Shown here: in pieces, positions 1 to 61,496 of the stretch | Layout of the letters: the number at the start of each line of letters is the position of its first letter | Position numbering within the stretch: the first letter of the stretch is position 1 | DNA from: a virus | Strand: one strand, 5' to 3' | Length of the DNA: 61,496 bases | UHGV virus genome: UHGV-1354897 | Translations under genes and position numbers: made by a program | Notes under the pieces: generated by a model | The model's database searches: none | What the model was told of the DNA's origin: nothing | Seen by the model: only the letters and a program-made list of their open reading frames with translations

Positions 1-54
1 CCATAAACTCGTCAAATAATACCAATAGGTACTATATACATTAATAATAAATCC
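1..54. repeat. terminal direct repeat, left copy (identical to 61437..61490)
   Basis: Exact 54-nt identity between window start and end; sequence diverges at position 55. Confidence 0.8.
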
Positions 55-123
55 TTATTTTATATATATTTATAGTTATTATTTACTATTAGTTTAATTA
101 TATTTGTTTTAGTTAGTTGACTG

Positions 124-441
124 AAAGTTTATAAGTTTATAGGGAGCGAGCCAACCGAGATTTCATAAAATGCATAGTATAGTGGTATAGTGGCATTCAC
201 TATGTTTCACTACTACTACTAATTCTTTGTTTGAAAACGGGGTAATAAGGGGAAAACCGTAAACTTATAAACTTTGCTCTGTGTCAAAAATAAAATTAGT
301 GAATAGTGGAATAGTGGTTTATAGTGGCAAACTTTTATAAAGCCAGTAACGGCGCACTATACACATTTTGCCCACTATGTACGCCACTAAGCACTATATT
401 AAAACAATCCTTGCAAATAGCTAATGTCTGTTTTATAGTGG
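124..441. repeat. iteron-like array of (A/T)ATAGTGG octamers in both orientations, bracketed by a 16-bp inverted repeat
   Basis: TATAGTGG at 178..185, 186..193, 320..327, 434..441; AATAGTGG at 302..309 and 310..317; reverse copy CCACTAT at 372..378; inverted repeat AAAGTTTATAAGTTTA (124..139) vs TAAACTTATAAACTTT (260..275). Confidence 0.6.
411..439 (+). promoter_or_regulatory. sigma70-like promoter candidate (TTGCAA, 17-nt spacer, TATAGT)
   Basis: -35 at 411..416 and -10 at 434..439, followed by RBS AGGAGG and ATG at 467. Confidence 0.4.
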
Positions 442-466
442 CTTCACCAGTTGACTAGGAGGATTT

Positions 467-1210
467 ATGAGCGAAGAAACTATCACATCCGCACCATTAA
501 CATCTAAAACTGTGGTTAAAGATCTGTGTTTTGCTGCGTGGGTTGTGCAAGCTTGCTCGCAGTTGCGCGGTGCGCCAACCAAATCACAGGCGCTTGCTAT
601 GGTGGAGGATTACTTCAACGAAGATGTGGAACAGCCTGTTAAAAAAGCTGTAAGACAAAAAGCGGGAAAGCTGGATGCAGAACGGGCGGCTTTCCTTGCA
701 TGGGTTAGCGATAAGCTGGGACATGAACTGGATGCCAAAGAGCTTCGCAGCTATACGGGCAAATTCAATTACCACATGGGCAAGGGTAACGACCCATATG
801 AAGAAGCATTTAAGGTAAAAGAAGATAAGGGTAAGGCGGGGCGCAAGGAAAACGTCGAGCTTAAAGCATGGATAGAGCGCCAAGCCTTGCTCAAAGGGGA
901 TCCTCTGACAGATAAGGAAGCGGATAAATTGACACATCGCTGGTACAGGATGCGCCGGAGCGGCGATGTTCGGGACTGGGATAATCGCGGTCGCTGGCCT
1001 ACGTGTTCCCTGCACCATTACGAAACCGCTACCGCTATCCGTGTCAAGCTTGGCGCTCATTGGGTAGACCTTGCACTATACAGGGATGCTGAACAGGCTA
1101 AAAATATTCTTCCGAACATTGATAATTGGCTTATTAGCTTAAGACAGGGAAGGGAGCCGCAGGACGTTATGTTAGAAGTTAGTAACCATATTATCACAAC
1201 TCCGCAATAA
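467..1210 (+). CDS. hypothetical protein, first gene downstream of the iteron-like array
   Basis: 247-aa ORF with AGGAGG RBS; no motif recognised. Confidence 0.6.
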   Translation: MSEETITSAPLTSKTVVKDLCFAAWVVQACSQLRGAPTKSQALAMVEDYFNEDVEQPVKKAVRQKAGKLDAERAAFLAWVSDKLGHELDAKELRSYTGKFNYHMGKGNDPYEEAFKVKEDKGKAGRKENVELKAWIERQALLKGDPLTDKEADKLTHRWYRMRRSGDVRDWDNRGRWPTCSLHHYETATAIRVKLGAHWVDLALYRDAEQAKNILPNIDNWLISLRQGREPQDVMLEVSNHIITTPQ

Positions 1211-1275
1211 TGCAAAAATAGTTGCAAAGTAAGGCTTTACTGTGTATTGTGTGGACGGTTGTAACGGAGGGTATT

Positions 1276-1479
1276 ATGGATCACGAATCGGAATTTGATT
1301 TGAACTACATAACGGCAGCGGAAATCGAAGACCGTTATGGCATATCTAAGTTTAAGATGTCGCGCATACGTGACAGCATCCCGGGCGCTATCAGAATTGC
1401 TAACCAGTACATCTACAAACGCTCCTTAGCAGTGCCCGTTCTGGAAAAGATGCAAGGCGATAAGCGTCGGAGGTCTTAA
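1276..1479 (+). CDS. small putative DNA-binding protein (possible HTH)
   Basis: GGAGGG RBS before internal ATG at 1276; segment ITAAEIEDRYGISKFKMSRI looks like a helix-turn-helix. Confidence 0.5.
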   Translation: MDHESEFDLNYITAAEIEDRYGISKFKMSRIRDSIPGAIRIANQYIYKRSLAVPVLEKMQGDKRRRS

Positions 1480-1485
1480 TTAAAT

Positions 1486-3828
1486 ATGGAACTGTTTCCC
1501 GCTGAAATTAAAGCTTTCCCACAATGGGCGGTCGCCGATGCGGATAAAAAGCCTCTTGTATGGGACAACGATATTGGACGTTTGATGGCGGCGGACGTTA
1601 CCGATCCGGATATGCTTATGACGTTTGAAGCTGCCAAAGGTTGCGCCGCGCATTTCAACAAACCTTATATTGGCTTTGTGCTTACTGCACAAGACCCGTT
1701 CACCTGCATCGATCTGGATGTGAAGAACGCGACCAATGAACCTGATCCCAAGAAGCACACGACGCCGGAACAGTTGCGCCGCTTCGAACAGATCATGACT
1801 GCGTTCGATACTTACACCGAAGTAAGTCGCTCAGGTTTGGGTGTCCACCTGTGGTTAAGAGGTAACATCGGTAAAGGTCGCCGACGTGATGGTGTCGAGG
1901 TTTATAGTCAGGAGCGTTTTATTATCTGCACGGGCAATCCTGTTTATAACAAACCAGTTGCAGAACGTGATCATTATCTTACTATGCTTGTGAATGAAAT
2001 TGATCTTCAGCGCAAGACATATGAAATTGAACTGGTAGAAAAAGATCCGGTAGAAGACGATGCGACTATTCACCAGCGAGCACTTGAAGCGGACAACGGG
2101 GATAAGTATGCACGCCTATTCAATGGCGAATGGGTTGAAATGGGATTCCCTTCCCAGTCTGAAGCAGACCTTGCCCTTATTTCTATGTATGCATTCTACA
2201 CAGAAAGTAATGAGCAATGCCGTCGTCTGTTCCGTTACAGTGCACTGGGCAAACGTGAGAAGGCTAATAAGAACAATGTTCATATTGACCGTTGTTTGCG
2301 CATGTGCCGCGGTCGTATGGAGCGTGAGCGCATTGCCCAGGAAAACGTAGCGGCGCTGGCGCGGGATTACGCTGCTCGTATGCAAGCCGCACACAGTGCA
2401 ATGCAGCAGGTAACGGAAATGCCTGTGATTGTCGAAACAACACAGGGGCAGACAGTAGTTGCGGAAAGTACATCCATTGATGCAACAGCTATTGACTGGC
2501 CACCGGGACTCGCTGGGGAGCTTGCGAAGTACATCTACAAAGCATCCGTCCGACCAGTAAAAGAAATCTCTATTGTGACTGCGCTCGGCTTTATGGCTGG
2601 GGTATGCGGGAAAGTATGGCAGATTCCGCAATCCGGTCTTAATGGTTATTTTGTCTTAATTGCTCGTTCTGGTGTTGGTAAAGAGACGTTGAACAGTGGG
2701 CTGTCTAATATAGTTAGCCAGATTCAGGACCAGTTTCCGCAGATTCATAGCTTTGTATCTTTTGACAGATGCGCTTCTGGATCTGCACTGCGTAAATCTT
2801 TTGCAGACAAACAATCTTTTATCAACTTGAACGGTGAGTTTGGTAAGATTATCAAAGCAATGGCAACGGCTCCAGCAGGATCGCCGATGCAAAGTTTCAA
2901 GAATGACCTTACCGATGTTTATCAAAAGTCCGGTCAGATGTCTATCGTTGGTGGTATGTCTTATTCTGATAAGGCTAATAATACTGAAGCTCAACAAGGT
3001 GTGGCATATAGCATCATGGGCGAAACGACACCGGATACGTTCTTTGAAGCATTAACCCGTGAAATGATGGAGGACGGATTCTTATCCCGTTTCCATGTTG
3101 TACGCTATGAAGGTGATCGACCACCTTTAAACAAAAATCAGCAGACTACAATGGATCAGCATTTGAAGGACATGGTGTGCCATCTTGTTAACCACACTTT
3201 AGTAACAATGGCAAAGCATCAGAGTATTGAAGTACAGTTTAGCCCGGATGCGGAAACATTATGCGATCAGTTTAACGATGAATGTGATCGCAATATTAAC
3301 GCAACCAAAGACGAAGCGATCCGTCAGCCGTGGAACCGTGCTCACCTGAAGGTCTTGCGACTTTCTGCCTTGTTAGCTGTGGGTGAGAACTGGATCAATC
3401 CGGTGGTACAAACCTATCATGTGCAATGGGCTTTGGACTTCGTGCGTCATGGGCAGGATATTATTATGAAGGAATGGCATAGCGGAGGCATTGGGACTAA
3501 TGATGAAGCTCGTATCCGTACTATGTGTCAGGTCTGTGTGAATTATCTAACTAAAGACTGGGTGAAAGTTAAACGTGTAGATTTGCGCAAAGAAGGTATT
3601 ATCACGCGGGGTGATATTACTACGCGTCTTGCAAGTAAGTCCGCGTTTAAAAACTATCATCACGGATTATCCGCTGCAATCGAGTCTACAATCAAGGAGA
3701 TGGTTGCTATGGGTGCACTTGTTCCGGTAACACGGGAGGAGACTATTAAACTGGGATTTACTGGGGCAGCTTGGCGCATTACGCAAGATGTTGAAGGAAT
3801 TATGGCAAACTTAGGTGAAGAGGAATAA
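1486..3828 (+). CDS. DNA primase-helicase (AEP prim-pol N-terminal domain plus P-loop NTPase)
   Basis: AEP motifs CIDLDVKN and SGLGVHLWL; Walker A-like ARSGVGKET; 780 aa. Confidence 0.75.
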   Translation: MELFPAEIKAFPQWAVADADKKPLVWDNDIGRLMAADVTDPDMLMTFEAAKGCAAHFNKPYIGFVLTAQDPFTCIDLDVKNATNEPDPKKHTTPEQLRRFEQIMTAFDTYTEVSRSGLGVHLWLRGNIGKGRRRDGVEVYSQERFIICTGNPVYNKPVAERDHYLTMLVNEIDLQRKTYEIELVEKDPVEDDATIHQRALEADNGDKYARLFNGEWVEMGFPSQSEADLALISMYAFYTESNEQCRRLFRYSALGKREKANKNNVHIDRCLRMCRGRMERERIAQENVAALARDYAARMQAAHSAMQQVTEMPVIVETTQGQTVVAESTSIDATAIDWPPGLAGELAKYIYKASVRPVKEISIVTALGFMAGVCGKVWQIPQSGLNGYFVLIARSGVGKETLNSGLSNIVSQIQDQFPQIHSFVSFDRCASGSALRKSFADKQSFINLNGEFGKIIKAMATAPAGSPMQSFKNDLTDVYQKSGQMSIVGGMSYSDKANNTEAQQGVAYSIMGETTPDTFFEALTREMMEDGFLSRFHVVRYEGDRPPLNKNQQTTMDQHLKDMVCHLVNHTLVTMAKHQSIEVQFSPDAETLCDQFNDECDRNINATKDEAIRQPWNRAHLKVLRLSALLAVGENWINPVVQTYHVQWALDFVRHGQDIIMKEWHSGGIGTNDEARIRTMCQVCVNYLTKDWVKVKRVDLRKEGIITRGDITTRLASKSAFKNYHHGLSAAIESTIKEMVAMGALVPVTREETIKLGFTGAAWRITQDVEGIMANLGEEE

Positions 3829-3855
3829 ATAAAGGGCCTTTCGGCCCTTTATTGT
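3829..3855. terminator. bidirectional intrinsic terminator
   Basis: Palindromic hairpin AAAGGGCC-TTTC-GGCCCTTT with flanking A/T runs, between convergent genes. Confidence 0.7.
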
Positions 3856-4079
3856 TAGTTGAGATAGTAATCGTCGACGTCGTACCTTGCCATAATTTCG
3901 GATGCTTCCGCTGCACTTTCCGCTTCTTCATAAGCTTGCTCAGCGTCGTCATAAGTACCGTAATACATCCAACCTTCACCCATTGGACGGATATATGCTT
4001 CAAATTTGCCAGTACGCGGGTGACGTACAACTTTATAATCCGCGCCCATTGTGCTATATACTTTATTCAGCATGACCAT
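3855..4079 (-). CDS. hypothetical small protein on the opposite strand within the early block
   Basis: 74-aa ORF with GGAGG RBS; acidic C-terminal half; ends at the bidirectional terminator. Confidence 0.6.
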   Translation of the reverse strand: MVMLNKVYSTMGADYKVVRHPRTGKFEAYIRPMGEGWMYYGTYDDAEQAYEEAESAAEASEIMARYDVDDYYLN

Positions 4080-4182
4080 TTTGTAATCCTCCGTTTTGTT
4101 TATGAGTTAATAGTACAGTTAGACGGATCAGATGTAAAGGCAAATCGTGCTATTTCATAGATGCATTTCAAGTCTAAAGTTG

Positions 4183-4210
4183 TTGCACACATCGTAAGTC
4201 CTGCTATACT
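4183..4210 (+). promoter_or_regulatory. sigma70-like promoter candidate (TTGCAC, 16-nt spacer, TATACT)
   Basis: -35 at 4183..4188, -10 at 4205..4210, upstream of a run of small early genes. Confidence 0.45.
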
Positions 4211-4237
4211 TACAGCATAAAGTTAACGGAGGGAACA

Positions 4238-4312
4238 ATGTTCGAGCTTTTAAAATTATTTGCGGGTGCTATTTTCGTAGCTGGTTATTTCTGGTTTATG
4301 TACATTCTGTGA
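4238..4312 (+). CDS. micro-ORF encoding a 24-aa hydrophobic peptide (MFELLKLFAGAIFVAGYFWFMYIL)
   Basis: GGAGGG RBS 4 nt before ATG; stop overlaps the RBS of the next gene; below the ORF-track size cutoff. Confidence 0.35.
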   Translation: MFELLKLFAGAIFVAGYFWFMYIL

Positions 4313-4320
4313 GGTGTAAG

Positions 4321-4536
4321 ATGAAAATTGAATTAGAAGTTATTGAAGGTCAGGCTCCGGTTGATGAATTTGGTCACATTGACAATGATGTAATTATTAT
4401 CGGATTAGACGGTTCTTTACATGCTGTAGGTAATCAAAATGTAATGGGAGGTCTTTGTAATTGTTGCAGTGATAATTTTCCAAAACACAATCGATATATT
4501 CTCATCCCTAAAAATATCAAAGACTGTGAGGAATGA
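4321..4536 (+). CDS. hypothetical small early protein
   Basis: ORF with GAGGTG RBS before ATG at 4321. Confidence 0.6.
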   Translation: MKIELEVIEGQAPVDEFGHIDNDVIIIGLDGSLHAVGNQNVMGGLCNCCSDNFPKHNRYILIPKNIKDCEE

Positions 4537-4539
4537 AAA

Positions 4540-4773
4540 ATGAGTAAATTAAAAACAACTATCTACACTAAAAAAGCTATTGAAGGCTTTATGCAACATT
4601 TGTCTGAATTGGGTCTAAGCGTCTATGGACCTTGTATGAAGGAAGAGATTGAGTATCCTTCCCTTATGGATTACAATGTTGACGATATTATTAATCGGCG
4701 CAAATGTATTCAGGATGGGAGCTTATTCTATATAGATGATATTACATTAATTGATCACGAGGATGACAAATGA
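4540..4773 (+). CDS. hypothetical small early protein, acidic C-terminus
   Basis: 77-aa ORF, tightly packed with neighbours. Confidence 0.6.
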   Translation: MSKLKTTIYTKKAIEGFMQHLSELGLSVYGPCMKEEIEYPSLMDYNVDDIINRRKCIQDGSLFYIDDITLIDHEDDK

Positions 4774-4961
4774 ATCTTAAACTATTAAAGAATTTATATT
4801 GGACAGTTTGGACTATCCTTACAGTTATTCTTATCGTATATGTTAATAAATCAACTGTCCTGGGAATACTTTATGTAATAGCATATGGTATTAGCTGTAC
4901 TATTGGTTCTGCTGCTTTAGTTGTTATTTCTTATGAGGGTGATAAAGGGGAAGAAAAATGA
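4770..4961 (+). CDS. hypothetical small membrane protein
   Basis: 63-aa ORF with two hydrophobic helices; start overlaps previous stop. Confidence 0.55.
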   Translation: MNLKLLKNLYWTVWTILTVILIVYVNKSTVLGILYVIAYGISCTIGSAALVVISYEGDKGEEK

Positions 4962-5272
4962 GTATTGTAAACACTATCTGTGAGGCAATTTATGCGGAGC
5001 TTATCCGTATTGAAACTAATCTGCATAAAGAAGGACGAAAAGAAATCAAAAGAATTCTTGTAGATTTCCCTACAGCAATGGATATTCGAAGAGATGGTCA
5101 TTTATACTATTGGGGTAGTGAATACATCGATGAATGCGACGGAGGGCATTGTATCCACATGGCTATTATGAATTACCCTATTGTTCCAACCGATCAAGTA
5201 ACAGGTTTTGAGTTGATGTTAAATGATGGTACTTTAGCACCAAAAGCGGCAAAGGGAACCGCGCAAAATTGA
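4958..5272 (+). CDS. hypothetical protein
   Basis: 104-aa ORF, start overlaps previous stop. Confidence 0.6.
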   Translation: MSIVNTICEAIYAELIRIETNLHKEGRKEIKRILVDFPTAMDIRRDGHLYYWGSEYIDECDGGHCIHMAIMNYPIVPTDQVTGFELMLNDGTLAPKAAKGTAQN

Positions 5273-5289
5273 AGCTTGCCATTCAAGAC

Positions 5290-5584
5290 TGCATCCTTTA
5301 AGATAACCACAGTTAACGAGGTTTAACAATTTAACAACATTAACTTAGTGAACGATGCTTAACTCAAGCCCTTGAAAGCGGTAGCTGTACCTCCTTACAG
5401 CAACTACTTTCGCTGGGCTTCCTGGAGCGGACAGGGTAAACCCGCAACTTACTGAACGATGTGAACGATGTTTAACGCGACGGCGCCAGATGTACCAAAC
5501 CGTCACCAGCCTTTGGCGAGGCTGTACAAGTAGGCCAGGATAGACGAAGACGGCAGTCAAAGTAAGCTATCCGACAATCAAGAG
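5290..5584 (+). ncRNA. candidate structured noncoding RNA region
   Basis: About 300 nt without a convincing ORF, GC-richer than flanks, with TGAACGATG-yTTAAC repeated near 5348 and 5456, ending at a strong terminator. Confidence 0.25.
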
Positions 5585-5617
5585 AGCCCAGGAATCCTTA
5601 TGCCTGGGCTTTTTTGT
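5585..5617 (+). terminator. intrinsic terminator
   Basis: Hairpin AGCCCAGG...CCTGGGCT followed by TTTTTT. Confidence 0.8.
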
Positions 5618-5689
5618 TCCTTGTGATCAACAGAACTTCAATATAAAATTCTTTATGAAGTGTTTTACATTAAAGTTATGGAGACAAAC

Positions 5690-6157
5690 ATGGCAGTAAA
5701 TATTCGCGCTAAAGGTCAACGCGGTGAGCGGGAAGTATGCGATTTCTTTAATGCAATTTATGCTGAAATCTACGCAGAGCTGGGGATGCAGTTACCGGAA
5801 AAACCTATTGCTCAGCGTAACCAGAATCAAAGTGCGGTCGGTGGTTGTGACATTAGCAATACGTGCCACCATGCGGTTGAAGTAAAAAACCACGCTACGC
5901 CACAAGTAAACACATGGTGGAAGCAGACTGTTCAATCGGCTAAAGAGCTTGGAAGATATCCAGTTCTGATGTATAAAATAGAACGTAAAGGATGGAAGGT
6001 TGTTCTACCGCTCAATCCAGTCGTCTTTAGCAATGGTGAGTGGCAGTGGTATGAAGTTAAAGACTCCATCCGCGCGGAAATTAGTCTTGATGATTACCGC
6101 ATTATTTTTAAAGCGCACGCGAAACAATGGTTAATTGATCGCGGTTCAATTCAATAA
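5690..6157 (+). CDS. putative Holliday junction resolvase-like PD-(D/E)xK nuclease
   Basis: N-terminal KGQRGEREV, then CDIS and EVK motifs resembling Hjc/RecU-type resolvases; GGAG RBS before ATG at 5690. Confidence 0.5.
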   Translation: MAVNIRAKGQRGEREVCDFFNAIYAEIYAELGMQLPEKPIAQRNQNQSAVGGCDISNTCHHAVEVKNHATPQVNTWWKQTVQSAKELGRYPVLMYKIERKGWKVVLPLNPVVFSNGEWQWYEVKDSIRAEISLDDYRIIFKAHAKQWLIDRGSIQ

Positions 6158-6166
6158 GGTGAAATT

Positions 6167-6760
6167 ATGACTGACGTATTAAATAGCACAGAAAGTTCTT
6201 TTGTAATTGATGTTGAAAAATTTGCCGCAGTATTAAGCACAATTCCGGTCGGTGTGAAACGCTTAACAGACAGCGCCATCTTGCCAGCGTTCGCTACTGC
6301 TGGGGCAGCTTGCTTTGACCTGCACGCGGATCTCAAAAGTGAAGACGGTTGTGAACAAATCATTTTCTCTTACGAGCACATATTCCGCACAGGGTTGGCG
6401 TTTGATATCCCTAAAGGGTATGCGCTTATGGTCTATTCCCGTAGTGGGCACGGATTCAAAAATGACGTGCGTTTGGCAAACTGCGTGGGCGTTATTGATA
6501 GCGATTACACTGGCGAAGTTAAAGTTAAGCTTACTATTGATCATGATGGTTGTTTTACCGTTAGTCATGGTGATCGTATTGCGCAAGCTATGCTTATTAA
6601 GGTGCCTTGCGTGCAACTGGTAGAAGTAGAAGAACTCAAAACTACTGAGCGCGGTGCTAATGGATTCGGGTCAACTGGCACGTCTGCCAATGTGGTTACA
6701 GCAGAGGAAGAAGCTGCTACGCATCCGATCATGACTTCACGTCATTTAGATAAAAAATAA
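6167..6760 (+). CDS. dut: dUTP diphosphatase
   Basis: Conserved dUTPase motifs GVIDSDYTGE and ERGANGFGSTG. Confidence 0.85.
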   Translation: MTDVLNSTESSFVIDVEKFAAVLSTIPVGVKRLTDSAILPAFATAGAACFDLHADLKSEDGCEQIIFSYEHIFRTGLAFDIPKGYALMVYSRSGHGFKNDVRLANCVGVIDSDYTGEVKVKLTIDHDGCFTVSHGDRIAQAMLIKVPCVQLVEVEELKTTERGANGFGSTGTSANVVTAEEEAATHPIMTSRHLDKK

Positions 6761-6823
6761 GTCTTGCTTAAGCACATGGATGTGTTACTATACATACATC
6801 GAAACACAACAGAGGACAGAAAA

Positions 6824-7234
6824 ATGTTCGACGCAGATAAAGCAGTACAAGCAACAGAAGCAGATGTAATTGAGTGGTATAAAACTAAAGCGGAATTGCA
6901 GAAGCTGCAAGCTCGTGAGCGAGCACTCCGTGATAAGATTATTAAGTCCTATTTCCCAGCGCCGTCTGAGGGGACTAATAAAGTTGAAATTACTGGCGGG
7001 GTTATGAAAATGACCCACAAGATTGATCGTAAGATTGATCTTCCAAGCCTTAACGGAATCTTGGGCGATCTGATTAAAGTTGGTGTTAACGTTGATCAGC
7101 TTGTGGAAAATAAACCTGTATTGAAAGTTGCGGCTTGGCGTAAACTTACAGCGGAGCAAGCCGCAGTCTTCAACCAGTGCGTTGAATCTAAAGTTGGATC
7201 TGCGTCACTGGAAATTGTTCCAAATAAAGCTTAA
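6824..7234 (+). CDS. hypothetical protein
   Basis: ORF with AGAGGA RBS before ATG at 6824. Confidence 0.55.
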   Translation: MFDADKAVQATEADVIEWYKTKAELQKLQARERALRDKIIKSYFPAPSEGTNKVEITGGVMKMTHKIDRKIDLPSLNGILGDLIKVGVNVDQLVENKPVLKVAAWRKLTAEQAAVFNQCVESKVGSASLEIVPNKA

Positions 7235-7275
7235 CCACATTAACGGGCGGTCAATCCGCCCAACAGGAAACTAAA

Positions 7276-8067
7276 ATGCGTAAAGAATTTCAGAAAGCTT
7301 ATCATGCCCTGTTAAAAGGTGTTGTAACTGTCAAAGTTAAGTTTGAAGCAGGTGGTCGTCTTTATACCTACCGTGCCCTGGAAAGCGACGAATTACATCC
7401 GGGCGATACTGTTGTTATTCAATATAACGGCAAGTTCTTTACTACGGAAGTAGTAGAAGTGGATCAGTATCCGGACTTCAGCAAGGATGTTGAATATAAA
7501 TGGATTGTGTGCAAAGTGGACGAAGAACGCTATGCCCACTTCCTGGAACAGGAACACATGTTTGAACAACAGATGTTGGCTTTGTCCGCAAACAAAGAAG
7601 CAGAAGCAACCAAGAAAGAACTGATCGAGTTGTACGGTGAAGAAAATGTCGGTTACTTAGCGGGCATTGCTCAGGGTAAAGTGACGGTCCCGACGTTCAA
7701 TGACGTTATTGACACTCTGTTGCAAAATTTTGCAGATGGTGCAGATCTTAACGGTAGTGTTGTTGAGTTTAAAACAGCCCCTTATAATGGTGAAGCTGTG
7801 CAACGTCAGCATGATCTGTATGTTCAGGTGCTGGGACGCGGTTTACGCAAGATGGAAGGTCCGCGTCTAGACTGGGAAAGCCGTTACAATAAACACATTG
7901 CAAACATGCATACTCTGAACGGTTTCACCTGGCGTGACTTTATGGCACCGGGCGCAAATAAGGAGAATAAAGAGGACGTAAAAGCTGCTAAGATTTTGTT
8001 TGATCGTTTTAAGCGTAAGCAGTATCCGATCGAGCAATATATCGAAGAGTTCAAAAACAAACTGTAA
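7276..8067 (+). CDS. hypothetical protein
   Basis: 263-aa ORF followed by a terminator. Confidence 0.65.
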   Translation: MRKEFQKAYHALLKGVVTVKVKFEAGGRLYTYRALESDELHPGDTVVIQYNGKFFTTEVVEVDQYPDFSKDVEYKWIVCKVDEERYAHFLEQEHMFEQQMLALSANKEAEATKKELIELYGEENVGYLAGIAQGKVTVPTFNDVIDTLLQNFADGADLNGSVVEFKTAPYNGEAVQRQHDLYVQVLGRGLRKMEGPRLDWESRYNKHIANMHTLNGFTWRDFMAPGANKENKEDVKAAKILFDRFKRKQYPIEQYIEEFKNKL

Positions 8068-8072
8068 TAAAC

Positions 8073-8100
8073 TAAAGGGGTCTTTAGACCCCTTTTTAAC
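8073..8100 (+). terminator. intrinsic terminator
   Basis: Hairpin AAAGGGGTC-TTTA-GACCCCTTT followed by T run. Confidence 0.8.
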
Positions 8101-8110
8101 AGGAGTTATT

Positions 8111-8734
8111 ATGCGAGTAACAATTATTTCTGATGCAAGTTTTTGTCCAAATACAAAAGCCGCAGGCTATGGCGGATGGGTAGTTTGCAACCGCGGAAGT
8201 AATGCTAATGGCGGGCCATTACGCGGTGCTCCGGATAACAATGCAGCTGAAACAATGGCGATCTGCAATGTCATTTGGGAAGGATTGAAAGCTAATTTAA
8301 TTCAATCGGGTGATCATTTAATTGTGCAAACAGATTGTTCAACAGCTATTAAAGTGTATAAAGAGGCAAGCTGGAAAAGCGAACAGGAAGGTACAGCTTT
8401 CAAATGGTTGAACGATCAACTTCGTAAATATAACCTTACTATTGAGTTTCGCCACGTTAAAGGTCATACAAGTAATCAGGACCAGCGTAGCAAAGCTCAA
8501 AGATTTTGTGATGAACGTGCGCGTTCTGCTATGCGATTGGAAAGAAGTAAGATCCGTTTGCAAGAATGCAAAGAGCTTATTTCCGAAGCAAAGAAAAAGG
8601 AAAATAGACCTAAAAAGGGTAGCGGACATTTACGCCGTAATACCCGTATGAAAGAGAAAGCTCAAAAAGCTGCAATACTTTTAGAACGTTGCGGTATACG
8701 CAGCAGTTCCCATCAACATGATTATTATGAATGA
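8111..8734 (+). CDS. ribonuclease H-like protein
   Basis: RNase H-like motifs ISDASF...GYGGWV, AETMAI, QTDCS, HVKGH...DERAR; AGGAG RBS before ATG at 8111. Confidence 0.65.
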   Translation: MRVTIISDASFCPNTKAAGYGGWVVCNRGSNANGGPLRGAPDNNAAETMAICNVIWEGLKANLIQSGDHLIVQTDCSTAIKVYKEASWKSEQEGTAFKWLNDQLRKYNLTIEFRHVKGHTSNQDQRSKAQRFCDERARSAMRLERSKIRLQECKELISEAKKKENRPKKGSGHLRRNTRMKEKAQKAAILLERCGIRSSSHQHDYYE

Positions 8735-8742
8735 GGTTAACA

Positions 8743-9657
8743 ATGGCATTTAAACCACATTTAGCGACTGACGCGGTTGAAGAAAAGATTAAGTTTCCAT
8801 GCTGCATACTGCCTAAAATCGACGGTGTACGCGGTTTAAATCCGGATGGGCAAATAGTAGGGCGCAGCTTAAAGCTGTTTAAAAACCGCCATACAAGCGC
8901 AATTTTCAGCGGTCCTCAATACATGGGCTATGACGGTGAGCTTGCAGCAGGAGTTGAAACGGACCCGGATCTGTGCCGTAAAACAACCAGTGCGGTAAAC
9001 ACAATTGAAGGTGAACCATTCCTGAAATGGCACATCTTTGATCTGTGCGCGGAAAGTGTTGCCGAGCTGGGCTATGAAGCACGCTACAACATGATGAAAG
9101 ACTTTATAACCACACAGCACGCGAAAGGTGAACTGCTCGATCTGCAAGTTGTGCCAATGTATGTGGTTAAGTCTTTGCAAGAGCTGCTTTACTGGGAAAA
9201 CATCTGGCTTGATATGGGTTATGAAGGTATTATTATCCGTGATCCAAACAAGCCTTACAAACATGGGCGCGGTACAGTTCGAGAAGGCGGATACCTTCGT
9301 ATTAAACGCTTTATTCAGGAAGATGCTATTGTCCTCGATATTATTGAGGGTGAAACTAATCTTAATGAAGCTACCGTTAACGAGCTGGGAAGGACTACAC
9401 GATCTTCACATCAGGAAAATAAAGTTCCTAACGGTATGATTGGGACGCTTGTTTGTAAAGACGTTAAGACGGGTAATACAATCAACGTTAGTCCTGGTAA
9501 ACTAACACAAGAGGATAAGATTTATTATTGGAATAACCCTGACAAGATTAAAGGTTGGACTATTTCATATAAACACTTCCCTCATGGTGTTAAAGATAAA
9601 CCGCGTTTTGCTAACTTTATGCATTTCCGCGATGAAAGTGATCAGGCTTTAGATTAA
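8743..9657 (+). CDS. ATP-dependent DNA ligase
   Basis: Adenylation motif KIDGVRG near N-terminus; size comparable to compact phage ligases. Confidence 0.7.
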   Translation: MAFKPHLATDAVEEKIKFPCCILPKIDGVRGLNPDGQIVGRSLKLFKNRHTSAIFSGPQYMGYDGELAAGVETDPDLCRKTTSAVNTIEGEPFLKWHIFDLCAESVAELGYEARYNMMKDFITTQHAKGELLDLQVVPMYVVKSLQELLYWENIWLDMGYEGIIIRDPNKPYKHGRGTVREGGYLRIKRFIQEDAIVLDIIEGETNLNEATVNELGRTTRSSHQENKVPNGMIGTLVCKDVKTGNTINVSPGKLTQEDKIYYWNNPDKIKGWTISYKHFPHGVKDKPRFANFMHFRDESDQALD

Positions 9658-9722
9658 AAAGTAATTGAGGGTTCAAAGTATATTACGTTACAATGAGCAC
9701 GAACTTAAAAGAGAGGCGTTAA

Positions 9723-10451
9723 ATGGCCATTGAAATTAAAATGTCTTCACAAGTAGTGCAAGACACAGGCGTTAAAATTCTGGTTTACGGTGAAGCGGGT
9801 ATGGGTAAAACCAGCCTTGTAGCCACGCTACCTAAACCAATTTTGATCAGCGCAGAGTCCGGTCTGTTATCTATTGCAGCGGAAAACCTTAATCGCGTTT
9901 ATGGTAACATGGGATTGCCGATCGTTTATGATATCCCAGTTATCGAAGTTAAATGTCTGGAGGACGTTGAAGCTGCTTATCAGTGGTGCGTAACTCCAGC
10001 TAACCAGCAGTATTTCGATTCTATTGCGCTTGACAGCTTGAGCGAAATTGCTGAACAATGTTTAAACAATGCGAAAAAAGGAACAAAAGATCCTCGTCAA
10101 GCTTATGGTACTTTGCTTGAAAAGATGCAAGATCTGATCCGTAAATTTCGCGATATTCCTGGCAAACATGTTTATATGTCTGCTAAAATGGGCAAAGACA
10201 AAGATGAAGTCTCCGGTGTTACCGCGTATGCTCCATCTATGCCTGGGTCCAAATTGGGGCAAATGCTCCCTTATTTCTTCGACGAAGTATTTCGTCTGAA
10301 TGTAAATAAGGATCAGCAAGGTAACTCATATCGTTACTTGCAAACTCAACCGGACTTTAATACAATCGCTAAGGATCGTTCGGGACGTTTAGATGCGGTT
10401 GAAGTCCCACACTTAGGTTCTGTTATCAACAAAATGAAAGGTATCAACTAA
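9723..10451 (+). CDS. Sak4-like RecA-fold ATPase
   Basis: Walker A GEAGMGKTS near N-terminus; about 240 aa; sits beside a DUF669-like gene. Confidence 0.6.
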   Translation: MAIEIKMSSQVVQDTGVKILVYGEAGMGKTSLVATLPKPILISAESGLLSIAAENLNRVYGNMGLPIVYDIPVIEVKCLEDVEAAYQWCVTPANQQYFDSIALDSLSEIAEQCLNNAKKGTKDPRQAYGTLLEKMQDLIRKFRDIPGKHVYMSAKMGKDKDEVSGVTAYAPSMPGSKLGQMLPYFFDEVFRLNVNKDQQGNSYRYLQTQPDFNTIAKDRSGRLDAVEVPHLGSVINKMKGIN

Positions 10452-11320
10452 TGACTATGCCAACTAATTTCCACTTTGACGCGAGCAGCTATCAAGCACC
10501 TTCTTACGGCGCATTGCCGAAAGGTTGGTATAAAGCAGTAATTGAAGCATCTGAATTTAAACCGACCAAAAATGGCGGTATAGCAATCCAGGTAACGTTT
10601 AGCATCATTGATGGTTTTGCTAAAGGTCGTAAAATCTTTGCTCGTTATAACGTTATCAACGACAACGAAGATACTGTGCGTATCGCTTACGAGCAACTGG
10701 GCGCTCTTTCCCACGCTGTAGGCGTAATTCGCTGGGATACCCCTGCTCAACTGCACAACATTCCGCTGAACCTGCGTCTGAAAGTTCGTTCTCAGGAAGG
10801 CTATGAAGACAGCAACGAGCCGAACGGTTACGCTAACATCAACGATCCGGTTAAGTATGCAGAAAAAGAAGCAGGTGCTCCGGCAATGGGTGCTCAAGCA
10901 GCAGTAGCCAACCCGTTCGGTGCAGGTGCTCCAGCACAGCAGCCAGCATTCCCGGGCGCAGCACCGCAGCAGCCAGCAGCTAACCCGTTTGCTCAGCAAC
11001 AGCAAGCTCCGGTACAGCAACAGCAGCAGCCAGTTCAGCAGCCTGTTCAGCAACCAGCACCGCAGCAGGGCGCAGCAGCTCAACCGTGGCAGAACGCAGC
11101 ACCGCAGCCGTGGGATAATCCTGCTCAAAACGCAGCGCCGCAGCAGCCAGTTCAGCAAGCTCCGGTACAACAGCCAGTAGCACCGGAAGCAGCTCAGCAG
11201 CCGTGGGCGCAGCAGGTAGCACAGCCGGGTCAGGCAGCAGCACCACAGCAGCAAGCGCAGCCACAGCAGCAAGCTGAACCGCATCCGGCACAAGCAGCAG
11301 TCCCGCCGTGGCAGCAGTAA
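10451..11320 (+). CDS. DUF669-like phage protein (putative ssDNA-binding) with a long Gln/Pro/Ala-rich C-terminal tail
   Basis: Globular N-terminal ~140 aa, then ~150 aa of low-complexity Q/P/A repeats with PWQ/PWD motifs. Confidence 0.5.
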   Translation: MTMPTNFHFDASSYQAPSYGALPKGWYKAVIEASEFKPTKNGGIAIQVTFSIIDGFAKGRKIFARYNVINDNEDTVRIAYEQLGALSHAVGVIRWDTPAQLHNIPLNLRLKVRSQEGYEDSNEPNGYANINDPVKYAEKEAGAPAMGAQAAVANPFGAGAPAQQPAFPGAAPQQPAANPFAQQQQAPVQQQQQPVQQPVQQPAPQQGAAAQPWQNAAPQPWDNPAQNAAPQQPVQQAPVQQPVAPEAAQQPWAQQVAQPGQAAAPQQQAQPQQQAEPHPAQAAVPPWQQ

Positions 11321-11346
11321 GTTAACTCTCCCTCTGTAGTGTCCCT

Positions 11347-11375
11347 AAGCCGTCGAAAGACGGCTTATTTTTCTA
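11347..11375 (+). terminator. intrinsic terminator
   Basis: Hairpin AAGCCGTC-GAAA-GACGGCTT followed by ATTTTT. Confidence 0.75.
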
Positions 11376-11385
11376 AGGTACTCCA

Positions 11386-12294
11386 ATGGCTATTTATATT
11401 GCAGAAAAAACACTTCAAGCAATCAATGACGGTGTGCAAAAAGATCAGGGCGGGACTTACCGTAAATATCTCGGCGTAGTTATTCCCACAATTGAAGACG
11501 CATATCGCCCCGAAAGCGGCAACCGCAGTCACTTAGGTGCTTCCCTTATTGGACAACAATGTGCTCGCAAGCTGTTCTACGGGTATCGCTGGGCTACTCG
11601 TAAAGAGTTCGATGGACGCCAGCTCCGCCTATTTAACCGCGGACATCTGGAAGAAGCGCGTTTCATTGCTATGCTTCTTGCGGCAGGTATGCAGGTCTAC
11701 CAGCAGGATGAAAACGGACACCAGTTCCGTATCAGCGAAGCTGGCGGACACTTTGGCGGTTCCTGCGATGGTGTGGTTATAGGTTGTCCGGACGTTCAGC
11801 CTGGGATGCCCGTGCTTACTGAAATGAAAACTCACAACGATAAGTCATTCAAGAAGCTGAAAGCTAAAGGTGTCAAAGAAGCTAAACCTGAGCACTATGT
11901 ACAGATGAACGTGTACATGCGAAAGCTTGGACTTGGTGCAGCGTTATATCTTGCTGTAAACAAGAACGATGATGAAGTTTACGCAGAAATTATTCCATTT
12001 GATCCGGTTACTGCGGACATGTATATTGATCGTGGTGTGCAGATTGCTATTGCTACGGATATTCCTGACCGTGCTTTTAAAGACTCTACATTCTTCGAAT
12101 GCAAATGGTGCGACCACTCCTCATTGTGCTGGCGTAAAACTATGCCGGAAGTAAACTGTCGCACATGTCAATTTCTTGAGCCAAAAGATGATGGAACATG
12201 GTATTGCAATTTTCATTCCGTTGCAGTAGATACGCAGGGACAGAAAGTTGGTTGTCAAAACTATCAAGTAGCTAATTATTACGGGAAAGATTGA
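11386..12294 (+). CDS. Cas4/RecB-like PD-(D/E)xK exonuclease with C-terminal Cys cluster
   Basis: Motifs GGSCDGVV and EMKTH; cysteines in CKWCDH, CRTC, WYC, GCQ at the C-terminus. Confidence 0.6.
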   Translation: MAIYIAEKTLQAINDGVQKDQGGTYRKYLGVVIPTIEDAYRPESGNRSHLGASLIGQQCARKLFYGYRWATRKEFDGRQLRLFNRGHLEEARFIAMLLAAGMQVYQQDENGHQFRISEAGGHFGGSCDGVVIGCPDVQPGMPVLTEMKTHNDKSFKKLKAKGVKEAKPEHYVQMNVYMRKLGLGAALYLAVNKNDDEVYAEIIPFDPVTADMYIDRGVQIAIATDIPDRAFKDSTFFECKWCDHSSLCWRKTMPEVNCRTCQFLEPKDDGTWYCNFHSVAVDTQGQKVGCQNYQVANYYGKD

Positions 12295-12295
12295 T

Positions 12296-14272
12296 ATGCA
12301 ACTCCGCGATTATCAACAGGAAGCAGTTTATAGCGTATTCCGCTATTTTGATGCTGAAAAGGGTAACGCGGGGAACCCTTTGATCCTGTTACCAACAGGG
12401 ACAGGAAAATCGCTCGTTATCGCGGGGTTCCTCGATCTGCTTTATAAATGGTATCCAAACCAGCGCGTAATGATGTTAACTCACGTCAAAGAGTTAATTG
12501 CGCAAAACTATGATAAATTAATGAAAGTCTGGCCTGAAGCGCCAGCAGGTATTTACAGCGCAGGTTTGAAGCGTAAAGAAGTTTATAATCTTATCACATT
12601 TGCGGGGATTGCATCTGTTGCTAAGCATCCTAAAAAGTTCGGCAAGGTTGATCTAATCTTTGTGGATGAAGCGCACCTTATTAGTCCGCGTGATGCAACA
12701 ATGTATAAGAAGTTCTTTGCAGCATTGCGTGAAGTTAACCCGTATTTAAAAATTATCGGTCTTACCGCTACACCTTACCGACTGGGTTACGGCTCAATTG
12801 TTAAGGAAAACGAAGACGATGATGCTTTATTTGATAAAGTAACGTTTGATGCAACTACCCCTGAAGCCTTTAACTGGTTCCTGGAGCAAGGCTATTTGCT
12901 TCCGGTTGTGCCAAAGCGTACAAAGATGGAACTGGACCTCAATGGTGTAGGGAAACGCGGCGGTGAGTTTATTCAGAGTGAGCTGCAAAGTGCGGTGAAC
13001 CGCGACGACGCAACACTCCGAGCACTTGAGGAAGCCATTGAATGTGGTGAAGACCGTCAAAGTTGGCTTATATTTTGTTCTGGTATTGAACACGCTAAAG
13101 ATGCGTGTGATATGCTAAACGATATGGGTATTAGTTGCGGATGTATTCACTCAAAGCTTGATGCAAAAGAGCGTGACGAGATTATTGAAAAGTTCAAGCG
13201 TGGAGAGTTTCGAGCGCTGACAAATAACAACGTCTTAACCACAGGTTTCGACCATCCAATGCTTGATCTGATTATCATGCTTCGCCCAACTGCCTCGGCG
13301 GTGCTATGGGTTCAGATGTTGGGTCGCGGTACGCGTCCGGTATATGCGGAGGGCTTTGATCTTTCCACGCAGGAAGGCCGCTTGCAAGCTATTGCAGCAA
13401 GCCCTAAGCAGAACTGCCTTGTACTGGATTTCAGCGGTAATACGCGTCGTTTGGGCCCTATTAACGACCCTGTTAAACCCAAGCGCCCGGGCGAAAAAGG
13501 TGCTGGTACTGCTCCGGTTAAAGAATGCGATGTGTGCGGGTCGTATAATCATGCATCTGCTCGCTATTGTGGTGGCTTTGCACCAATTCCTATGGACAGC
13601 GTTACACAGGAACAAGTTCAACAATTATATTTGAAGGGATTCAGACTACGTGGAACGGATTATGTTAAAGAAGGATTTTGCGGTCATGAGTTTAAGTTCC
13701 AGACGAAACTTAAAAAGGCAGCAAGTACCGAAGCACTGATCAAACAGGACATTCCGGTAGTTGAAGACTTCAAAGTTACGCATGTGACTTATGCGAAGCA
13801 CACTAAACGCAATGACAGCTCCAAACCTCCAACAATGAAGGTGACTTATTATTGCGGTAGTAAAATATTCAGCGAATGGGTAGCTCTACTTCATGGTGAC
13901 TGGGCGGGTCGTAAAGCGGTCGCATGGTGGAAGAAAAGGACGCATCTTCCTTTACCACAAACTATTGAAGAAGCTCTTGATGTTGCTGCAATGCTTAAAA
14001 CACCGAAATACATCAAAGTTCATACCAATAAGAAATGGCCTGAGATATTGAACTACGATTATGATGGTACGTGTTTCGGTAAGTTTGAAGCTCCACAGGA
14101 CGACGAAGCTATTCAAGTTAAAGTATACGGGCAAGATGGAACAACCGAAGGTCCGAGCTATAACGATGATGTGAGCTGGGATGATATTGTTTCGCAGAAT
14201 ACGCAAGGTATAACAGTGAACAATGTGGTTAATCCTGTACAAGTAGATGATCCAGATTACGTTCCGTTCTAA
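12296..14272 (+). CDS. superfamily 2 DNA helicase (DEAH-type) with C-terminal Cys-rich region
   Basis: Walker A PTGTGKS, motif II DEAH, helicase C-domain features, CDVCGS...YCGG cysteines. Confidence 0.8.
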   Translation: MQLRDYQQEAVYSVFRYFDAEKGNAGNPLILLPTGTGKSLVIAGFLDLLYKWYPNQRVMMLTHVKELIAQNYDKLMKVWPEAPAGIYSAGLKRKEVYNLITFAGIASVAKHPKKFGKVDLIFVDEAHLISPRDATMYKKFFAALREVNPYLKIIGLTATPYRLGYGSIVKENEDDDALFDKVTFDATTPEAFNWFLEQGYLLPVVPKRTKMELDLNGVGKRGGEFIQSELQSAVNRDDATLRALEEAIECGEDRQSWLIFCSGIEHAKDACDMLNDMGISCGCIHSKLDAKERDEIIEKFKRGEFRALTNNNVLTTGFDHPMLDLIIMLRPTASAVLWVQMLGRGTRPVYAEGFDLSTQEGRLQAIAASPKQNCLVLDFSGNTRRLGPINDPVKPKRPGEKGAGTAPVKECDVCGSYNHASARYCGGFAPIPMDSVTQEQVQQLYLKGFRLRGTDYVKEGFCGHEFKFQTKLKKAASTEALIKQDIPVVEDFKVTHVTYAKHTKRNDSSKPPTMKVTYYCGSKIFSEWVALLHGDWAGRKAVAWWKKRTHLPLPQTIEEALDVAAMLKTPKYIKVHTNKKWPEILNYDYDGTCFGKFEAPQDDEAIQVKVYGQDGTTEGPSYNDDVSWDDIVSQNTQGITVNNVVNPVQVDDPDYVPF

Positions 14273-14286
14273 TTGACTTCAACATC

Positions 14287-14320
14287 TAATGCCCCTACTA
14301 TTGGGGCATTACTTATTTAT
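14287..14320 (+). terminator. intrinsic terminator
   Basis: Hairpin AATGCCCC...GGGGCATT followed by T-rich tract. Confidence 0.7.
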
Positions 14321-14331
14321 AGGGGATTGCA

Positions 14332-14826
14332 ATGTACGTCCTGATTGATACAGATAAATTTGAACTCTTGGCAAAGCATCCCAATTGGCTGACACTACAC
14401 CAACTTGGAATTATTTGTTGCCCTGAGTCAACACTGGTGACACCAGTAGACGATTTACATGATCTTGAAGATGTTGATCTTCAAATGCTTTATATTAACT
14501 TGACAGAAAACTTAGGAGCTGCACCTTATGAACGGGAAATCGTTGAGCGCATTTTGTTTGATTACTTTACGCAACTTCCAGAAACAATCCTGGATCACGC
14601 CCAAATCAGCGCACAAGCCGAATTCTGTGTGGAATACGATATCCAAGGCTTTTGCTCACCTCAAATTGGGCAATACGTTCCGTCAATGGATGAAGGACTT
14701 TGGAAACCTGCCCGTGCCAAATACGATGCTGAACGGGAGGGTGGTATTATTTCCGGTGCCAGGGTCGTTTGTGAGCAACCCGCATTGCAAGCCGCATGGA
14801 CACCGGGCAGAGGGGCAAAGAGTTAG
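14332..14826 (+). CDS. hypothetical protein
   Basis: 164-aa ORF. Confidence 0.6.
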   Translation: MYVLIDTDKFELLAKHPNWLTLHQLGIICCPESTLVTPVDDLHDLEDVDLQMLYINLTENLGAAPYEREIVERILFDYFTQLPETILDHAQISAQAEFCVEYDIQGFCSPQIGQYVPSMDEGLWKPARAKYDAEREGGIISGARVVCEQPALQAAWTPGRGAKS

Positions 14827-14838
14827 TAAGTTCTAAGC

Positions 14839-14866
14839 TTGATCAAAAATATTTTTAAAAATATTC
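14839..14866. promoter_or_regulatory. A/T palindrome (AAAAATATTTTT followed by AAAAATATT), candidate operator/promoter element
   Basis: Perfect self-complementary dodecamer just upstream of the Ala/Lys/Glu-rich gene. Confidence 0.35.
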
Positions 14867-14953
14867 AGATAAGGGGTTGCGTGTCACAAAATCCTTTGGT
14901 ACATTTAACCCCGTTGGTAACAAACGAACCCATAACAATTCGGAGTGAAGAGA

Positions 14954-15757
14954 ATGAGCAACATTGAAGACAAAAAAGCTGCTGCCGCAGCCGCTGCTGC
15001 CGCCGCTGCAAAATCTGCTAAACCTGCAAAGAAAGAAGCTACTGTGAATGATGCAGAAGCTAAGAAAGCCGCAGCCGCTGAAGCTGCACGCGTAGCAAAA
15101 GAGAAAAAAGAAGCAGAGAAAAAAGCTGCCGCTGAAAAGAAACAAGCTGAAATCCGCACTGAAGCGGAAAACAAATTCAATGCGATTGCTAACGCTGCTG
15201 AAATCCTGAAAAACTCTTTGGCTACCGTCACCGACGAAAGCACTGTTGAACAGATCACGGAAGCGGAAACTCAGGGATCTGCAAACCTGAAGACCATTAA
15301 AGAAGCTCTGAAAGAGCTGAAAGCTGTCGTTAAGAAGTCTAAAGGTGAAGACCTGTCCGGTGCTGTAACTTCTGCTCAGGGCCTGGTGGATGGTCTGGAA
15401 GCTACTATTAAAGGCTTCAAAGACAAGATCCGTGCTGCAAAACAGGCAGAAAAAGAAGCGGAAAAAGCGCGCGCTAAAGAGCTTCGTGAGAAAGAAAAAG
15501 AAGCTAACCGTATGCCGGAACAGAACGGTGTTCGTCGTCCACAACCGGAAACTTCCTGCGGTCGTGCCTGGGCTCTGATGGACCAGATTAGCGCTACGCT
15601 GGGTCAGCCTGCTCCGATCTCTTATGTTCTGAACCTGGCTGGTCGCCATGGTCTGAACGAAGATACCATTAAAACTCAGTATGCACGCTGGAAGAAATTT
15701 AATGGTGTGACTGGTCGCGTACCTGTACCCGTACCGGAAGCCCTGAACGGCTTGTAA
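14954..15757 (+). CDS. Ala/Lys/Glu-rich low-complexity protein with a conserved C-terminal domain (paralog of 60060..60674)
   Basis: GGAG RBS before ATG at 14954; run of 12 consecutive Ala codons; C-terminus aligns with the 60060..60674 product. Confidence 0.65.
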   Translation: MSNIEDKKAAAAAAAAAAAKSAKPAKKEATVNDAEAKKAAAAEAARVAKEKKEAEKKAAAEKKQAEIRTEAENKFNAIANAAEILKNSLATVTDESTVEQITEAETQGSANLKTIKEALKELKAVVKKSKGEDLSGAVTSAQGLVDGLEATIKGFKDKIRAAKQAEKEAEKARAKELREKEKEANRMPEQNGVRRPQPETSCGRAWALMDQISATLGQPAPISYVLNLAGRHGLNEDTIKTQYARWKKFNGVTGRVPVPVPEALNGL

Positions 15758-15782
15758 TATCAAAACATATCACGTTATAATG

Positions 15783-15810
15783 AAAGCGCCCAATGAGGCG
15801 CTTTCTTTTT
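15783..15810 (+). terminator. intrinsic terminator
   Basis: Hairpin AAAGCGCC-CAATGA-GGCGCTTT followed by CTTTTT. Confidence 0.8.
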
Positions 15811-15826
15811 CACTAGAGGATTTAAG

Positions 15827-16534
15827 ATGAATATTAATCAACAAGCTCCCGAGTCTCGTTCTAAAGAAAACGATATGTATTTAGACGTGCATTCGGTATT
15901 CTCTACCATTCAGGGTGAAGGTCCATTCTGCGGTCAACCTGCGGTATTTGTGCGCCTTGCTGGATGTAACCTGCAATGCCCGGGCTGCGACACGGATTAT
16001 ACTGTTGGTCGTTCTCTTTACCACATTGTTGATATCATGCGTTTAATCGAAAGCCGTAAGCTGGAATCTGGCAATAGCACCTCACTTGTGGTTATCACTG
16101 GGGGCGAACCATTCCGCCAGCAAATTAACCCGTTTATTGAACAACTGTTATCACGCGGGTATCTTGTGCAGATTGAAACGAATGGGTCTATGCCTTTACC
16201 TAAGAACTTTTCCCAGCTACCTGTCATTGTATGCAGTCCTAAGACTTCAAAAATTCATCCTACTGTGCTGTACCGAGCAAACGCATTTAAATATGTGCTT
16301 AAAGCGTGCTGTGTAAACGTGGAAGACGGTTTACCGCTTCAGGCATTAGATCATCAAGCTACGCCATTTATCGCTAGACCTCCGAAGGGGTTCAAGGGTA
16401 AGATATATTTACAGCCAATGGACGAGCAGGATGAAGATCTTAACCACAGTAACATCCAAGCGGTTGTCCAAAGCTGTATGAAACACGGGTACACGTTGCA
16501 GCTTCAGGTTCACAAATATATCGGGGTGGAATAA
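15827..16534 (+). CDS. queE: 7-carboxy-7-deazaguanine synthase (radical SAM)
   Basis: QueE-like N-terminus FSTIQGEGPFCG and cysteine cluster CNLQCPGCDT. Confidence 0.8.
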   Translation: MNINQQAPESRSKENDMYLDVHSVFSTIQGEGPFCGQPAVFVRLAGCNLQCPGCDTDYTVGRSLYHIVDIMRLIESRKLESGNSTSLVVITGGEPFRQQINPFIEQLLSRGYLVQIETNGSMPLPKNFSQLPVIVCSPKTSKIHPTVLYRANAFKYVLKACCVNVEDGLPLQALDHQATPFIARPPKGFKGKIYLQPMDEQDEDLNHSNIQAVVQSCMKHGYTLQLQVHKYIGVE

Positions 16535-16536
16535 CT

Positions 16537-16797
16537 ATGAGCGAAAAATATATGTTTGAAAATCGTCCTATTGATGGTATGACCTGGAACAAACTCCAGG
16601 AAGCTGCTTGTCACGGTGCATTAGTTTGCACTAAAGAGCGCGATGTTGAAAAGGCCGGACCTGTTTATAAACTCCGCGACCCTTGTAATGAAGAATACTG
16701 CTTTGTGTTTAGCGATGAAGCTGAACAGTTTAGTAATCCTTACCGCACCGCTGATGAAGCTGCGGAAATGAGTCGTAAATATGCGGATCAATTATGA
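16537..16797 (+). CDS. hypothetical protein inside the deazaguanine cluster
   Basis: 86-aa ORF between queE and queC. Confidence 0.55.
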   Translation: MSEKYMFENRPIDGMTWNKLQEAACHGALVCTKERDVEKAGPVYKLRDPCNEEYCFVFSDEAEQFSNPYRTADEAAEMSRKYADQL

Positions 16798-16806
16798 GGT
16801 GGAATA

Positions 16807-17019
16807 ATGATCACTTTGGAAGAAGCGAAACAGCATCAGGAAATGATCACTGAGCTGGTAGAAAAACTTAATTCTGCAATTGCTCACGCTACTATGCAGG
16901 GTGTGCATGTTGAATTAGATATTAATCACGTTAGTACAATTGGAGCACGCAATCATCCGATTGTGATGTCAAACGTAACAATCAACCCTTGTGATATTAA
17001 AGGTGTAGAAGATGAATGA
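16807..17019 (+). CDS. hypothetical protein inside the deazaguanine cluster
   Basis: 70-aa ORF. Confidence 0.5.
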   Translation: MITLEEAKQHQEMITELVEKLNSAIAHATMQGVHVELDINHVSTIGARNHPIVMSNVTINPCDIKGVEDE

Positions 17020-17200
17020 AGAAACTGTAATTCTTATGCAGAAAATTCAACGTTTACAGGACGAGTTGAATGACGCTATTTGCCGCGCTGCATCAAAGAA
17101 AATACATTCGGAGCTTGAAATACACCAGCGCCGGGTAACATCTGAAGCGGTGGTGGAACAAGTAGTCATTAACCTCAATATTAGTCTTAAAGGTTTCTAA
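17012..17200 (+). CDS. hypothetical protein inside the deazaguanine cluster
   Basis: 62-aa ORF, coiled-coil-like. Confidence 0.5.
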   Translation: MNEETVILMQKIQRLQDELNDAICRAASKKIHSELEIHQRRVTSEAVVEQVVINLNISLKGF

Positions 17201-17201
17201 A

Positions 17202-17924
17202 ATGAACAAATTAGATAAACTGGTATTCCCTGTAAAAAATCATAACTCCGCCGTTGTGGTCCTGTCTGGCGGTCAGGACAGCGTGACCTGTTTAGGTCTT
17301 GCACTTAATAACTATGATAAGGTTTACGCTATTGGTTTTGCATACGGTCAACGTCACACTGTGGAATTAGCTTGCGCTGAACAGATATGTAAAGAACACG
17401 ATGTCCCATTTGTTGTCTTTGAATTACCTGCTTTGAAACAGATTGGCAATAGCGCTTTAATTGGGAACGAAGGTGATGTTAACGAACATCACGAACAGCA
17501 CAACAACCTTCCAGCAAGCTTTGTGCCAAACCGTAATGCTCTTTTCCTGACTACCGCGCACGCCTACGCGCAGAAAGTTGGTGCCCGATATGTGGTTACA
17601 GGCGTCTGTGAAACAGACTATAGCGGTTATCCGGATTGCCGCCAGCAGTTTGTAGACTTGCTTGAAGCTACGTTAAACGTTGGATATGAAACAGATATTC
17701 ATTTCGTTACCCCGCTTATGCGTTTAAATAAAGCAGAAACGTTTGAGCTGGCGGATAAGGTTGGCTTCTTAACCACAGTAATTGAACAGTCCCATACTTG
17801 CTATAACGGTGTCCGTCGCACTCTGCATGACTGGGGCTATGGTTGCGGTGAATGCCCTGCGTGCAAACTGCGTGCTAAAGGGTACAGTGAATTTATGGAT
17901 AACGCTTACAGCAAACACGTTTGA
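17202..17924 (+). CDS. queC: 7-cyano-7-deazaguanine (preQ0) synthase
   Basis: PP-loop VVLSGGQDS and C-terminal zinc site CYNG...CGECPAC; standalone, no fused amidotransferase domain. Confidence 0.85.
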   Translation: MNKLDKLVFPVKNHNSAVVVLSGGQDSVTCLGLALNNYDKVYAIGFAYGQRHTVELACAEQICKEHDVPFVVFELPALKQIGNSALIGNEGDVNEHHEQHNNLPASFVPNRNALFLTTAHAYAQKVGARYVVTGVCETDYSGYPDCRQQFVDLLEATLNVGYETDIHFVTPLMRLNKAETFELADKVGFLTTVIEQSHTCYNGVRRTLHDWGYGCGECPACKLRAKGYSEFMDNAYSKHV

Positions 17925-18044
17925 TCTTACCGCGAAAACCGCACCGCTAGCGCATTGTTTAGGGTGCGGGAACCCAACTATACTACTAAACCTTTTAAAC
18001 CCAACAACCAGCGAATAACGCTGTTAAAACTGGAGAACAAAAGT

Positions 18045-18524
18045 ATGAAATTTATCGTTGCTTATCTGGCTGCAATTACATTCGTAAACCTGGGCTTTTC
18101 CTACCTTCCAATGCTCAATACGCCTCTTGGCGTGGTCCCGATGATGGCTTTCTTTGTAGGTATTATCTTTGTGTTGCGTGACTACGCACAGCGTAACGCT
18201 GGTAAAGGCGTTATCCCTGCAATGATTGTGGGTTGCATCCTTAGCTGGGTATTTGGGGATCCTGCTGTTGTAGTTGCATCCGTTGCATCCTTTGCTCTTA
18301 GCGAGTTTGCGGACTATGCGGTATACACGATTACTAAGAAGCCGTTTCATCAACGTGTATTTATTAGCTCTTTGGTAGCTGTACCGATTGACTCCATTGT
18401 GTTCTTAAGTATTATAGGTATTGTTAATCCGGGATCAATGGTAGCAATGAGCTTAAGTAAGTTCACAGCATCTGCTATTCTTTGGGTTGTTTACGAAGTT
18501 CATTCACGTACAGCGAGAGCGTAA
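18045..18524 (+). CDS. putative queuosine-precursor transporter-like membrane protein (YhhQ/DUF165-like)
   Basis: Multi-pass hydrophobic protein directly after queC; family assignment from context and general resemblance. Confidence 0.45.
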   Translation: MKFIVAYLAAITFVNLGFSYLPMLNTPLGVVPMMAFFVGIIFVLRDYAQRNAGKGVIPAMIVGCILSWVFGDPAVVVASVASFALSEFADYAVYTITKKPFHQRVFISSLVAVPIDSIVFLSIIGIVNPGSMVAMSLSKFTASAILWVVYEVHSRTARA

Positions 18525-18526
18525 AA

Positions 18527-19114
18527 ATGAAAGATAATTTGAATAAGATTTGGCACCAACACGACGGTAAAGGGATGCCTATTTTTCTTCGTAATGAGAA
18601 GTTTGAAGTTCGTTTGCGCAACGGCACACACGTTAAGAATTTATTAGATGGATGGGATTGGGCTATGGAAGGGCGTTCAGCTATGGATGAAAATAGCCCT
18701 TATAAAGTTCAAGATATTATAGCCTGGCGATATATCGTTGCGGATGATTACGTCAAACAAGCTAGCGAAAACACTCGCTCCGGATTGTACCATCAAGCTT
18801 CTGAAACAAGCATAAGTAATACATTTAATGGTGCAGTTTTTACGAAATATGAACCATCTAAAATTCCCATGAATAAATATCAGAAAATTATTTATGGTAA
18901 AGATCAAAACGGCAATGTTGTAAAGTGCATCGTGGATGTGTATGATGTCTTGGAAGCTTGGAAGACAACTAACCCAGCTTTGCAGCATTTAATTAAAAAA
19001 GCGTTGCAGCCGGGCGAACGCGGTCATAAAAGTCTGGTAGAAGACTTGAAAGATATTATTGCATCCGCACAGCGTGCATTAGAAATTGAACAGTCTAAAG
19101 AGGTATTAAAATGA
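18527..19114 (+). CDS. hypothetical protein inside the deazaguanine cluster (candidate tailoring enzyme)
   Basis: 196-aa ORF between the transporter-like gene and queD; no motif recognised. Confidence 0.6.
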   Translation: MKDNLNKIWHQHDGKGMPIFLRNEKFEVRLRNGTHVKNLLDGWDWAMEGRSAMDENSPYKVQDIIAWRYIVADDYVKQASENTRSGLYHQASETSISNTFNGAVFTKYEPSKIPMNKYQKIIYGKDQNGNVVKCIVDVYDVLEAWKTTNPALQHLIKKALQPGERGHKSLVEDLKDIIASAQRALEIEQSKEVLK

Positions 19115-19647
19115 GCTATACAGTAATTCGTTCACATGAAATTTGCGCCGGACATCGTGTTGTAGGTCACGAAAGCAAATGTCGCCACCTCCACGGTCAC
19201 AACTATAAGTTTCACTTTAAGGTTGCTCCGAAGCATGGATGCGGAAAAGTAGTGACACGAGGAAAGCTGATTGAGGACGGTCTGGACAGCGTTGGGCGCG
19301 TGATTGACTTTAGTGTGGTTAAAACTACGCTCTGCCAGTGGCTAGAAGATAACTGGGATCATAAGTTTCTACATTGGGAAAAGGATATGTTGATCAACGG
19401 ACTGCAATGTTGTATTGAAACGGATACTCAATCTGAACGCGGTTGGCCTACTTTCGGTGAAGGGGATGAAGATCTTAAAGCTTTTAACGATTCACTGGTA
19501 TCTTTGCCGTTCAACCCAACTGCGGAAAACCTAGCTGCATATATGGTTGAAGTGATTGGTCCGCTACTGCTTGACGAACATGGCGTTCAACTTGTAGAAT
19601 GCACCATCGAAGAAACTTCGAAATGTCACGTAAACTATAGCCTGTAA
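19111..19647 (+). CDS. queD: 6-carboxy-5,6,7,8-tetrahydropterin synthase
   Basis: Motif CAGHRVVGHESKCRHLHGHNY typical of QueD/PTPS; longer than bacterial QueD. Confidence 0.75.
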   Translation: MSYTVIRSHEICAGHRVVGHESKCRHLHGHNYKFHFKVAPKHGCGKVVTRGKLIEDGLDSVGRVIDFSVVKTTLCQWLEDNWDHKFLHWEKDMLINGLQCCIETDTQSERGWPTFGEGDEDLKAFNDSLVSLPFNPTAENLAAYMVEVIGPLLLDEHGVQLVECTIEETSKCHVNYSL

Positions 19648-19678
19648 TATGACCACATTAACAAGGAAACTGCAAACC

Positions 19679-20287
19679 ATGTCAAAATTTACTATTAATG
19701 ACGAAAGTATTCAATTTGAAATTACTCGCGCGGTGCGCGCTTTACTAACTCGAATTGAAAATTGCACTGAATTACGTCCAGGTTTGGAAGAGACTCCATA
19801 TCGTGTCGCTAAAGCCTATGCTACATGGTTCGGCGGTTATAATGTGGATATTGCTGGTCTGTTTAAGACCTTTGAAGACGGGGCGGAAGGTTCAAATGAA
19901 ATGGTCATCGTCCGTGATATTCCAGTTTATAGCCATTGTGAACACCATATAGCCCCTATTATCGGTCGCGCTGTTGTGGGGTATGTTCCTAACGGTCGCA
20001 TTGTGGGGCTCAGTAAACTGTCTCGCGTTGTGGATGCTTTTAGTCGTCGACTGCAAGTTCAGGAACGTCTTACTAACCAGATTGCTGACGCTATCCAGGA
20101 ACACCTGAATCCGAAAGCTGTATGTGTTTATATTGATGCCAAGCATATGTGCATGGAGTCGCGCGGTGTTAAGCAGGTATGCGGCAGCTCTACTATTACC
20201 AAAGCGTTCCGGGGCGCTACAGAACTGGAGCATGGTAGCGATATTGGTAAAGAATGGCGCCGGGAGTTCCTCGAAGCTTGTAAATAA
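19679..20287 (+). CDS. folE: GTP cyclohydrolase I
   Basis: FolE signature YSHCEHHIAPIIGRAVVGYVPNGRIVGLSKLSRVV; AAGGAA RBS favours ATG at 19679 over 19649. Confidence 0.85.
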   Translation: MSKFTINDESIQFEITRAVRALLTRIENCTELRPGLEETPYRVAKAYATWFGGYNVDIAGLFKTFEDGAEGSNEMVIVRDIPVYSHCEHHIAPIIGRAVVGYVPNGRIVGLSKLSRVVDAFSRRLQVQERLTNQIADAIQEHLNPKAVCVYIDAKHMCMESRGVKQVCGSSTITKAFRGATELEHGSDIGKEWRREFLEACK

Positions 20288-20304
20288 TAGATAGCTTTAC
20301 AGAT

Positions 20305-20343
20305 CAAGCCCATATCGGTCATAATACTGGTATGGGCTTTTTA
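20305..20343 (+). terminator. intrinsic terminator candidate
   Basis: Stem CAAGCCCATA...TATGGGCTT with long loop followed by TTTT. Confidence 0.5.
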
Positions 20344-20358
20344 GTCATTGGAGGAAAT

Positions 20359-20565
20359 ATGGTAAGACAATACTTTTTCAACGTTCGAGCTGTAGAAAAA
20401 GGTACTTTCAGAGTTCTGTTATGTATGGACGGTATTGCTGAAAGCAGTAACGCAAAACAAATTCATGCGGATCTGCATGTTAGAGTTGAACAGATCTTAA
20501 GCGAGCAATGCTTTAAGAAAGAAAATTATCTCATTGAAGTAGTCGCTTTAAACAACGTGGAGTAA
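20359..20565 (+). CDS. hypothetical protein
   Basis: GGAGGA RBS before ATG at 20359. Confidence 0.55.
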   Translation: MVRQYFFNVRAVEKGTFRVLLCMDGIAESSNAKQIHADLHVRVEQILSEQCFKKENYLIEVVALNNVE

Positions 20566-20568
20566 GAA

Positions 20569-21489
20569 ATGAACGTTTTTATGGCAGCAGTTTACACAAA
20601 CGGATATATGCCCGGGCAGCAGCGCTATGAAAAGCTGTCCGAGCATGAGAAAAATATCACGCGCAATCTGCCCCATATTTTGGAATCATACCACTACGTT
20701 GGACGTCAGAAGTATGTTGATCAAATGCGTGCGGATGGGGCTAAAGTGTTTCTCGACTCCGGTGCATTCTCCGCGCACTCGTTAGGTGCTCACATTGATA
20801 TTGTTGAATACTGCGAATACATCAAGCGCAACAAAGACATCCTTCGCGTAGAAGATGGTGCGGTGATGGCGTCAGTGCTCGATGGTATCGGTGATCCGTT
20901 GCAGACCTACCGTAACCAACTTGAAATGGAAGCACGCGGTGCTAAACCGTTACCTTGCTTTCACTTTGGGGAGGACTTCCGCTATCTTGAATACTACATG
21001 AAGAACTACGAATATATCACCATCGGGGGCATGGTAGGACGTTCCACAGACACGCTTAAAACTTGGCTGGACCGCATGTGGGACAAATACATTTGCGACG
21101 GTAGCGGACGTGCTAAGATTAAACTTCATGCGTTTGGTATTACGTCCACAACCATTATGGAACGTTATCCGTGGTATAGCTGTGACTCTTCCTCCTGGAT
21201 TCAAGCAGCAGCGTTTGGAAGTGTGGTTACTCCTCCGTGGGGCCCAATGCGCGTATCAGATAAGTCACCGGACCGCCATCATTTTGGTAAGCATGTTTCA
21301 ACATTAACTGAAATTGAACAAGACGCTGTCCTTAAATACCTTGAGCAAAACGGTTTCACTTACGAACGTTTATCAACAATCTATGAATCACGTGCTGCCT
21401 TCAACTTATGGGCGTATGGTGTAATTGCTACAAACATTAACGCTACCCATGACGGCACATTCCGTGATCGTGTAATGGAGTTATTTTGA
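20569..21489 (+). CDS. dpdA: DpdA-like 7-deazaguanine DNA transglycosylase (TGT superfamily)
   Basis: TGT-like motif FLDSGAFS; sits directly after folE/queD in the modification cluster. Confidence 0.7.
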   Translation: MNVFMAAVYTNGYMPGQQRYEKLSEHEKNITRNLPHILESYHYVGRQKYVDQMRADGAKVFLDSGAFSAHSLGAHIDIVEYCEYIKRNKDILRVEDGAVMASVLDGIGDPLQTYRNQLEMEARGAKPLPCFHFGEDFRYLEYYMKNYEYITIGGMVGRSTDTLKTWLDRMWDKYICDGSGRAKIKLHAFGITSTTIMERYPWYSCDSSSWIQAAAFGSVVTPPWGPMRVSDKSPDRHHFGKHVSTLTEIEQDAVLKYLEQNGFTYERLSTIYESRAAFNLWAYGVIATNINATHDGTFRDRVMELF

Positions 21490-21716
21490 TGGCTAACTTA
21501 AGAAGACCAAAAGGCAAACGTAAATATACTCACACAGGCGTAAGAATTAATTATTACGGTGAAAACAGAGTAGTATTTCTCCACAAGACACCTAAGCAGT
21601 GGCAGGATCCGTCAGGTACATGGTTTAATGCACAAGGAAAACAAATGGGGCTTTACGGATACCCTCCAACCTGCGAATTAGATTTAACCACAATTAGAGC
21701 AATCGAGGATCGCTAA
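21486..21716 (+). CDS. hypothetical protein
   Basis: 76-aa ORF overlapping the dpdA stop. Confidence 0.5.
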   Translation: MMANLRRPKGKRKYTHTGVRINYYGENRVVFLHKTPKQWQDPSGTWFNAQGKQMGLYGYPPTCELDLTTIRAIEDR

Positions 21717-21952
21717 TGACACCAGTATGTGAAGAATATATTACTTCTCAATCTAAAGCTGGGGGTAAAGCGGTAGGTCGTGTTGCTATCGCTAAGTTAA
21801 CAAACGCGGGCTATGAACCAAAAGTCACCCCGCCTCCCCCTGAGCCCTGGATATGGGAGAAAAACGGGGGTCGTATTATAGCCATTACATCGTATATGGG
21901 ACCTTTTAGATTAAAGATTGAGTATCTTGTAGACTTAGATGGGGACTCCTAA
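21716..21952 (+). CDS. hypothetical protein
   Basis: 78-aa ORF. Confidence 0.5.
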   Translation: MTPVCEEYITSQSKAGGKAVGRVAIAKLTNAGYEPKVTPPPPEPWIWEKNGGRIIAITSYMGPFRLKIEYLVDLDGDS

Positions 21953-22905
21953 TGCTTGACGCTCTTAAATTTGTTCAAGGCTCCGTCGCTAAAAAGGAAC
22001 TGGTAGAAGGGCTTACCAGCTTTCTTATCCGTGATGGGCAGGTACAGGGCTTTAACGGTGTTATTGCACTGGGTAGTCCTATTGAGTTGGATATTGATTG
22101 CAAGCCCGAAGCTGGGCCTATGATTAAAGCTATTTCCAACTGCGATGAAACAGTGCAGCTAACAATGATGGCTAACGGTAAGTTAAATATCAAGTCCGGT
22201 CCGTTTCGTGTTGCTATACGCTGCATTGATAAAGAAACGCCGCACGTATTTCCTGAAGGTGATTTGTACGAAATAGACGGCGCTCGCTTCGTGCATGGTG
22301 TAAAGTCCGTTGCTCCATTTGTTGGGTCCGATGCTTCCCGTCCGTGGGCTTGCGGTATCCTGATTAATAACGGTAGCCTGTTTGCTACAAATAACGTCAC
22401 TATTGCGGAATACTGGTTTGGTAATCAGTTCCCTATTGATTGCATAATACCTTCCGTTGCAATTAAAGAAATACTGCGTATTAAAGCTAACCCGACGCAT
22501 ATTCAGGTTAGCAAGAATAACGTAACGTTTCATTATCCGGAAGGTCGCTGGTTGCGGACACAGCTTATTGATGCGGAATGGCCCGATATACGTCGTATTT
22601 TAAATGTTCAATGCAATGCACATCCTGTTGATCCAGGTCTTTTTGAAGGCTTGCATAAAATTAAACCGTTCGCAGAAGACCGACCGCGTGTATATATTGA
22701 AAACGGTCTAGCCCGTACTCACTATGATGATGCAGAAGGTGCAAGCTTCGTATTACAGGACCGCACTATAACGGGAGTGTACAATATTGACATCCTGCTA
22801 TTGCTTGAAAATGTGGTTAAGACGGCGGACTTTAGTTTATATCCGCAACCTTGCGCATTCTTTGGGGAAAACCTTCGCGGTGTATTAATTGGAGAACGTG
22901 TATGA
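21952..22905 (+). CDS. DNA polymerase sliding clamp-like protein (DnaN-like)
   Basis: C-terminal segment LIDAEWPDIRRIL resembles the beta-clamp segment LVDGRFPDYRRVLP (recalled from memory); placed directly upstream of the polymerase. Confidence 0.5.
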   Translation: MLDALKFVQGSVAKKELVEGLTSFLIRDGQVQGFNGVIALGSPIELDIDCKPEAGPMIKAISNCDETVQLTMMANGKLNIKSGPFRVAIRCIDKETPHVFPEGDLYEIDGARFVHGVKSVAPFVGSDASRPWACGILINNGSLFATNNVTIAEYWFGNQFPIDCIIPSVAIKEILRIKANPTHIQVSKNNVTFHYPEGRWLRTQLIDAEWPDIRRILNVQCNAHPVDPGLFEGLHKIKPFAEDRPRVYIENGLARTHYDDAEGASFVLQDRTITGVYNIDILLLLENVVKTADFSLYPQPCAFFGENLRGVLIGERV

Positions 22906-23048
22906 CAAATGAAGAAACATATAAAGAGGCTTGTGATAAGGTTATACTTTCGCGCTCAAATAAAAACCATAAACCTACACCTGCTCCGGAAGGGTTAAGC
23001 GACGATGAACTTTTAAAATGGTTGGAGTCTTTTAAAGATGAGGACTGA
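22902..23048 (+). CDS. hypothetical small protein
   Basis: ATG at 22902 overlaps the clamp stop. Confidence 0.45.
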   Translation: MTNEETYKEACDKVILSRSNKNHKPTPAPEGLSDDELLKWLESFKDED

Positions 23049-25023
23049 TGCTATTGGTTTCTTTTGGCAGGACTTACCGCCTGAGCCAAAAGCAAAGAAA
23101 GAAAAGGTTAAACGTTTACCGCCGGAGCGCACTTGGGAGCGCCCGGATTATCTGCCAAACTTAGAGGAAGCGCGGAACTTCCAATACAACCTGTATACGC
23201 AGGACGAACTTATTCAAGCATGGATTAACCGCGAACCGCTTGTATACGATATTGAATGTTATCCAAACTATTTCTTAATCGCGTTTCGCGGAGTACGGAC
23301 TAAGAAAGTTGTCTACTTCGAAATGTATCACGGTTGTAGTTTGAATTGCTTGTTACTTAACTGGATAATGACAAACTTCCTTATCGTAAGCTTTAACGGT
23401 AACGGGTACGATATGCTAATTGCTACGCTTGCGCTTAACGGCTGCTCTAATGCTCAGCTTAAAGATGCAACCGATAAGATAATCGTTGAAGACTGGCGTC
23501 CTTCTGATGTGTTGAAGAGTTACCGCCTTAAGCGTATGCAGAACGTTAACCACATTGATATTATGGAAGTTCTGCCTGGATCTGGTGGTTTGAAACAATA
23601 TGGCGGACGTGTACATACTCGCCGTATGCAGGATTTACCGTTCAAGCCAAATACAATGCTGACGCAGGACCAGATGTTGATTGCACGCTGGTACTGTATT
23701 AACGACCTTGTACAGACGGAAGAATGTTTTATTGCATTGCAAGAGCCTTTGCACCTTCGTGAAATTATGTCGCAAGAATATGGTGTGGATCTGCGTTCAC
23801 GTTCTGATGCGCAGATTGCAGAAGACGTAATTAAACACGAAATTCAAGCGTTAACTGGTGTGCGTCCCCAGCGTCCCCAAGTTTATCCTGGAACAAAGTA
23901 TGCGTATAACATACCGAACTTTATTCGTTTTCAAACACCTCTGATGAATAGTGTTTTGGATATTGTTCGCGACTGCCGCTTTGTTGTTAGTGATAACGGT
24001 GGTGTTAGCTTGCCCCCAGCGTTAACAGGTCTTGAAATCAAGATTGCGGACGGTGTCTACCGTATGGGTATTGGCGGTCTGCACAGCTCCGAAGAATGTG
24101 CTGGACATGGTAAAGAGCCAGGTATTAAGAAGCGGGACATTGACGTAACGTCCTATTACCCTTCAATTATTCTTAATCAGGGCTTATACCCCGAACAGTT
24201 GGGACCAGCTTTCCTTCGTGTTTATAAAAGCATTGTAGACCGTCGTATTGCGGCTAAGCACTCAGGGGACAAGAACACAGCCAACACGCTGAAGATCGTT
24301 ATCAACGGATCGTTCGGTAAATTGGGTTCAATGTGGTCTGTATTGTACGCGCCACAATTATTGATACAGGTAACTATCACCGGACAGCTATCCCTGTTAA
24401 TGCTTATTGAAGCATTCGAGCTAAACGGTGTTAAAGTAATTTCAGCGAATACCGATGGTATTGTGGTTAAGTATCCCGACCACATGCAGGACTTCGTTGA
24501 TAACATGATCAAGTGGTGGGAATCCGTCACAGGTTTTGAAATGGAATCCACTTATTATGACAAGCTATACAGTGCCAACGTCAATAACTATGTAGCTGTC
24601 AAAGAACCTGATGCAGAAGGTAACGTTGAAGTTAAGCGTAAGGGCTGGTTTGCCAAGACAGGACTTCAAAAGAACTGTACGGGCGAAATTATCATGGAAG
24701 CGGTATGTGAATGCCTGGCCCACGGTACGCCTGTTTCTCGTACTATACGCAATTGCAACGATATTAGAAAATTCATTATCCTACGTGCGGTGAAAGGTGG
24801 CGCGGTATGGAATGGCGAATTTTTGGGTAAGGTTGTACGCTGGTATTTAAGCACCAATGAAGAAACTCCCGAAATAATCTATGCTAACTCGGGCAACCGT
24901 GTAGCTGGTAGCGCGGGAGGTGTCCCAATCATGACGCTACCGGATAAAATACCGGACGACATAGATTATGATGCTTATATAGCTAAAGCAGAGAAGTATC
25001 TCGAAGACATGGGATACGCCTAA
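23038..25023 (+). CDS. DNA polymerase with family B-like motifs (compact, 661 aa)
   Basis: Exo I-like YDIE; motif A DVTSYYPSIIL; motif B KIVINGSFGKLG; motif C-like SANTDGIVV. Confidence 0.75.
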   Translation: MRTDAIGFFWQDLPPEPKAKKEKVKRLPPERTWERPDYLPNLEEARNFQYNLYTQDELIQAWINREPLVYDIECYPNYFLIAFRGVRTKKVVYFEMYHGCSLNCLLLNWIMTNFLIVSFNGNGYDMLIATLALNGCSNAQLKDATDKIIVEDWRPSDVLKSYRLKRMQNVNHIDIMEVLPGSGGLKQYGGRVHTRRMQDLPFKPNTMLTQDQMLIARWYCINDLVQTEECFIALQEPLHLREIMSQEYGVDLRSRSDAQIAEDVIKHEIQALTGVRPQRPQVYPGTKYAYNIPNFIRFQTPLMNSVLDIVRDCRFVVSDNGGVSLPPALTGLEIKIADGVYRMGIGGLHSSEECAGHGKEPGIKKRDIDVTSYYPSIILNQGLYPEQLGPAFLRVYKSIVDRRIAAKHSGDKNTANTLKIVINGSFGKLGSMWSVLYAPQLLIQVTITGQLSLLMLIEAFELNGVKVISANTDGIVVKYPDHMQDFVDNMIKWWESVTGFEMESTYYDKLYSANVNNYVAVKEPDAEGNVEVKRKGWFAKTGLQKNCTGEIIMEAVCECLAHGTPVSRTIRNCNDIRKFIILRAVKGGAVWNGEFLGKVVRWYLSTNEETPEIIYANSGNRVAGSAGGVPIMTLPDKIPDDIDYDAYIAKAEKYLEDMGYA

Positions 25024-25032
25024 ATTCTACTT

Positions 25033-25057
25033 GCAGACCCTTCGCGGGTCTGTTTTA
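25033..25057 (+). terminator. intrinsic terminator
   Basis: Hairpin CAGACCC-TTCG-CGGGTCTG followed by TTTT. Confidence 0.75.
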
Positions 25058-25087
25058 ATATATGCATACAACAAGAGGAGATACAAA

Positions 25088-25372
25088 ATGAGCTTAGTAG
25101 ACGATTACAATAAAGGTAAAATCGACGCGGTGGAACTTAACCGTCAGCTTAATAAACAAAATGAAGAACGCAAACAAGGTAAGTACCTTACAATGATTGT
25201 TGCACTTATCTTCACTGTTATTGGCGGATGTGTTTACGGCTACATTAACCACACTGTTGAAGCTGGCAATGAATGTCGCGCTAAATATCCAATTCACGTT
25301 GGTGTAACTCCACAGGAAGACATTGATGCGCTTCTGGAACTTCAAGCCTTATGTCGTAAAGGGAAAGCATAA
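25088..25372 (+). CDS. hypothetical membrane-anchored protein
   Basis: GAGGAG RBS before ATG at 25088; one central hydrophobic helix. Confidence 0.55.
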   Translation: MSLVDDYNKGKIDAVELNRQLNKQNEERKQGKYLTMIVALIFTVIGGCVYGYINHTVEAGNECRAKYPIHVGVTPQEDIDALLELQALCRKGKA

Positions 25373-25905
25373 TGAAACGTTTATTACTCGTAGCCTTGCT
25401 GATAGCGCCTGGTGTCCAAGCTGTGGATTTAAAAGATGCAGCAAAGAAACTATGCCAAGACCATCCTATTAAGTTACAATGTGAAGAGCTTGTATCCAGC
25501 ATGTTAACCAATTCTTACGTGATGGGACAAACGCAGCTTGGATGTGAGTTAGGTATTATTGATGCGTGCAAAGCAGCGCGTACCAATAAACATTTTGAAA
25601 AGAACGCACGTTGGCTGGAGCAGCGCATTAGAACCCTTGATCATAGGGGTACTTTTGGGGGGCTAGCCGCGTGTAAAACCTTAAAGGGGTACATTAGCAT
25701 GGCTGGTAAAGAAAAGAGCGTAGCAAGCGATTTAGCTGCGGATGTAGCAAGTCGCGAACCGTGGCAACATGGTGACAAACCAGTAGTTTACATTCACGTC
25801 TATTACTGGAATAATATGACAGCGGAGCAACAAGAAGCGTTGAAAGTTTTAGCCGACGTTATTGTTGTTCCTGAGGAACCATCACCGGAAACACCGGAAG
25901 CGTAA
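25372..25905 (+). CDS. putative secreted/periplasmic protein with cleavable signal peptide
   Basis: N-terminus MKRLLLVALLIAPGVQA with AxA-type cleavage site; six cysteines in the mature part. Confidence 0.6.
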   Translation: MKRLLLVALLIAPGVQAVDLKDAAKKLCQDHPIKLQCEELVSSMLTNSYVMGQTQLGCELGIIDACKAARTNKHFEKNARWLEQRIRTLDHRGTFGGLAACKTLKGYISMAGKEKSVASDLAADVASREPWQHGDKPVVYIHVYYWNNMTAEQQEALKVLADVIVVPEEPSPETPEA

Positions 25906-25911
25906 CAAATA

Positions 25912-25936
25912 AATACCCGCGTTCGCGCGGGTATTT
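25912..25936 (+). terminator. intrinsic terminator
   Basis: Hairpin TACCCGCG-TTCG-CGCGGGTA followed by TTTT. Confidence 0.8.
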
Positions 25937-25948
25937 TAAGGAGCGAGC

Positions 25949-26134
25949 ATGGCTAAAGCAGCAAAAGGTTATCGACAGACCTTTAAATTGATAGGCGGAC
26001 CGTGGGACGGGCAGAAGGTGCAATTATATAGCGCTGGAACGCTGGAATTTTCAGTGAAAAGCTTCGACTCACGTCCAGGGCGCTATGTACCCACGGGCAA
26101 TAATTATAATCTAATTTGGGAGTTTGCTAAATAA
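25949..26134 (+). CDS. hypothetical small protein
   Basis: 61-aa ORF with GGAG RBS. Confidence 0.5.
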   Translation: MAKAAKGYRQTFKLIGGPWDGQKVQLYSAGTLEFSVKSFDSRPGRYVPTGNNYNLIWEFAK

Positions 26135-26341
26135 ATGAATGAATATGTGGTTATGTATTTTGTGATTGGCGCAATTGTTGCAGCAATGACTTATTTCTTT
26201 TGTTGGAATAACTATGACTATGCGCTAGCCCATAAGAAACGTTGGGAGAAGATTGTGGGTCTTCTATGTATACTCGCTTGCTGGCCAGTCACTATTATTG
26301 CGACTGCGTATGATCAATACATGTACAGGAGACGCAAATGA
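26135..26341 (+). CDS. hypothetical small membrane protein
   Basis: 68-aa ORF with two hydrophobic helices. Confidence 0.5.
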   Translation: MNEYVVMYFVIGAIVAAMTYFFCWNNYDYALAHKKRWEKIVGLLCILACWPVTIIATAYDQYMYRRRK

Positions 26342-26619
26342 TGGAATATCTATTAGTTGTCGTTGCGCTATTTCTAATCATTGTTGTTATAATGACCGGA
26401 GATAGTAATGAGAAGGGCTTTACAGCAATGAGCAGGGCGTTATTACGCGCCCTTGCTGTAGCACTACTTGGGACCAGCTTTGCTATGGCGTTTGGGATTG
26501 TAGACATCCCTAGCACCTATTATGGCTTTGTTAAAGTTCAACACCAACTTACTTATGCTACCGTCGTCGGATTGGGTGCTGTAACACTTGCAATCCTGTC
26601 AGCTTTTCATAAGCGTTAA
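26338..26619 (+). CDS. hypothetical small membrane protein
   Basis: 93-aa ORF with three hydrophobic segments; last gene of the rightward block. Confidence 0.5.
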   Translation: MMEYLLVVVALFLIIVVIMTGDSNEKGFTAMSRALLRALAVALLGTSFAMAFGIVDIPSTYYGFVKVQHQLTYATVVGLGAVTLAILSAFHKR

Positions 26620-26621
26620 AC

Positions 26622-26648
26622 AAAAAGGGGCTCTAGCGGCCCCTTTTC
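26622..26648. terminator. bidirectional intrinsic terminator at the convergence of the two transcription blocks
   Basis: Hairpin AAAAAGGGGC...GCCCCTTTT with A run on one side and T run on the other. Confidence 0.8.
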
Positions 26649-26653
26649 TCTTC

Positions 26654-26857
26654 TTAGAATATACGAAAGAAAGCACCGTATGGGTATACGCCAAAAGTAT
26701 TGAAAACAGGCGGTGCAAAAGCATTTACAAACACAGGAGTTGGCGCTACTGGTTGAAAAGTTTTGCAATTACACGCTGCTTGAGCCAATTGCCCCTGAAG
26801 TATACCTGCTTGTGTTGCAGGACTGCCTAGACAGCAACGGTTAGTATTACCACACAT
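26654..26857 (-). CDS. small Cys-rich protein, last gene of the leftward block
   Basis: 67-aa ORF with AGGAGG RBS; six cysteines (CC, CNC); Pro/Phe-rich C-terminus. Confidence 0.55.
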   Translation of the reverse strand: MCGNTNRCCLGSPATQAGILQGQLAQAACNCKTFQPVAPTPVFVNAFAPPVFNTFGVYPYGAFFRIF

Positions 26858-26868
26858 AGTAGACCTCC

Positions 26869-27153
26869 TTAAAGGTCGCTTTCGTTATCCTGCTTGGAAC
26901 TGGGCTTTTCGGCTTCAATCATCCCAAGTACCGCAATAACTTTAACAGCAATACGCTGAGCCAGACTGATTTGCTGCTGTGTTAATTTTCCGGTCGACAC
27001 CACAGTCATTAATCCGCTTAAGTTTCCAAGAGACTTGAAATCACTGAATGCGGATTTCATAATAGTAAGTTGATCATGACCTTCATCAGCTATAACATGA
27101 GCACGAATAGAAAGTCCTTCAACAACTTTATCAATACCTTCATTCTTCGTCAT
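26869..27153 (-). CDS. hypothetical protein
   Basis: 94-aa ORF. Confidence 0.55.
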   Translation of the reverse strand: MTKNEGIDKVVEGLSIRAHVIADEGHDQLTIMKSAFSDFKSLGNLSGLMTVVSTGKLTQQQISLAQRIAVKVIAVLGMIEAEKPSSKQDNESDL

Positions 27154-37243: not shown

Positions 37244-37802
37244 CTTTTTTACTCCCCCAAAAGATTGAACGTTCAGCCATTTGCGCAACATATCTAAAGA
37301 ACCGATCACCCGGATGTAAACGTTGCTGACTTTCATCCGTATAGCGATCCGGTAAACCCTGCGACCAACGCTCAAAGACATTGGCAATAACATAACTCAA
37401 CGCATTCTGTTGCCCTGCTTGTAAAGCAGTGTCTGTGATAAACCCTTCAAATAATACGTTTGCACCAGTGACAACGCCTTGATCGTTCATAACCGCAAGA
37501 TAGCAAATAACATTGCGGCCAATAACTTCTTCGTTTAACGTTTCTCCTACAAGACTCATATCCAGACCGCTAAGTGCCATGGACATAGTGCTTGAGCTTG
37601 TGCTGTTTTCTTCTGTAACCGATCCAACATCCCCTAGAGTGCCTACACCAAGAAAAGTCTGACCATTGATAATAACAGTTCCTGTTCCAGTATGAACGCG
37701 GGTTATACCGGAAGGGAAGTCTATTTCCGCTGCCAACACTAGCGCAACGTTTGGTTGCTCCATTGCGCTAAGAAGGCTGTCGCTAAACGGACTGAATAAC
37801 AT
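37218..37802 (-). CDS. minor tail protein
   Basis: Position between tape measure and J-like gene; translationally coupled to neighbours. Confidence 0.55.
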   Translation of the reverse strand: MLFSPFSDSLLSAMEQPNVALVLAAEIDFPSGITRVHTGTGTVIINGQTFLGVGTLGDVGSVTEENSTSSSTMSMALSGLDMSLVGETLNEEVIGRNVICYLAVMNDQGVVTGANVLFEGFITDTALQAGQQNALSYVIANVFERWSQGLPDRYTDESQQRLHPGDRFFRYVAQMAERSIFWGSKKDAPGFTYE

Positions 37803-38386
37803 TAAAATGCCTCCGAGAATTTTAAAGTAAAGGAGTTATTAAAAGCAGGCTGACGTTTAACTCCATTTGTGTTTTCGGCTAAACGGAAAGATCCTTGTGG
37901 TTTCTGAGTTTCAATCTTTGCACCGTTTGGAGGGATGCTTCTTAACATCGGGGCAATATTTAAAATCACGTTACCAGAAGAATCACTCCAAGCATCTTCT
38001 GTTATTAATTTTAATTCATTGTTCACTGCGATGTAGTCCCCTTCCCATAATACCTTACGGTCAGGAGTCCAGCCCTTAGTTGACAAAGTTGTCCCAGTGT
38101 TATTTGCCCCATTAACCACAGGTGATCCCATTGGAGGTCGACCCCAGCGACCAAAATCCTGAAGCATAATCCGACCAGCTTTACCATCAAGTTTGGCTAA
38201 CGTTGATTCAAGCTTTCTAGACTGCCAATCATTTAAATTGCTGAATGTTAGCGTAGCTTCCCATCGCGATCCAGGATAGGACACAGTTTGGGAAGCCCCA
38301 TTGAAGGGGCTTGTAAATTCTACAGCGTTTGAGACTAGATACCATTCCATTTCCGATGGTCTAAGCTCTTCGGGCCAAGTGAGCAT
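37802..38386 (-). CDS. minor tail protein
   Basis: Immediately downstream of the tape measure gene, overlapping stop/start. Confidence 0.55.
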   Translation of the reverse strand: MLTWPEELRPSEMEWYLVSNAVEFTSPFNGASQTVSYPGSRWEATLTFSNLNDWQSRKLESTLAKLDGKAGRIMLQDFGRWGRPPMGSPVVNGANNTGTTLSTKGWTPDRKVLWEGDYIAVNNELKLITEDAWSDSSGNVILNIAPMLRSIPPNGAKIETQKPQGSFRLAENTNGVKRQPAFNNSFTLKFSEAF

Positions 38387-38389
38387 ATA

Positions 38390-41300
38390 TTACCCCATTG
38401 CAGTTCTACGAATTGTTCCTCGGGATGCAAAGTCAGTAAGAACTTTATTATATCCCTGCTCCGCACCATCACGAGCTGCTTGCTGCATGGCTTGCGTGAG
38501 CGCAGCATCGCCATTTCCTTGCACCGTGATATACTGAACAATGCTAACACCACCGGACATATTCACGCCACCTTGTTGTGAAGCTTGACTATCCAGGAAG
38601 CGGTTTAACTTGTCATTAGACGGGGCATTAAGTACACGTTCACCTTTATCCAATAACCATGTACCTTCGCGCGGAACATTATCAATACCGTCATGCGCCA
38701 TACCAGCGATTGCTAAGCCACCCACAGTAGCAGCAGACGCATAACCCATAGCTTTCACTATACCAGCCATAGCTGCGCCCATTGTAGCACCGCCTTGCTG
38801 TGTACCCCACGCAAGCGCCGCTGATGCCGCTGTCTCCGTGTTAGCAAGGATTGATGGAATTTGCATTGCTTTCTGTGCGGCAAACATTGCCTTATAAATA
38901 AAGTTCTGTTTACTAACACCTTCTTCCAGCCCTGACAGTATAATACCCAACGATTCCTGAGAAAAGGATATCATTCTGTTCATAAGAACTTTATCCAGGT
39001 TTTCCCTTTCCATACTTGCTTTCTTCAGGACTTGTGTTTTAGCATCTTCGTAAAGCTGATAGTAAGCTAGATCATCGGCTCGTTGTTTTGCATTAAGCTC
39101 TGCAATCTTTGTATTTTGCTCGTACGCGATTTTTTCATAGTCCGTCATACCTTCATCTAACAGACCCTGAGCAAACTTACGATTCTTCTTACGCTCGTCC
39201 AGTTTCTTTTGAGCTTCTTCTGCATCGTAAATTGCAGCAGCAAGACTAACAACTTCTGCTTTTTCCGCAGCAGTTGCAGACGCATTGAGCTTATTGAGGG
39301 CGACAGCTTGGGCTTTCGCTTTGGCGTTTTCCTTAACCCCTGTGGTTACTTCGTTAAGCTTGTTTCGTAAATCGTCAATAACCTTGGCGTTTTGTTGATC
39401 CGCCTTAATAGCGTCTTTTGTAGCTTTAGTCCTGTTTCTCTCTGCTTCTTCAAGATCGTAGTTTTTGCCAAGGGCTTGGGCTAAATCTTGAGCATACTTA
39501 ACAAGCTCTTTAGCGGATTCGCTTGTTGCCTCTGAGCTAACGTCCTGACCCATAGCTACTTTGCGAATAAGACTTCCGTATGTATCCGCATCCTTGCCCA
39601 GCGTCTGATACAGTCCCCTAAGGATTGCAGCTTGGCGAGCATTGCCAGCACCTTTAACCGTGTTAACATCAATCTCACGGTTAACGTCCCCGAGTTGGCC
39701 TTTAAAGCGATCCAATACTTTTTCGTCAATTAGCGGACCGGATTTAATGTTAAGGACAGCCTTCATATCCGCAGCAAGCTGACGCGCTAGAGGGATTATT
39801 TTCTCTATAGCGGGGCTTGTCATTTCAAGTACATTGTTATATCGACGTTGTGCGTCTTCCGCGCGTTCAGCGGCTAGCTTGACGTTATCCGTAGCAATCT
39901 GTAAGTTCTTTTCTGCACTAGCAGTATCTCGACCGGATGCAGCTCGACGCTTCAATTGTGCTTCATAGAACTTCTGCGTTTCCGTTGCAGATTTTAGAGC
40001 GGTCTGTTCCCGCTTCATTTGCTCTTCAAGTTCAGGAAGAATTGCTCTAGCTTTGACCGCGTTAGCTGCCAACTGAGCTTCTGTCATTTGCATCAGTTTT
40101 TCGCGTACACTGTCAACACTATCCGCAAACTGATTGTTTTCCGCACGACCTGCTTCCAGCGACGCTTTATAGGAGTAAATTGCACCCGCTGCCAGCATTG
40201 CTACACCAACAGGACCGCCAATTAACCCCATAGCACCGCGCAGCACGCTCATTGCTGTAGCTGCCCGGCTTGCTGCTGGTACAGTTGCATTAAGAGCAGC
40301 ATTGAGCGCTTGCCGCGCTTGTACGTCCGCCATAATTGCCGCAGAGTGAGCACGGGTAGCATTGATAAGCGCAAGACGAGCACCCGCTTCCGCTGCCGTA
40401 CCCTTAGCAACCGCTAACGCACCGCGTGCAACCTGCAAAGATGCAAGGGAAGCAGCACGGTCCGCAGCCGCTTTTTGTGCAGTAACGCCAATGGAGCTTT
40501 GCATCACCGCCGTAGTTGCCGCAGTTTGTGCAGCTTCCATCTGAGATGCTTTTGCAGCAGCTATAGACGCTTTAGTCTTAGCAAGCATTGCCGTAATGAT
40601 ACGGGCGGTGATTACTGTGGCTAAAGCTGAACCAACCGTTACAACCGTTCCTAAGTTTTCGGATAATGCAACAAACGTCTGTCCCAATGCAGCAACAGCA
40701 CCTTGAGTCTTTTGGGATTCGCCCATAAACTTAGTCAGGTTGTTTGTTGCAACTGTCCATTGCTGGTTGAACGTTGGCATAGTGCGGCTGAATTCTTTAT
40801 CAATTGTATCCGCGGCACCAGACAACGATTTGATAACCACATCTGCGGTTAACTTACCGCTGTAGGCCAGTTCACGCAATTGTCCAATGGTAACGCCTAA
40901 CGAATCGGACATGATTTGAGTTAAGCGCGGAGCTTGTTCTGCAACAGAGCGGAATTCATCCCCACGCAGAACACCGGATGCCATTGCTTGCGAAAACTGA
41001 ATAAGGGCAGCACTTGCTTCATGGGATGTTGCACCGGAAACAATCATTGCTTTGTTAATTGTTTCGGTAATGCGTCCAAGCTCCATCCCTGTCATACCAG
41101 TATTCTTCATCGCACGCTGGAGACGGGAGTACAGAGTTGCAGTCGCTTCTAAGCTTGTACGAGAACGCTGGGCAATATCAAACACGCGTTGCTGCGCATC
41201 TGCAACGGTTTCATTACCCGTACGAGCCAGTTCAAGTTTGTTGGTGAGGATAGTCCAGGAGTCCGATAGCGAAATAACACGGCTAATAGTGTCAACGCTA

Positions 41301-41506
41301 ATCATTCCTACAATTGCAGCATCCAAACGACTTGTGACAGTTGCAAGTTCGTTAGATGTGTTAGACAATGTTTTATAGCTGGAGGTAACACGTTGAGCAG
41401 ACCGCTCCGCTGTGTCACCTGTACGCGCTAAGTTCCGCAACATAGAGTCCGCGGTAGTAATCCCTCTCGCGTCAACTCTGATTACTAGCGAAGCGGTTTC
41501 GGCCAT
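38390..41506 (-). CDS. tail tape measure protein
   Basis: 1038-aa largely alpha-helical Ala/Gln-rich protein with central hydrophobic Gly/Ala-rich segment; preceded by the chaperone frameshift pair. Confidence 0.85.
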   Translation of the reverse strand: MAETASLVIRVDARGITTADSMLRNLARTGDTAERSAQRVTSSYKTLSNTSNELATVTSRLDAAIVGMISVDTISRVISLSDSWTILTNKLELARTGNETVADAQQRVFDIAQRSRTSLEATATLYSRLQRAMKNTGMTGMELGRITETINKAMIVSGATSHEASAALIQFSQAMASGVLRGDEFRSVAEQAPRLTQIMSDSLGVTIGQLRELAYSGKLTADVVIKSLSGAADTIDKEFSRTMPTFNQQWTVATNNLTKFMGESQKTQGAVAALGQTFVALSENLGTVVTVGSALATVITARIITAMLAKTKASIAAAKASQMEAAQTAATTAVMQSSIGVTAQKAAADRAASLASLQVARGALAVAKGTAAEAGARLALINATRAHSAAIMADVQARQALNAALNATVPAASRAATAMSVLRGAMGLIGGPVGVAMLAAGAIYSYKASLEAGRAENNQFADSVDSVREKLMQMTEAQLAANAVKARAILPELEEQMKREQTALKSATETQKFYEAQLKRRAASGRDTASAEKNLQIATDNVKLAAERAEDAQRRYNNVLEMTSPAIEKIIPLARQLAADMKAVLNIKSGPLIDEKVLDRFKGQLGDVNREIDVNTVKGAGNARQAAILRGLYQTLGKDADTYGSLIRKVAMGQDVSSEATSESAKELVKYAQDLAQALGKNYDLEEAERNRTKATKDAIKADQQNAKVIDDLRNKLNEVTTGVKENAKAKAQAVALNKLNASATAAEKAEVVSLAAAIYDAEEAQKKLDERKKNRKFAQGLLDEGMTDYEKIAYEQNTKIAELNAKQRADDLAYYQLYEDAKTQVLKKASMERENLDKVLMNRMISFSQESLGIILSGLEEGVSKQNFIYKAMFAAQKAMQIPSILANTETAASAALAWGTQQGGATMGAAMAGIVKAMGYASAATVGGLAIAGMAHDGIDNVPREGTWLLDKGERVLNAPSNDKLNRFLDSQASQQGGVNMSGGVSIVQYITVQGNGDAALTQAMQQAARDGAEQGYNKVLTDFASRGTIRRTAMG

Positions 41507-41913
41507 TATCTTCTCCTTTTTCTTCTACCTTTATTTTGATTTTGCATTTGACTTTCCATGAGTTTAGCATTTTGTTCAGCTTCTGACACGCGCTTTTCAA
41601 GCCATAGCTGCCGCAGTATTTCGCATTCGTATGGTTGAAGATGTAAGCCCATTGTCACTTGATAGCTGTGCAATTCTGTATAACTAAAATCTCCTCCAGT
41701 GTAGATATCATCAAATAAAGTAGATAGATATTCGAAGCAAAGCGGTATTTCCTTTTCCCGATATTCTTTAAGCTTAGGTGGCGTCTTACCAGACTGTTCC
41801 TCAACCTTTTGCAGTTGCGATAATAAAGAAGATCCCCCGCCGGGGACTTTACTATTTAGTTCCCATTGGAGGATCTTCTTATCAATTAACTGTCTGCGCG
41901 CTTTTAGAAAAAA
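41506..41913 (-). CDS. T-domain extension of the tail assembly chaperone, reached by -1 programmed frameshift (G-T fusion)
   Basis: Slippery heptamer T-TTT-TTC at 41907..41913 just before the stop of the upstream gene; the -1 frame stays open for about 134 codons and ends at a TAA overlapping the tape measure ATG. Confidence 0.7.
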   Translation of the reverse strand, partial: FFLKARRQLIDKKILQWELNSKVPGGGSSLLSQLQKVEEQSGKTPPKLKEYREKEIPLCFEYLSTLFDDIYTGGDFSYTELHSYQVTMGLHLQPYECEILRQLWLEKRVSEAEQNAKLMESQMQNQNKGRRKRRR

Positions 41914-42311
41914 TTACTATCTTTAGCGGCAAATACGTTAAGGTCTTCTCGAACAGTTGGGTTCTCCGTTAAGAACTCAAACACGTTGTCAACAGTCGGT
42001 GGCTCGTCAAAAGTCCAACCTGCTACAAGGTTACACAGTGAACGGGTAAGGATGTCTTCCTTCATAGCATCTGTTACTTCCCCGTCTTTACCCTGCATAA
42101 GTGCCAACAGTTGACGTTGTGCTTTCAATTCTGCGTCACGATACTCTGTGCAGTAGCGACTACGAATGTAGAGTTTTTCGCCAGTGTCGCCTACACCAGG
42201 AATAACCACATTCATAGGCTTAGTGTTTGCCGGATCGTTAGCCCGGCTCACAGTTTTAAAATCACGGAAGCTTTTAGCTACTGCAACTTTGCCTTTTTTG
42301 GTGTCGGTCAT
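41904..42311 (-). CDS. tail assembly chaperone (gpG-like)
   Basis: 135-aa ORF between major tail protein and tape measure, ending at the slippery site. Confidence 0.7.
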   Translation of the reverse strand: MTDTKKGKVAVAKSFRDFKTVSRANDPANTKPMNVVIPGVGDTGEKLYIRSRYCTEYRDAELKAQRQLLALMQGKDGEVTDAMKEDILTRSLCNLVAGWTFDEPPTVDNVFEFLTENPTVREDLNVFAAKDSNFF

Positions 42312-42320
42312 TTCTTATCC

Positions 42321-43244
42321 TTATTCTGCCGCTAAAACGCGGGTAATTTTGATGGAACTTGCGGTTGTTGGGTCCAGCAATCCGCGGTAGCCCATATTAA
42401 GCATGATATCACCTTCACCGTCAATAGGACGCGGAGCCTCAGTGAATTTCACGCGAGGGATTTCCACTGTGTATTTCTGTTCCGGATTGGTCGGGTCAAT
42501 CAGGTCAAACTTGATTGATGTCTCCACTTCATCCAGATACTTCATACGCAGTTTATTATCCAGGAAGTAAACGTTAGCTGTACCAGTTACAGCACGGCGA
42601 CCAGCAGACGGTTCAATGGAGAACTTCGAGCCAACAACGAAGCGTGGGGCGATATCGTTTTCAACGGTAAGACCGATTTCCGTAATAACGCTGATCTCTT
42701 CGTTGTTTTCCAGCAAGCGACCGGAGAAACCATCCATCGGTGAAGTAGTTGTACGCTCTTTGATAGTTGCACCAGCAGGAAGCGATTCCGCAATTTCCAT
42801 CGAGCGACCAACAATGCCGAACTCTACTGTGGTCATGTTTTCAGCAGACAATGCGAAAGTCATGCTATTAACTTCACAACCGCGATAGATTGTATATTTA
42901 CCTGACGGCAGATCTGCGTTATAGTCTACGAAAGTAAATGACTGACGGACAATACCACCTTTAAGGACGTTGTCTTGCCATTCACCGCGCAGTGCTGCCG
43001 CAATGAGGTCGTCAAATGTACCGAAGGACATTTCGCCTGTTACCGTACCTTCAACGCTTCGAGCGCCAAGACGGAAATCTGCGGTTTCTGCGTCATCGCG
43101 CAACTCTTCAGACTCCAGCGTCGCGATGTTAATATCCAGACCGGAACTCGTCACACGAAACGGGGTAAACTTTGCGTTCGCTGGAGTTGTGTTGCTCACA
43201 TCTTCTTTGACGTAATAACACGAATAACGTGAACCTGTAGCCAT
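42321..43244 (-). CDS. major tail (tube) protein
   Basis: 307-aa ORF immediately upstream of the chaperone pair; beta-rich composition. Confidence 0.65.
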   Translation of the reverse strand: MATGSRYSCYYVKEDVSNTTPANAKFTPFRVTSSGLDINIATLESEELRDDAETADFRLGARSVEGTVTGEMSFGTFDDLIAAALRGEWQDNVLKGGIVRQSFTFVDYNADLPSGKYTIYRGCEVNSMTFALSAENMTTVEFGIVGRSMEIAESLPAGATIKERTTTSPMDGFSGRLLENNEEISVITEIGLTVENDIAPRFVVGSKFSIEPSAGRRAVTGTANVYFLDNKLRMKYLDEVETSIKFDLIDPTNPEQKYTVEIPRVKFTEAPRPIDGEGDIMLNMGYRGLLDPTTASSIKITRVLAAE

Positions 43245-43258
43245 ATTTAGATCCTCTC

Positions 43259-43708
43259 TTACCTCGGCTCACGAGCCGACCAATAGATTGTGATAAAGTT
43301 AACGTCCCAGTTATCTTCAACCCCGCCTTTGGTAAAATCGTTCAGCGAAGTTTGCCCACCTTGCGAAAAGTCTAAACTGACAATCCGTAACGTGTGGTCA
43401 TCCGGGCACGGGATACGCAAGCCCAGTTTAAACTTTTTCCGAATGGAATCCAAGATTTGATTCTGTTTAGATGTTCCGGTGTTTAACGGACTGTACACTG
43501 TGACTTGATAGAATCCTGGAATTTCATTCAGACCGTTGTCACCTAACGTTGCCGCGTATGTGGATGCAGGTGCATTGATTGCCTTTAACCACATCTGATT
43601 CGCTTTAGGTGTAAACTTCTTGTTCTTCCACGCTATACCTATATCCGGTCCAACGGCTTCGCGTAGCATCTTATTAAATGCGTCATTGATAAAATCGTAT
43701 CCCAGCAT
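43259..43708 (-). CDS. tail completion/terminator-like protein
   Basis: Position between head-tail joining genes and major tail protein. Confidence 0.45.
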   Translation of the reverse strand: MLGYDFINDAFNKMLREAVGPDIGIAWKNKKFTPKANQMWLKAINAPASTYAATLGDNGLNEIPGFYQVTVYSPLNTGTSKQNQILDSIRKKFKLGLRIPCPDDHTLRIVSLDFSQGGQTSLNDFTKGGVEDNWDVNFITIYWSAREPR

Positions 43709-44115
43709 TATAGTTTTCCTTCTACAATAGCTTGGCGTATCAACATTGGAAGCTTCGCTACGTTAATACGCACCATGCCATTTGGCGCTTGCTGCGACCA
43801 ACCAAGATATTCAAGTTTCGGAGCATACGGGGTTAAGTTGCTAAAGTAGAAAGTCCAGTCTTTATCATCTGGCAACTGTCTTACGATAACCCTAGCTTCC
43901 GCTTTAGCTAATTCCCCAGTAGGATCAAGGCGGATAGTTTCCGTCGCATATGGTGCACCAATGGATGAACGCCAACCGCCTTTTGTGCGTCCTGTCTTAA
44001 CAGGGGTATCCTGAATCACGTTCTCCGTAAACTTGACAACAACCTTTTTGGCTTGCTCCCCAGTCTGGACAAGCACCTTTTGACTTGCACGCCGTATATC
44101 CGCCCCGAATCCCAT
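43708..44115 (-). CDS. head-tail joining / tail completion protein
   Basis: Gene order; translationally coupled. Confidence 0.45.
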   Translation of the reverse strand: MGFGADIRRASQKVLVQTGEQAKKVVVKFTENVIQDTPVKTGRTKGGWRSSIGAPYATETIRLDPTGELAKAEARVIVRQLPDDKDWTFYFSNLTPYAPKLEYLGWSQQAPNGMVRINVAKLPMLIRQAIVEGKL

Positions 44116-44495
44116 TATCGCGTCACCTTGAAAGTATAAAGAACAGAAACATTAGCAGGTCTTGTATCAACGAACTCGTTGATTGTCCATACTTCCAACT
44201 CACCGTCGGGAGACATGCGCTCAATGCGTGCAGTCATTGCTTTATCACGTGTCAGCGGCGGAGTCATTGGATAGGTTAAGACTTTCAATTCGCCAGTAGC
44301 AACAAGGCTCCCACCGATCATTTTTTCCTTCGGAGAAAGAAAAGCTCCAATAAATGGGTAGCGTTTTTCAACACTAGGATTGTCCCACTCATCTTGACCT
44401 TCTCCTTCTTCCATGACCACAAGGGTACAGTTCACGCCAGCGTCGTTGATCATTTGCTTTGAAGCTTCAACTAACTGCTCATAAGGAAAGCTCAT
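44115..44495 (-). CDS. head-tail adaptor-like protein
   Basis: Gene order; translationally coupled. Confidence 0.45.
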   Translation of the reverse strand: MSFPYEQLVEASKQMINDAGVNCTLVVMEEGEGQDEWDNPSVEKRYPFIGAFLSPKEKMIGGSLVATGELKVLTYPMTPPLTRDKAMTARIERMSPDGELEVWTINEFVDTRPANVSVLYTFKVTR

Positions 44496-44498
44496 AAA

Positions 44499-45005
44499 TC
44501 ACCGTATTAATCTGTTACCCATTTGATAACCCAGCAAAGGTGATAAAAACGTCATTGCTTTATCGTAAGTCTTTGCTGGTCCGGATTGCGCGGTACTACC
44601 AGTTGCATATTCAATCTCAAGCCCTTCCACTTTAGTTCTTTTGACTGCATATGCTGTAGTTTTACCGTTAAGAGGACCGCCAGATGCAGAGTCCGCTGTA
44701 AGCTGGCAAACCGCGTTTATAAGCGCCTTTGGTAAAGGGCTTTGGGGTAGCTCGAACCCATCCACAAACACCCCGTAGCGTGGCCAATTTAGCGGTTGCT
44801 GTGGGTCCATTTTATAACCCTTAAACCGTTGGCCGTATCCTTCCACAAAATCCATAGCGTCGAAGATCTTTGTCTTTAGATCTTCATCTTCACTTGGAAG
44901 TACAATACCTCGCATTGCGGCATACATGCGGACTTGTTCAATGGTCACATAACTGTTGGCGTCCGATACACCAGTACCATCTTCAACTATCAGTGGAATC
45001 TCCAT
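44499..45005 (-). CDS. head-tail connector / head completion protein
   Basis: Gene order. Confidence 0.45.
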   Translation of the reverse strand: MEIPLIVEDGTGVSDANSYVTIEQVRMYAAMRGIVLPSEDEDLKTKIFDAMDFVEGYGQRFKGYKMDPQQPLNWPRYGVFVDGFELPQSPLPKALINAVCQLTADSASGGPLNGKTTAYAVKRTKVEGLEIEYATGSTAQSGPAKTYDKAMTFLSPLLGYQMGNRLIR

Positions 45006-45143
45006 CTTTCTTCCTCATTGCGATGGTTGTAGGGATAAGTGGCGGGAGCTCTTCTTCAGGAACAGAAACGGCGTCTTCTTGACGCCGTTTTCTATTACGT
45101 CGGAGGAGCCACAACACATATTGTCTATGGCTCATTTCCATGA

Positions 45144-45797
45144 TTAACCTCGACGCATCATATTACGTGCAACCATACGGGCGACCGGATCGTCAATAGG
45201 GTTCTGGAAGCGATGGTCAGAAAGCATGTCTTCCGGTTTACGTTTTTTCTGCGCTTCAAGATACATCTGAGTTGCAGTAAGACCGGACTTAGGACGACGA
45301 CTTTCTTGCTCAACGATAATCTTATCCAGATCCGCTTGAACGTCTGCAATAGCAAGCTCCAGCGCGTGCTTAGTGTGGGCAATCTCTTTAACCACATCGC
45401 TAAGCTTTTCGCTCTTCGCTTTCAGTTCTTCATCGGTTAAGCTGGAAGCGTCACCGATTTTTTCCGGCTCCAGAAGAGCACGCAGTGCTTCGCTAATCTT
45501 AACTTCAATTTGCATCGTTGCAACCGCGACTTTCTTTTGTTCTTCATGAGCTTTCTCCTGTTTAACAGCTTCATGTAAAACTGGATCAGCAGATTTAACA
45601 GGTTCCACTGGCTCTGGCTCTTCCAGCACGCGGTTATCGCGGGTAAACAGTGGAGCAGCAGTTGTAATATCGTCGCGGGTTAAAGATGGGTTAGCGGTAG
45701 CGAAACGCAAAGCATCCACTTTAGGTAGACCGTCGCTAGTCCAATGATTCGGGTTATCCGGATCAAGTTCTAACAATGCTTCAATTAATGTCTTCAT
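45144..45797 (-). CDS. hypothetical acidic coiled-coil protein
   Basis: 217-aa ORF between the Ig-like gene and head-tail genes. Confidence 0.55.
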   Translation of the reverse strand: MKTLIEALLELDPDNPNHWTSDGLPKVDALRFATANPSLTRDDITTAAPLFTRDNRVLEEPEPVEPVKSADPVLHEAVKQEKAHEEQKKVAVATMQIEVKISEALRALLEPEKIGDASSLTDEELKAKSEKLSDVVKEIAHTKHALELAIADVQADLDKIIVEQESRRPKSGLTATQMYLEAQKKRKPEDMLSDHRFQNPIDDPVARMVARNMMRRG

Positions 45798-45813
45798 TGT
45801 TTAATCCTTATTT

Positions 45814-46137
45814 TTAGGTCACATTAATAACACATGTACCAGTAACACTATCCTTTGCCTTGGACGTTACTGTCAAGTTTGAAGTACCACTGCTTGCGGT
45901 TGTGGTCACGGTAATTGTACCGTCCCCGTTGTCTTTAATTGTAGCAGAGGAACCGTCAACTGACGCACTATACGCTTTGTTTGTAGTTCCGCCTGGGACA
46001 AAGTTTATTTTAACAGTAACCGTTTTTACTTCTGAAGTTGTGGTGTCAATCTTAGCAGGATCGAGAGTAATCGAAATTGGCTCCACCTGCAACGATTTTT
46101 CCATCAAGTCATGTCGTTCATAACGTTGATAACGCAT
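45814..46137 (-). CDS. Ig-like domain protein (putative capsid decoration)
   Basis: Thr/Ser/Val-rich beta-strand pattern typical of bacterial Ig-like domains; directly downstream of the capsid gene. Confidence 0.5.
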   Translation of the reverse strand: MRYQRYERHDLMEKSLQVEPISITLDPAKIDTTTSEVKTVTVKINFVPGGTTNKAYSASVDGSSATIKDNGDGTITVTTTASSGTSNLTVTSKAKDSVTGTCVINVT

Positions 46138-46206
46138 GGTTGTTCTCCTAAAAAAGAGGGGACATAAATGTCCCCAAAATACTACAGCGCGGCGTTGAGT
46201 GAAGCC

Positions 46207-47268
46207 TTAGGAACCCTGATACTCACGAGTGATCAGGCGAGCAACTTTAAGCTGCTTGCGCTCAGGGAACGCACGACGCCAGGAATCTGCATGGGCCAGG
46301 TTGTTAGTAGTTGCAGCGTTAGACGGACCACCTTTAGCAGTTTGAGCAGCAGCCCAAGCATGGCCAACAGGATGCAGAATCCATTCAACACGGTTGTGAA
46401 GAACTTCTTCACCAGCGCCTTGGTTAGCAGCTTCGTCACGAACAACCGCAGTCGGCACTTTCGGTGAACCAGCACCCATTGCAGTCGCGCCCGGGCCAAA
46501 CAGCCAGCTTTCAAAGATACCAGTACGCGGATCGTGCGGCATGGAGTCGTCTTCAATAATACGCAGACCCTGATAATACTCAAACTGAGTTTCACCGCGA
46601 GCATCTGGAATGAAGTCGATCAGGTTCAACTGACGCATACGGTTACGAACGGTAGAGTGTACCATAATCATGGTCAGACCGCGAGCAGCATCACCCATCG
46701 TTGCCGTTGCGTTGATGAAGTTAGACGCGGTAAAGTTGGTCTGGTTATTCGTAAAGGACTCGCCAGAAATATCGAAAGTCAAATCGTCGTTATGGGATTT
46801 CTTCGCATTGGCAAATACACCTTTCCAGGTTGCAATGTATGCAGCTTGCAGACGGCGAACCCACCACGCAGACACGCGATTACCGATAGCGGTCATTGGG
46901 TCGTTACCAATCAAAGCAGATACCAGATCCGCAGAACCCCAGGATTTTGAACGACTCATACGAACCTGAACTTCAGATCCGGTAGTGATGTTAGAAGGTT
47001 TGGACGGATCGCCTTTATCAACAGCGATATCTTCGTCTTCATCTTTCAGGTCGTTATAGAACGGCTCGTTAAAAGTCAGACCTGCACCAGCAAGGTTAGC
47101 AGATAAACGCTCGTCCATTACAACCGCACCGGATTGGATCAGAGCAGAAAGTTCGGCGGTCTGCGTCTGCACATAACCAGTGAAGATCTCAGGGACAATG
47201 ACATCCTTCAAACGAGTCAGGTCAGTTTCGCCACGACCAAAGGGTAGAATAATTTTAGATTTAGACAT
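46207..47268 (-). CDS. major capsid protein
   Basis: 353-aa ORF directly downstream of the scaffold gene, with structured leader hairpins. Confidence 0.7.
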   Translation of the reverse strand: MSKSKIILPFGRGETDLTRLKDVIVPEIFTGYVQTQTAELSALIQSGAVVMDERLSANLAGAGLTFNEPFYNDLKDEDEDIAVDKGDPSKPSNITTGSEVQVRMSRSKSWGSADLVSALIGNDPMTAIGNRVSAWWVRRLQAAYIATWKGVFANAKKSHNDDLTFDISGESFTNNQTNFTASNFINATATMGDAARGLTMIMVHSTVRNRMRQLNLIDFIPDARGETQFEYYQGLRIIEDDSMPHDPRTGIFESWLFGPGATAMGAGSPKVPTAVVRDEAANQGAGEEVLHNRVEWILHPVGHAWAAAQTAKGGPSNAATTNNLAHADSWRRAFPERKQLKVARLITREYQGS

Positions 47269-47343
47269 ACTTGTCTCCAGGAAAAGGATTGATTTGTTTA
47301 CTGTTGGTAGCCTTTCCCCGTGGAAGGCTGTTTAGGAACCCGT

Positions 47344-47376
47344 GTCCCTGATGTGTTGAAACTTAACATCAGGGAC
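47344..47376 (-). promoter_or_regulatory. stable hairpin in the scaffold-capsid intergenic region
   Basis: Perfect 10-bp stem GTCCCTGATG...CATCAGGGAC with 13-nt loop; a second imperfect hairpin lies at about 47308..47330. Confidence 0.5.
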
Positions 47377-47390
47377 GTCGGGATGTCAAC

Positions 47391-48263
47391 TTATTTCTTA
47401 GCAGGACGTACAGGCTTCAGCGGGTCTACGCCATTCTTTTCAGCTAAACGTTTAGCTAAAGATTGATTAGTTTTCCAGAGGTTCATCTGCTTAGAGATGT
47501 TCCAGCCGTCGTGACTGTATGGGTCTTCACCGTGATGGCCGCCAGCGCCCGGACCAGATGCACCGCCACCAGCAGATCCTTCAACCCAGTGCGGACGCTT
47601 CGGAAGGATTTCGTTCAGCCAGTCCGCCGGAGTCAGGTAAGGAGTTACACCAGCCCCATCTTTCGTAACCACATTGCCGTTCTCGTCGACGGTCATCTGC
47701 AACTGTGCATAAGTTACAGCGTCTTCGATAGCAGATGGACGCAATTTAGCACCAGAAGCAGCGGCAATAACTGCATCTTTAATCTTCGCTTTAGTTTCGC
47801 GAGTGCGGTAGCCTTCAATTTCCTGCTTAACCGTGTCACGCTCGGTGATAACAGTTTGCAATTGGCGCTCAAGCGGCGCAAGACGGGCTTTAACCATCTT
47901 TTCGATGTCTTCCGGAGTACCTTTACCGTTAGCGGCAGCTTCCAGTTGAGGGATACGATCAAGGTCCGCAAGAACTTCTTCAACCGGACGCCCAAGTGCG
48001 CTAATTTGTTGCTTCACTTGACGATGATCGTTACGCTCTTTTGCTAATGCACTTTCCAGACGACGAACGCTATCAGCAGGGGCTACACCTTTGACTTTTG
48101 CAAGAACGTATTTACCACCCTGCTCTTCGTAAAGAGCAGCAAACTCTGCCGGGATCTCTTCCGCAGATGCATATTCGTATTCCAGTTCCACATCACCTTC
48201 ACCGCGAGCGCGTGGATTAATTAGAGCAAAACCAACACTAATAGCTACAGAACTCTTTTTCAT
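47391..48263 (-). CDS. capsid scaffolding protein
   Basis: 290-aa acidic alpha-helical protein between portal and capsid genes; Gly-rich C-terminus. Confidence 0.6.
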   Translation of the reverse strand: MKKSSVAISVGFALINPRARGEGDVELEYEYASAEEIPAEFAALYEEQGGKYVLAKVKGVAPADSVRRLESALAKERNDHRQVKQQISALGRPVEEVLADLDRIPQLEAAANGKGTPEDIEKMVKARLAPLERQLQTVITERDTVKQEIEGYRTRETKAKIKDAVIAAASGAKLRPSAIEDAVTYAQLQMTVDENGNVVTKDGAGVTPYLTPADWLNEILPKRPHWVEGSAGGGASGPGAGGHHGEDPYSHDGWNISKQMNLWKTNQSLAKRLAEKNGVDPLKPVRPAKK

Positions 48264-48358
48264 TTCTTATCTCCGTTGTCACCCGTGTGACGTTTTTGGG
48301 GCTGAGCCGTCCCAGCCCCGTGTTCGTTAATATAAACCAATCAACTTGCAAGTTGCAA

Positions 48359-49855
48359 CTATTCTTTATTGGAAGCGTCGTCTTCCTTAGGATCTTTGTT
48401 TACTTGCTGCTCTGCGTTTAAATCAGCTTTAGCATCATCGGGCAGAGGCCACTTCTTAAGCTCTTCTTCAAGAATTGCCATTTCTTCTTCAAAGCTTAGT
48501 GTGGTCAAGCCCTGATCAACAAGCCAGCCATGAATAGACTGCAAGCTGATTGGAGCCTTAAGGTTGCGTGCAGTAATAATTTGAACAAAGTCCTGACCGT
48601 TAAACATGCTCTTGGTAAATTCAAGATTAGGCTTAACCACAACTTTCTCTGGATCAGCACCCATCCATTTAGCGCAGACCTTCAGCAAGTTTTCCAAACC
48701 TGCCGCACCAGTATATGCAATTCGAATCAGGCTAGCGGTACGCGCAGCAATACGCGTTTTCATAGCTTCGCCTGATTCCTGCGTGCTCTTGGTGTTGTTT
48801 ACCATCTGCCCAGCTTTAATCTGAGCTTCCTGCTTATCCGCTGCCAATGCAAGGCGTTGCTCGGACAAACCATCGCCGCTAACGCCTACATATTTAGCGT
48901 CACCCCCAAGAGCAACGTTAATCACCGCACCAGGACCAATACGTTGAGGGGCTTTATCCCCATTCTCACCCGAGCCACCAACAACAACTAACGTGTCCTG
49001 ACCTTGCATATGCAGACTTTGACGGTAATCGGCGTCACTTCGGTACATGCTTAAGCAGATGTTAGCTAGCCCCAACAATGGAGGCGCTTCCGGTGCTGGG
49101 GTAATATCTGTTGTATTAACAAACTGGAAAGGTATTTCGTCCAGCGTCTTACCTTTATAATAAGGAGCAATCATTTGCCCTTCATCATAATTGGTATTGT
49201 TGATAAATAAATGCTGGGAGTAGACCGCCCCACCTGCAACTTCATCTGTGTCCATCGGACCTAATTGCAGGACGCGATAACGCTTCTCTTCTTTCCAGTC
49301 AAACTGATTGACACGTACAGGCCCACTTTCATCCAGAACAACCATGTTCAAGTTAATATTGCCTAATTCATCTTTACCATCATCCCAGTTGATAATGGAT
49401 AAAGCATCATAAACGCTAATATACGGTCTGTTATTTACATCCTCACCTTTTGGCAAGTCCAGCAGCAGACCCAAACGTCCATTTTTTAACTGCATTTCGT
49501 TGATGCGACGTAGCAGAGCAATAATGTCTTCACCATCCGCAGTACACAGCTCCCGCATGTATTCCATTTCAGGGGGAAGCTGGATTGTAGGAGGCTTCTG
49601 GTGCAACAGACCTAAATTGTTTGTGACAGCACTTGAATAATCGTCAGGGAAGTTGGCACGCAGACGATAAGCGAGCCAACGTTGAAAGCCCAAATCATTA
49701 GGATTATTCATCCCATCAATAAGCATGGAAGCTAAAGGTGGCAGATATTTAACACCTTCTTCCTTAATTTTATCTTCACCCTCATAGCAGTCGTTGCACT
49801 TAACCCATGCATCCTTCCACTTGTCATATAGCGGGTGAGTTGCATCAATACCCAT
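48359..49855 (-). CDS. portal protein
   Basis: 498-aa ORF immediately downstream of the large terminase. Confidence 0.7.
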   Translation of the reverse strand: MGIDATHPLYDKWKDAWVKCNDCYEGEDKIKEEGVKYLPPLASMLIDGMNNPNDLGFQRWLAYRLRANFPDDYSSAVTNNLGLLHQKPPTIQLPPEMEYMRELCTADGEDIIALLRRINEMQLKNGRLGLLLDLPKGEDVNNRPYISVYDALSIINWDDGKDELGNINLNMVVLDESGPVRVNQFDWKEEKRYRVLQLGPMDTDEVAGGAVYSQHLFINNTNYDEGQMIAPYYKGKTLDEIPFQFVNTTDITPAPEAPPLLGLANICLSMYRSDADYRQSLHMQGQDTLVVVGGSGENGDKAPQRIGPGAVINVALGGDAKYVGVSGDGLSEQRLALAADKQEAQIKAGQMVNNTKSTQESGEAMKTRIAARTASLIRIAYTGAAGLENLLKVCAKWMGADPEKVVVKPNLEFTKSMFNGQDFVQIITARNLKAPISLQSIHGWLVDQGLTTLSFEEEMAILEEELKKWPLPDDAKADLNAEQQVNKDPKEDDASNKE

Positions 49856-49866
49856 ATACCCTCCAG

Positions 49867-51426
49867 TTAAATACCGATAGTTTTACCGACACCTGTATAA
49901 ACAGCTTGATCCAGAACCATATAACGTACTTCATCGCCCATATGGTCTTCACATTCCGTATCAACGTCGTCCTGATCTACTTCATCACGAGGAAGACTTG
50001 GAACAAGTTCAAAAAAATAATTGCAATTATCGAAAACATACATTGCTGGATTTTCACGTGGTCCCGGCAAAGGTTTACCGTTTGCATCTTCCCGCAACGC
50101 GGCTTTAAGAAACTCACGCATTTTCTGCCATCCGCGTTTACGCGACCCAGCAGATTTATCACTTCTCTTCCAATGGATGCCGTTATACAGCTTGCCGTTG
50201 AGACGGATTTTCTTCGCCATTGTTGCAGCGGTGGAGTTATTGTTCTCCAGATCCCAAATAGAATTATCCGCAGGTCCAGGAACTACACGGTCGTGTATAC
50301 CCCAGGCCAATTCCCGCTCCAGTATACCGCTTGCAATCTCTGAGTCCAGCAAATGTAGGCCTTCGTTTGTTTTACCGTTAGTGCCGTACCATTCGTTAAT
50401 ACGGAACAAGTCACCGCGAACAGTAGAGAATGTAGTACCATCTTCACGTACAACATCCGAACCGTCACTAATAGCCCACCAGCCAACGGAGAATGGTTTT
50501 GAAGAACCCCAGTCGAAAGAACGTGTAATCTTCCAGCTTGATGGGATTGGGAATGGGCGTATTTTATGAACAGTGCTACGCCACAGATCATCGAACATAC
50601 CGCCGGAGGTGATATCCCAGCTACCGCCTAACCATGCAGCTCGTTTGTTCGGGTCTGTGATGGACATAAGCTCTGCAATATATTTCGGGCTCAGGTTTTT
50701 GTTCTCGCGGTAAGATCCGAAGATATGACATTGCGTCGTAACCACATCTTCCTCTTTCTGCGTCCGCGGGTTAAACACTCGCGTAGTTTTCCTGAGTATC
50801 TTACCCATCGGTGCAGCGTCAATGAAGCGTTTCTTAACCCAGTTATGTCCCGCGCCAAACGGGTTACTGGTAGCAAACACTTCCAGAGGAATGTCTGGTA
50901 AATATGTAACAGTACCGTCCGGATTGATAATCGGATTATCTTCTGGTAGGAATGATGAACGGTTACAGGACATCATTGCTTCAAACAAACGCCCGTCCGG
51001 ATACTTTGTTAATTCGTTCCATCCGATAAACGGGTATTCGTGACCATGATAAGACCAATAATCCTTTTCTTTGCAAGCAACACGGAACAGCAATTCTTCC
51101 CCAGTGGGCCAAACCCATTTATAATCAGACTTGGAACTAAGGAATTTAGCACCATCTTTAAATTCAGGGAACCAACGCTGTGATTTGGTTACAAGGTCAT
51201 CAAGGTTTTTATATTCACGGTCGAATATAATGCCTTTCCAGAATTTACCGTACCCTACGCCAACATTCTTACGGAAACGCATAAGCTGGCAGTCTGTTTT
51301 TCCAGGACCGCGAGTTCCGTGGTATAAGATGATATCGGCAGGGCAGGATAAAGCGAGCGTCTGTGAACCTGGATGTGGCTTCCAGACTACTCGCGGCATG
51401 TTATCAGGTTGTCGGTTTAGCTCCAT
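49867..51426 (-). CDS. terL: terminase large subunit
   Basis: 519-aa ORF with P-loop-like GTRGPGKTD near N-terminus; follows the small-subunit gene. Confidence 0.75.
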   Translation of the reverse strand: MELNRQPDNMPRVVWKPHPGSQTLALSCPADIILYHGTRGPGKTDCQLMRFRKNVGVGYGKFWKGIIFDREYKNLDDLVTKSQRWFPEFKDGAKFLSSKSDYKWVWPTGEELLFRVACKEKDYWSYHGHEYPFIGWNELTKYPDGRLFEAMMSCNRSSFLPEDNPIINPDGTVTYLPDIPLEVFATSNPFGAGHNWVKKRFIDAAPMGKILRKTTRVFNPRTQKEEDVVTTQCHIFGSYRENKNLSPKYIAELMSITDPNKRAAWLGGSWDITSGGMFDDLWRSTVHKIRPFPIPSSWKITRSFDWGSSKPFSVGWWAISDGSDVVREDGTTFSTVRGDLFRINEWYGTNGKTNEGLHLLDSEIASGILERELAWGIHDRVVPGPADNSIWDLENNNSTAATMAKKIRLNGKLYNGIHWKRSDKSAGSRKRGWQKMREFLKAALREDANGKPLPGPRENPAMYVFDNCNYFFELVPSLPRDEVDQDDVDTECEDHMGDEVRYMVLDQAVYTGVGKTIGI

Positions 51427-51961
51427 CTTCAGTCTCTTTAACTAGTCGTTGTTGAGACTCGGATGCAGTTTTTTCCCATTCGTCAATATTTGCTACAGCA
51501 GGGACTATCATTACGCCGCCTCTGTTAGTAACATCAATTTTAGCCTTCTTGGGAGCATCCAAATCATAAATTTGTGCAAGCTTGCCCAATGCGGCTACTC
51601 TAGCAGCTTGAGAAGATCCCGGTCCTGTATAATGAGCTTCACGTTTTAATGCTTCAATGATATGCTGACGCTCTAGGTCTGCTTCAATGTTAGCTTGCTC
51701 AGAAGTACGTTGAACACGGGATCTTTCAATCTCCTTGAGCTTCCATCGAACGTAACAGTCCGTGGCAAAGCGTTGGCCAAGCTCCTGTGCAAACATAGCA
51801 TTGAACCCGCATCTCATGCAAGCGTTAGTCCAATTGTAGTCGAACATATACTCAGCAACAACTTTGTCACGTATTGCCATCTCGTCAGCGGACAAGCTAT
51901 TTGCATACTGGATATAGTTCGTCCAGTCACGATCATATTGCTCTTGACTTGCCCCGTTCAT
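51404..51961 (-). CDS. terS: terminase small subunit
   Basis: 185-aa ORF immediately upstream of and overlapping terL. Confidence 0.55.
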   Translation of the reverse strand: MNGASQEQYDRDWTNYIQYANSLSADEMAIRDKVVAEYMFDYNWTNACMRCGFNAMFAQELGQRFATDCYVRWKLKEIERSRVQRTSEQANIEADLERQHIIEALKREAHYTGPGSSQAARVAALGKLAQIYDLDAPKKAKIDVTNRGGVMIVPAVANIDEWEKTASESQQRLVKETEDGAKPTT

Positions 51962-51981
51962 GGAAGCTCCCCTTCTTATTG

Positions 51982-52287
51982 CTATTTAGGCTGAATATAA
52001 TTGCTTGATCCTACAAAATCAAGCGAAACATTTTCAGCTTCATAGCGTATGATTTCCTTAACCCTTAGCTTACATTCAGTCAGAGCAGTTTCTGTATCCT
52101 GTAAACGTCGGATAATATCTCTTGTGTAAACCAAAGGAATTTTCTCAACTTCCCGACATTCCACCAGTAGATGTGCGGGTAGTCTTACCTTCACTATCTG
52201 TGGAGCTGGAGGAGGTTGAGTTTGCGTCGAGCAACCTGCGCAAATCATCAGGAATACGCTCGTTAAGATAAGCTTTGACGTCAGCAT
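51982..52287 (-). CDS. putative outer-membrane spanin lipoprotein (o-spanin), overlapping the i-spanin gene
   Basis: From internal Met: MLTSKLILTSVFLMICAGCS with lipobox-like Cys, then Pro-rich PPPAPQ; different frame from the i-spanin 3' end. Confidence 0.45.
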   Translation of the reverse strand: MLTSKLILTSVFLMICAGCSTQTQPPPAPQIVKVRLPAHLLVECREVEKIPLVYTRDIIRRLQDTETALTECKLRVKEIIRYEAENVSLDFVGSSNYIQPK

Positions 52288-52621
52288 TGCTTTTCTCCAG
52301 TGTCTGCAACTTGTCCTGAAGCAACTTGTGGTTATGTTGTTCATCTTGAATTGCAGAAGTTAGTTTCTTGAAAGAGTCCGTGTCCTTCTCCCTTTGTGCA
52401 GCAAGAAATACAACAGCCTCGCCCAGCTTTGCATTGTCTTTCTCCACAACGGTTAAACGTTCTTCAGCCAAACTTAAATTTGATTTGTTAAGCTCGTTCT
52501 GTGACCACAGGTAGGCGGCCACCCCGCATAAAAACACTACCGCGCCGATCATCAAATACTCGATAAACAGACGCGGTTTAGCTTTTATGAAGCCGAAGAA
52601 GTTATTTAGAATCATTTTCAT
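52145..52621 (-). CDS. putative inner-membrane spanin (i-spanin)
   Basis: N-terminal transmembrane helix followed by coiled-coil; immediately after the holin. Confidence 0.55.
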   Translation of the reverse strand: MKMILNNFFGFIKAKPRLFIEYLMIGAVVFLCGVAAYLWSQNELNKSNLSLAEERLTVVEKDNAKLGEAVVFLAAQREKDTDSFKKLTSAIQDEQHNHKLLQDKLQTLEKSNADVKAYLNERIPDDLRRLLDANSTSSSSTDSEGKTTRTSTGGMSGS

Positions 52622-52946
52622 GTTTGCAGTCCTCTGAGTCGAGTTTGATCCCTGTCCGCGATGCTAGAAGCGACTTTAGAGCTTTTAGCGTAGCACGTGA
52701 ACCCGCCCAAGCGAATAGGCCAGCAAGGCCAAAAGCGAACCAAAGGCTGATATTAAACTCCCTGTAGATCGCGTACATTATAACGCCGAAGAACGCGGCG
52801 GATAAGCCCTCAAGACATGCAATGCTTAACCGTACTTTCTTACCAGCGTCAATTGTGCGCATGACGTAACCGAGAGCTCCCCCAATGAGGGAAATCAGAG
52901 CAAACCCCGCTAGAACTGCCCAATGTTCGTTTGATGAGTTGAACAT
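52602..52946 (-). CDS. putative holin
   Basis: Small protein with three hydrophobic helices and charged C-terminus; GGAGGG RBS before ATG at 52946; between endolysin and spanin candidates. Confidence 0.55.
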   Translation of the reverse strand: MFNSSNEHWAVLAGFALISLIGGALGYVMRTIDAGKKVRLSIACLEGLSAAFFGVIMYAIYREFNISLWFAFGLAGLFAWAGSRATLKALKSLLASRTGIKLDSEDCKHENDSK

Positions 52947-52982
52947 GTTCCCTCCAATAAAAAGGGGCTGACGCCCCATCAG

Positions 52983-53420
52983 TTAAATTACCATTGCAAT
53001 AGCGCGGTCGATCACGTCATCAGTATAAGGCATCATGCCATTTTCATGACGAATGATTGCTTTCACCAAACCTGACATTATCGTCTTGTCGAAGACATTA
53101 ATTGGATCGTTAGGTTGAACACCAATTGCTTTAGCAACAGAGCGAATATACGCTTCCGTATCGTTTTCGTTAGGTGGTGCCCAGCGAGCGATAATTTCAC
53201 GTACAGTGTCGATGTTTTTCTTACCCACATTGGGCAAGCCTTCACGTTTGGTGTAGTTTGTCAGGACTTTCGCCAGAGCGCGGATGCCGTAGATCGGTTG
53301 CGTAAATTGTGCAAAAGATTTGTCGGTCCGCTTATCAACAGGGACCAATCCCTGCCAATTATCACCCCAGCGAATGTTACCTGGATTGTTGTTACGAATA
53401 CCACGAGGTTGAAGCGCCAT
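52983..53420 (-). CDS. putative endolysin (family not identified)
   Basis: 145-aa product from ATG at 53420 with GGAGGA RBS; N-terminal motif GIRNNNPGNIRWGDNWQGL; assignment mostly from position. Confidence 0.4.
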   Translation of the reverse strand: MALQPRGIRNNNPGNIRWGDNWQGLVPVDKRTDKSFAQFTQPIYGIRALAKVLTNYTKREGLPNVGKKNIDTVREIIARWAPPNENDTEAYIRSVAKAIGVQPNDPINVFDKTIMSGLVKAIIRHENGMMPYTDDVIDRAIAMVI

Positions 53421-53502
53421 ATCGAGTTCCTCCGCTTGACATGAACCACTCAAGGGTAACAGAGAAACTTGATACGGCGCAAGGAGAATTGATCTAAGAA
53501 GA

Positions 53503-53763
53503 TTACCCGTCAAACCACTCGCTAATGTACCAGCTAACAAGACCTTTTCCACCTTTATCGACCCCGTAGCTGGAGTAAAAAGTGAAGTTATCGGGTTCGT
53601 GTTGCAGGATAACCATAAAGTCATGCTGAGTGCTGTCAATAATTGCAATGGCGATTTCCTCGTTATCTGTGATAAAGATTTCGCCACCAATTACAACATG
53701 CGTCCCGTGGTCAACTACCTTGCTGTGATAAGCAGGTGGGATCAGGTGACTGAATGTAGTCAT
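53503..53763 (-). CDS. hypothetical protein
   Basis: 86-aa ORF. Confidence 0.5.
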   Translation of the reverse strand: MTTFSHLIPPAYHSKVVDHGTHVVIGGEIFITDNEEIAIAIIDSTQHDFMVILQHEPDNFTFYSSYGVDKGGKGLVSWYISEWFDG

Positions 53764-54228
53764 TTAAAAACCCTCAAACGATATTGTATCAACGCCAAGA
53801 AATGCACATGTGGTATGCTTGATTGCTAGCTCGATAGCTTCGCGTGCGCTTGCACCAGCAGCCAGAGCTCCCGCAGCAAACACGCAACCACTGCCATCCG
53901 ACCCCCATCCATCCAGCATGGGTTCGCTCAAAGTACCATCATTATAAATAAAATGGCAAGTACCTTCCGGAGTAACAGCAAGACCGCAAGTTTGCCCATA
54001 ATCGTCATCTTTGCTGTAAACTTTAATATCTGGGAACTTAACAGGCTCAGGACTATTAAAATAGCGCAACACCTGATCGGTAAATGCTGTAAGACCGCAC
54101 AAGCCTAGTAAAAACCGTCCACGATGTCCATTTACGCTGTGAACTTTCTTATATGCAGTCACAACTTCCCCGCGCATAACTCCACGGTCCGCAGCTAATA
54201 CTTTTCCATCGTAAGCAATGGTTGTCAT
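53764..54228 (-). CDS. HslV/proteasome-beta-like Ntn-hydrolase peptidase
   Basis: N-terminus MTTIAYDGKVLAADR with Thr at position 2; C-terminal GWGSDGSGCVFAAGALAAGASAREAIELAIKHT resembles HslV segment GSGGPYAQAAARALLE...ARDIAEKALDIA (recalled from memory). Confidence 0.55.
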   Translation of the reverse strand: MTTIAYDGKVLAADRGVMRGEVVTAYKKVHSVNGHRGRFLLGLCGLTAFTDQVLRYFNSPEPVKFPDIKVYSKDDDYGQTCGLAVTPEGTCHFIYNDGTLSEPMLDGWGSDGSGCVFAAGALAAGASAREAIELAIKHTTCAFLGVDTISFEGF

Positions 54229-54410
54229 TTAATTTTCCTTTGGTCTTGGATAATAACAATACATAAAACAAACAGAATAAGACAGATGCACAGTCCTGTA
54301 CTTGCAAAGATTCGGATAACCGTGGAAGGTTGTTCGACTACTGTATAGGTATAAAGCCCAGCGAACATTAACGTCGCAAATAAAAACAATCCGGCGTATA
54401 GTTTGGTCAT
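54225..54410 (-). CDS. hypothetical small membrane protein
   Basis: 61-aa ORF with two hydrophobic helices. Confidence 0.45.
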   Translation of the reverse strand: MTKLYAGLFLFATLMFAGLYTYTVVEQPSTVIRIFASTGLCICLILFVLCIVIIQDQRKIK

Positions 54411-54472
54411 TGTGTACCCCTCTTATTCGATGGGTACACAATACAATGAAGGATTATCTGATAGCAAGGTTT

Positions 54473-54895
54473 TTAATTAAGCACAATCTCAACGTCTTTA
54501 ACCCAAGTATGAATGATAAATGCTCCTGGCTGTTCAGGATCTTGATCCGGGCCAACGTAGAACTTTTTACCTTCCCAACCTTTAATTGGGTCATGTACAA
54601 TAAACTTGTGATTAGTTGTATCGATCACAACCTGATGCAGTGCTCCAGGAACATTGAGACTTGGGACAGTGCACAAAAACAAACCACCCATGTATATAGT
54701 TTCACGCCCACCGCCTACAGAACAGATGTGGTCAACATTGTTTTGTACTAAATATTCGGAAATTGTTATTTCCCAGTTATTGTAATATCGATCATGAAAT
54801 TCCGCAATTACTTCTTCTACAGGTCTATTAAGGATCATCGCCAGACACGCAGAAACGCATGTATTCAATGTTGGTTGCTTGACGTGTTTAATCAT
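54473..54895 (-). CDS. papain-like cysteine peptidase (C39-like)
   Basis: QPTLNTCVSACLAMIL matches the C39 catalytic-Cys signature; downstream His/Asp candidates in NHKFIVHDP. Confidence 0.5.
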   Translation of the reverse strand: MIKHVKQPTLNTCVSACLAMILNRPVEEVIAEFHDRYYNNWEITISEYLVQNNVDHICSVGGGRETIYMGGLFLCTVPSLNVPGALHQVVIDTTNHKFIVHDPIKGWEGKKFYVGPDQDPEQPGAFIIHTWVKDVEIVLN

Positions 54896-54896
54896 C

Positions 54897-55367
54897 TTAT
54901 GCCTCGTATATGACTTCCGGCTCGTTATTATAAGGACGCAGCAGCAAACGCGCTACCAGCGCCGTACGCTCGCTCAACCCTTGCGGATGCACAAACCCAA
55001 CGAACTGGTAGTGACAACCGCGCAGGTGGTGCAAGCTCTTAGCACAATGACACGCTTCCAAACGAAGTGTCTCGCCCGACTGCCATTTAACCACAATGGT
55101 AGAACTCGCGGTCATGTTAATTTCTACGTCACCAATATCTATTTGAAGACGTAAAAGATCTTCTACAACATTACGGACATAGACAAGGATCTGTGATGTA
55201 GGCATAACAATGAGCCCATTCCAATCCTTCCCGCGACCCAATCCGCAATAACGCGCAAAGTTGGCTATCAACTGCGTTTCTGTAACCTGTTTTACTTCAA
55301 ACGACTTCTTCAGTTGGCAGTCTTTGGATTCGTCCATTGCATCAACAATAGTTTTAACGTCAGTCAT
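54897..55367 (-). CDS. hypothetical protein
   Basis: 156-aa ORF; Cys/His cluster EACHCAKSLHHLRGCH. Confidence 0.55.
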   Translation of the reverse strand: MTDVKTIVDAMDESKDCQLKKSFEVKQVTETQLIANFARYCGLGRGKDWNGLIVMPTSQILVYVRNVVEDLLRLQIDIGDVEINMTASSTIVVKWQSGETLRLEACHCAKSLHHLRGCHYQFVGFVHPQGLSERTALVARLLLRPYNNEPEVIYEA

Positions 55368-55370
55368 TAT

Positions 55371-55763
55371 TTACTCCGCTAATGTGTAAGGAATACCGGA
55401 TGCTTTAATCCGTCTGTACATGTCCATAGTACCAGCTCCGCCCGGAAACACAATAGCGTGATCTGGTTTGGGATCAGTATCCAGCATTACTTGATTGCGG
55501 TAAGCGCCTGCTTGCGCATTATAAGCTCCCTTGGCGTTATACCGTATCTTGGTATTTGGTAAGGAAAGATTGTCCCACGGGGCAGGGAACGCTTCTGTCT
55601 TAACACCGTTGCGCTCTGCCCAATGTGCGCAAATCCGGTCAACACCGTCAGCGTCACCGTGACGAAGTGTGGTTATCCTTCTTTGCGTATGCAACTTATC
55701 CAGTTGAGCATAAATATACTCTACATGTTTAAAATCACGCCCTCCGGTGACGACTAATAGCAT
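55371..55763 (-). CDS. DUF2493-like (SLOG-type Rossmann) protein
   Basis: Pattern VVTGGRDF...LD...HGDADGVD...FPGGAGT matches the DUF2493 consensus as I recall it. Confidence 0.55.
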   Translation of the reverse strand: MLLVVTGGRDFKHVEYIYAQLDKLHTQRRITTLRHGDADGVDRICAHWAERNGVKTEAFPAPWDNLSLPNTKIRYNAKGAYNAQAGAYRNQVMLDTDPKPDHAIVFPGGAGTMDMYRRIKASGIPYTLAE

Positions 55764-55826
55764 TATTTCTTCTCCAATGGTTTCAACATTTCATCAATAA
55801 AGCCTTTCCAATATTTGATATTTTCT

Positions 55827-56369
55827 TCAATCACCAATAACCTCCTTAAAACGGTTATACAAATCACGATAGAACAAAGGACCATATTTGTTACGACGCA
55901 GGAAGTCCTTTGCTACAGCTTCCAGAGCTTCGCAGCGATCACGCAACTCTTGAGCCTTCTTCTCGGTATGCGCCCACACCTCTTCGCTGGTCACACCCGG
56001 CGGATTCATTGCACCAACAATTTGACGCAAACGAATATAAGAATCGGATAAAGCGTGTTCAGCAGCACGCATGTCGACAAGGTTAGTTTCAGCATTTTCG
56101 GCACGTTCTTCCTGAGCTCGCCATTCAGCTTCTAACTGGTCAATGCGCATGTCACGATAACCCAGCTCCGCAGCAATATCACCTTTGCTGTGCAAGCCTT
56201 CGGACGTCATCGCCATAACATGACGGGAGTAATAACCTCCAGCTTGATCCAGTTCCCAAGCGTCACGCTCACGGTATAAACAATCACACTCCACCAGAAT
56301 AGGTTCACCCCACGGTTGAACGCCACCACTATCAACCATTCCTGTCCCGTTACATTTTTGACAGCTCAT
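55827..56369 (-). CDS. hypothetical protein with N-terminal CxxCxGxG zinc-ribbon-like motif
   Basis: MSCQKCNGTGM...CDC; AGGTGGAG RBS before ATG at 56369. Confidence 0.55.
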   Translation of the reverse strand: MSCQKCNGTGMVDSGGVQPWGEPILVECDCLYRERDAWELDQAGGYYSRHVMAMTSEGLHSKGDIAAELGYRDMRIDQLEAEWRAQEERAENAETNLVDMRAAEHALSDSYIRLRQIVGAMNPPGVTSEEVWAHTEKKAQELRDRCEALEAVAKDFLRRNKYGPLFYRDLYNRFKEVIGD

Positions 56370-56371
56370 TA

Positions 56372-56596
56372 TTATCTCCACCTGTTACGGTCATTGCATT
56401 TATATTCATACTCGGTAATAACCTGAGGATACATTGGCATAACATTACCTTTTGCATCGTAGATATATTGCCAAATGATAACCTCCCGGCTATTACCAGT
56501 ACGTTGACAATTTTGCCGCTCCATTTCTTTGGAGTCTACAATTGCAAATACAACGAAAGCGGCAATTATAGCGCCTAATATCATGAATATTTTCAT
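56372..56596 (-). CDS. hypothetical small membrane protein
   Basis: 74-aa ORF with one N-terminal hydrophobic helix. Confidence 0.5.
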   Translation of the reverse strand: MKIFMILGAIIAAFVVFAIVDSKEMERQNCQRTGNSREVIIWQYIYDAKGNVMPMYPQVITEYEYKCNDRNRWR

Positions 56597-56895
56597 GGGT
56601 TAAGCCTATATTCTTTGATTTCCCTTAGCGTATCACGCCAGTCCATACCTTCAAGGTCAACTTCACCGCAGTAGCGAACTCGCCAACCATCAAAGTTTAT
56701 CAACCATTGTTTCTCCGCTTCATAGAAATCAGGTTCTTCGTCATAGCAATGTACTTTACCGTCTGCATCTACAGCGATAAAGTTAGCCCAGGGCTCAACA
56801 GGGATAGTAAACCCATAATAGTCGGTAAATACTTGCGTCTCCTTGTTAACAGAAGGAATTTCGTGTCCAGTTTCATCCATTCCTAAATAAAGCAT
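56593..56895 (-). CDS. hypothetical protein, member of a two-gene paralog family (partner 57226..57507)
   Basis: Shared motifs P-x-WAN-[FW]-[IL]-AVD and Y-x-E-P-x-[FI]-[YD]-E with the 57226..57507 product. Confidence 0.6.
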   Translation of the reverse strand: MLYLGMDETGHEIPSVNKETQVFTDYYGFTIPVEPWANFIAVDADGKVHCYDEEPDFYEAEKQWLINFDGWRVRYCGEVDLEGMDWRDTLREIKEYRLNP

Positions 56896-56946
56896 AACAA
56901 CCTCCAGATAATTAAGGGCTCCGTAGAGCCCATTATAGATTGATAA

Positions 56947-57225
56947 TTATACTTCTTCCAAGAAATTGGGACTTACAAGACCATTATAAGGTACTTCATA
57001 GGTATCCATATCTTCGTTATACCCGTCTTTACCAAAGGTAACGATAACCGTATGTGGCCATCCTTCGTGACAGCTGTATAAATCCTTCACCACCTTATTA
57101 ACAGTAACAATAGTACCAGCTTTTAACTCCAGAAACTGCGTAACGTCATCCGGAGTATAGCCTACAGCGCCAATATCTGTGGTTAAACGATACTCTTTAC
57201 CTTCAACAATATCTTCTACAAACAT
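56947..57225 (-). CDS. hypothetical protein
   Basis: 92-aa ORF. Confidence 0.55.
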   Translation of the reverse strand: MFVEDIVEGKEYRLTTDIGAVGYTPDDVTQFLELKAGTIVTVNKVVKDLYSCHEGWPHTVIVTFGKDGYNEDMDTYEVPYNGLVSPNFLEEV

Positions 57226-57507
57226 TTAAGCCTCCGAACTAACATTAACTAAAGAATTTACCCAACGACCTTCTTCGAAAGGAAACTTGCAGATATATTC
57301 GGATTTACCCATATCCTCATACCATTTGTCGTAATCGTCGCATTCGTCTATATAAGGTTCCTTTTCATATGCGTATAGATCTTCGCATTTATCAACCGCA
57401 AGCCAGTTTGCCCAGGCAGGTACTACAACCTGAGTCCCAAAATAGTTAACAATCTTTTTCCCCTCTTCTACACGCATTCTTCTTTCCTCTATATATTTTT
57501 CTGCCAT
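57226..57507 (-). CDS. hypothetical protein, paralog of 56593..56895
   Basis: See the 56593..56895 entry. Confidence 0.6.
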   Translation of the reverse strand: MAEKYIEERRMRVEEGKKIVNYFGTQVVVPAWANWLAVDKCEDLYAYEKEPYIDECDDYDKWYEDMGKSEYICKFPFEEGRWVNSLVNVSSEA

Positions 57508-57845
57508 TCACGAACAGTTTCTAACATAGATTTATAATCGTCATCCCAATCATAATTCTCAACATCCTTTTGAAGTTTGGCGATCATTTCTTCAAGGCTG
57601 TTAGCTGGTAAGTAGCTTTCACCAAATGCAGCAAGACGTTTCTGATAATCGGGGCTTTGTTCATCCACCCAGCCAAATTCAGCTTCAAATGAATCACAAC
57701 CAGAGCACGATCCATAAGAACCTTCACAAACCCCCAATACACCATCTTTTCTTATCAGGGCAAGCCATTCACCCTGATAACAACCAAACTCAACAAAATC
57801 TAATACTTCGCATCCAGCAGCTTCTAATGCTAATTGGTAAGACAT
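57489..57845 (-). CDS. hypothetical acidic protein
   Basis: 118-aa ORF; Cys cluster CEGSYGSCSGC. Confidence 0.55.
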   Translation of the reverse strand: MSYQLALEAAGCEVLDFVEFGCYQGEWLALIRKDGVLGVCEGSYGSCSGCDSFEAEFGWVDEQSPDYQKRLAAFGESYLPANSLEEMIAKLQKDVENYDWDDDYKSMLETVREWQKNI

Positions 57846-58087
57846 TCTTCTTGCTCCTCTACATATTTAGTGACACATTTTTGAAAATTAAGAACGATAT
57901 TTTTCTCTTTTACGGAGTGAAATTTAACACGTTCCGGGCAGATAATCCAGCCTTTAAAACGTTGAGTAGCGTCATTCCATGCAGCACGACCATAATAGCC
58001 GCGATATGGACCTAATCGCATTGTATTTACCTCTGTAACCACATTGTTGGAGGAGTTTGTCGTGGTGCTTGCGCTGGGGTCGCACAT
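57830..58087 (-). CDS. hypothetical protein
   Basis: 85-aa ORF with AGGAGG RBS. Confidence 0.55.
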   Translation of the reverse strand: MCDPSASTTTNSSNNVVTEVNTMRLGPYRGYYGRAAWNDATQRFKGWIICPERVKFHSVKEKNIVLNFQKCVTKYVEEQEECLTN

Positions 58088-58455
58088 AAATACCTCCTTG
58101 ATGCTCTAAAAACTGGTGAGAATTGATAGAAATTGGTTGCATCCGCTTAAAGATGGTAGCTATGGGTAGCTACAAGACGGATTATACGTTGACGACTCAG
58201 AATTTACTACCAAAATCCATATATTTAGAAAGGATGAGTGCAATATATTCAAAAAGAAGGTAGGTGGGGTCATGGATGTAGGTGGATAGGCTATGTGACA
58301 GGTGAGATTTAGACAAGGACTTACTATCAGGATGGACAGGGCACGCCCCGGCGATCCAAGTACCTGGAAAAGGATGGGTCGGGTCGCGCGGCTGGGCCTG
58401 CGTGGGTCGGTGTGCGCTGTGCGAGCTGTGCGCGACGCTGTGCGCCTGTTTCGCC

Positions 58456-58494
58456 CGAGCTAATGCATTACCATTACCTTTGTGCATTAGCTCG
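58456..58494. promoter_or_regulatory. perfect 12-bp inverted repeat (CGAGCTAATGCA / TGCATTAGCTCG) with 15-nt loop, in a GC-rich repeat-laden noncoding region
   Basis: Direct reading; neighbourhood also has GCTGTGCG repeats, GTAGGTGG repeats and palindrome GTAGCTATGGGTAGCTAC near 58158..58175. Confidence 0.5.
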
Positions 58495-58514
58495 CTAGCG
58501 TGGCGCTGTGTGCG

Positions 58515-58673
58515 TTATAGCGCGGTTCCCCATTTCCGTTCGTGGCGCTCTGCATACCGCTGTTCCATTACTTCGTTGTATTTGCGATCCCATTTAGCAT
58601 CACATACTTCGGTTACAATTAGTGCCACCAGTGGACCAACTACCGCAACGACCATCATGATTAAAATTAACAT
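58515..58673 (-). CDS. putative small membrane protein (52 aa)
   Basis: ACGGAGG RBS before ATG at 58673; hydrophobic N-terminus MLILIMMVVAVVGPLVALIV. Confidence 0.4.
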   Translation of the reverse strand: MLILIMMVVAVVGPLVALIVTEVCDAKWDRKYNEVMEQRYAERHERKWGTAL

Positions 58674-58729
58674 TTTGTACCTCCGTATTTGGTTGATGTG
58701 TGTAGTATCCACCAGACCGATCATGTTGT

Positions 58730-58873
58730 CTAGGCATTTTGTGCTATTAATTGCGCGTAGAACTCGCGCCCTGTCTGCATAGCCTGCGCCCATGTAGTCT
58801 CTTCGTACTCCATGCGCATGACCTGCAATAATAACGCGTGCTGTGCGCGTGTAAGCGTGTATTTGCGTGACAT
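58730..58873 (-). CDS. putative small protein (47 aa)
   Basis: Hand-translated ORF MSRKYTLTRAQHALLLQVMRMEYEE... with GAGG RBS; below ORF-track cutoff. Confidence 0.3.
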   Translation of the reverse strand: MSRKYTLTRAQHALLLQVMRMEYEETTWAQAMQTGREFYAQLIAQNA

Positions 58874-58874
58874 G

Positions 58875-59024
58875 TTAATATACCTCTACCAGTTTAACGA
58901 TGGCGCTAAAATCAGCGATTCCAAGTTGCATCTCTGAGCGGACGAAACCTTCTGCGGCTGCACGGTTCGGAGCTTTAACGTCTCCAATGTAGTTACCGTA
59001 GTACATGACTTTAAACTTTCTCAT
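58875..59024 (-). CDS. putative small protein (49 aa)
   Basis: Hand-translated ORF MRKFKVMYYGNYIGDVKAPNRAAAEGF... with GGTGGAGG RBS; stop coupled to the next start. Confidence 0.35.
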   Translation of the reverse strand: MRKFKVMYYGNYIGDVKAPNRAAAEGFVRSEMQLGIADFSAIVKLVEVY

Positions 59025-59247
59025 TTTATTTTCCTCCACCTTTCGGCTTTATCTTTCCTTTGACTATATAGTACGCCATGACTTGATCTATGTCTAGGCC
59101 AAACGTGGCATTTTAGCGTAGCGTTGCTGCAAAGCTGTAGATGCAAAACAATTCTAAAATAGCACTTTTGGCCTATTCAATATCACGATGCAAGGCTATT
59201 ATTACTTCAACAAAGCAATACTGCTTAACCACATTAAGGGTTACATC

Positions 59248-59400
59248 ATGGAATTCAAATTAGTGGAACTCGAGTCCGGTAAAATAGCTGGTTATGTATC
59301 TGCCCCAAGCTGGGAGGAGGCTGAAATCTTCTTAATGGGTCAGTTCGATATGTACATTAGCGACATCTACAAGGAATACGATTTAGTCCAAATTAAGTGA
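59248..59400 (+). CDS. small acidic protein (50 aa), first gene of the rightward block
   Basis: AAGGGT RBS before ATG at 59248; Glu/Asp-rich. Confidence 0.5.
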   Translation: MEFKLVELESGKIAGYVSAPSWEEAEIFLMGQFDMYISDIYKEYDLVQIK

Positions 59401-59441
59401 TTTATATCTTGCCTAGTTGATCCAACTGGGCAATAATAAGT
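59398..59441 (+). repeat. 44-nt intergenic element, copy 1 (TGATTTATATCTTGCCTA...TAATAATAAGT)
   Basis: Starts on the TGA stop codon; contains an imperfect hairpin; near-identical flanks shared with 59971..60014. Confidence 0.6.
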
Positions 59442-59469
59442 CAACTTAAACAAAACGAGGATATACATC

Positions 59470-59973
59470 ATGGCTACCAAACTAATTGGCAAGGGTGCTT
59501 TCACTAAAGCATACCTTCTGGATTCAGGTCGCGTACTTCTAAAATCTTGCGACCCTATTAAAGAATGCATGGCGTGGGGATGGTTTCCTGAGCATGAATT
59601 ATTTCCCCATGTCACAATGATAGACACAGGAGTCTACGAAATGGATTATTATCCTCGTGTTCGCAGCTTAAAGAGCGCTTTACAACCTGAGCAATACGCA
59701 CTCTATAAACAACTCCGCAGCTTGTGCGCAGGGTTAGAGATGCCGCGTAATACATATGACAACTATAGCTATCTATATGATGTTTTCAGTAATAGCGACC
59801 TGGCCCAAGACATTAAAGATGTGCTCCTGGAAGCTTTGGATGCTTGCGCTAATATTGGTCCGCAAATGTGGTTTGAAATCAGTCCTCGCAATGTGGCGGT
59901 AAAAAACGGAAAACTTGTTTTGCTGGATGTTTTCTTTTGTACACAAGCTCTAAAGAATATCAGAAATAGTTGA
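59470..59973 (+). CDS. minimal protein-kinase-like protein (T7 gp0.7-like)
   Basis: Gly-rich loop LIGKGAFTKAY, candidate Lys in RVLLKS, catalytic-loop-like ISPRNVAVKNGKLVLLDVFF; only 167 aa. Confidence 0.45.
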   Translation: MATKLIGKGAFTKAYLLDSGRVLLKSCDPIKECMAWGWFPEHELFPHVTMIDTGVYEMDYYPRVRSLKSALQPEQYALYKQLRSLCAGLEMPRNTYDNYSYLYDVFSNSDLAQDIKDVLLEALDACANIGPQMWFEISPRNVAVKNGKLVLLDVFFCTQALKNIRNS

Positions 59974-60014
59974 TTTATATCTTGCCTACTTCAACTTAGT
60001 AGGTAATAATAAGT
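59971..60014 (+). repeat. 44-nt intergenic element, copy 2
   Basis: TGATTTATATCTTGCCTACTTCAACTTAGTAGGTAATAATAAGT; same flanks as copy 1, different central hairpin. Confidence 0.6.
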
Positions 60015-60059
60015 ACAACTTAGCAAGACTACTAAACAATCCAACAGAAGGAATATACC

Positions 60060-60674
60060 ATGTCTAAAGTAACCCACCGCGAACAGGATAAAATGCGCTA
60101 CACCATGAAAACGAATGCACGCCGCGCTCTGAAGACCCGCTGGGGCCAGGTTGCACGCGATGCACACGAACAGCTTATCCATCAGGACGACATTGGTTTT
60201 TACATTATCGAGAAGGAAGTCCTTCAGGTGCTGCGCGATCACGAAAAAGCGCAACAGCCGGAGCACAAAGTCCCGGCACCGACCGCCGCGCCAGCTGCCA
60301 GCGTCTCGGTACTGCGCCCGATGGTAAATCCGGAAATTGTCAAAAGCTGCCTCGAAGCTCTGGAGCAGGAGGAAGAGAAAGATATGAAACATGCAAAAGC
60401 TGCCACGCAGGTTTCTGAAATCAAAATCGAAGAGCCAAAAGCTGCCGCGCCAAAACAGGATGTAAAAGCTGCTCGCTGTGATTTCAAAAATGGCGCTCGC
60501 AAGCCTCTGAAAGGAAAAACTGCCGAAGTGTGGGCAATGGGTGACAAACTTTTAGCCGAACTGGGCCGCACGCCGGAGCTGAAAGAAATGAAAGCTGCAA
60601 TGCCTTCTTACAACGGGACGACGGTAGCCATTCAGTTCTACGCTTGGCGCAAATATAACGGCCTGGACGCATAA
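60060..60674 (+). CDS. Ala/Pro/Lys-rich protein sharing a C-terminal domain with the 14954..15757 product
   Basis: C-terminus NGARKP...EVWAMGDKLLAELGR...AIQFYAWRKYNGL aligns with NGVRRP...RAWALMDQISATLGQ...KTQYARWKKFNGV; GC-richer than neighbours by eye. Confidence 0.65.
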   Translation: MSKVTHREQDKMRYTMKTNARRALKTRWGQVARDAHEQLIHQDDIGFYIIEKEVLQVLRDHEKAQQPEHKVPAPTAAPAASVSVLRPMVNPEIVKSCLEALEQEEEKDMKHAKAATQVSEIKIEEPKAAAPKQDVKAARCDFKNGARKPLKGKTAEVWAMGDKLLAELGRTPELKEMKAAMPSYNGTTVAIQFYAWRKYNGLDA

Positions 60675-60729
60675 TCTATAACCACACTGTTCACTGACGG
60701 GCTTCTGCGGGAGCCCTAAGGATAAGAAG

Positions 60730-60906
60730 ATGCAATTAGATAGTTTCGCAACTCAATACTTAAAAGACCTTCAGCGTCGTGTGAATGAAGCACGTGCCAA
60801 AGAAGGCCTTAAACCTCTAAACCAGTCCCAGCTTGTTGGCGAATTAATCGAGCAAGCTGCCACTCAGTCAACATTATTCGTCGGCTCTGTGTTCGTAAGG
60901 AAATAA
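60730..60906 (+). CDS. hypothetical small protein (58 aa)
   Basis: AAGGA RBS before ATG at 60730; stop coupled to the next start. Confidence 0.45.
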   Translation: MQLDSFATQYLKDLQRRVNEARAKEGLKPLNQSQLVGELIEQAATQSTLFVGSVFVRK

Positions 60907-60907
60907 T

Positions 60908-61234
60908 ATGAAAAAGTTCATCCGCTCTTACACTGACATCCGAGGCTTGCGAAAAGGAACGGTTTATGAAGTTGCCGACTTCGGAAATAAAATATTGGTC
61001 CCTTATTACAATAAAGACGAAAAGCCGGTTCCAATGACCAGCGTATGCTTCACCCGCCTTATGCAGGACAAGTTCCTTGTAGAAGTGCAACCGATGCGCA
61101 AAGAAGGCACATCCGAAATCTGGTTTGTGCACCGCCAGGAACCGGATAGTATTTGGTCCGACTGGATAAGCGAAAAACTGTCGGGTATTATGTCCGACGA
61201 TACGCTAGCCCACTTCACACCTGTACAGCTCTAA
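60908..61234 (+). CDS. hypothetical protein
   Basis: 108-aa ORF with AAGGAA RBS. Confidence 0.6.
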   Translation: MKKFIRSYTDIRGLRKGTVYEVADFGNKILVPYYNKDEKPVPMTSVCFTRLMQDKFLVEVQPMRKEGTSEIWFVHRQEPDSIWSDWISEKLSGIMSDDTLAHFTPVQL

Positions 61235-61436
61235 AATACTCCCGGGCCAGCCCTCCTACTGGTCCGGTTAACCGCGCAATAAAGTCCTCCTCCAATATCT
61301 CGCGATTAAGCGCATTATAGCTTGATATACCTTCCGATCACAATAGTTCAATAAATTTCCCTCAAAAGCACTTGACTTCTCATTTTTGATCTGCATCCGT
61401 TCAGGTTTATGAAAATTTATAGAGTTTATATAATGA

Positions 61437-61490
61437 CCATAAACTCGTCAAATAATACCAATAGGTACTATATACATTAATAATAAATCC
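61437..61490. repeat. terminal direct repeat, right copy (identical to 1..54)
   Basis: Exact 54-nt match to the window start. Confidence 0.8.
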
Positions 61491-61496
61491 CCAAAC

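Follow-up and report, generated by a model that had tools for sequence, protein, structure and literature searches.

A C-terminal module with a predicted winged-helix-like fold is carried by up to three adjacent genes in the replication and DNA-modification region of Queuovirinae-like phages

KfrA of the IncP plasmid RK2 combines a DNA-binding HTH domain (KfrA_N, PF11740) with a long alanine-rich alpha-helical tail. Here we describe phage proteins with a related layout, two of which (the products of gene1 and gene2) are encoded in the window, the complete stretch of 61,496 nucleotides of viral DNA that was analyzed. By analogy, KfrA-type proteins are the described proteins that these would be most like in working manner, though the KfrA_N test fails. 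Both kinds of protein pair a small HTH-type domain with a long region that is rich in Ala, charged, and helix-prone. However, the domain order is reversed, with the Ala/Lys/Glu-rich (A/K/E) tail N-terminal in the phage proteins, and these are encoded in the replication block of lytic phages rather than in a plasmid partition region. The C-terminal domain of the phage proteins, hereafter the module, also has an N-terminal beta-hairpin. KfrA_N aligned with the first module helix of one A-type family member (types are described below) with an E value of 0.011 and a score of 16.9 bits, far under the cut-off of 26.1, and Pfam searches gave no KfrA_N match in gene1 or gene2.

A second comparison is with HNH_repeat (PF18780), for which we know of no experimentally defined function. 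No other Pfam family recurs in searches with the module, and this one does so weakly (E values of 0.044 for gene2, 0.0011 for a trimmed member, 0.0084 for protein P0056, and 5.3e-6 for protein P0162). It is a helical unit of similar size with a G-x-P turn, a Trp in the last helix, and a possible tandem arrangement. The Q-N-G-x-R-R-P hairpin of the module is not part of the repeat, and no HNH nuclease is attached; such a domain was found in neither gene1, gene2, nor any of 147 scanned representatives. With a cut-off of 26 bits, gene2 scores 14.6, gene1 has no match, and the distant member P0162 reaches 27.1; just 2 of the 147 representatives match at E < 0.01. HNH_repeat may be a distant relative of the module, but neither window protein reaches the cut-off.

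The fold of the module was modeled with AlphaFold from an 86-sequence alignment (pLDDT 92). The model has a short N-terminal beta-hairpin followed by helices at residues 16-31, 37-46, and 51-64, and the three-helix core can be superposed on known winged-helix domains. The predicted fold class is winged-helix-like. Compared with the RecX repeats, the C-terminal domain of RPA32, the winged helices of MCM and RecQ, and Z-alpha, sequence identity is 3-15%, and the modeled module differs from these domains in that its hairpin precedes the helices and there is no C-terminal wing. The sole hairpin (module residues 4-9) lies before helix 1, and downstream of helix 3 the model contains only a conserved G-x-x-G-R loop. 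A Foldseek search against viral models recovered only uncharacterized members of the same family.

The first-pass annotation of this DNA had likened the gene1 product to TolA domain II or histone H1-like proteins. The likeness, an Ala/Lys/Glu-rich low-complexity sequence, does not extend further, and we reject both relationships. Gene1 lacks a membrane anchor and has no match to the TolA C-terminal domain in Pfam or NCBIfam. H1-like tails are strongly basic and rich in Lys, Ala, and Pro, whereas the A/K/E regions of the phage family are near-neutral polyampholytes that are almost free of Pro (K+R 21%, D+E 18%, Pro 1%, and a median net charge of +4 over ~107 aa).

Between positions 14000 and 17000 the window is 94-98% identical to Seuratvirus (Queuovirinae) genomes, and relatives over this interval include Aeromonas phage SD04 and Escherichia phages SeppeHuegi/Bas24, CAjan, and Seurat. 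Gene1 (14954..15757, plus strand) is located in a long rightward DNA-metabolism block that encodes, in order, an AAA_24 ATPase, DUF669, an exonuclease, an SF2 helicase (12296..14272), a 164-aa protein (the upstream ORF), gene1, QueE (15827..16534), QueC, YhhQ, QueD, FolE, DpdA (20569..21489), a DnaN-like clamp (21952..22905), and PolA (23038..25023). Gene1 is directly 5' of QueE and thereby adjoins the FolE/QueD/QueE/QueC/DpdA cluster.

Gene1 encodes 267 aa and combines an A/K/E-rich N-terminal region with the C-terminal module. The profile of phrog_11298 matches it at E = 7.5e-112 (residues 16-267 on positions 1-260 of 273), and Seuratvirus records annotate the gene1 orthologue. The start is likely the ATG at 14954; a GGAG ribosome-binding site read from the sequence (14942-14945, plus strand) lies 8 nt 5' of it, and the alternative GTG start at 14945 overlaps this Shine-Dalgarno motif. 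The N terminus, MSNIEDKKAAAA, is polar. The whole product is 21% Ala, 13% Lys, and 12% Glu, in agreement with the first-pass annotation, and residues 1-185 are 26% Ala, 18% Lys, and 15% Glu, with a net charge of about +5 and a single Pro. The annotation had further described the N-terminal two thirds as low complexity, which holds for residues 1-67 (14954..15154; 82% helix-forming residues, 1.5% Pro+Gly, net charge +5) and residues 151-185 (15404..15508). It does not hold for the middle region, residues 68-150 (15155..15403), which is ordinary in composition, contains 23% bulky hydrophobics, and is specific to Seuratvirus-level orthologues on a basis that includes the coverage of phrog_11298.

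Helix formers make up 80-82% of the two A/K/E segments, Pro and Gly are few, and bulky hydrophobics (7-11%) are too few for a classical coiled coil. The pairing of opposite charges at i/i+3,4 is only ~1 sd above that of shuffled sequences and thus not significantly like that of a single alpha-helix (SAH). Within the first segment is a run of 11 Ala (aa 9-19, 14978..15010), the longest in the protein and one residue shorter than the 12 previously counted. Its length is polymorphic in close relatives (8, 10, or 11), and it is missing from more distant orthologues. We therefore consider it a slippage-prone tract and reject it as a conserved functional element.

Both module genes had appeared GC-rich by eye. 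Measured against the window (0.446), GC content is 0.491 for gene1 and 0.524 for gene2, the 94th and 99th percentiles, respectively, among 800-bp windows. The GC3 of gene1 is ordinary, at 0.403 (z -0.26), and its excess is confined to codon positions 1 and 2 (Ala, Glu, and Gly codons). The gene1 excess is therefore an effect of amino acid composition, and a horizontal origin based on GC content is rejected. In gene2 the third codon positions themselves are GC-rich (GC3 0.546, z +2.26).

The module of gene1 occupies aa 186-255 (15509..15718, plus strand), predicted to form a beta-hairpin (QNGVRRP) and three helices. A C terminus common to gene1 and the product of 60060..60674 (gene2), noticed in the initial reading, was confirmed by BLASTP (29% identity over 69 aa, E = 2e-6). 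The Smith-Waterman score of the pair is 82, compared with 23.4 +/- 4.4 for shuffled sequences (z 13.3), and none of 2000 shuffles reached 82. Both proteins match phrog_21588 and phrog_18634. The module superfamily was defined in the present analysis (profiles A1 and A3); profile A3 matches gene1 with E = 8.1e-35 and gene2 with E = 4.8e-16, and these are the only two copies in a six-frame translation of the window. Searches of Pfam, NCBIfam, and PDB sequences with gene1, gene2, or the module returned nothing above threshold; the PDB matches were spurious (designed proteins and caveolae proteins). The module thus withstands both outcomes that the first-pass annotation had named as refuting it, an alignment no better than shuffles and a match to a characterized domain.

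The hallmarks of the module, over ~70 aa, are the Q-N-G-x-R-R-P hairpin, a Trp in helix 1, a G-x-P turn, and in helix 3 the motif Y-x-x-W-[RK]-K-[FY]-x-G, which is part of the module definition in gene1 and gene2. Conserved columns include N6, G7, P11, W21, D25, Y58, W61, K63, F64, and G66; P11 and W61 are invariant, and N6, W21, and K63 nearly so. Conserved basic columns (9, 10, 55, 62, 63, and 70) fall in the hairpin and helix 3, and the median net charge of the module is +5.

Word-indexed protein searches recovered just 3, 18, and 9 relatives and no Pfam-annotated fusions, and an exhaustive profile search was needed. When a seven-sequence profile was compared exhaustively with 1.84 billion representatives, 2159 clusters (defined at 50% identity) matched at E <= 0.001 and 1055 at E <= 1e-10. 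Almost all of the best 150 matches are proteins of ~100-350 aa with the module at the C terminus, and the region preceding it has a median A+K+E fraction of 0.59. One match, the 7432-aa protein P0024 with 34 matching stretches, was rejected as a false positive; its Ig-like repeats carry YQWQK. Some proteins contain two or three tandem modules, and one relative has two modules inside a Mu-F-like head protein with an HExxH C terminus.

In ~100 phage contigs (80 loci from IMG/VR and about 20 further), the module is found in one to three genes that follow one another in the interval from the SF2 helicase to QueE. The gene order is helicase, one to three module genes, and then QueE-QueC-QueD-FolE-DpdA-clamp-PolA. 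Two module genes lie within 12 kb of each other in 48 of the 83 fetched loci (the window excluded), and three in a further 3. This module family and three-gene cassette are real and previously unnamed. Cassette synteny does not provide independent evidence of function, because these phages form one broad, related lineage.

Three types of carrier were distinguished. The N-terminal part of type A takes one of two forms: a small domain marked by K-S-N-A-x-R-A, or a SAP/Rho_N-like motif, frequently accompanied by a CxxC...CxxC zinc ribbon. Type M consists of a phrog_7864 domain followed by a divergent module; the module profile matches (E < 1e-3) 55 of the 56 M proteins that have at least 50 residues past the phrog_7864 domain. 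Type B is characterized by a conserved A/K/E-rich region (median A+K+E 0.66). Genes of this type immediately precede QueE at almost every locus, also in distant phages of Stenotrophomonas, Microcystis, and Rhizobium. In nine representative proteins, one chain combines the M domain with an A/K/E region and the module. These fusions imply a functional link between the upstream ORF and gene1, and they suggest that the A/K/E region links a folded domain to the module. The PHROG families concerned (11298, 22313, 18634, 21588, 17772, and 7864) are all labeled as unknown function; they divide a single domain superfamily according to N-terminal parts that vary, and their labels therefore reveal neither the module nor the three-gene cassette.

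From sequence comparisons, gene1 is assigned to type B, gene2 to a relocated type A, and the upstream ORF to a type M without module. Gene2 (60060..60674, plus strand) encodes 204 aa, all of which align with phrog_22313 (E = 1.8e-142, 1-204 of 204). It is the third gene of the same rightward DNA-metabolism block, 5' of the primase and just past a divergent switch region with many small early genes. The N-terminal domain of its product (aa 14-67, 60099..60260) includes the motif Y-T-M-K-T-N-A-R-R-A-L-K and occurs also in the A types of other phages. When 14 N termini of the latter were made into a profile, gene2 was its sole match in the six-frame window (E = 1e-5), which identifies gene2 as the relocated type A. 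The module of gene2 spans aa 138-203 (60471..60668), as delimited by the module HMM and BLASTP. The upstream ORF (14332..14826, plus strand; 164 aa) covers positions 1-163 of the 242 of phrog_7864 and stops before the module, which has been lost. Its counterparts in other phages have a divergent module or are fused to an A/K/E region plus module, and it is similar to one such fusion, P0061 (BLASTP E = 4e-8). The phrog_7864 domain is alpha/beta in the structure predicted for the upstream ORF with 10 homologous sequences.

By tblastn the module was detected in 151 isolated phages, with hosts in Escherichia, Pseudomonas, Vibrio, Rhizobium, Stenotrophomonas, Alteromonas, Sphingomonas, Microcystis, Synechococcus, and other genera. 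A scan of 185,579 species genomes with a profile from a tighter alignment (A4) found six matching contigs only, all from MAGs and ~24-112 kb in length. Because all six have phage gene order, we conclude that the module family is phage-specific. Our literature searches found no study of gene1, gene2, or the cassette genes and no report of a gene1 deletion. Eleven virion proteins have been identified in phage Vid5 (PMC6266253), and the gene1-type orthologue is absent from this set.

The first-pass annotation proposed an effector domain shared by two disordered scaffolds, in a host-interaction or DNA-binding family. The scaffold description fails for gene2, which has a recognizable N-terminal domain, and the module is the constant part of proteins with at least three N-terminal types. 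Because these different N-terminal parts belong to neighboring genes, the module is better regarded as an anchor than as an effector. DNA binding is the best-supported reading, as a putative activity, given the winged-helix-like model and the conserved basic patch. The weak, sub-threshold similarities to HNH_repeat and KfrA_N, and those of partner domains to Rho_N and Zn_Ribbon_TF in Pfam, also appear to point in this direction. Our preferred, tentative proposal is that the module is a basic, winged-helix-like, putative DNA-binding anchor on accessory proteins of the replication and modification region. Gene1 and gene2 would then belong to a phage-specific set of accessory proteins with one common C-terminal domain, which would anchor its carriers to nucleic acid, most likely DNA. 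The predicted contacts are R9 and R10 of the hairpin, R/K55, R60, R62, and K63 of helix 3, and R70. The N-terminal place of the hairpin, where a canonical wing would be C-terminal, speaks against this reading. The A/K/E region may serve as a helix-prone spacer or interaction surface, possibly an extended spacer in the fusions with the M domain, and the accessory proteins would act in phage DNA replication or modification. A distinctly unlikely elaboration is that A, M, and B form a three-component DNA-associated complex, held together by the common anchor, that organizes newly replicated DNA or couples replication (SF2 helicase, clamp, and PolA) to modification by DpdA. If true, this would be an unrecognized chromatin or replication-coupling module of a siphovirus lineage that extends from cyanophages to coliphages.

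The module could instead be a protein docking or hetero-oligomerization domain that ties A, M, and B to each other or to a hub without contacting DNA directly, which we consider unlikely but credible. Candidate hubs are the adjacent SF2 helicase, the DnaN-like clamp, PolA, or a universal host protein. One domain on three adjacent proteins with different N termini is what would be expected of clients of a single hub, and the helicase is constantly adjacent to the cassette. Even between phages whose hosts are distant, the surface-exposed helix 3 and hairpin show very strong conservation, and that of helix 3, the highest in the module, fits a protein partner as well as generic contacts to the DNA backbone. 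However, the conserved surface is strongly basic, the module as a whole is positively charged, the partner domains are of nucleic acid type (SAP/Rho_N-like and zinc ribbon), and the tandem repeats and the weak HNH_repeat and KfrA_N similarity fit DNA binding. A role in transcription, with gene1 activating middle or late phage genes, is quite improbable. It has been suggested by database labels ("transcriptional activator" and "FtrA domain-containing" in records of CAjan, SD04, Vid5, Iggy, R7M, and Vibrio phages), an HTH-like fold is compatible with a regulator, and no RNA polymerase is annotated in the regions examined, from which one may infer that the host enzyme must be redirected. We reject the FtrA/AraC label, as neither HTH_18 nor a DJ-1/PfpI-like domain matches in Pfam or NCBIfam at E <= 1; nor does any other regulator family match there, and the phrase "transcriptional activator FtrA" combined with "phage" was not found in the literature searched. 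In addition, the putative recognition helix is the most conserved part of the module, which would be unusual if promoters differ among phages of unrelated hosts, and three paralogous activators per genome would be unusual. Least probable of all, by a little, is that the two products are host-takeover or anti-defense factors directed at host DNA or a defense protein. The position of gene2 near the start of a rightward early/middle block, beside the divergent switch region, would suit such a role. Turnover may be rapid, judging from the changing N-terminal parts, the relocation, and the elevated GC3 of gene2, and two modules in a Mu-F-type protein with an HExxH C terminus is a context typical of injected effectors. 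Yet Pfam and NCBIfam give no match, PHROGs gives only families of unknown function, and type B is strictly syntenic in the replication block across very distant hosts, whereas counter-defense genes are usually patchy.

The location of the cassette raises the question of a link to DpdA. The cassette could bring DpdA or the preQ0 enzymes to newly replicated phage DNA or recognize dPreQ0-modified DNA, by analogy with DpdB, the DNA-binding partner of bacterial DpdA; such a helper role is improbable. In its favor, gene1-type genes are directly 5' of QueE in nearly all loci, and phage records with the module and with the same DpdA type are almost equally numerous in each host genus (Escherichia, 41 versus 41; Pseudomonas, 31 versus 32; Vibrio, 23 versus 23; and Rhizobium, 13 versus 14). 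DpdA genes of actinophages (rows H131 and H132) adjoin ParB-like genes instead. [quoted passage not shown] This sufficiency implies that no further phage factor is required for insertion, and it leads us to reject an obligatory DpdA cofactor. Two loci have the cassette without adjacent Que genes (L058, followed by DUF4406-clamp-PolA, and L098, followed by terminase), and the best module matches include none of the 56 Mycobacterium phage records with a distant DpdA. Given these results, common descent of a single phage lineage is the best explanation for the association of module and DpdA. We continue to favor, tentatively, the putative DNA-binding anchor.

These results bring together a sizable family that, with 2159 clusters, has no Pfam, NCBIfam, or structural entry. 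The module is part of the core DNA-metabolism block of Queuovirinae-like phages, which include CAjan, 9g, and members of the BASEL collection; CAjan and 9g are model systems for 7-deazaguanine DNA modification, and dPreQ0 makes up ~32% of G in CAjan. Once a common anchor is recognized on as many as three neighboring genes and on a relocated copy, several separate hypothetical proteins in each genome can be studied as one testable unit, and the propagated misannotation "FtrA transcriptional activator" is corrected. Should the anchor turn out to bind DNA or a hub of the replisome, its carriers would represent accessory factors of phage replication or modification not recognized before; should it bind neither, this would be an ordinary orphan family.

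Other features of the neighborhood are relevant to its annotation. No tRNA genes or Rfam matches were found in the window. An antisense ORF exceeds the true gene in length and is a trap for gene calling. Right behind gene1 is an intrinsic-terminator-like hairpin (15782..15805, plus strand) with a 9-bp stem, 6 GC pairs, and a T-run, and the record of phage SA80RD annotates the same hairpin.

Beyond the two genes that share it, the C-terminal module (a winged-helix-like domain of about 70 residues) occurs in a protein of a different kind. P0162, a metagenomic protein of 665 aa recovered by the module profile search, is a Mu-F-like head-morphogenesis protein that bears two modules in tandem, with a poly-Pro linker between them, and an HExxH-containing domain at its C terminus. 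Here the module is in the context of a virion or injected protein. P0024, a giant protein of 7432 aa with Ig-like repeats, was rejected as a module carrier; its match (E 7e-34) arises from 34 partial matches to the YQWQK motif and is a false positive. The total of 2159 module clusters (E<=0.001) includes some repeat artefacts. Among viral structure models (BFVD), four proteins with consecutive-style accessions (A5A3S7, A5A3S9, A5A3V4, and A5A3V9) each match the module fold. They presumably all derive from one phage genome, so the module may occur four times per genome in some phages.

Opposite gene 1 (14954..15757) lies a 302-aa antisense ORF (14855..15763, minus strand) that is longer than the true gene product (267-270 aa). 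This ORF is a by-product of codon use in gene 1, because GCN, AAR, and GAR codons give no stops on the opposite strand. In several related loci, gene picking by longest ORF called the strand opposite the true gene; forcing in the module ORFs corrected this.

The 127-nt gap 5' of gene 1 contains a perfect 18-bp palindrome (AATATTTTT/AAAAATATT; 14848..14865) and an imperfect hairpin with 18-nt arms (14873..14912), and an imperfect inverted repeat with 22-nt arms (59980..60028) lies just 5' of gene 2. All three are possible regulatory or terminator-like elements; the annotation of phage SA80RD places a terminator at the first hairpin region. At the end of gene 1, the order of signals ahead of QueE is odd: a sigma-70-like promoter match (TTGTAA-18-TATAAT, 10/12; within 15752..15805) overlaps the gene 1 stop codon, and a strong terminator-like hairpin (15782..15805) comes directly after it. 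Across the whole 61.5-kb window, ARAGORN predicted no tRNA genes and no Rfam family scored above its gathering score.

The 86-aa ORF located 3' of QueE (16537..16797) is found in the window and in SD04 and is missing from most close Seuratvirus relatives. It probably makes up most of the gap in those relatives' 91% coverage of the 3-kb query. The GC3 of gene 2 (60060..60674) is 0.546 (genome mean 0.418; z +2.26), a high value not matched in gene 1, and this fits relocation or replacement of the A-type gene in Seuratviruses.

The neighbors of DpdA, an enzyme of 7-deazaguanine DNA modification, also differ between lineages. In the actinophages Gordonia phage Sour (H131) and Mycobacterium phage Quesadilla (H132), a distant DpdA gene lies at the end of the genome, beside a ParB-like gene, whereas the Queuovirinae-like lineage has the module cassette and lacks the ParB-like neighbor.

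What the first reader, a model, noticed from the sequence alone, without database searches (positions are those of the whole stretch)
15827..21489. Complete phage-encoded 7-deazaguanine pathway with DpdA-like transglycosylase, predicting modified genomic DNA
FolE, QueD, QueE and QueC together make preQ0 from GTP, and the TGT-like DpdA is the enzyme class that inserts 7-deazaguanines into DNA. QueC is standalone, and I see no QueF-like reductase, amidotransferase fusion or ArcS-like enzyme, so the simplest prediction is dPreQ0 in the DNA; any deviation would point to the embedded unknown ORFs. This is described biology for 9g/CAjan-like phages, but it is the dominant accessory system here and sits inside the replication block.
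Basis: partly seen in the sequence, partly recalled or inferred. Interest (0 to 1): 0.75.

Follow-up and report, generated by a model that had tools for sequence, protein, structure and literature searches.

The report
Seuratvirus dPreQ0 DNA-modification gene cluster
This is the well-known gene set that CAjan-like (Seuratvirus) coliphages use to swap about a quarter to a third of the guanines in their DNA for the modified base preQ0 and so resist restriction enzymes; it is real and intact here, but it is ordinary for this phage genus.

The parts
15782..15805 (+). Terminator-like hairpin (9-bp stem plus T-run) just upstream of QueE, preceded by a promoter-like TTGTAA-18-TATAAT at 15752-15781. 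It may mark the 5' boundary of the transcription unit.
   Evidence: Consensus scan. Site counts in the region are not above the shuffled expectation, so this is weak evidence. Inverted repeat I7.
15827..16534 (+). QueE, 7-carboxy-7-deazaguanine (CDG) synthase, radical SAM, 235 aa
   Evidence: phrog_2076 E 2.6e-68. TIGR04322/TIGR04508 QueE E ~1e-27, below the equivalog cut-offs. CNLQCPGC at residues 47-54 and GGEP at 92. 99% identical to CAjan gp45.
16537..16797 (+). orf86, small accessory ORF of unknown function in a variable slot
   Evidence: No Pfam, PHROG or NCBIfam hit. Among phage records it is found only in SD04 (100%), plus ~32-42% homologues in 75-76 kb Klebsiella/Erwinia/Salmonella phages. 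Absent from CAjan; WildeMaa has an unrelated ORF at this position.
16807..17019 (+). orf70, small protein conserved mainly in Seuratvirus, function unknown
   Evidence: phrog_26258 E 2.7e-51. 39 phage records, nearly all Seuratvirus, adjacent to or overlapping QueE where the record is annotated. 97% identical to CAjan gp44. No Pfam hit.
17012..17200 (+). orf62, small Seuratvirus-specific protein, probable tandem paralogue of orf70
   Evidence: phrog_24420 E 1.3e-43. 85% identical to CAjan gp43. A 26-aa segment is 42% identical to orf70, pairwise E 4e-5.
17202..17924 (+). QueC, 7-cyano-7-deazaguanine (preQ0) synthase, standalone with no Gat domain, 240 aa
   Evidence: Pfam QueC E 7.1e-75; TIGR00364 243 bits against a cut-off of 150. 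SGGQDS PP-loop at residue 22; Cys200/215/218/221 cluster. 97.5% identical to CAjan gp42, but only 28-29% to the QueC half of 9g/NP1 Gat-QueC.
18045..18524 (+). YhhQ-like VUT-family membrane protein (putative preQ0 transporter), 159 aa. The ATG at 18045 with a GGAG upstream is the likely start, rather than the TTG at 17955.
   Evidence: Pfam Vut_1 E 1.9e-5 (25.5 bits, just under the 27.2 cut-off) and TIGR00697 E 3e-4. Most homologues carry precomputed PF02592, and distant ones are named queuosine precursor transporter. 98.7% identical to CAjan gp41 'putative preQ0 transporter'. Several hydrophobic stretches across the protein, by hydropathy.
18527..19114 (+). orf195, function unknown: a Seuratvirus-specific N-terminal part plus a widespread ~60-aa phage domain at the C-terminus
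19111..19647 (+). QueD, 6-carboxy-5,6,7,8-tetrahydropterin (CPH4) synthase, 178 aa, with insertions relative to the 121-position Pfam model
   Evidence: Pfam PTPS E 4.6e-22; phrog_2389 E 1.3e-52. H15-x8-C24-x3-H28-x-H30 motif and D83-H84. 77-81% identical to CAjan gp38, with differences confined to two variable loops.
19649..20287 (+). FolE, GTP cyclohydrolase I, 212 aa
   Evidence: Pfam GTP_cyclohydroI E 1.6e-61; TIGR00063 186.7 bits against a cut-off of 181.6. CEHH at residue 97 and HMCME at 166. 82-88% identical to CAjan gp37, diverging only at the N-terminus. The weak QueF hits are to the same region of the protein as the GTP_cyclohydroI hit and fall below the QueF cut-offs.
20332..20565 (+). 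orf77, small accessory ORF of unknown function in a variable slot before dpdA
   Evidence: No family hit. 100% identical in WildeMaa, but only 33% to the CAjan ORF at this position. NP1 has a homing endonuclease in this slot and 9g has nothing.
20569..21489 (+). DpdA (DpdA1 subfamily), DNA guanine/preQ0 transglycosylase, 306 aa

Best explanation
The cluster is the Seuratvirus (CAjan-type) 7-deazaguanine DNA-modification module.

Four phage enzymes convert host GTP to the free base preQ0:
- FolE: GTP to H2NTP.
- QueD: H2NTP to CPH4.
- QueE (radical SAM): CPH4 to CDG.
- QueC (ATP-dependent): CDG via ADG to preQ0.

DpdA, a TGT-superfamily TIM-barrel transglycosylase, then exchanges guanine for preQ0 in double-stranded phage DNA after replication. 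It uses Asp206 as nucleophile and Asp63 as general base, and acts at GA and GGC sites. The expected product is virion DNA in which roughly 28-32% of dG is 2'-deoxy-7-cyano-7-deazaguanosine (dPreQ0). This partly shields the genome from type I/II restriction enzymes.

No further tailoring to dG+, dPreQ1, dADG or other derivatives is expected. The YhhQ-like protein plausibly imports exogenous preQ0 as a supplement. The other embedded small ORFs are accessory and are not needed for the chemistry.

Shown here: gene content, intactness, catalytic motifs, near-identity to CAjan, and motif counts. Inferred from the literature on CAjan: the actual modification, its site specificity and its protective role.
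For: - All five enzymes are intact with catalytic or ligand motifs.
- Identity to CAjan: DpdA 99.7%, QueE 99%, QueC 97.5%, YhhQ-like 98.7%, FolE 82%, QueD 77%.
- The window is 93-95% identical in DNA to Seuratvirus genomes, with the same gene order.
- CAjan has dPreQ0 at ~32% of G, all other deazaguanines are <6 per 10^6, and a dpdA deletion removes the modification and restores restriction (PMC6884629).
- The CAjan motifs are GA and GGC (PMC7544227). In CAjan, 23.96% and 4.28% of dG lie in these motifs (PMC10484667).
- In the window, GA plus GGC hold 28.6% of G, or 63,800 per 10^6 nt.
- No Gat, QueF, ArcS, MTase, formyltransferase or ParB-like gene in 88 ORFs, and no Gat remnant by tblastn.
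- 9g and NP1 have only the five core genes in the same order, so the embedded ORFs are dispensable for the pathway.
Against: - Nothing chemical was measured for this phage.
- There is no Pfam TGT hit. The HMMER profile against PDB finds 7ui4 only at E 0.57, and the hhalign probabilities are 2-7%.
- QueE and QueD score below the NCBIfam equivalog cut-offs.
- orf86 is absent from CAjan, and orf77 is only 33% identical to its CAjan counterpart. Their lack of effect on the modification is therefore not covered by the CAjan data.
Confidence: 0.9

Rival explanations
1. The cluster makes preQ0, but an embedded ORF of unknown function (orf86, orf77, orf195, orf70 or orf62) tailors it further. The virion DNA would then carry a different or additional 7-deazaguanine derivative.
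For: Five ORFs in the cluster have no assignable function. orf86 is absent from CAjan and orf77 is only 33% identical to its CAjan counterpart, so CAjan mass spectrometry does not cover them. New tailoring enzymes with unexpected folds (DpdL, DpdM, DpdN) were found recently (PMC10516641).
Against: The ORFs unique to this window are 77-86 aa with no cofactor or catalytic motif. orf70, orf62 and the YhhQ-like gene are 85-99% identical in CAjan and orf195 is 55% identical, and CAjan contains only dPreQ0. The orf195 domain occurs in three times as many phage records as DpdA, including 367 Salmonella phage records against 3 that carry DpdA. No Pfam family for known tailoring enzymes (GATase, QueF, DUF5591, DUF3109, formyltransferase) was found in the window.
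Confidence: 0.05
2. The genes serve queuosine or tRNA metabolism, as the older 'queuosine biosynthesis / queuine tRNA-ribosyltransferase' annotations imply. They would boost or alter host tRNA modification rather than modify DNA.
For: Public annotations of many relatives still read 'queuine tRNA-ribosyltransferase' and 'queuosine biosynthesis'. The enzymes are homologous to the tRNA pathway.
Against: The essentially identical CAjan DpdA is required for dPreQ0 in DNA. The window has no QueF, QueA or QueG and no tRNA genes. The host already has its own Tgt. The DpdA family links to bacterial DNA-modifying DpdA rather than to Pfam TGT.
Confidence: 0.03
3. The cluster is present but non-functional in this isolate, through a defect invisible to sequence inspection or a silenced operon, so the DNA is unmodified.
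For: There are no expression or chemical data for this phage. QueD and FolE are the least conserved relative to CAjan (77-82%).
Against: All ORFs are full length with intact motifs. The QueD and FolE differences lie in loops and the N-terminus and are shared with other viable Seuratviruses such as WildeMaa. Such strong conservation across 30 or more isolates implies selection.
Confidence: 0.02

Closest known systems
Escherichia phage CAjan (Seuratvirus cajan) dPreQ0 system: gp45 QueE, gp42 QueC, gp41 YhhQ-like, gp38 QueD, gp37 FolE, gp35 DpdA
   Same: Same genus, same gene order and same flanks (helicase upstream, clamp and PolB downstream). DpdA is 305/306 identical, QueE 99%, QueC 97.5%, YhhQ-like 98.7%. 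orf70 and orf62 are shared. QueC is standalone. The predicted fraction of G in GA and GGC (28.6%) matches CAjan (28.2%).
   Different: QueD (77%) and FolE (82%) diverge in loops and at the N-terminus. The window has orf86 after QueE, which CAjan lacks. It has one orf195-type gene where CAjan has two (gp40, gp39). It has a different small ORF before dpdA (33% identical) and an extra orf78 after it. None of these differences touches a known catalytic function.
BASEL Seuratvirus phages (WildeMaa Bas23, SeppeHuegi, GottfriedDienst, KurtStettler, VogelGryff), Aeromonas phage SD04, KS_A8
   Same: 93-95% DNA identity over the cluster and the replication block. The annotation is identical in kind ('7-deazaguanosine inserting enzyme DpdA', 'dPreQ0 synthase QueC', 'preQ0 transporter YhhQ'). 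orf77 and the YhhQ-like gene are 100% identical to WildeMaa, and orf86 is 100% identical to SD04.
   Different: Mosaic differences in the variable slots only.
Enterobacteria phage 9g (Nonagvirus) dG+ system, and Pseudomonas phage NP1 (Nipunavirus), which has the same Gat-QueC gene set
   Same: Same subfamily (Queuovirinae). Same order queE-queC-queD-folE-dpdA between helicase and clamp/PolB. DpdA is 69-72% identical, QueE 52-63%, QueD 43-73%, FolE 57-77%.
   Different: 9g and NP1 carry a Gat-QueC fusion. In 9g this gives 2'-deoxyarchaeosine (dG+) instead of dPreQ0. Its QueC half is only 28-29% identical to the window's QueC, and no Gat sequence exists in the window. Neither has the YhhQ-like gene, orf70 or orf62.
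Pseudomonas phage iggy dPreQ0 system
   Same: The same five-gene chemistry and the same product (dPreQ0), with a DpdA1-type enzyme.
   Different: iggy DpdA modifies GA only (~16.5% of G). The CAjan-type enzyme, essentially identical to the one here, also modifies GGC.
Bacterial Dpd system (Salmonella Montevideo DpdA/DpdB/DpdC; DpdA structure PDB 7UI4)
   Different: The bacterial enzyme needs the DpdB ATPase, is followed by DpdC (giving dADG), modifies <0.1% of G and is part of a restriction-modification-like island. The window has no DpdB-like or DpdC-like gene, and the phage enzyme is shorter (306 against 413-436 residues in the 7UI4 chain).

Membership tests
Phage dPreQ0 DNA-modification module (FolE + QueD + QueE + QueC + DpdA; CAjan/Seuratvirus type) | GTP cyclohydrolase I (FolE) present and intact | tested here: met
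   Pfam E 1.6e-61; TIGR00063 186.7 bits against a cut-off of 181.6; CEHH and HMCME motifs.
Phage dPreQ0 DNA-modification module (FolE + QueD + QueE + QueC + DpdA; CAjan/Seuratvirus type) | QueD (CPH4 synthase) present and intact | tested here: met
   Pfam PTPS 78.7 bits against a cut-off of 22.4; phrog_2389 E 1.3e-52; His15/Cys24/His28/His30 motif. The NCBIfam QueD equivalog score (62.5) is below its cut-off of 89, probably because of insertions.
Phage dPreQ0 DNA-modification module (FolE + QueD + QueE + QueC + DpdA; CAjan/Seuratvirus type) | QueE radical-SAM CDG synthase present and intact | tested here: met
   phrog_2076 E 2.6e-68; five NCBIfam QueE models at E 1e-20 to 1e-27, all below their equivalog cut-offs; CX3CX2C motif; 99% identical to CAjan QueE.
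Phage dPreQ0 DNA-modification module (FolE + QueD + QueE + QueC + DpdA; CAjan/Seuratvirus type) | Standalone QueC (preQ0 synthase) without a glutamine amidotransferase domain | tested here: met
   TIGR00364 243 bits against a cut-off of 150; the QueC domain spans residues 17-231 of 240. The Gat half of 9g Gat-QueC has no tblastn match in the window at E<=1 (only chance-level matches at E 3.6-9.1).
Phage dPreQ0 DNA-modification module (FolE + QueD + QueE + QueC + DpdA; CAjan/Seuratvirus type) | No downstream tailoring enzyme (QueF, ArcS, Gat, DpdC, DpdL/M/N-type) | tested here: met
   Pfam scans of 42 + 36 + 10 ORFs found no GATase, QueF (other than a sub-threshold hit on the same region of FolE as its GTP_cyclohydroI hit), DUF5591, DUF3109, formyltransferase or methyltransferase family. 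A novel enzyme among the small unknown ORFs cannot be strictly excluded.
Phage dPreQ0 DNA-modification module (FolE + QueD + QueE + QueC + DpdA; CAjan/Seuratvirus type) | dPreQ0 actually present in virion DNA, dependent on dpdA | not testable with these tools
   Shown for CAjan by LC-MS/MS and a dpdA deletion (PMC6884629). Inferred here from 99.7% DpdA identity.
DpdA1 subfamily of DNA guanine transglycosylases (TGT superfamily) | Orthology to an experimentally validated phage DpdA | tested here: met
   305/306 identical to CAjan gp35 and 69% identical to 9g DpdA.
DpdA1 subfamily of DNA guanine transglycosylases (TGT superfamily) | Two catalytic aspartates and the preQ0/guanine pocket residues | tested here: met
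   D63, S64, F67, D105, H132, G153, G154, F189 and D206 are all present. D206 is invariant across the 102 representatives (30-66% identical to the window protein). D63, S64, D105, H132, G153, G154 and F189 are at least 90% conserved; F67 is not on that list. The residue assignments are from PMC7544227.
DpdA1 subfamily of DNA guanine transglycosylases (TGT superfamily) | TGT-type (beta/alpha)8 barrel fold | tested here: inconclusive
DpdA1 subfamily of DNA guanine transglycosylases (TGT superfamily) | Sequence-profile match to TGT (Pfam PF01702) or bacterial DpdA (NCBIfam NF041059) | tested here: not met
   No PF01702 hit for this ORF, even at E<=10, or for any of 102 family members at E<=0.01. 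NF041059 gives E 0.002 and 16.9 bits against a cut-off of 200. However, 44 of 102 family members hit NF041059, best E 1e-7, and it is the only recurrent family. This is a transitive link. The protein is not a member of the bacterial equivalog, consistent with its being a separate subfamily.
YhhQ / VUT family (PF02592) queuosine-precursor transporters | Profile match and multi-pass membrane topology | tested here: inconclusive
   Vut_1 25.5 bits, just under the 27.2 cut-off; TIGR00697 E 3e-4. Most homologues in the 5.8-billion-protein search carry PF02592, and distant ones (45-49% identity over 63% of the query) are named queuosine precursor transporter. Several hydrophobic stretches across the protein. 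At 159 aa it is shorter than those cellular homologues (164-201 aa). Transport of preQ0 is untested.
Nonagvirus/9g-type dG+ (2'-deoxyarchaeosine) system | Gat-QueC fusion (amidotransferase domain) | tested here: not met
   No Gat domain by Pfam or by tblastn with the 9g protein. The window is therefore not a dG+ system.

The most novel reading that the evidence does not exclude
One of the accessory ORFs embedded in the cluster is a functional partner of the modification system rather than an unrelated accessory gene. Candidates are the orf195 family, whose conserved 60-aa C-terminal domain also sits inside the 9g cluster as gp07; the Seuratvirus-specific orf70/orf62 pair beside QueE; and the YhhQ-like transporter. 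Such a partner might channel preQ0 away from host QueF/Tgt, import exogenous preQ0 to raise modification density, or tune DpdA timing or specificity.
Probability: 0.07. Interest if true: 0.4.

Novelty: already known. Interest (0 to 1): 0.12.

Why it matters
For this genome it gives a safe functional annotation. The DNA is expected to be partly resistant to many type I/II restriction enzymes and, by analogy with iggy, to Cas9 at modified PAMs. It should also give altered nanopore signals at GA and GGC and show atypical digestion patterns in the laboratory. It adds no new biology: the cluster is the published signature of Seuratvirus and Queuovirinae.

One practical lesson is that DpdA1 cannot be recognised with the Pfam TGT model. 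Automated pipelines will therefore label it hypothetical unless they use PHROGs or comparison with CAjan.

Tried and rejected
1. **orf195 as a T7 gp1.7-like (DUF3310) nucleotide kinase domain.** I recalled a motif resemblance. T7 gp1.7 does hit DUF3310 (E 4.5e-23). orf195 and 41 homologues do not, BLASTP is insignificant and hhalign gives 3.7% probability. Rejected.
3. **A preQ1 riboswitch or other RNA element upstream of the yhhQ-like gene.** Rfam gave nothing at gathering threshold in the whole window and only chance-level hits at E<=5 in 14200-22000. The 120-nt spacer folds with z = -1.76, which is not significant, and the sequences are too similar for covariation analysis.
4. **A degraded Gat domain among orf86, orf70 and orf62.** tblastn with 9g Gat-QueC found none.
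5. **Direct sequence links from DpdA to TGT.** phmmer and profile searches against PDB found nothing, or 7ui4 only at E 0.57. hhalign against E. coli Tgt gave 2-7% probability, although it aligned the DSGAF and DSGGF motifs. Pfam on 102 family members gave no TGT hit. Foldseek against PDB was non-discriminating.
6. **Promoter and terminator scan.** Site counts were not above the shuffled expectation.
7. **Repeat scan of 14200-23200.** It showed only the Ala-codon repeats of the upstream gene and chance-level short repeats.

Full report
**1. What is in the sequence**

Eleven + strand ORFs fill window 15827-21489 with almost no gaps. In order they are:

| ORF | Coordinates |
|---|---|
| QueE | 15827-16534 |
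| orf86 | 16537-16797 |
| orf70 | 16807-17019 |
| orf62 | 17012-17200 |
| QueC | 17202-17924 |
| YhhQ-like membrane protein | 18045-18524 |
| orf195 | 18527-19114 |
| QueD | 19111-19647 |
| FolE | 19649-20287 |
| orf77 | 20332-20565 |
| DpdA | 20569-21489 |

The family assignments are far beyond chance:
- QueC: Pfam E 7e-75, and above the TIGR00364 cut-off.
- FolE: Pfam E 1.6e-61, and above the TIGR00063 cut-off.
- QueD: Pfam PTPS E 4.6e-22.
- QueE: phrog_2076 E 2.6e-68.
- DpdA: phrog_887 E 1e-95.

The expected ligand and catalytic motifs are all present:
- QueE: C47-x3-C51-x2-C54.
- QueC: SGGQDS, plus the Cys200/215/218/221 cluster.
- QueD: H15/C24/H28/H30.
- FolE: CEHH and HMCME.

That these motifs are the functional ones rests on established knowledge of the enzyme families.

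The flanks are an SF2 helicase (12296-14272) upstream and a sliding clamp (21952-22905) and family-B DNA polymerase (23038-25023) downstream. The cluster does sit inside the replication block.

**2. What the window is**

Megablast places the cluster and the first 25 kb at 93-95% identity on Seuratvirus (Queuovirinae) genomes: SeppeHuegi, WildeMaa, KS_A8, SD04, Seurat, slur01 and others. Twenty-eight records cover at least 80% of the cluster. The annotated WildeMaa and CAjan loci have the same gene order and the same functional labels, including 'preQ0 transporter YhhQ' and '7-deazaguanosine inserting enzyme DpdA'. Bases 1-54 recur at 61437-61490, so the window is probably a whole genome.

**3. 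Comparison with the experimentally characterised relative**

Against Escherichia phage CAjan:

| Protein | Identity to CAjan |
|---|---|
| DpdA | 305/306 (only A288T differs) |
| QueE | 99% |
| YhhQ-like | 98.7% |
| QueC | 97.5% |
| FolE | 82% (N-terminus differs) |
| QueD | 77-81% (two variable loops) |

For CAjan, LC-MS/MS found 70,628 dPreQ0 per 10^6 nt, about 32% of G. dADG, dG+, dPreQ1 and dQ were each below 6 per 10^6. A CRISPR-made dpdA deletion lost all modification and became fully restrictable (PMC6884629).

Nanopore analysis mapped the CAjan modification to GA and GGC (PMC7544227). In CAjan, 23.96% of dG lie in GA and 4.28% in GGC (PMC10484667). In this window, 6,707 GA and 1,139 GGC sites on both strands hold 28.6% of all G, or 63,800 per 10^6 nt. 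That is the same expectation.

**4. No further tailoring is expected**

Pfam scans of 78 further ORFs across the window, plus the cluster ORFs, found no GATase, QueF, ArcS/DUF5591, DUF3109 (DpdM), formyltransferase, methyltransferase or ParB-like (DpdB) family. The only QueF-type signal is a sub-threshold hit on the same region of FolE as its GTP_cyclohydroI hit.

tblastn with 9g Gat-QueC matches the window only through its QueC half (29% identity, 17205-17888). There is no Gat remnant. The window is therefore the CAjan (dPreQ0) type, not the 9g (dG+) type.

**5. Is DpdA really a TGT-fold enzyme?**

Sequence profiles mostly fail:
- There is no Pfam TGT hit for this ORF, even at E<=10, or for any of 102 diverse family members.
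- phmmer and profile searches against PDB sequences are insignificant. In the last of these, bacterial DpdA 7ui4 is the second-ranked hit (E 0.57), aligned over the GGM...SxDS region.
- hhalign against E. coli Tgt has low probability, but the only alignment it produces pairs FLDSGAFS with the Tgt motif TDSGGFQ.

Positive evidence:
- The ORF hits NCBIfam bacterial DpdA at E 0.002. Of 102 representatives that are 30-66% identical to the window protein, 44 hit that model (best E 1e-7), and it is the only recurrent family.
- D206 is invariant across those 102 representatives, and D63, S64, D105, H132, G153, G154 and F189 are at least 90% conserved; F67 is present here but not on that list. These are the residues Kot et al. 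assigned to catalysis and the preQ0 pocket.

Negative evidence: Foldseek on the same model did not separate TGT from generic TIM barrels.

I therefore rate my own fold test as suggestive only. The functional assignment rests securely on 99.7% identity to the genetically validated CAjan protein. The family has at least 6,513 clusters at 50% identity in public data and occurs in 237 phage records.

**6. The embedded ORFs**

*The 159-aa membrane protein* belongs to the YhhQ/VUT family. Its Vut_1 score is just under the cut-off, but most homologues carry PF02592 and distant ones are named queuosine precursor transporter.

*The remaining ORFs* are not part of the conserved core. In 9g the order is QueE, gp07, Gat-QueC, QueD, FolE, DpdA. 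In NP1 it is QueE, Gat-QueC, QueD, FolE, HNH endonuclease, DpdA. [quoted passage not shown]
- orf70 and orf62 are largely Seuratvirus-specific and are probable tandem paralogues.
- orf86 is shared only with SD04, with distant homologues in ~76-kb phages.
- orf77 is 100% identical in WildeMaa but only 33% identical to the CAjan ORF at that position.
- orf195 combines a genus-specific N-terminus with a very conserved ~60-aa domain. That domain occurs in 719 phage records, including 367 Salmonella phage records against 3 that carry DpdA. It often stands alone as a 60-90 aa protein, and it also forms the C-terminus of 9g gp07. It has no Pfam family, is not DUF3310, and has no informative structural neighbour.

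Because CAjan shares orf70, orf62, the YhhQ-like gene and an orf195 homologue yet contains only dPreQ0, these ORFs do not change the product. Only orf86 and orf77, which are 77-86 aa with no motifs, are not covered by that argument.

**7. Mechanism**

Steps taken from established biochemistry:
- FolE: GTP to H2NTP.
- QueD: H2NTP to CPH4.
- QueE: CPH4 to CDG.
- QueC: CDG via ADG to preQ0.
- DpdA: post-replicative exchange of G for preQ0 in dsDNA at GA and GGC sites, through a covalent Asp206-deoxyribose intermediate, with Asp63 deprotonating the incoming base.

The catalytic roles are inferred from arcTGT by Kot et al.. The post-replicative timing is from PMC10516641. The role of the modification is partial protection from restriction. 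This was shown in vitro for CAjan, and BASEL Queuovirinae phages showed resistance to type I/II but not type III systems in vivo (PMC8594841).

**8. Other checks**
- No Rfam family, including no preQ1 riboswitch, and no tRNA genes.
- A terminator-like hairpin at 15782-15805 precedes QueE.
- The 120-nt QueC-yhhQ spacer is about 98% conserved and contains a hairpin and a promoter-like site, but its folding energy is not exceptional.

**9. Verdict**

The novelty class is 'already known': the cluster is the defining, published and experimentally dissected feature of Seuratvirus. Interest is about 0.1. The only residual openings are the functions of the small accessory ORFs and of the widespread 60-aa domain.

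Noticed in passing
window 1-54 and 61437-61490: An exact 54-bp direct repeat lies at the two ends of the window; the last 6 bases lie beyond it. The window is probably a complete ~61.4 kb phage genome, with either an assembly overlap or terminal redundancy.
   Followed up: partly
window 18527-19114 (orf195), especially the C-terminal part at ~18870-19100: A very conserved ~60-aa domain (consensus ...VDVYDVLxAWxVxNPALQHLIKKALQPGERGHK....DLxDIxASAxRAxELE) occurs in 719 phage records, often as a stand-alone 60-90 aa protein. It is also in 9g gp07 and in CAjan gp40 (gp39 aligns only weakly). It has no Pfam family, is not DUF3310, and has no informative structural match. It is an uncharacterised, widespread phage domain.
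   Followed up: yes
window 16807-17019 and 17012-17200: orf70 and orf62 share a 26-aa segment (42% identity) and are probably tandem paralogues. The public label 'radical SAM domain-containing protein' on orf70 homologues (phrog_26258, CAjan gp44) has no support: the protein is 70 aa with no Pfam hit. The label looks like spill-over from the neighbouring QueE.
   Followed up: partly
window 16537-16797: Among the Seuratvirus-like records, orf86 is present only in Aeromonas phage SD04 (100%). It has 32-42% homologues in 75-76 kb Klebsiella/Erwinia/Salmonella phages. WildeMaa carries an unrelated ORF in the same slot. This is a swappable accessory-gene position directly after queE.
   Followed up: partly
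window 17925-18044: The 120-nt non-coding spacer between queC and the yhhQ-like gene is about 98% identical in CAjan and WildeMaa. It contains a hairpin (about 17939-17969) and a TTGTTT-18-TATACT promoter-like site. There is no Rfam match, the folding z-score is -1.76, and the sequences are too similar for covariation analysis.
   Followed up: partly
window 14945-15757 (+) and 14855-15763 (-): The gene upstream of queE encodes an Ala/Lys/Glu-rich protein with an 11-residue poly-Ala run. The CAjan homologue is labelled 'FtrA domain'. It casts a 302-aa antisense shadow ORF that a naive ORF caller would prefer.
   Followed up: no
window 55371-55763 (-): A 130-aa protein with a YAcAr (YspA/cpYpsA-related SLOG) domain, Pfam E 3e-18, lies among the small genes just upstream of the holin and terminase genes. 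SLOG domains are linked to nucleotide or nucleotide-derived ligand binding.
   Followed up: no
window 19111-19647 (QueD): QueD is 178 aa, against a 121-position Pfam model. The extra residues form two loops (about residues 42-56 and 94-127), which are the only parts that differ from CAjan QueD.
   Followed up: no
whole window: There are no tRNA or tmRNA genes and no Rfam family at gathering threshold. Coding strand and GC skew switch near 26-27 kb and 57.5 kb.
   Followed up: partly

What the first reader, a model, noticed from the sequence alone, without database searches (positions are those of the whole stretch)
18045..18524. Phage-borne YhhQ-like membrane protein next to queC suggests salvage of host preQ0/preQ1
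A multi-pass membrane protein directly follows queC. If it is a queuosine-precursor transporter, the phage could import precursor as well as make it, which is odd for a phage that already carries the full de novo pathway. I looked for a preQ1 riboswitch in the 120-nt leader (17925..18044) and found only a short GGGT...ACCC hairpin, not a convincing aptamer.
Basis: partly seen in the sequence, partly recalled or inferred. Interest (0 to 1): 0.5.

Follow-up and report, generated by a model that had tools for sequence, protein, structure and literature searches.

The report
Phage copy of preQ0 transporter YhhQ
The gene is a real, compact phage version of the bacterial YhhQ transporter for queuosine-precursor bases, sitting in the DNA-modification gene cluster of a Seuratvirus; it is already annotated and has been deleted experimentally in the near-identical phage CAjan, so the finding is correct but ordinary.

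Summary
ORF 18045..18524 (+) encodes a 159-aa, six-helix membrane protein 120 nt after queC, inside a complete queE-queC-X-queD-folE-dpdA cluster. The window is a Seuratvirus genome about 94% identical to known E. coli phages.

The protein is 98.7% identical to the "putative preQ0 transporter" YhhQ of phage CAjan. Deleting that gene left dPreQ0 DNA modification unchanged (Kot 2020).

It falls just below Pfam's Vut_1 cut-off (25.5 vs 27.2 bits) and far below the NCBIfam equivalog cut-off. A profile-profile comparison with canonical YhhQ still gives 95% probability (E 2e-8). Topology, conserved motifs and an ECF-S-component-like predicted fold agree.

It belongs to a compact phage subfamily (PHROG 4899) under strong purifying selection (dN/dS 0.01-0.05). 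In several phages and prophages that appear to lack preQ0 synthesis genes, the gene abuts dpdA. This supports a role in supplying 7-deazaguanine base to DpdA.

No sense-strand preQ1 riboswitch is present. This was tested with Rfam and with my own type III model, because Rfam missed the E. coli control.

One oddity: the leader contains a partial reverse complement of the host yhhQ riboswitch core, probably by chance.

Transport itself is untested. Verdict: already known, low interest.

The parts
18045..18524 (+). yhhQ-like gene: 159-aa compact six-TM member of the Vut_1/COG1738 (YhhQ, QPTR) superfamily, PHROG 4899
   Evidence: ORF and translation. Pfam Vut_1 E 1.9e-5, 25.5 bits against a cut-off of 27.2. 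PHROG 4899 E 4e-48. hhalign against canonical YhhQ: probability 95.3%, E 2.3e-8. dN/dS 0.013-0.05. Topology.
18032..18035 (+). Shine-Dalgarno GGAG, 9 nt before the ATG
   Evidence: Read from the sequence; invariant in 8 Seuratvirus leaders.
17925..18044 (+). 120-nt leader between queC and the yhhQ-like gene; no sense-strand riboswitch. It precedes the tightly packed run yhhQ-like / orf195 / queD / folE.
   Evidence: Rfam scan gave 0 hits at E<=10. My own type III preQ1-I model found nothing on the + strand. Fold z-score -0.73. The leader is absent in Vibrio phage 83AMN, where queC and the gene overlap by 4 nt, and is unalignable in EC151.
17939..17969 (+). GC-rich hairpin after queC (CCGCACC ... 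GGTGCGG), without a U-tract; annotated as a rho-independent terminator in phage SA80RD
   Evidence: Fold. Stem kept in yong3 with changed sequence. SA80RD annotation. Not called by the terminator scan.
17985..18044 (+). Strongly conserved 3' half of the leader, including a small hairpin (CAGCG 18009-18013 / CGCTG 19-23) whose loop varies, followed by the SD
   Evidence: 91.7% identity to Hafnia phage yong3, against 61% region-wide and 75% for the CDS. Alignment.
17954..17977 (-). Partial reverse-complement look-alike of the enterobacterial yhhQ preQ1-I type III aptamer (P1 plus loop, no A-rich tail); probably chance
   Evidence: Pattern hit with 2 mismatches. CM 11.6 bits, E 1.6 window-wide, against 42.7 bits for the E. 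coli control. One more mismatch in CAjan, SA80RD, SHIN8 and slur01. Duplex energies.
17202..17924 (+). queC (7-cyano-7-deazaguanine synthase), upstream neighbour
   Evidence: Pfam QueC E 7e-75; TIGR00364 243 bits, above cut-off.
15827..16534 (+). queE (radical SAM 7-carboxy-7-deazaguanine synthase)
   Evidence: QueE NCBIfam models E 2e-27, below their cut-offs. Annotated QueE in WildeMaa.
18527..19114 (+). orf195 of unknown function. It starts 2 nt after the yhhQ-like stop and overlaps queD by 4 nt.
   Evidence: Sequence. PHROG 23361 E 2e-99, no Pfam match.
19111..19647 (+). queD (6-carboxytetrahydropterin synthase)
   Evidence: Pfam PTPS E 5e-22.
19649..20287 (+). folE (GTP cyclohydrolase I)
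   Evidence: Pfam E 2e-61; NCBIfam above cut-off.
20569..21489 (+). dpdA (DNA guanine transglycosylase that inserts preQ0), the presumed consumer of the imported base
   Evidence: PHROG 887 E 1e-95. 99.7% identical to CAjan DpdA.

Best explanation
The gene encodes a functional, compact (159 aa, six TM, N-in/C-in) inner-membrane protein of the YhhQ/QPTR (Pfam Vut_1, COG1738) superfamily.

By analogy with E. coli YhhQ, it most likely imports a free 7-deazaguanine base from outside the cell. That base would be preQ0, possibly also preQ1. The import would add to the preQ0 pool that the phage's own FolE-QueD-QueE-QueC pathway makes, and that DpdA exchanges into phage DNA as dPreQ0.

It probably works as a solitary, ECF-S-component-like carrier. 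Uptake would be pulled by consumption of the base inside the cell.

Unlike the host yhhQ, it carries no preQ1 riboswitch. It would therefore not be shut off when deazaguanine levels rise during infection.

Shown here: homology, topology, purifying selection, linkage to dpdA, and absence of a sense-strand riboswitch. Inferred: substrate, direction of transport, and benefit to the phage.
For: Homology:
- Pfam Vut_1 is the only family hit (E 1.9e-5).
- All 32 diverse members of the short subfamily hit Vut_1, best E 4e-8.
- phmmer reaches 187-193 aa proteins that a source names queuosine precursor transporter, E 1e-13.
- hhalign of the subfamily against 25 canonical YhhQ sequences gives probability 95.3%, E 2.3e-8, over 121 columns (phage residues 5-128 against E. 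coli 18-166). Charged and polar motifs align: RDYAQR/TDLTVR, AS/AS, D90/D125, S108/S145, D116/D153, F120/F157.

Architecture:
- Six TM segments with 9 K+R inside against 0 outside, the same topology reported for E. coli YhhQ.

Selection:
- 38 synonymous against 2 non-synonymous differences to CAjan, dN/dS 0.013; 0.10 against yong3.
- 19 invariant residues across the subfamily.

Context:
- tblastn found the gene in 77 phage records.
- Every one of those phages checked also encodes a DpdA or DpdA-like protein.
- It directly abuts or overlaps dpdA in Vibrio phages PS25B.1, BUCT006 and 1.173.O and in a Shewanella prophage.
- It is adjacent to a DpdA-like PHROG 15826 gene in a metagenomic temperate phage, and one gene away from one in Arthrobacter phage Aoka.
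- The complete genomes of PS25B.1 and Aoka have no tblastn match to FolE, QueD, QueE or QueC.

Literature:
- E. coli YhhQ transports preQ0 and preQ1.
- CAjan carries dPreQ0, and its YhhQ is annotated as the transporter.
Against: - The sequence is below Pfam's gathering score (25.5 against 27.2). It is far below the TIGR00697 equivalog cut-off (21.7 against 50.95), as is the whole short subfamily.
- Pairwise BLASTP to E. coli YhhQ is not significant.
- No transport assay of any phage YhhQ was found.
- The CAjan yhhQ deletion mutant has wild-type modification levels and restriction resistance in rich medium, so no phenotype supports the role.
- Many DpdA phages manage without it, including Nonagvirus 9g and Pseudomonas iggy.
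- Hutinet 2019 saw no correlation of YhhQ with any phage group.
- Substrate specificity varies within the family; Chlamydia QPTR takes queuine, not preQ0.
Confidence: 0.65

Rival explanations
1. It is a true YhhQ-family carrier, but with another substrate or direction. Examples: a different 7-deazapurine or purine base, queuine, or export of surplus preQ0 or of the guanine released by DpdA.
For: - The subfamily is distinct from characterised QPTRs and falls below the equivalog cut-off.
- Specificity differs between characterised family members.
- Zallot 2017 found subgroups that track the salvage type.
- Deletion does not lower dPreQ0, which an exporter or a non-preQ0 carrier would also explain.
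Against: - In several phages and prophages the gene abuts a DpdA or DpdA-like gene. The two of these fetched as complete genomes have no detectable preQ0 synthesis genes. There, import of the base DpdA needs is the simplest reading.
- No export activity is known in this family.
Confidence: 0.15
2. It is a membrane protein retained for a reason unrelated to deazaguanine transport (for example superinfection exclusion or membrane remodelling), or it is an effectively dispensable passenger.
For: - CAjan delta-yhhQ is viable and fully modified.
- PHROG 4899 is labelled 'unknown function'.
- In VpKK5 and Rhizobium phages the gene sits in the replication module, away from dpdA.
Against: - dN/dS of 0.01-0.05 and 19 invariant, mostly polar or charged intramembrane residues argue for a conserved molecular activity.
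- Homology to a transporter family.
- Repeated adjacency to dpdA across unrelated phage types.
Confidence: 0.12
3. The leader is a preQ1 or preQ0 riboswitch that controls the transporter, as in the host.
For: - Host yhhQ genes carry a preQ1-I type III aptamer.
- The 3' half of the leader is unusually conserved.
- It has a 5-bp hairpin followed by an A-rich stretch and the SD.
Against: - No Rfam hit. My own type III model scores the E. coli control at 42.7 bits and finds nothing on the + strand of the leader.
- The small hairpin loop is 5 nt with no conserved C, too short for the H-type pseudoknot. This point rests on my own knowledge of preQ1-I structures.
- Fold energy is ordinary, z -0.73.
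- The leader is missing altogether in Vibrio phage 83AMN.
Confidence: 0.03
4. The + strand leader RNA acts in trans as an antisense to the host yhhQ riboswitch. It would either block the aptamer from folding or trigger cleavage of the host message.
For: - 17960-17977 is complementary to the invariant aptamer core, with 10 contiguous bp plus 5 more.
- Duplex energy is -42.6 against -24.3 +/- 4.0 for shuffles, 0 of 300 as good.
- The hit lies exactly in the leader of the phage's own yhhQ homologue.
Against: - The CM score is only 11.6 bits, E 1.6 window-wide.
- 0.34% of genome windows pair as well.
- The complementary run is broken by a G-to-T change in CAjan, SA80RD, SHIN8 and slur01, and is largely lost in yong3.
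- The segment is sequestered in the leader's own GC-rich hairpin.
Confidence: 0.03

Closest known systems
YhhQ of Escherichia phage CAjan (AJT60526.1, 'putative preQ0 transporter') and the BASEL Seuratviruses (e.g. WildeMaa bas23_0042, 'preQ0 transporter YhhQ')
   Same: 98.7-100% amino-acid identity, same length, same position between queC and queD, and the same leader.
   Different: Nothing of substance. The window is another isolate of the same genus. Only the slot downstream differs: one orf195 here against two small genes in CAjan.
E. coli YhhQ / QPTR (P37619; NF008406, TIGR00697), the preQ0/preQ1 importer
   Same: Same superfamily (hhalign 95.3%). Six TM with cytoplasmic termini. Shared polar motifs in TM2, TM4 and TM5. 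Genomic linkage to 7-deazaguanine genes.
   Different: - 159 aa against 221 aa. It lacks about 20 N-terminal residues, a roughly 20-residue insertion between TM3 and TM4, and the long C-terminal tail.
- About 22-25% identity.
- Below the equivalog cut-off.
- No preQ1-I type III riboswitch upstream.
- Its product would feed a DNA transglycosylase rather than tRNA-guanine transglycosylase.
Solitary / ECF-type S-components (RibU 3P5N, BtuM 8OVV, YkoE 5EDL, ThiT 4TKR)
   Same: Best structural matches of the AF2 model: small six-helix bundle, 121-139 residues aligned at 3.8-4.1 A. TCDB places COG1738 in the VUT/ECF-related family 2.A.88.
DpdA + YhhQ-like two-gene modules in phages without annotated or detected preQ0 synthesis genes (Vibrio PS25B.1, BUCT006, 1.173.O; Shewanella prophage; Arthrobacter Aoka)
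   Same: Same PHROG 4899 protein (36-48% identity) coupled to a DNA transglycosylase.
   Different: In those phages the transporter is the only phage-encoded route to the base. Absence of the pathway genes was confirmed by tblastn only for the complete genomes of PS25B.1 and Aoka. Here the transporter is accessory to a complete de novo pathway.

Membership tests
Pfam Vut_1 (PF02592, DUF165) / COG1738 | Score at or above the curated gathering threshold of the family HMM | tested here: not met
   25.5 bits against a cut-off of 27.2, E 1.9e-5, covering residues 66-145 only. All 32 subfamily members hit Vut_1 at E<=0.01, best E 4e-8, and no other family consistently. Precomputed Pfam tags list PF02592 for the 99%-identical P0001.
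Pfam Vut_1 (PF02592, DUF165) / COG1738 | Demonstrable homology to canonical members over most of the domain | tested here: met
   hhalign of A1 (short family) against A3 (25 canonical YhhQ sequences including E. coli): probability 95.3%, E 2.3e-8, 121 aligned columns. Against the single E. coli sequence, E 0.0057.
Pfam Vut_1 (PF02592, DUF165) / COG1738 | Six transmembrane helices with cytoplasmic C-terminus | tested here: met
   Six hydrophobic segments; K+R 9 inside against 0 outside. AF2 helices at 2-20, 33-70, 73-97, 101-124 and 129-158. Prediction only; no experimental topology.
Queuosine precursor transporter, equivalog level (NCBIfam TIGR00697 / NF008406 = E. coli YhhQ function) | Score above the equivalog cut-off | tested here: not met
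   TIGR00697 gives 21.7 bits against a cut-off of 50.95; NF008406 has no hit. Other short-family and intermediate proteins score 18.9-38 bits. E. coli YhhQ control: 229.6 and 391.8 bits.
Queuosine precursor transporter, equivalog level (NCBIfam TIGR00697 / NF008406 = E. coli YhhQ function) | Physical clustering with queuosine / 7-deazaguanine genes | tested here: met
   Lies between queC and queD here. Abuts a DpdA or DpdA-like gene in five other phage/prophage contexts and lies one gene from it in Aoka.
Queuosine precursor transporter, equivalog level (NCBIfam TIGR00697 / NF008406 = E. coli YhhQ function) | Transport of preQ0 and/or preQ1 (complementation of delta-queD delta-yhhQ) | not testable with these tools
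   No assay of a phage YhhQ was found in the literature searched. CAjan delta-yhhQ showed no modification defect.
preQ1-I riboswitch-controlled yhhQ (gamma-proteobacterial type III) | Aptamer core UGGGUUCCCU(C/A)ACCCCA plus AAAAAGG tail upstream of the start codon, on the sense strand | tested here: not met
   59 of 61 distinct enterobacterial leaders have it. CM R1 scores E. coli at 42.7 bits and finds nothing on the + strand of the phage leader. Rfam finds nothing either, but Rfam also missed the E. coli control.
ECF-transporter S-component fold | Structural superposition on solved S-components | tested here: inconclusive

The most novel reading that the evidence does not exclude
The conserved leader is more than a spacer. 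Its 5' half (17960-17977, + strand) is antisense to the invariant core of the host's yhhQ preQ1-I type III riboswitch. The phage transcript could pair with the host yhhQ 5' UTR and re-programme or destroy the host transporter message, while the phage expresses its own riboswitch-free transporter. That would be a phage RNA targeting a host riboswitch.
Probability: 0.03. Interest if true: 0.7.

Novelty: already known. Interest (0 to 1): 0.17.

Why it matters
The finding matters little as a discovery. The gene, its name and its position are published for CAjan and annotated in several Seuratvirus records.

It is still useful to know three things:
- The annotation rests on distant homology, below curated cut-offs, and on an unphenotyped deletion.
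- The phage proteins form their own compact subfamily under strong selection.
- The clearest functional clue is the recurrent DpdA-transporter pair in phages with no detectable preQ0 synthesis genes.

If transport is confirmed, this 159-aa protein would be one of the smallest known carriers for a nucleobase analogue. It would also show that phages can draw DNA-modification precursors from the environment.

Tried and rejected
- **Rfam scans.** The leader scan at E<=10 and the whole-window scan at gathering thresholds gave no hits. The E. coli yhhQ leader control was also missed, so I rejected this as a test for type III aptamers. I replaced it with my own covariance model.
- **Sigma-70 promoter and terminator scan.** Nothing was called in the leader. 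Totals for the region were no higher than in shuffles.
- **Leader motifs repeated elsewhere in the genome.** None found.
- **PDB sequence searches.** Neither the protein nor the family profile matched anything meaningful.
- **Structure libraries.** The afdb50 fold library was unavailable. The BFVD search was uninformative apart from one 'putative vitamin uptake transporter'.
- **The search for homologous proteins with E. coli YhhQ.** It listed only relatives of at least 87% identity, useless for a profile. I used the 50%-clustered library instead.
- **Pairwise BLASTP of the phage protein against E. coli YhhQ.** Not significant.
- **Longer TTG start at 17955.** Rejected because all homologues begin at MKFI.
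- **A dinucleotide-shuffle script.** Timed out and was replaced by simple shuffles plus genome-window controls.
- **MMBR 2024 review on 7-deazaguanines.** Not held in the library.

Full report
**1. Observation.**

The ORF is at 18045..18524 on the + strand. It has an ATG start, a GGAG 9 nt upstream and a TAA stop, and encodes 159 aa. It lies 120 nt after queC (17202..17924) and 2 nt before an unknown orf195 (18527..19114). That ORF overlaps queD (19111..19647), and folE (19649..20287) follows 1 nt later. queE (15827..16534) and dpdA (20569..21489) complete the set.

The protein is very hydrophobic (GRAVY 1.03) with six hydrophobic segments. It has 9 Lys+Arg on one side and none on the other, which gives an N-in/C-in six-TM topology.

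**2. What the window is.**

The 2.2 kb around the gene is 90-95% identical to 37 phage records. Nearly all are E. coli Seuratviruses (Queuovirinae), including CSP1, WildeMaa/Bas23, Seurat, slur01, Greed and CAjan.

The protein is 97.5-100% identical to theirs. Several records already name it "(putative) preQ0 transporter (YhhQ)".

The window starts and ends with the same 54 nt, so it is a complete genome closed on itself.

**3. What is already published.**

- Kot et al. 2020 (PMC7544227) describe the twelve-gene CAjan cluster with yhhQ as putative preQ0 transporter. They deleted it by CRISPR-Cas9 and found modification and restriction resistance like wild type. folE, queC and dpdA deletions abolished or strongly lowered modification, with a residual 12-fold lower level from host preQ0.
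- Hutinet et al. 2019 (PMC6884629) searched phages for YhhQ. [quoted passage not shown]
- Olsen et al. 2023 note that CAjan has yhhQ downstream of queC.
- Zallot et al. 2017 showed that E. coli YhhQ is needed for preQ0/preQ1 salvage. They give the rationale for having salvage alongside de novo synthesis: it is cheaper.

**4. Is it really a YhhQ?**

By curated thresholds, not quite:
- Pfam Vut_1 gives 25.5 bits against 27.2, E 1.9e-5, over residues 66-145 only.
- TIGR00697 gives 21.7 bits against 50.95.
- BLASTP to E. coli YhhQ is not significant.
- No solved structure matches by sequence.

A homologue search found 118 proteins. Most belong to a tight group of 153-167 aa proteins on phage-sized contigs. 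More distant hits (E 1e-13 to 1e-7) are 187-193 aa proteins, some of which a source names queuosine precursor transporter.

An alignment of 32 diverse short members has 19 invariant residues, mostly polar or charged ones within helices: N15, R45, D46, Q49, R50, S79, E87, D90, R104, S108, S109, D116 and K139. All 32 members hit Vut_1 and no other family consistently. All of those tested stay below the equivalog cut-off.

To settle homology I needed a diverse canonical set. I took it from an exhaustive phmmer search with E. coli YhhQ against the 50%-clustered library and aligned 25 full-length members.

The two profiles compared as follows: probability 95.3%, E 2.3e-8, 121 columns, phage residues 5-128 against E. 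coli 18-166. The motifs line up:

| Phage | E. coli |
|---|---|
| RDYAQR | TDLTVR |
| A78-S79 | A113-S114 |
| D90 | D125 |
| S108 | S145 |
| D116 | D153 |
| F120 | F157 |

The phage form lacks the N-terminal extension, a roughly 20-residue insertion between TM3 and TM4, and the long C-terminal tail.

Conclusion: this is a genuine but divergent, compact member of the superfamily (PHROG 4899). It is not an equivalog of E. coli YhhQ by curated criteria.

**5. Is it functional?**

Yes, by selection. Against CAjan there are 38 synonymous and 2 non-synonymous differences (dS 0.44, dN/dS 0.013). Other E. coli Seuratviruses give 0.016-0.05, and Hafnia phage yong3 gives 0.10.

**6. What does context say?**

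tblastn finds the gene in 77 of 50,697 phage records. These include Seuratviruses, other Queuovirinae of Vibrio, Enterobacter and Hafnia, Rhizobium Kleczkowskaviruses, and phages of Aminobacter, Sulfitobacter and Arthrobacter. It was not found in Nonagvirus 9g-like or Pseudomonas iggy-like phages, which have DpdA.

Every one of these phages I checked also encodes a DpdA or DpdA-like protein.

Most telling is the direct linkage to the transglycosylase:
- In the Vibrio phages PS25B.1, BUCT006 and 1.173.O, the gene directly follows or overlaps a PHROG 887 DpdA, E about 1e-60.
- In a Shewanella prophage it overlaps a PF01702 TGT-family gene by 4 nt.
- In Arthrobacter phage Aoka it lies one gene from a PHROG 15826 "DpdA-like transglycosylase", and in a metagenomic temperate phage it lies directly next to one.
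- The complete genomes of PS25B.1 and Aoka have no tblastn match to FolE, QueD, QueE or QueC.

A transglycosylase plus this membrane protein, with no synthesis genes detected, is what a salvage-only phage should look like. This is the best indirect evidence that the family supplies DpdA with its base. It is inference, not proof.

**7. The leader.**

- The Rfam scan of 17700-18300 at E<=10 found nothing, and the whole window has no Rfam family at gathering thresholds.
- That test is not valid for the relevant riboswitch type. The E. coli K-12 yhhQ leader contains the published type III preQ1-I aptamer (sequence), yet it also gave no hit.
- I therefore fetched 80 enterobacterial yhhQ loci. 59 of 61 distinct leaders carry the invariant core TGGGTTCCCT(C/A)ACCCCA followed by AAAAAGG. 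I built a covariance model from 39 of them.
- This model scores the E. coli control at 42.7 bits (E 5e-9) and finds nothing on the sense strand of the phage leader.
- The leader's fold energy is ordinary, z -0.73.
- The leader is absent in Vibrio phage 83AMN, where queC and the gene overlap, and is unalignable in EC151.

So there is no sense-strand preQ1 riboswitch.

The GC-rich hairpin at 17939-17969 has no U-tract. One depositor annotated it as a terminator; the scan here did not call it.

The 3' half of the leader (17985-18044) is 92% identical to yong3, against 61% for the region. Among E. coli Seuratviruses the whole leader differs at only a handful of positions, while synonymous sites have diverged by up to 0.44. 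It is constrained, most simply as the promoter or 5' UTR of the yhhQ-orf195-queD-folE block. Other short islands in the cluster are equally conserved, so I do not read more into it.

**8. An oddity.**

Searching the aptamer core in the window gave one hit with two mismatches, inside the leader but on the opposite strand (17960-17976). Read on the minus strand, it keeps P1 (one G-C becomes G-U) and 8 of 9 loop bases, but has no A-rich tail. The CM gives it 11.6 bits, E 1.6 window-wide, the second-best hit.

Read on the plus strand, the phage leader is complementary to the host aptamer. Duplex energy is -42.6 kcal/mol against -24.3 +/- 4.0 for shuffles, though 0.34% of genome windows do as well.

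The run is interrupted by a G-to-T change in CAjan, SA80RD, SHIN8 and slur01, and is mostly lost in yong3. It also lies within the leader's own hairpin.

I rate this as probably chance (about 3% for a real antisense function) and record it as the most novel reading not excluded.

**9. Mechanism, with status of each step.**

| Step | Status |
|---|---|
| (a) A six-TM inner-membrane protein homologous to YhhQ is made from the modification cluster | Shown by sequence |
| (b) It imports free preQ0 (or preQ1) from the medium | Inferred from E. coli YhhQ and from DpdA linkage |
| (c) The base joins the phage-made preQ0 pool and DpdA inserts it into DNA | Pathway shown for CAjan; contribution of imported base untested |
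| (d) Lacking a riboswitch, expression is not repressed by deazaguanines | Absence shown; consequence inferred |
| (e) The benefit shows only when exogenous base is available and de novo supply is limiting | Inferred; would explain the silent deletion in rich medium with an intact pathway |

**10. Verdict.**

The finding is correct in substance, imprecise about "host" preQ0, and already known. The added value here is:
- a proper homology test;
- the definition of a compact phage subfamily below curated cut-offs;
- the DpdA-transporter module in phages with no detectable synthesis genes;
- a valid negative for the riboswitch.

Interest is low.

Noticed in passing
window 1-54 and 61437-61490: The first 54 nt are repeated exactly at the end of the window. 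The window is therefore a whole phage genome of about 61.4 kb, assembled as a circle with a short overlap.
   Followed up: no
L002 6175-6207 (E. coli K-12 yhhQ leader): Rfam 15 cmscan at E<=10 does not report the published preQ1-I type III aptamer upstream of E. coli yhhQ. A model built from 39 enterobacterial leaders scores it at 42.7 bits. Rfam negatives for this riboswitch type are not informative.
   Followed up: yes
window 17954-17977 (-): Reverse-complement look-alike of the host yhhQ riboswitch core inside the phage yhhQ leader. It matches 15 of 17 core bases and preserves P1, but has no tail. The score is borderline and conservation among Seuratviruses is only partial.
   Followed up: partly
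window 17985-18044; also 20261-20360, 19571-19620, 15778-15827: Short islands 92-100% identical to Hafnia phage yong3 in a region that is 61% identical overall. They may be regulatory elements or recombination junctions of the modification cluster.
   Followed up: partly
L007 35639-36872; L009 and L010 19195-20465; L103 4096-5465; L099 5001-6091; L008 29034-30518: Recurrent DpdA or DpdA-like gene next to (one gene away in Aoka, L008) a compact YhhQ gene. These occur in podo-, sipho- and temperate phages of Vibrio, Shewanella and Arthrobacter. No preQ0 synthesis genes are annotated in the stretches fetched. Absence was confirmed by tblastn only for the complete genomes of PS25B.1 and Aoka.
   Followed up: partly
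L008 29558-29887 (Arthrobacter phage Aoka gene 39): A 109-aa protein between the YhhQ-like gene and the DpdA-like gene hits a PHROG labelled GTP cyclohydrolase, E 8e-9. It may be a T-fold enzyme acting on the imported base.
   Followed up: no
window 18527-19114: orf195 between the transporter and queD has no Pfam match (PHROG 23361). Its C-terminal 60-100 residues match several other PHROGs. This slot varies among Seuratviruses: two genes in CAjan, SA80RD, SHIN8 and ECP2304, and a 336-nt gene in yong3.
   Followed up: no
window 14945-15757: A 270-aa protein upstream of queE with an Ala run and Lys/Glu/Ala-rich low-complexity N-terminal half. It matches PHROG 11298 (unknown function) and has no Pfam match.
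   Followed up: no
window 10925-11270: A cluster of imperfect 18-24 nt direct repeats rich in CAGCAGCC, probably encoding a Gln/Ala/Pro-rich repeat region of a protein.
   Followed up: no

What the first reader, a model, noticed from the sequence alone, without database searches (positions are those of the whole stretch)
18527..19114. Unassigned 196-aa ORF inside the deazaguanine cluster: candidate tailoring or accessory enzyme
It is tightly packed between the transporter-like gene and queD and overlaps the queD start, so it is co-transcribed with the modification genes. I recognise no catalytic motif. Phage 7-deazaguanine systems are known to vary through small added enzymes, which makes this the most likely place for an undescribed activity.
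Basis: inference. Interest (0 to 1): 0.6.

Follow-up and report, generated by a model that had tools for sequence, protein, structure and literature searches.

The report
Two-domain phage protein, gp1.7-like module
A real, conserved gene inside a phage's DNA-modification operon encodes a two-part protein; its best-conserved half is a common phage module, possibly related to a T7 nucleotide-kinase domain, that occurs mostly in phages without this modification, so it is unlikely to be a new base-tailoring enzyme.

Summary
The ORF is real: 18527..19114 (+), 195 aa. It starts 2 nt after the yhhQ stop and overlaps the queD start (ATGA). It keeps this position in all full-length homologs examined and is under purifying selection. 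The window is a Seuratvirus (Queuovirinae), whose DNA is known to carry dPreQ0.

The protein has three parts:
- a rare small beta N-domain (aa 1-75, motif W-x-HDG-x-G-x-P ... W-x-W ... WRY);
- a hypervariable, near-neutral linker (aa 76-114);
- a very conserved C-domain (aa 115-195, beta-hairpin plus three helices, AF2 pLDDT about 90).

No Pfam, NCBIfam or PDB match exists, and every database name is "hypothetical protein".

The C-domain occurs in 719 phage records, mostly phages with no deazaguanine genes. It is found alone or fused to variable N-termini (wHTH, zinc ribbons, BRCT). Iggy shows no homolog near its dPreQ0 cluster, and R7M carries its copy 31 kb from its predicted dG+ cluster. 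CAjan DNA contains only dPreQ0. A tailoring role is therefore not supported.

Profile-profile and fold comparisons give a borderline link to DUF3310, the conserved domain of the T7 gp1.7 nucleotide kinase.

Best guess: a general phage nucleotide-binding or kinase-like accessory module, here possibly supporting guanine-nucleotide supply. Interest is moderate to low.

The parts
18515..18519 (+). Shine-Dalgarno-like GAGAG, 7 nt upstream of the ATG
   Evidence: read directly from the sequence
18527..19114 (+). ORF X: 195 aa plus stop; conserved Seuratvirus hypothetical protein (PHROG 23361)
   Evidence: annotated as a hypothetical protein in WildeMaa (bas23_0041), Seurat (gp37) and others
18527..18751 (+). 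N-domain, aa 1-75: small beta domain with motif W-x-HDG-x-G-x-P ... W-x-W ... WRY. It is a rare repeat-type module.
   Evidence: AF2 strands with pLDDT about 70. Invariant columns. Only 19 hits in 1.84 billion representatives, most with 2-3 tandem copies. dN/dS 0.05-0.34.
18752..18868 (+). Linker, aa 76-114: hypervariable and indel-rich, predicted disordered
   Evidence: pLDDT below 50 for residues 80-112. Alignment gaps and replacements. dN/dS 0.3-0.95.
18869..19111 (+). C-domain, aa 115-195: beta-hairpin plus three helices. Motif: NKY ... VDVYDVL.AW..NPALQHLIKKALQPGERGHK...DL.DII.SA.RA. Widespread phage module, possibly a remote relative of DUF3310.
   Evidence: AF2 mean pLDDT 89.7. Found in 719 phage records. 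17 same-family BFVD hits at E<=1e-3. hhalign to DUF3310 gives P 3e-4 to 2e-3 through the sister subfamily. dN/dS 0.02-0.29.
19111..19114 (+). ATGA overlap of the ORF X stop with the queD start (translational coupling signature)
   Evidence: the same 4-nt overlap occurs in relatives
18042..18524 (+). Context: yhhQ-like preQ0 transporter gene. The ATG at 18042 is the start annotated in relatives; the ORF finder lists TTG 17955.
   Evidence: Pfam Vut_1 E 3.9e-5; WildeMaa annotation
19111..19647 (+). Context: queD (6-carboxytetrahydropterin synthase)
   Evidence: Pfam PTPS E 4.6e-22
15782..15805 (+). Context: intrinsic terminator upstream of queE. It marks the start of the transcription unit that contains ORF X.
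   Evidence: 9-bp stem with 6 GC pairs and a T-run; no further + strand terminator-like site from 15944 to 22000

Best explanation
ORF X encodes a modular accessory protein of the phage early/replication gene set. It is not a base-tailoring enzyme.

Shown:
- It is a real gene, transcribed in the same direction as queE-queC-yhhQ-queD-folE-dpdA and packed tightly among them.
- It consists of a small beta N-domain, an unconstrained flexible linker, and a strongly constrained C-domain (beta-hairpin plus three helices).
- The C-domain belongs to a large phage family that is absent from Pfam. The family occurs alone or attached to very different partner domains, mostly in phages with no deazaguanine genes.

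Inferred:
- The C-domain is a distant relative of DUF3310, the conserved core of the T7 gp1.7 nucleotide kinase.
- Its invariant K/R/H and D residues (K-Y, D-x-Y-D, H-x-x-K-K, R-G-H-K, D-L-x-D) bind a phosphate-bearing ligand, most likely a (deoxy)nucleoside monophosphate. It either phosphorylates that ligand as gp1.7 does with dGMP and dTMP, or simply binds it.
- In this operon such an activity would help keep up the guanine-nucleotide pool. FolE draws on that pool to make preQ0, which replaces roughly a quarter to a third of the genome's guanines.
- The N-domain is an optional targeting or binding module: Hafnia phage yong3 and a natural yhhQ::X fusion lack it.
For: Gene reality and operon:
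-.

Domain structure:
- AF2 full-length model and C-domain model with pLDDT 89.7.
- The linker is variable and near-neutral.

The C-domain is promiscuous and not tied to deazaguanine:
- 719 phage records carry it, including Jerseyvirus/Kagunavirus 76-aa stand-alone proteins, Rogue1 gp08, and an Aeromonas LAh_7 BRCT fusion.
- Its metagenomic neighbours are Sak, YqaJ and SSB.
- DpdA occurs in only 237 records, with a different host spread.
- R7M carries its copy far from the cluster, and Iggy has none near its cluster.

The C-domain is the selected part:
- Phage yong3 has a 111-aa C-only version at the same position.
- A natural in-frame yhhQ::linker+C fusion exists.
- Phage 9g gp7 has a different N-terminus and the same C-domain inside its cluster.

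Link to DUF3310:
- T7 gp1.7 residues 122-184 are DUF3310.
- A sister subfamily of the C-domain starts with HSHY, as DUF3310 does. It is unambiguously homologous to our subfamily (hhalign 99.8%, E 6e-28).
- That subfamily aligns colinearly over 78 columns with DUF3310 (P 2.9e-4, probability 41%).
- The pooled family scores 25.0, against 10.3 +/- 1.9 (maximum 15.0) for 150 column shuffles.
- Foldseek on BFVD hits entries annotated as nucleotide kinase at probability 0.99.
- Both families share the same architecture: a variable N-terminus, often with zinc ribbons, followed by a constant C-terminal domain.
- gp1.7 phosphorylates dTMP and dGMP (stated in PMC11897194 and PMC10700055, citing Tran et al. 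2008 and 2012).
Against: Against the DUF3310 link:
- Pfam's own DUF3310 model matches no member of the family, even at E<=10.
- Our subfamily alone against DUF3310 is not significant (P 0.09).
- hhalign probabilities are only 14-41%, and the link rests on a transitive step.
- The Foldseek matches to 'nucleotide kinase' entries have E 0.07-0.16, and I could not confirm that those entries are DUF3310.
- The H of the HY motif is K in this protein.

Against the kinase inference:
- Kinase activity is documented for T7 gp1.7 only. I could not check which residues are catalytic, because the primary paper is not held.

Against a purely general role:
- A C-domain gene sits inside the cluster in three E. 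coli-group lineages: Seuratvirus, yong3 and Nonagvirus. That leaves room for a cluster-linked role.
Confidence: 0.4

Rival explanations
1. Non-enzymatic adaptor or DNA-associated factor. The constant C-domain is an interaction module that docks onto a conserved partner: DNA, the replisome or clamp, or a host protein. The variable N-terminal parts (the W-HDG beta domain here; wHTH, zinc ribbon or BRCT elsewhere) supply specificity.
For: - The domain is mostly C-terminal, behind 0-270 aa of unrelated sequence.
- It is fused to wHTH/MarR-like domains, Cys-rich ribbons and BRCT.
- It sits in replication modules next to clamp and polymerase genes and next to SSB, Sak and YqaJ.
- No catalytic fold was detected.
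- The N-type and C-type domains recur together in both orders (P0124, P0126, P0095).
Against: - About 20 invariant charged or polar residues in a 75-aa domain, kept across hosts from Enterobacteria to Alteromonas and in metagenomes. That fits a universal small-molecule or nucleic-acid ligand better than a lineage-specific protein partner.
- No DNA-binding fold was recognised in the C-domain itself.
Confidence: 0.3
2. A dedicated helper of the deazaguanine system. Candidate roles: a tailoring enzyme, a DpdA cofactor, or a factor acting with the adjacent YhhQ in preQ0 or guanine salvage.
For: - The gene keeps the position between yhhQ and queD, with a 4-nt overlap, in all full-length homologs examined.
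- A C-domain protein also lies inside the 9g dG+ cluster.
- It is probably co-transcribed with the cluster.
- The CAjan cluster is reported to contain six genes of unknown function that have not been tested genetically (PMC7544227).
Against: - Most C-domain carriers have no DpdA.
- R7M and Iggy uncouple the gene from the cluster.
- CAjan DNA holds dPreQ0 only, and the minimal set FolE/QueD/QueE/QueC/DpdA is reported to suffice for dPreQ0, for example in Rosebush (PMC6884629).
- Deleting the neighbour yhhQ does not change modification (PMC7544227).
- There is no similarity to any Que/Dpd family in Pfam or NCBIfam.
Confidence: 0.12
3. Host-takeover or anti-defence protein, or merely a defence trigger. 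It would be a small early protein that binds a host factor. The model is DUF3310 proteins, which are cytotoxic on overexpression in mycobacteria, and T7 gp1.7, which activates Avs5.
For: - Stand-alone versions lie among small early genes.
- DUF3310 proteins are highly cytotoxic in overexpression screens (PMC10700055).
- gp1.7 activates EfAvs5 (PMC11897194).
Against: - Anti-defence proteins usually evolve fast and have narrow distribution. This domain is among the most conserved parts of the operon (dN/dS 0.02-0.29) and is spread across many host genera.
- The one specific candidate checked, Ksap1 of SECphi18, is unrelated.
Confidence: 0.15
4. Spurious ORF or non-functional remnant.
For: None beyond the absence of annotation.
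Against: - Conserved start, length class and position in dozens of genomes.
- Strong purifying selection on both domains.
- A confident fold prediction for the C-domain.
Confidence: 0.01

Closest known systems
DUF3310 (Pfam PF11753), the conserved C-terminal core of the T7 gp1.7 nucleotide kinase
   Same: - Size about 60-80 aa, with a helical core.
- The same order of motifs: [H/K]-Y, acidic-x-hydrophobic-acidic at the start of helix 1, a K-containing helix 2, a G/K-rich loop, and D-[LV]-x-x-A opening helix 3.
- Colinear hhalign alignment over 74-79 columns.
- The same architecture: a variable N-terminus, often Cys-rich, followed by a constant C-terminal domain.
- The same kind of genomic setting, early or DNA-metabolism regions of phages.
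   Different: - Not recognised by the Pfam model.
- Only borderline profile-profile support (P 3e-4 to 2e-3 via the HSHY subfamily; not significant for this protein's own subfamily).
- Carries an inserted beta-hairpin and lacks the extra T-x-E-Q-F helix of gp1.7.
- The HY motif is KY here.
- Kinase activity is untested.
PHROG 23361 (full length) and PHROGs 2452, 35158, 13223, 18443, 17613 (C-domain only)
   Same: Direct sequence membership: E 6.7e-102 for 23361, and 2e-30 to 5e-13 for the others over aa 86-192.
   Different: All are of unknown function. 17613 carries an unverified 'ATPase' label. None gives a mechanism.
Enterobacteria phage 9g gp7 (9g_00007, 253 aa) and its Nonagvirus orthologs
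   Same: The same C-domain (44% identity over aa 93-192). It also lies inside a 7-deazaguanine cluster of a Queuovirinae phage, between queE and gat-queC.
   Different: An unrelated 170-aa N-terminal part. A different position in the cluster. The phage makes dG+ rather than dPreQ0.
Known phage 7-deazaguanine pathway and tailoring enzymes (FolE, QueD, QueE, QueC, Gat-QueC, QueF-like, DpdA; further enzymes in PMC10516641, which I did not read)
   Same: Only gene neighbourhood and probable co-transcription.
   Different: No sequence or fold similarity to any of them. The distribution is largely independent of DpdA.
Multi-copy 'W-HDG' repeat proteins from metagenomes (P0123-P0135)
   Same: The N-domain matches their repeats (domain E 1e-4 to 1e-6). 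P0124 and P0126 combine a C-like domain with 2-3 such repeats in the reverse order.
   Different: Those proteins carry 2-3 tandem copies and other partner domains (DUF6378, DUF3850/ASCH). All are uncharacterised.

Membership tests
DUF3310 / T7 gp1.7-like (PF11753) | Match to the Pfam PF11753 model at or above its gathering score (24 bits) | tested here: not met
   There was no PF11753 hit for this protein at E<=1, for 65 family members at E<=0.1, or for six divergent members at E<=10. T7 gp1.7 itself scores 81.5 bits.
DUF3310 / T7 gp1.7-like (PF11753) | Profile-profile similarity over the whole domain | tested here: inconclusive
   - Our subfamily against DUF3310: P 0.09.
- HSHY sister subfamily: P 2.9e-4, probability 41%, 78 columns.
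- Pooled family: P 5e-4, score 25.0, against a shuffle null of 10.3 +/- 1.9.
- With a reduced 8-sequence DUF3310 set: P 0.002.
DUF3310 / T7 gp1.7-like (PF11753) | Fold similarity to gp1.7-type proteins | tested here: inconclusive
   Foldseek on BFVD gave two entries annotated as nucleotide kinase, at probability 0.99 but E 0.07-0.16 and TM about 0.55. I had no quota left to model gp1.7 itself, and afdb50 was unavailable.
DUF3310 / T7 gp1.7-like (PF11753) | dNMP kinase activity (dGMP and dTMP to the diphosphates) | not testable with these tools
   Biochemical. It is reported only for T7 gp1.7 (cited in PMC11897194 and PMC10700055).
7-deazaguanine biosynthesis and tailoring enzymes (Que/Dpd families) | Sequence membership in any QueC/QueD/QueE/FolE/QueF/TGT-type family or other curated enzyme family | tested here: not met
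   Pfam's best hit was E 0.015, below cutoff and unrelated. NCBIfam gave nothing relevant. The PDB sequence profile search gave nothing.
7-deazaguanine biosynthesis and tailoring enzymes (Que/Dpd families) | Co-distribution with DpdA and the preQ0 genes across phages | tested here: not met
   - 719 records carry the C-domain and 237 carry DpdA, with different host spreads.
- R7M and Iggy uncouple the two.
- The full-length two-domain form is restricted to Seuratvirus-like genomes.
7-deazaguanine biosynthesis and tailoring enzymes (Que/Dpd families) | A modified nucleoside beyond dPreQ0 in phages that carry the gene | not testable with these tools
   Literature only. CAjan DNA has dPreQ0 at 70,628 per 10^6 nt, and dADG, dG+, dPreQ1 and dQ each below 6 (PMC6884629).
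PHROG 23361 | Full-length HMM match | tested here: met
   E 6.7e-102, residues 1-195 against profile positions 1-181 of 181. The family has no assigned function.
MazG-like all-alpha NTP pyrophosphohydrolases | Sequence or fold match to the four-helix bundle with the E-x-x-E ... E-x-x-D metal site | tested here: not met

The most novel reading that the evidence does not exclude
The C-domain family defines a large unrecognised branch of gp1.7-like, possibly metal-independent, nucleotide kinases. It comprises at least 700 phage genomes and over a thousand metagenomic clusters, and it is absent from Pfam. In E. coli-group Queuovirinae the family has been recruited into the deazaguanine operon, next to the preQ0 transporter and queD/folE. 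There it would fuel or recycle guanine nucleotides for the mass production of preQ0, for example by re-phosphorylating (d)GMP derived from host nucleic acids while DpdA swaps out guanine.
Probability: 0.2. Interest if true: 0.6.

Novelty: new variant of a known kind. Interest (0 to 1): 0.35.

Why it matters
Published work on CAjan reports six genes of unknown function in the Seuratvirus deazaguanine cluster, and this is one of them. Showing that its constrained part is a general phage module, not specific to deazaguanine, removes it from the shortlist of candidate new base-tailoring enzymes. It redirects experiments toward nucleotide binding or kinase assays.

The analysis also brings to light a large, highly conserved phage domain family that Pfam does not cover. 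If the borderline link to DUF3310/gp1.7 holds, hundreds of "hypothetical proteins" in Jerseyvirus, T1-like, chi-like and Queuovirinae phages would gain a testable functional hypothesis. It would also add candidates for recognition by Avs5-type sensors, since gp1.7 activates EfAvs5.

Tried and rejected
- **Family libraries.** Pfam, NCBIfam and the PDB sequence profile gave nothing for the full protein or for 65 C-domain relatives.
- **Full-length fold search.** Foldseek against the PDB with the full-length model (pLDDT 62) found nothing at E<=1e-3.
- **First DUF3310 tests.** The family alignment against the single gp1.7 sequence, and against close T7 relatives, was negative. A signal appeared only after adding diverse DUF3310 sequences and the HSHY subfamily.
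- **Circular-shift control.** It was uninformative, because local alignment still finds the unshifted block.
[quoted passage not shown] I suspected it was a C-domain member because Kagunavirus copies lie near a phosphoesterase. Its sequence is unrelated, and the SECphi18 genome has no C- or N-domain match.
- **DUF6378.** The N-terminus of P0123 shows no significant similarity to the C-domain or to DUF3310.
- **Paralogs.** The window holds no paralog of either domain and no DUF3310 gene.
- **Extra ORF in L026.** The 107-aa ORF next to the yhhQ::X fusion is unrelated.
- **Primary gp1.7 paper.** The biochemistry paper (PMC3436134) is not held.

Full report
**What the window is.** The 4.6-kb stretch around the finding is 90-95% identical at the nucleotide level to about 35 Escherichia phages of the genus Seuratvirus (Queuovirinae), for example WildeMaa, GottfriedDienst, Seurat and slur01. 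The local gene order is: helicase, two unknown genes, queE (15827-16534), three small ORFs, queC (17202-17924), yhhQ (ends 18524), ORF X (18527-19114), queD (19111-19647), folE (19649-20287), a small ORF, dpdA (20569-21489), two small ORFs, clamp, DNA polymerase. CAjan, a Seuratvirus, replaces about a third of its guanines with dPreQ0, and no other deazaguanine was detected (PMC6884629). Its 12-gene cluster is described as having six genes of unknown function. Only folE, queC, dpdA and yhhQ have been deleted (PMC7544227).

- ORF X starts at ATG 18527, two bases after the yhhQ stop, with GAGAG 7 nt upstream. It ends at TGA 19112-19114, overlapping the queD ATG.
- The protein is 195 aa.
- A strong terminator lies just upstream of queE (15782-15805). 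No terminator-like site follows on the + strand from 15944 to 22000. Co-transcription is plausible, though inferred.
- The gene is real. Sixty full-length cluster representatives at 48-95% identity all begin MKDNL.
- The most divergent homologs checked (48-55% identity) occupy the same position, with the same overlap onto queD.
- dN/dS against three orthologs is 0.05-0.34 for aa 1-75, 0.02-0.29 for aa 115-195, and 0.3-0.95 for the stretch between them.

**Anatomy.**
- The alignment and the AlphaFold models show two folded parts joined by a disordered, indel-rich linker.
- The N-domain (aa 1-75) is a small beta module with invariant W9, H12-D13-G14, G16, P18, W43, W45 and W67-R68-Y69.
- The C-domain (aa 115-195) was modelled with 65 relatives at mean pLDDT 89.7. 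It is a beta-hairpin followed by three helices.
- It carries about two dozen invariant residues, many of them charged: K-Y, D-x-Y-D, H-x-x-K-K, R-G-H-K, D-L-x-D and S-A-x-R-A.

**No known family matches.**
- Pfam and NCBIfam give nothing.
- A profile search of all PDB sequences gives nothing.
- PHROGs places the whole protein in family 23361, and the C-domain alone in five further families. All have unknown function except one with an unverified 'ATPase' label.
- Every database name for this protein, for 9g gp7 and for the stand-alone forms is "hypothetical protein".

**The C-domain is a widespread module, not a deazaguanine-specific one.**
- tblastn finds it in 719 phage records. Only 34 of them cover the whole protein.
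- The carriers are mostly Salmonella (367) and Escherichia (192) phages: Jerseyvirus and Kagunavirus (76-aa stand-alone proteins), T1-like Rogue1 (gp08, 99 aa), Edwardsiella, Vibrio, Aeromonas, Acinetobacter and others.
- A DpdA homolog occurs in only 237 records, with a different spread: Mycobacterium 56, Escherichia 41, Pseudomonas 32, Salmonella 3.
- In the protein collection the domain is usually C-terminal, behind 0-270 aa of unrelated sequence, and sometimes N-terminal.
- Partner domains include MarR-like wHTH, Cys-rich ribbons and a BRCT domain in Aeromonas phage LAh_7.
- In metagenomic contigs, the neighbours of stand-alone forms are ordinary early or recombination genes: Sak, YqaJ and SSB.

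**Pattern within Queuovirinae.**
- Seuratviruses carry N-domain + linker + C-domain between yhhQ and queD.
- Hafnia phage yong3 carries only linker + C-domain (111 aa) at the same position.
- One metagenomic variant carries an in-frame fusion of the first 54 residues of YhhQ to linker + C-domain.
- Nonagviruses (9g, JenK1) carry a different 170-aa N-terminus plus the C-domain, between queE and gat-queC.
- Alteromonas phage R7M has a contiguous dG+ gene cluster (modification predicted) and keeps its C-domain protein (ORF14, HMM E 9e-19) 31 kb away, next to an endonuclease and the small terminase.
- Pseudomonas phage Iggy, which is experimentally dPreQ0-modified (PMC10484667), has no homolog of either domain within 9 kb of dpdA.
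- The C-domain is thus the part that selection keeps, and it is dispensable for making dPreQ0 DNA in at least one relative.

**The N-domain is rare.**
- An exhaustive profile search of 1.84 billion representative proteins found 19 hits at E<=1e-3.
- Apart from Seuratvirus orthologs, most of these proteins have two or three tandem copies of the same W-x-H-x-G ... V-x-V-R-L-R-D-G ... W-x-W ... D-I-V-A-W-R unit.
- The copies stand alone or follow DUF6378, DUF3850/ASCH, or a domain that matches the C-domain HMM: P0126 (E 2.7e-5) and P0124 (E 4.4e-4).
- A few C-domain proteins from other lineages also carry an N-like domain: P0095, P0072 and P0094.
- The two domain types therefore recur together in both orders, which suggests they cooperate. 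Neither has a known function.

**Relation to DUF3310 and T7 gp1.7.**
- By eye, the motif order resembles DUF3310. I confirmed that DUF3310 is the conserved core (aa 122-184) of the T7 gp1.7 nucleotide kinase. Many T7-like phages carry an 82-145-aa protein that is little more than this domain.
- The first tests were negative.
- R7M ORF14 begins MKHSHY, the DUF3310 hallmark. A search seeded with it returned 120 further, mostly stand-alone, proteins of this "HSHY" subfamily.
- That subfamily is unambiguously homologous to the subfamily of ORF X (hhalign 99.8%, E 6e-28). It aligns colinearly over 78 columns with a DUF3310 profile (P 2.9e-4, probability 41%; P 0.002 with a reduced profile).
- The pooled family scores 25.0, against 10.3 +/- 1.9 (maximum 15.0) for 150 column-shuffled controls and 11.9 for the reversed profile.
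- Foldseek of the C-domain model against viral predicted structures returns 17 same-family hits. Below them, at probability 0.99 but E 0.07-0.16, come two entries annotated as nucleotide kinase.
- Pfam's own DUF3310 model never fires on any member.
- I rate remote homology as somewhat more likely than not. It is not established, and I do not file the protein as a DUF3310 member.

**Mechanism.**
- What is shown: a co-oriented, tightly packed, selected gene; two folded domains with a free linker; and a C-domain shared with hundreds of phages that do not modify guanine.
- What is inferred: the C-domain binds a phosphate-bearing ligand through its invariant basic and acidic residues. If the gp1.7 link is real, it phosphorylates or at least binds (d)NMPs.
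- gp1.7 converts dGMP and dTMP to the diphosphates and is thought to maintain dNTP balance (PMC11897194, PMC10700055).
- In an operon whose first enzyme, FolE, consumes one GTP per preQ0, support of the guanine-nucleotide pool is a sensible role for a phage that replaces a quarter to a third of its guanines. It would also explain why the same module is useful in phages without the pathway.
- The main rival is a non-catalytic docking or DNA-associated module with exchangeable specificity domains.
- A dedicated tailoring or DpdA-helper role is the least supported reading. It is not excluded, because the gene has never been deleted.

**Verdict.** The "tailoring enzyme" reading is not supported, and an indirect accessory role remains possible. 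The finding is a new, divergent variant of a poorly known phage domain type rather than something categorically new. Interest is moderate to low (0.35).

Noticed in passing
window 15752-15805 (+): A strong intrinsic terminator (9-bp stem, 6 GC pairs, T-run) at 15782-15805. It directly follows a promoter-like site with a 10/12 match at 15752-15781, just upstream of queE. No + strand terminator-like site follows from 15944 to 22000, so queE through dpdA and beyond look like one transcription unit.
   Followed up: partly
window 14945-15757 (+): A 270-aa ORF rich in Ala, Lys and Glu, with a run of 11 alanines near the N-terminus. It is conserved as a hypothetical protein in relatives (bas23_0048). 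Its function is unknown.
   Followed up: no
window 16807-17019 and 17012-17200 (+): Two adjacent small ORFs between queE and queC resemble each other weakly (BLASTP E 4e-5, 42% over 26 aa) and are probably tandem paralogs. Relatives carry one to three small ORFs here.
   Followed up: partly
window 17955-18524 (+): The ORF finder starts yhhQ at TTG 17955 (189 aa). Relatives annotate the ATG that corresponds to 18042 (about 160 aa), which leaves a gap of about 117 nt after queC.
   Followed up: no
window 20569-21489 (+): The DpdA gene, annotated as such in relatives and 99.7% identical to CAjan DpdA, gets no Pfam hit at E<=1.
   Followed up: no
L026:4001-4821 (metagenomic Seuratvirus-like contig): A natural in-frame deletion fuses the first 54 residues of YhhQ to the linker and C-domain of ORF X (166 aa, seen on 4 contigs). 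An unrelated 107-aa ORF is inserted before queD.
   Followed up: partly
L010:9178-9711: A relative carries an HNH_3 homing-endonuclease-type gene inserted between the small ORF after dpdA and the clamp gene. It is absent from the window.
   Followed up: no
L006:3630-6383 (Aeromonas phage LAh_7): The gene annotated 'phosphoadenosine phosphosulfate reductase' matches the Pfam Dam methyltransferase family (E 8.6e-27). The gene annotated 'DNA ligase/BRCT' has no ligase domain: it consists of a C-domain, a Cys-rich middle part and a BRCT domain.
   Followed up: partly
L018:33278-33502 (SECphi18 gp51, which is Ksap1): The 74-aa Avs2 trigger Ksap1 is annotated 'acid phosphatase' in RefSeq. Its sequence is unrelated to the family studied here.
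   Followed up: yes
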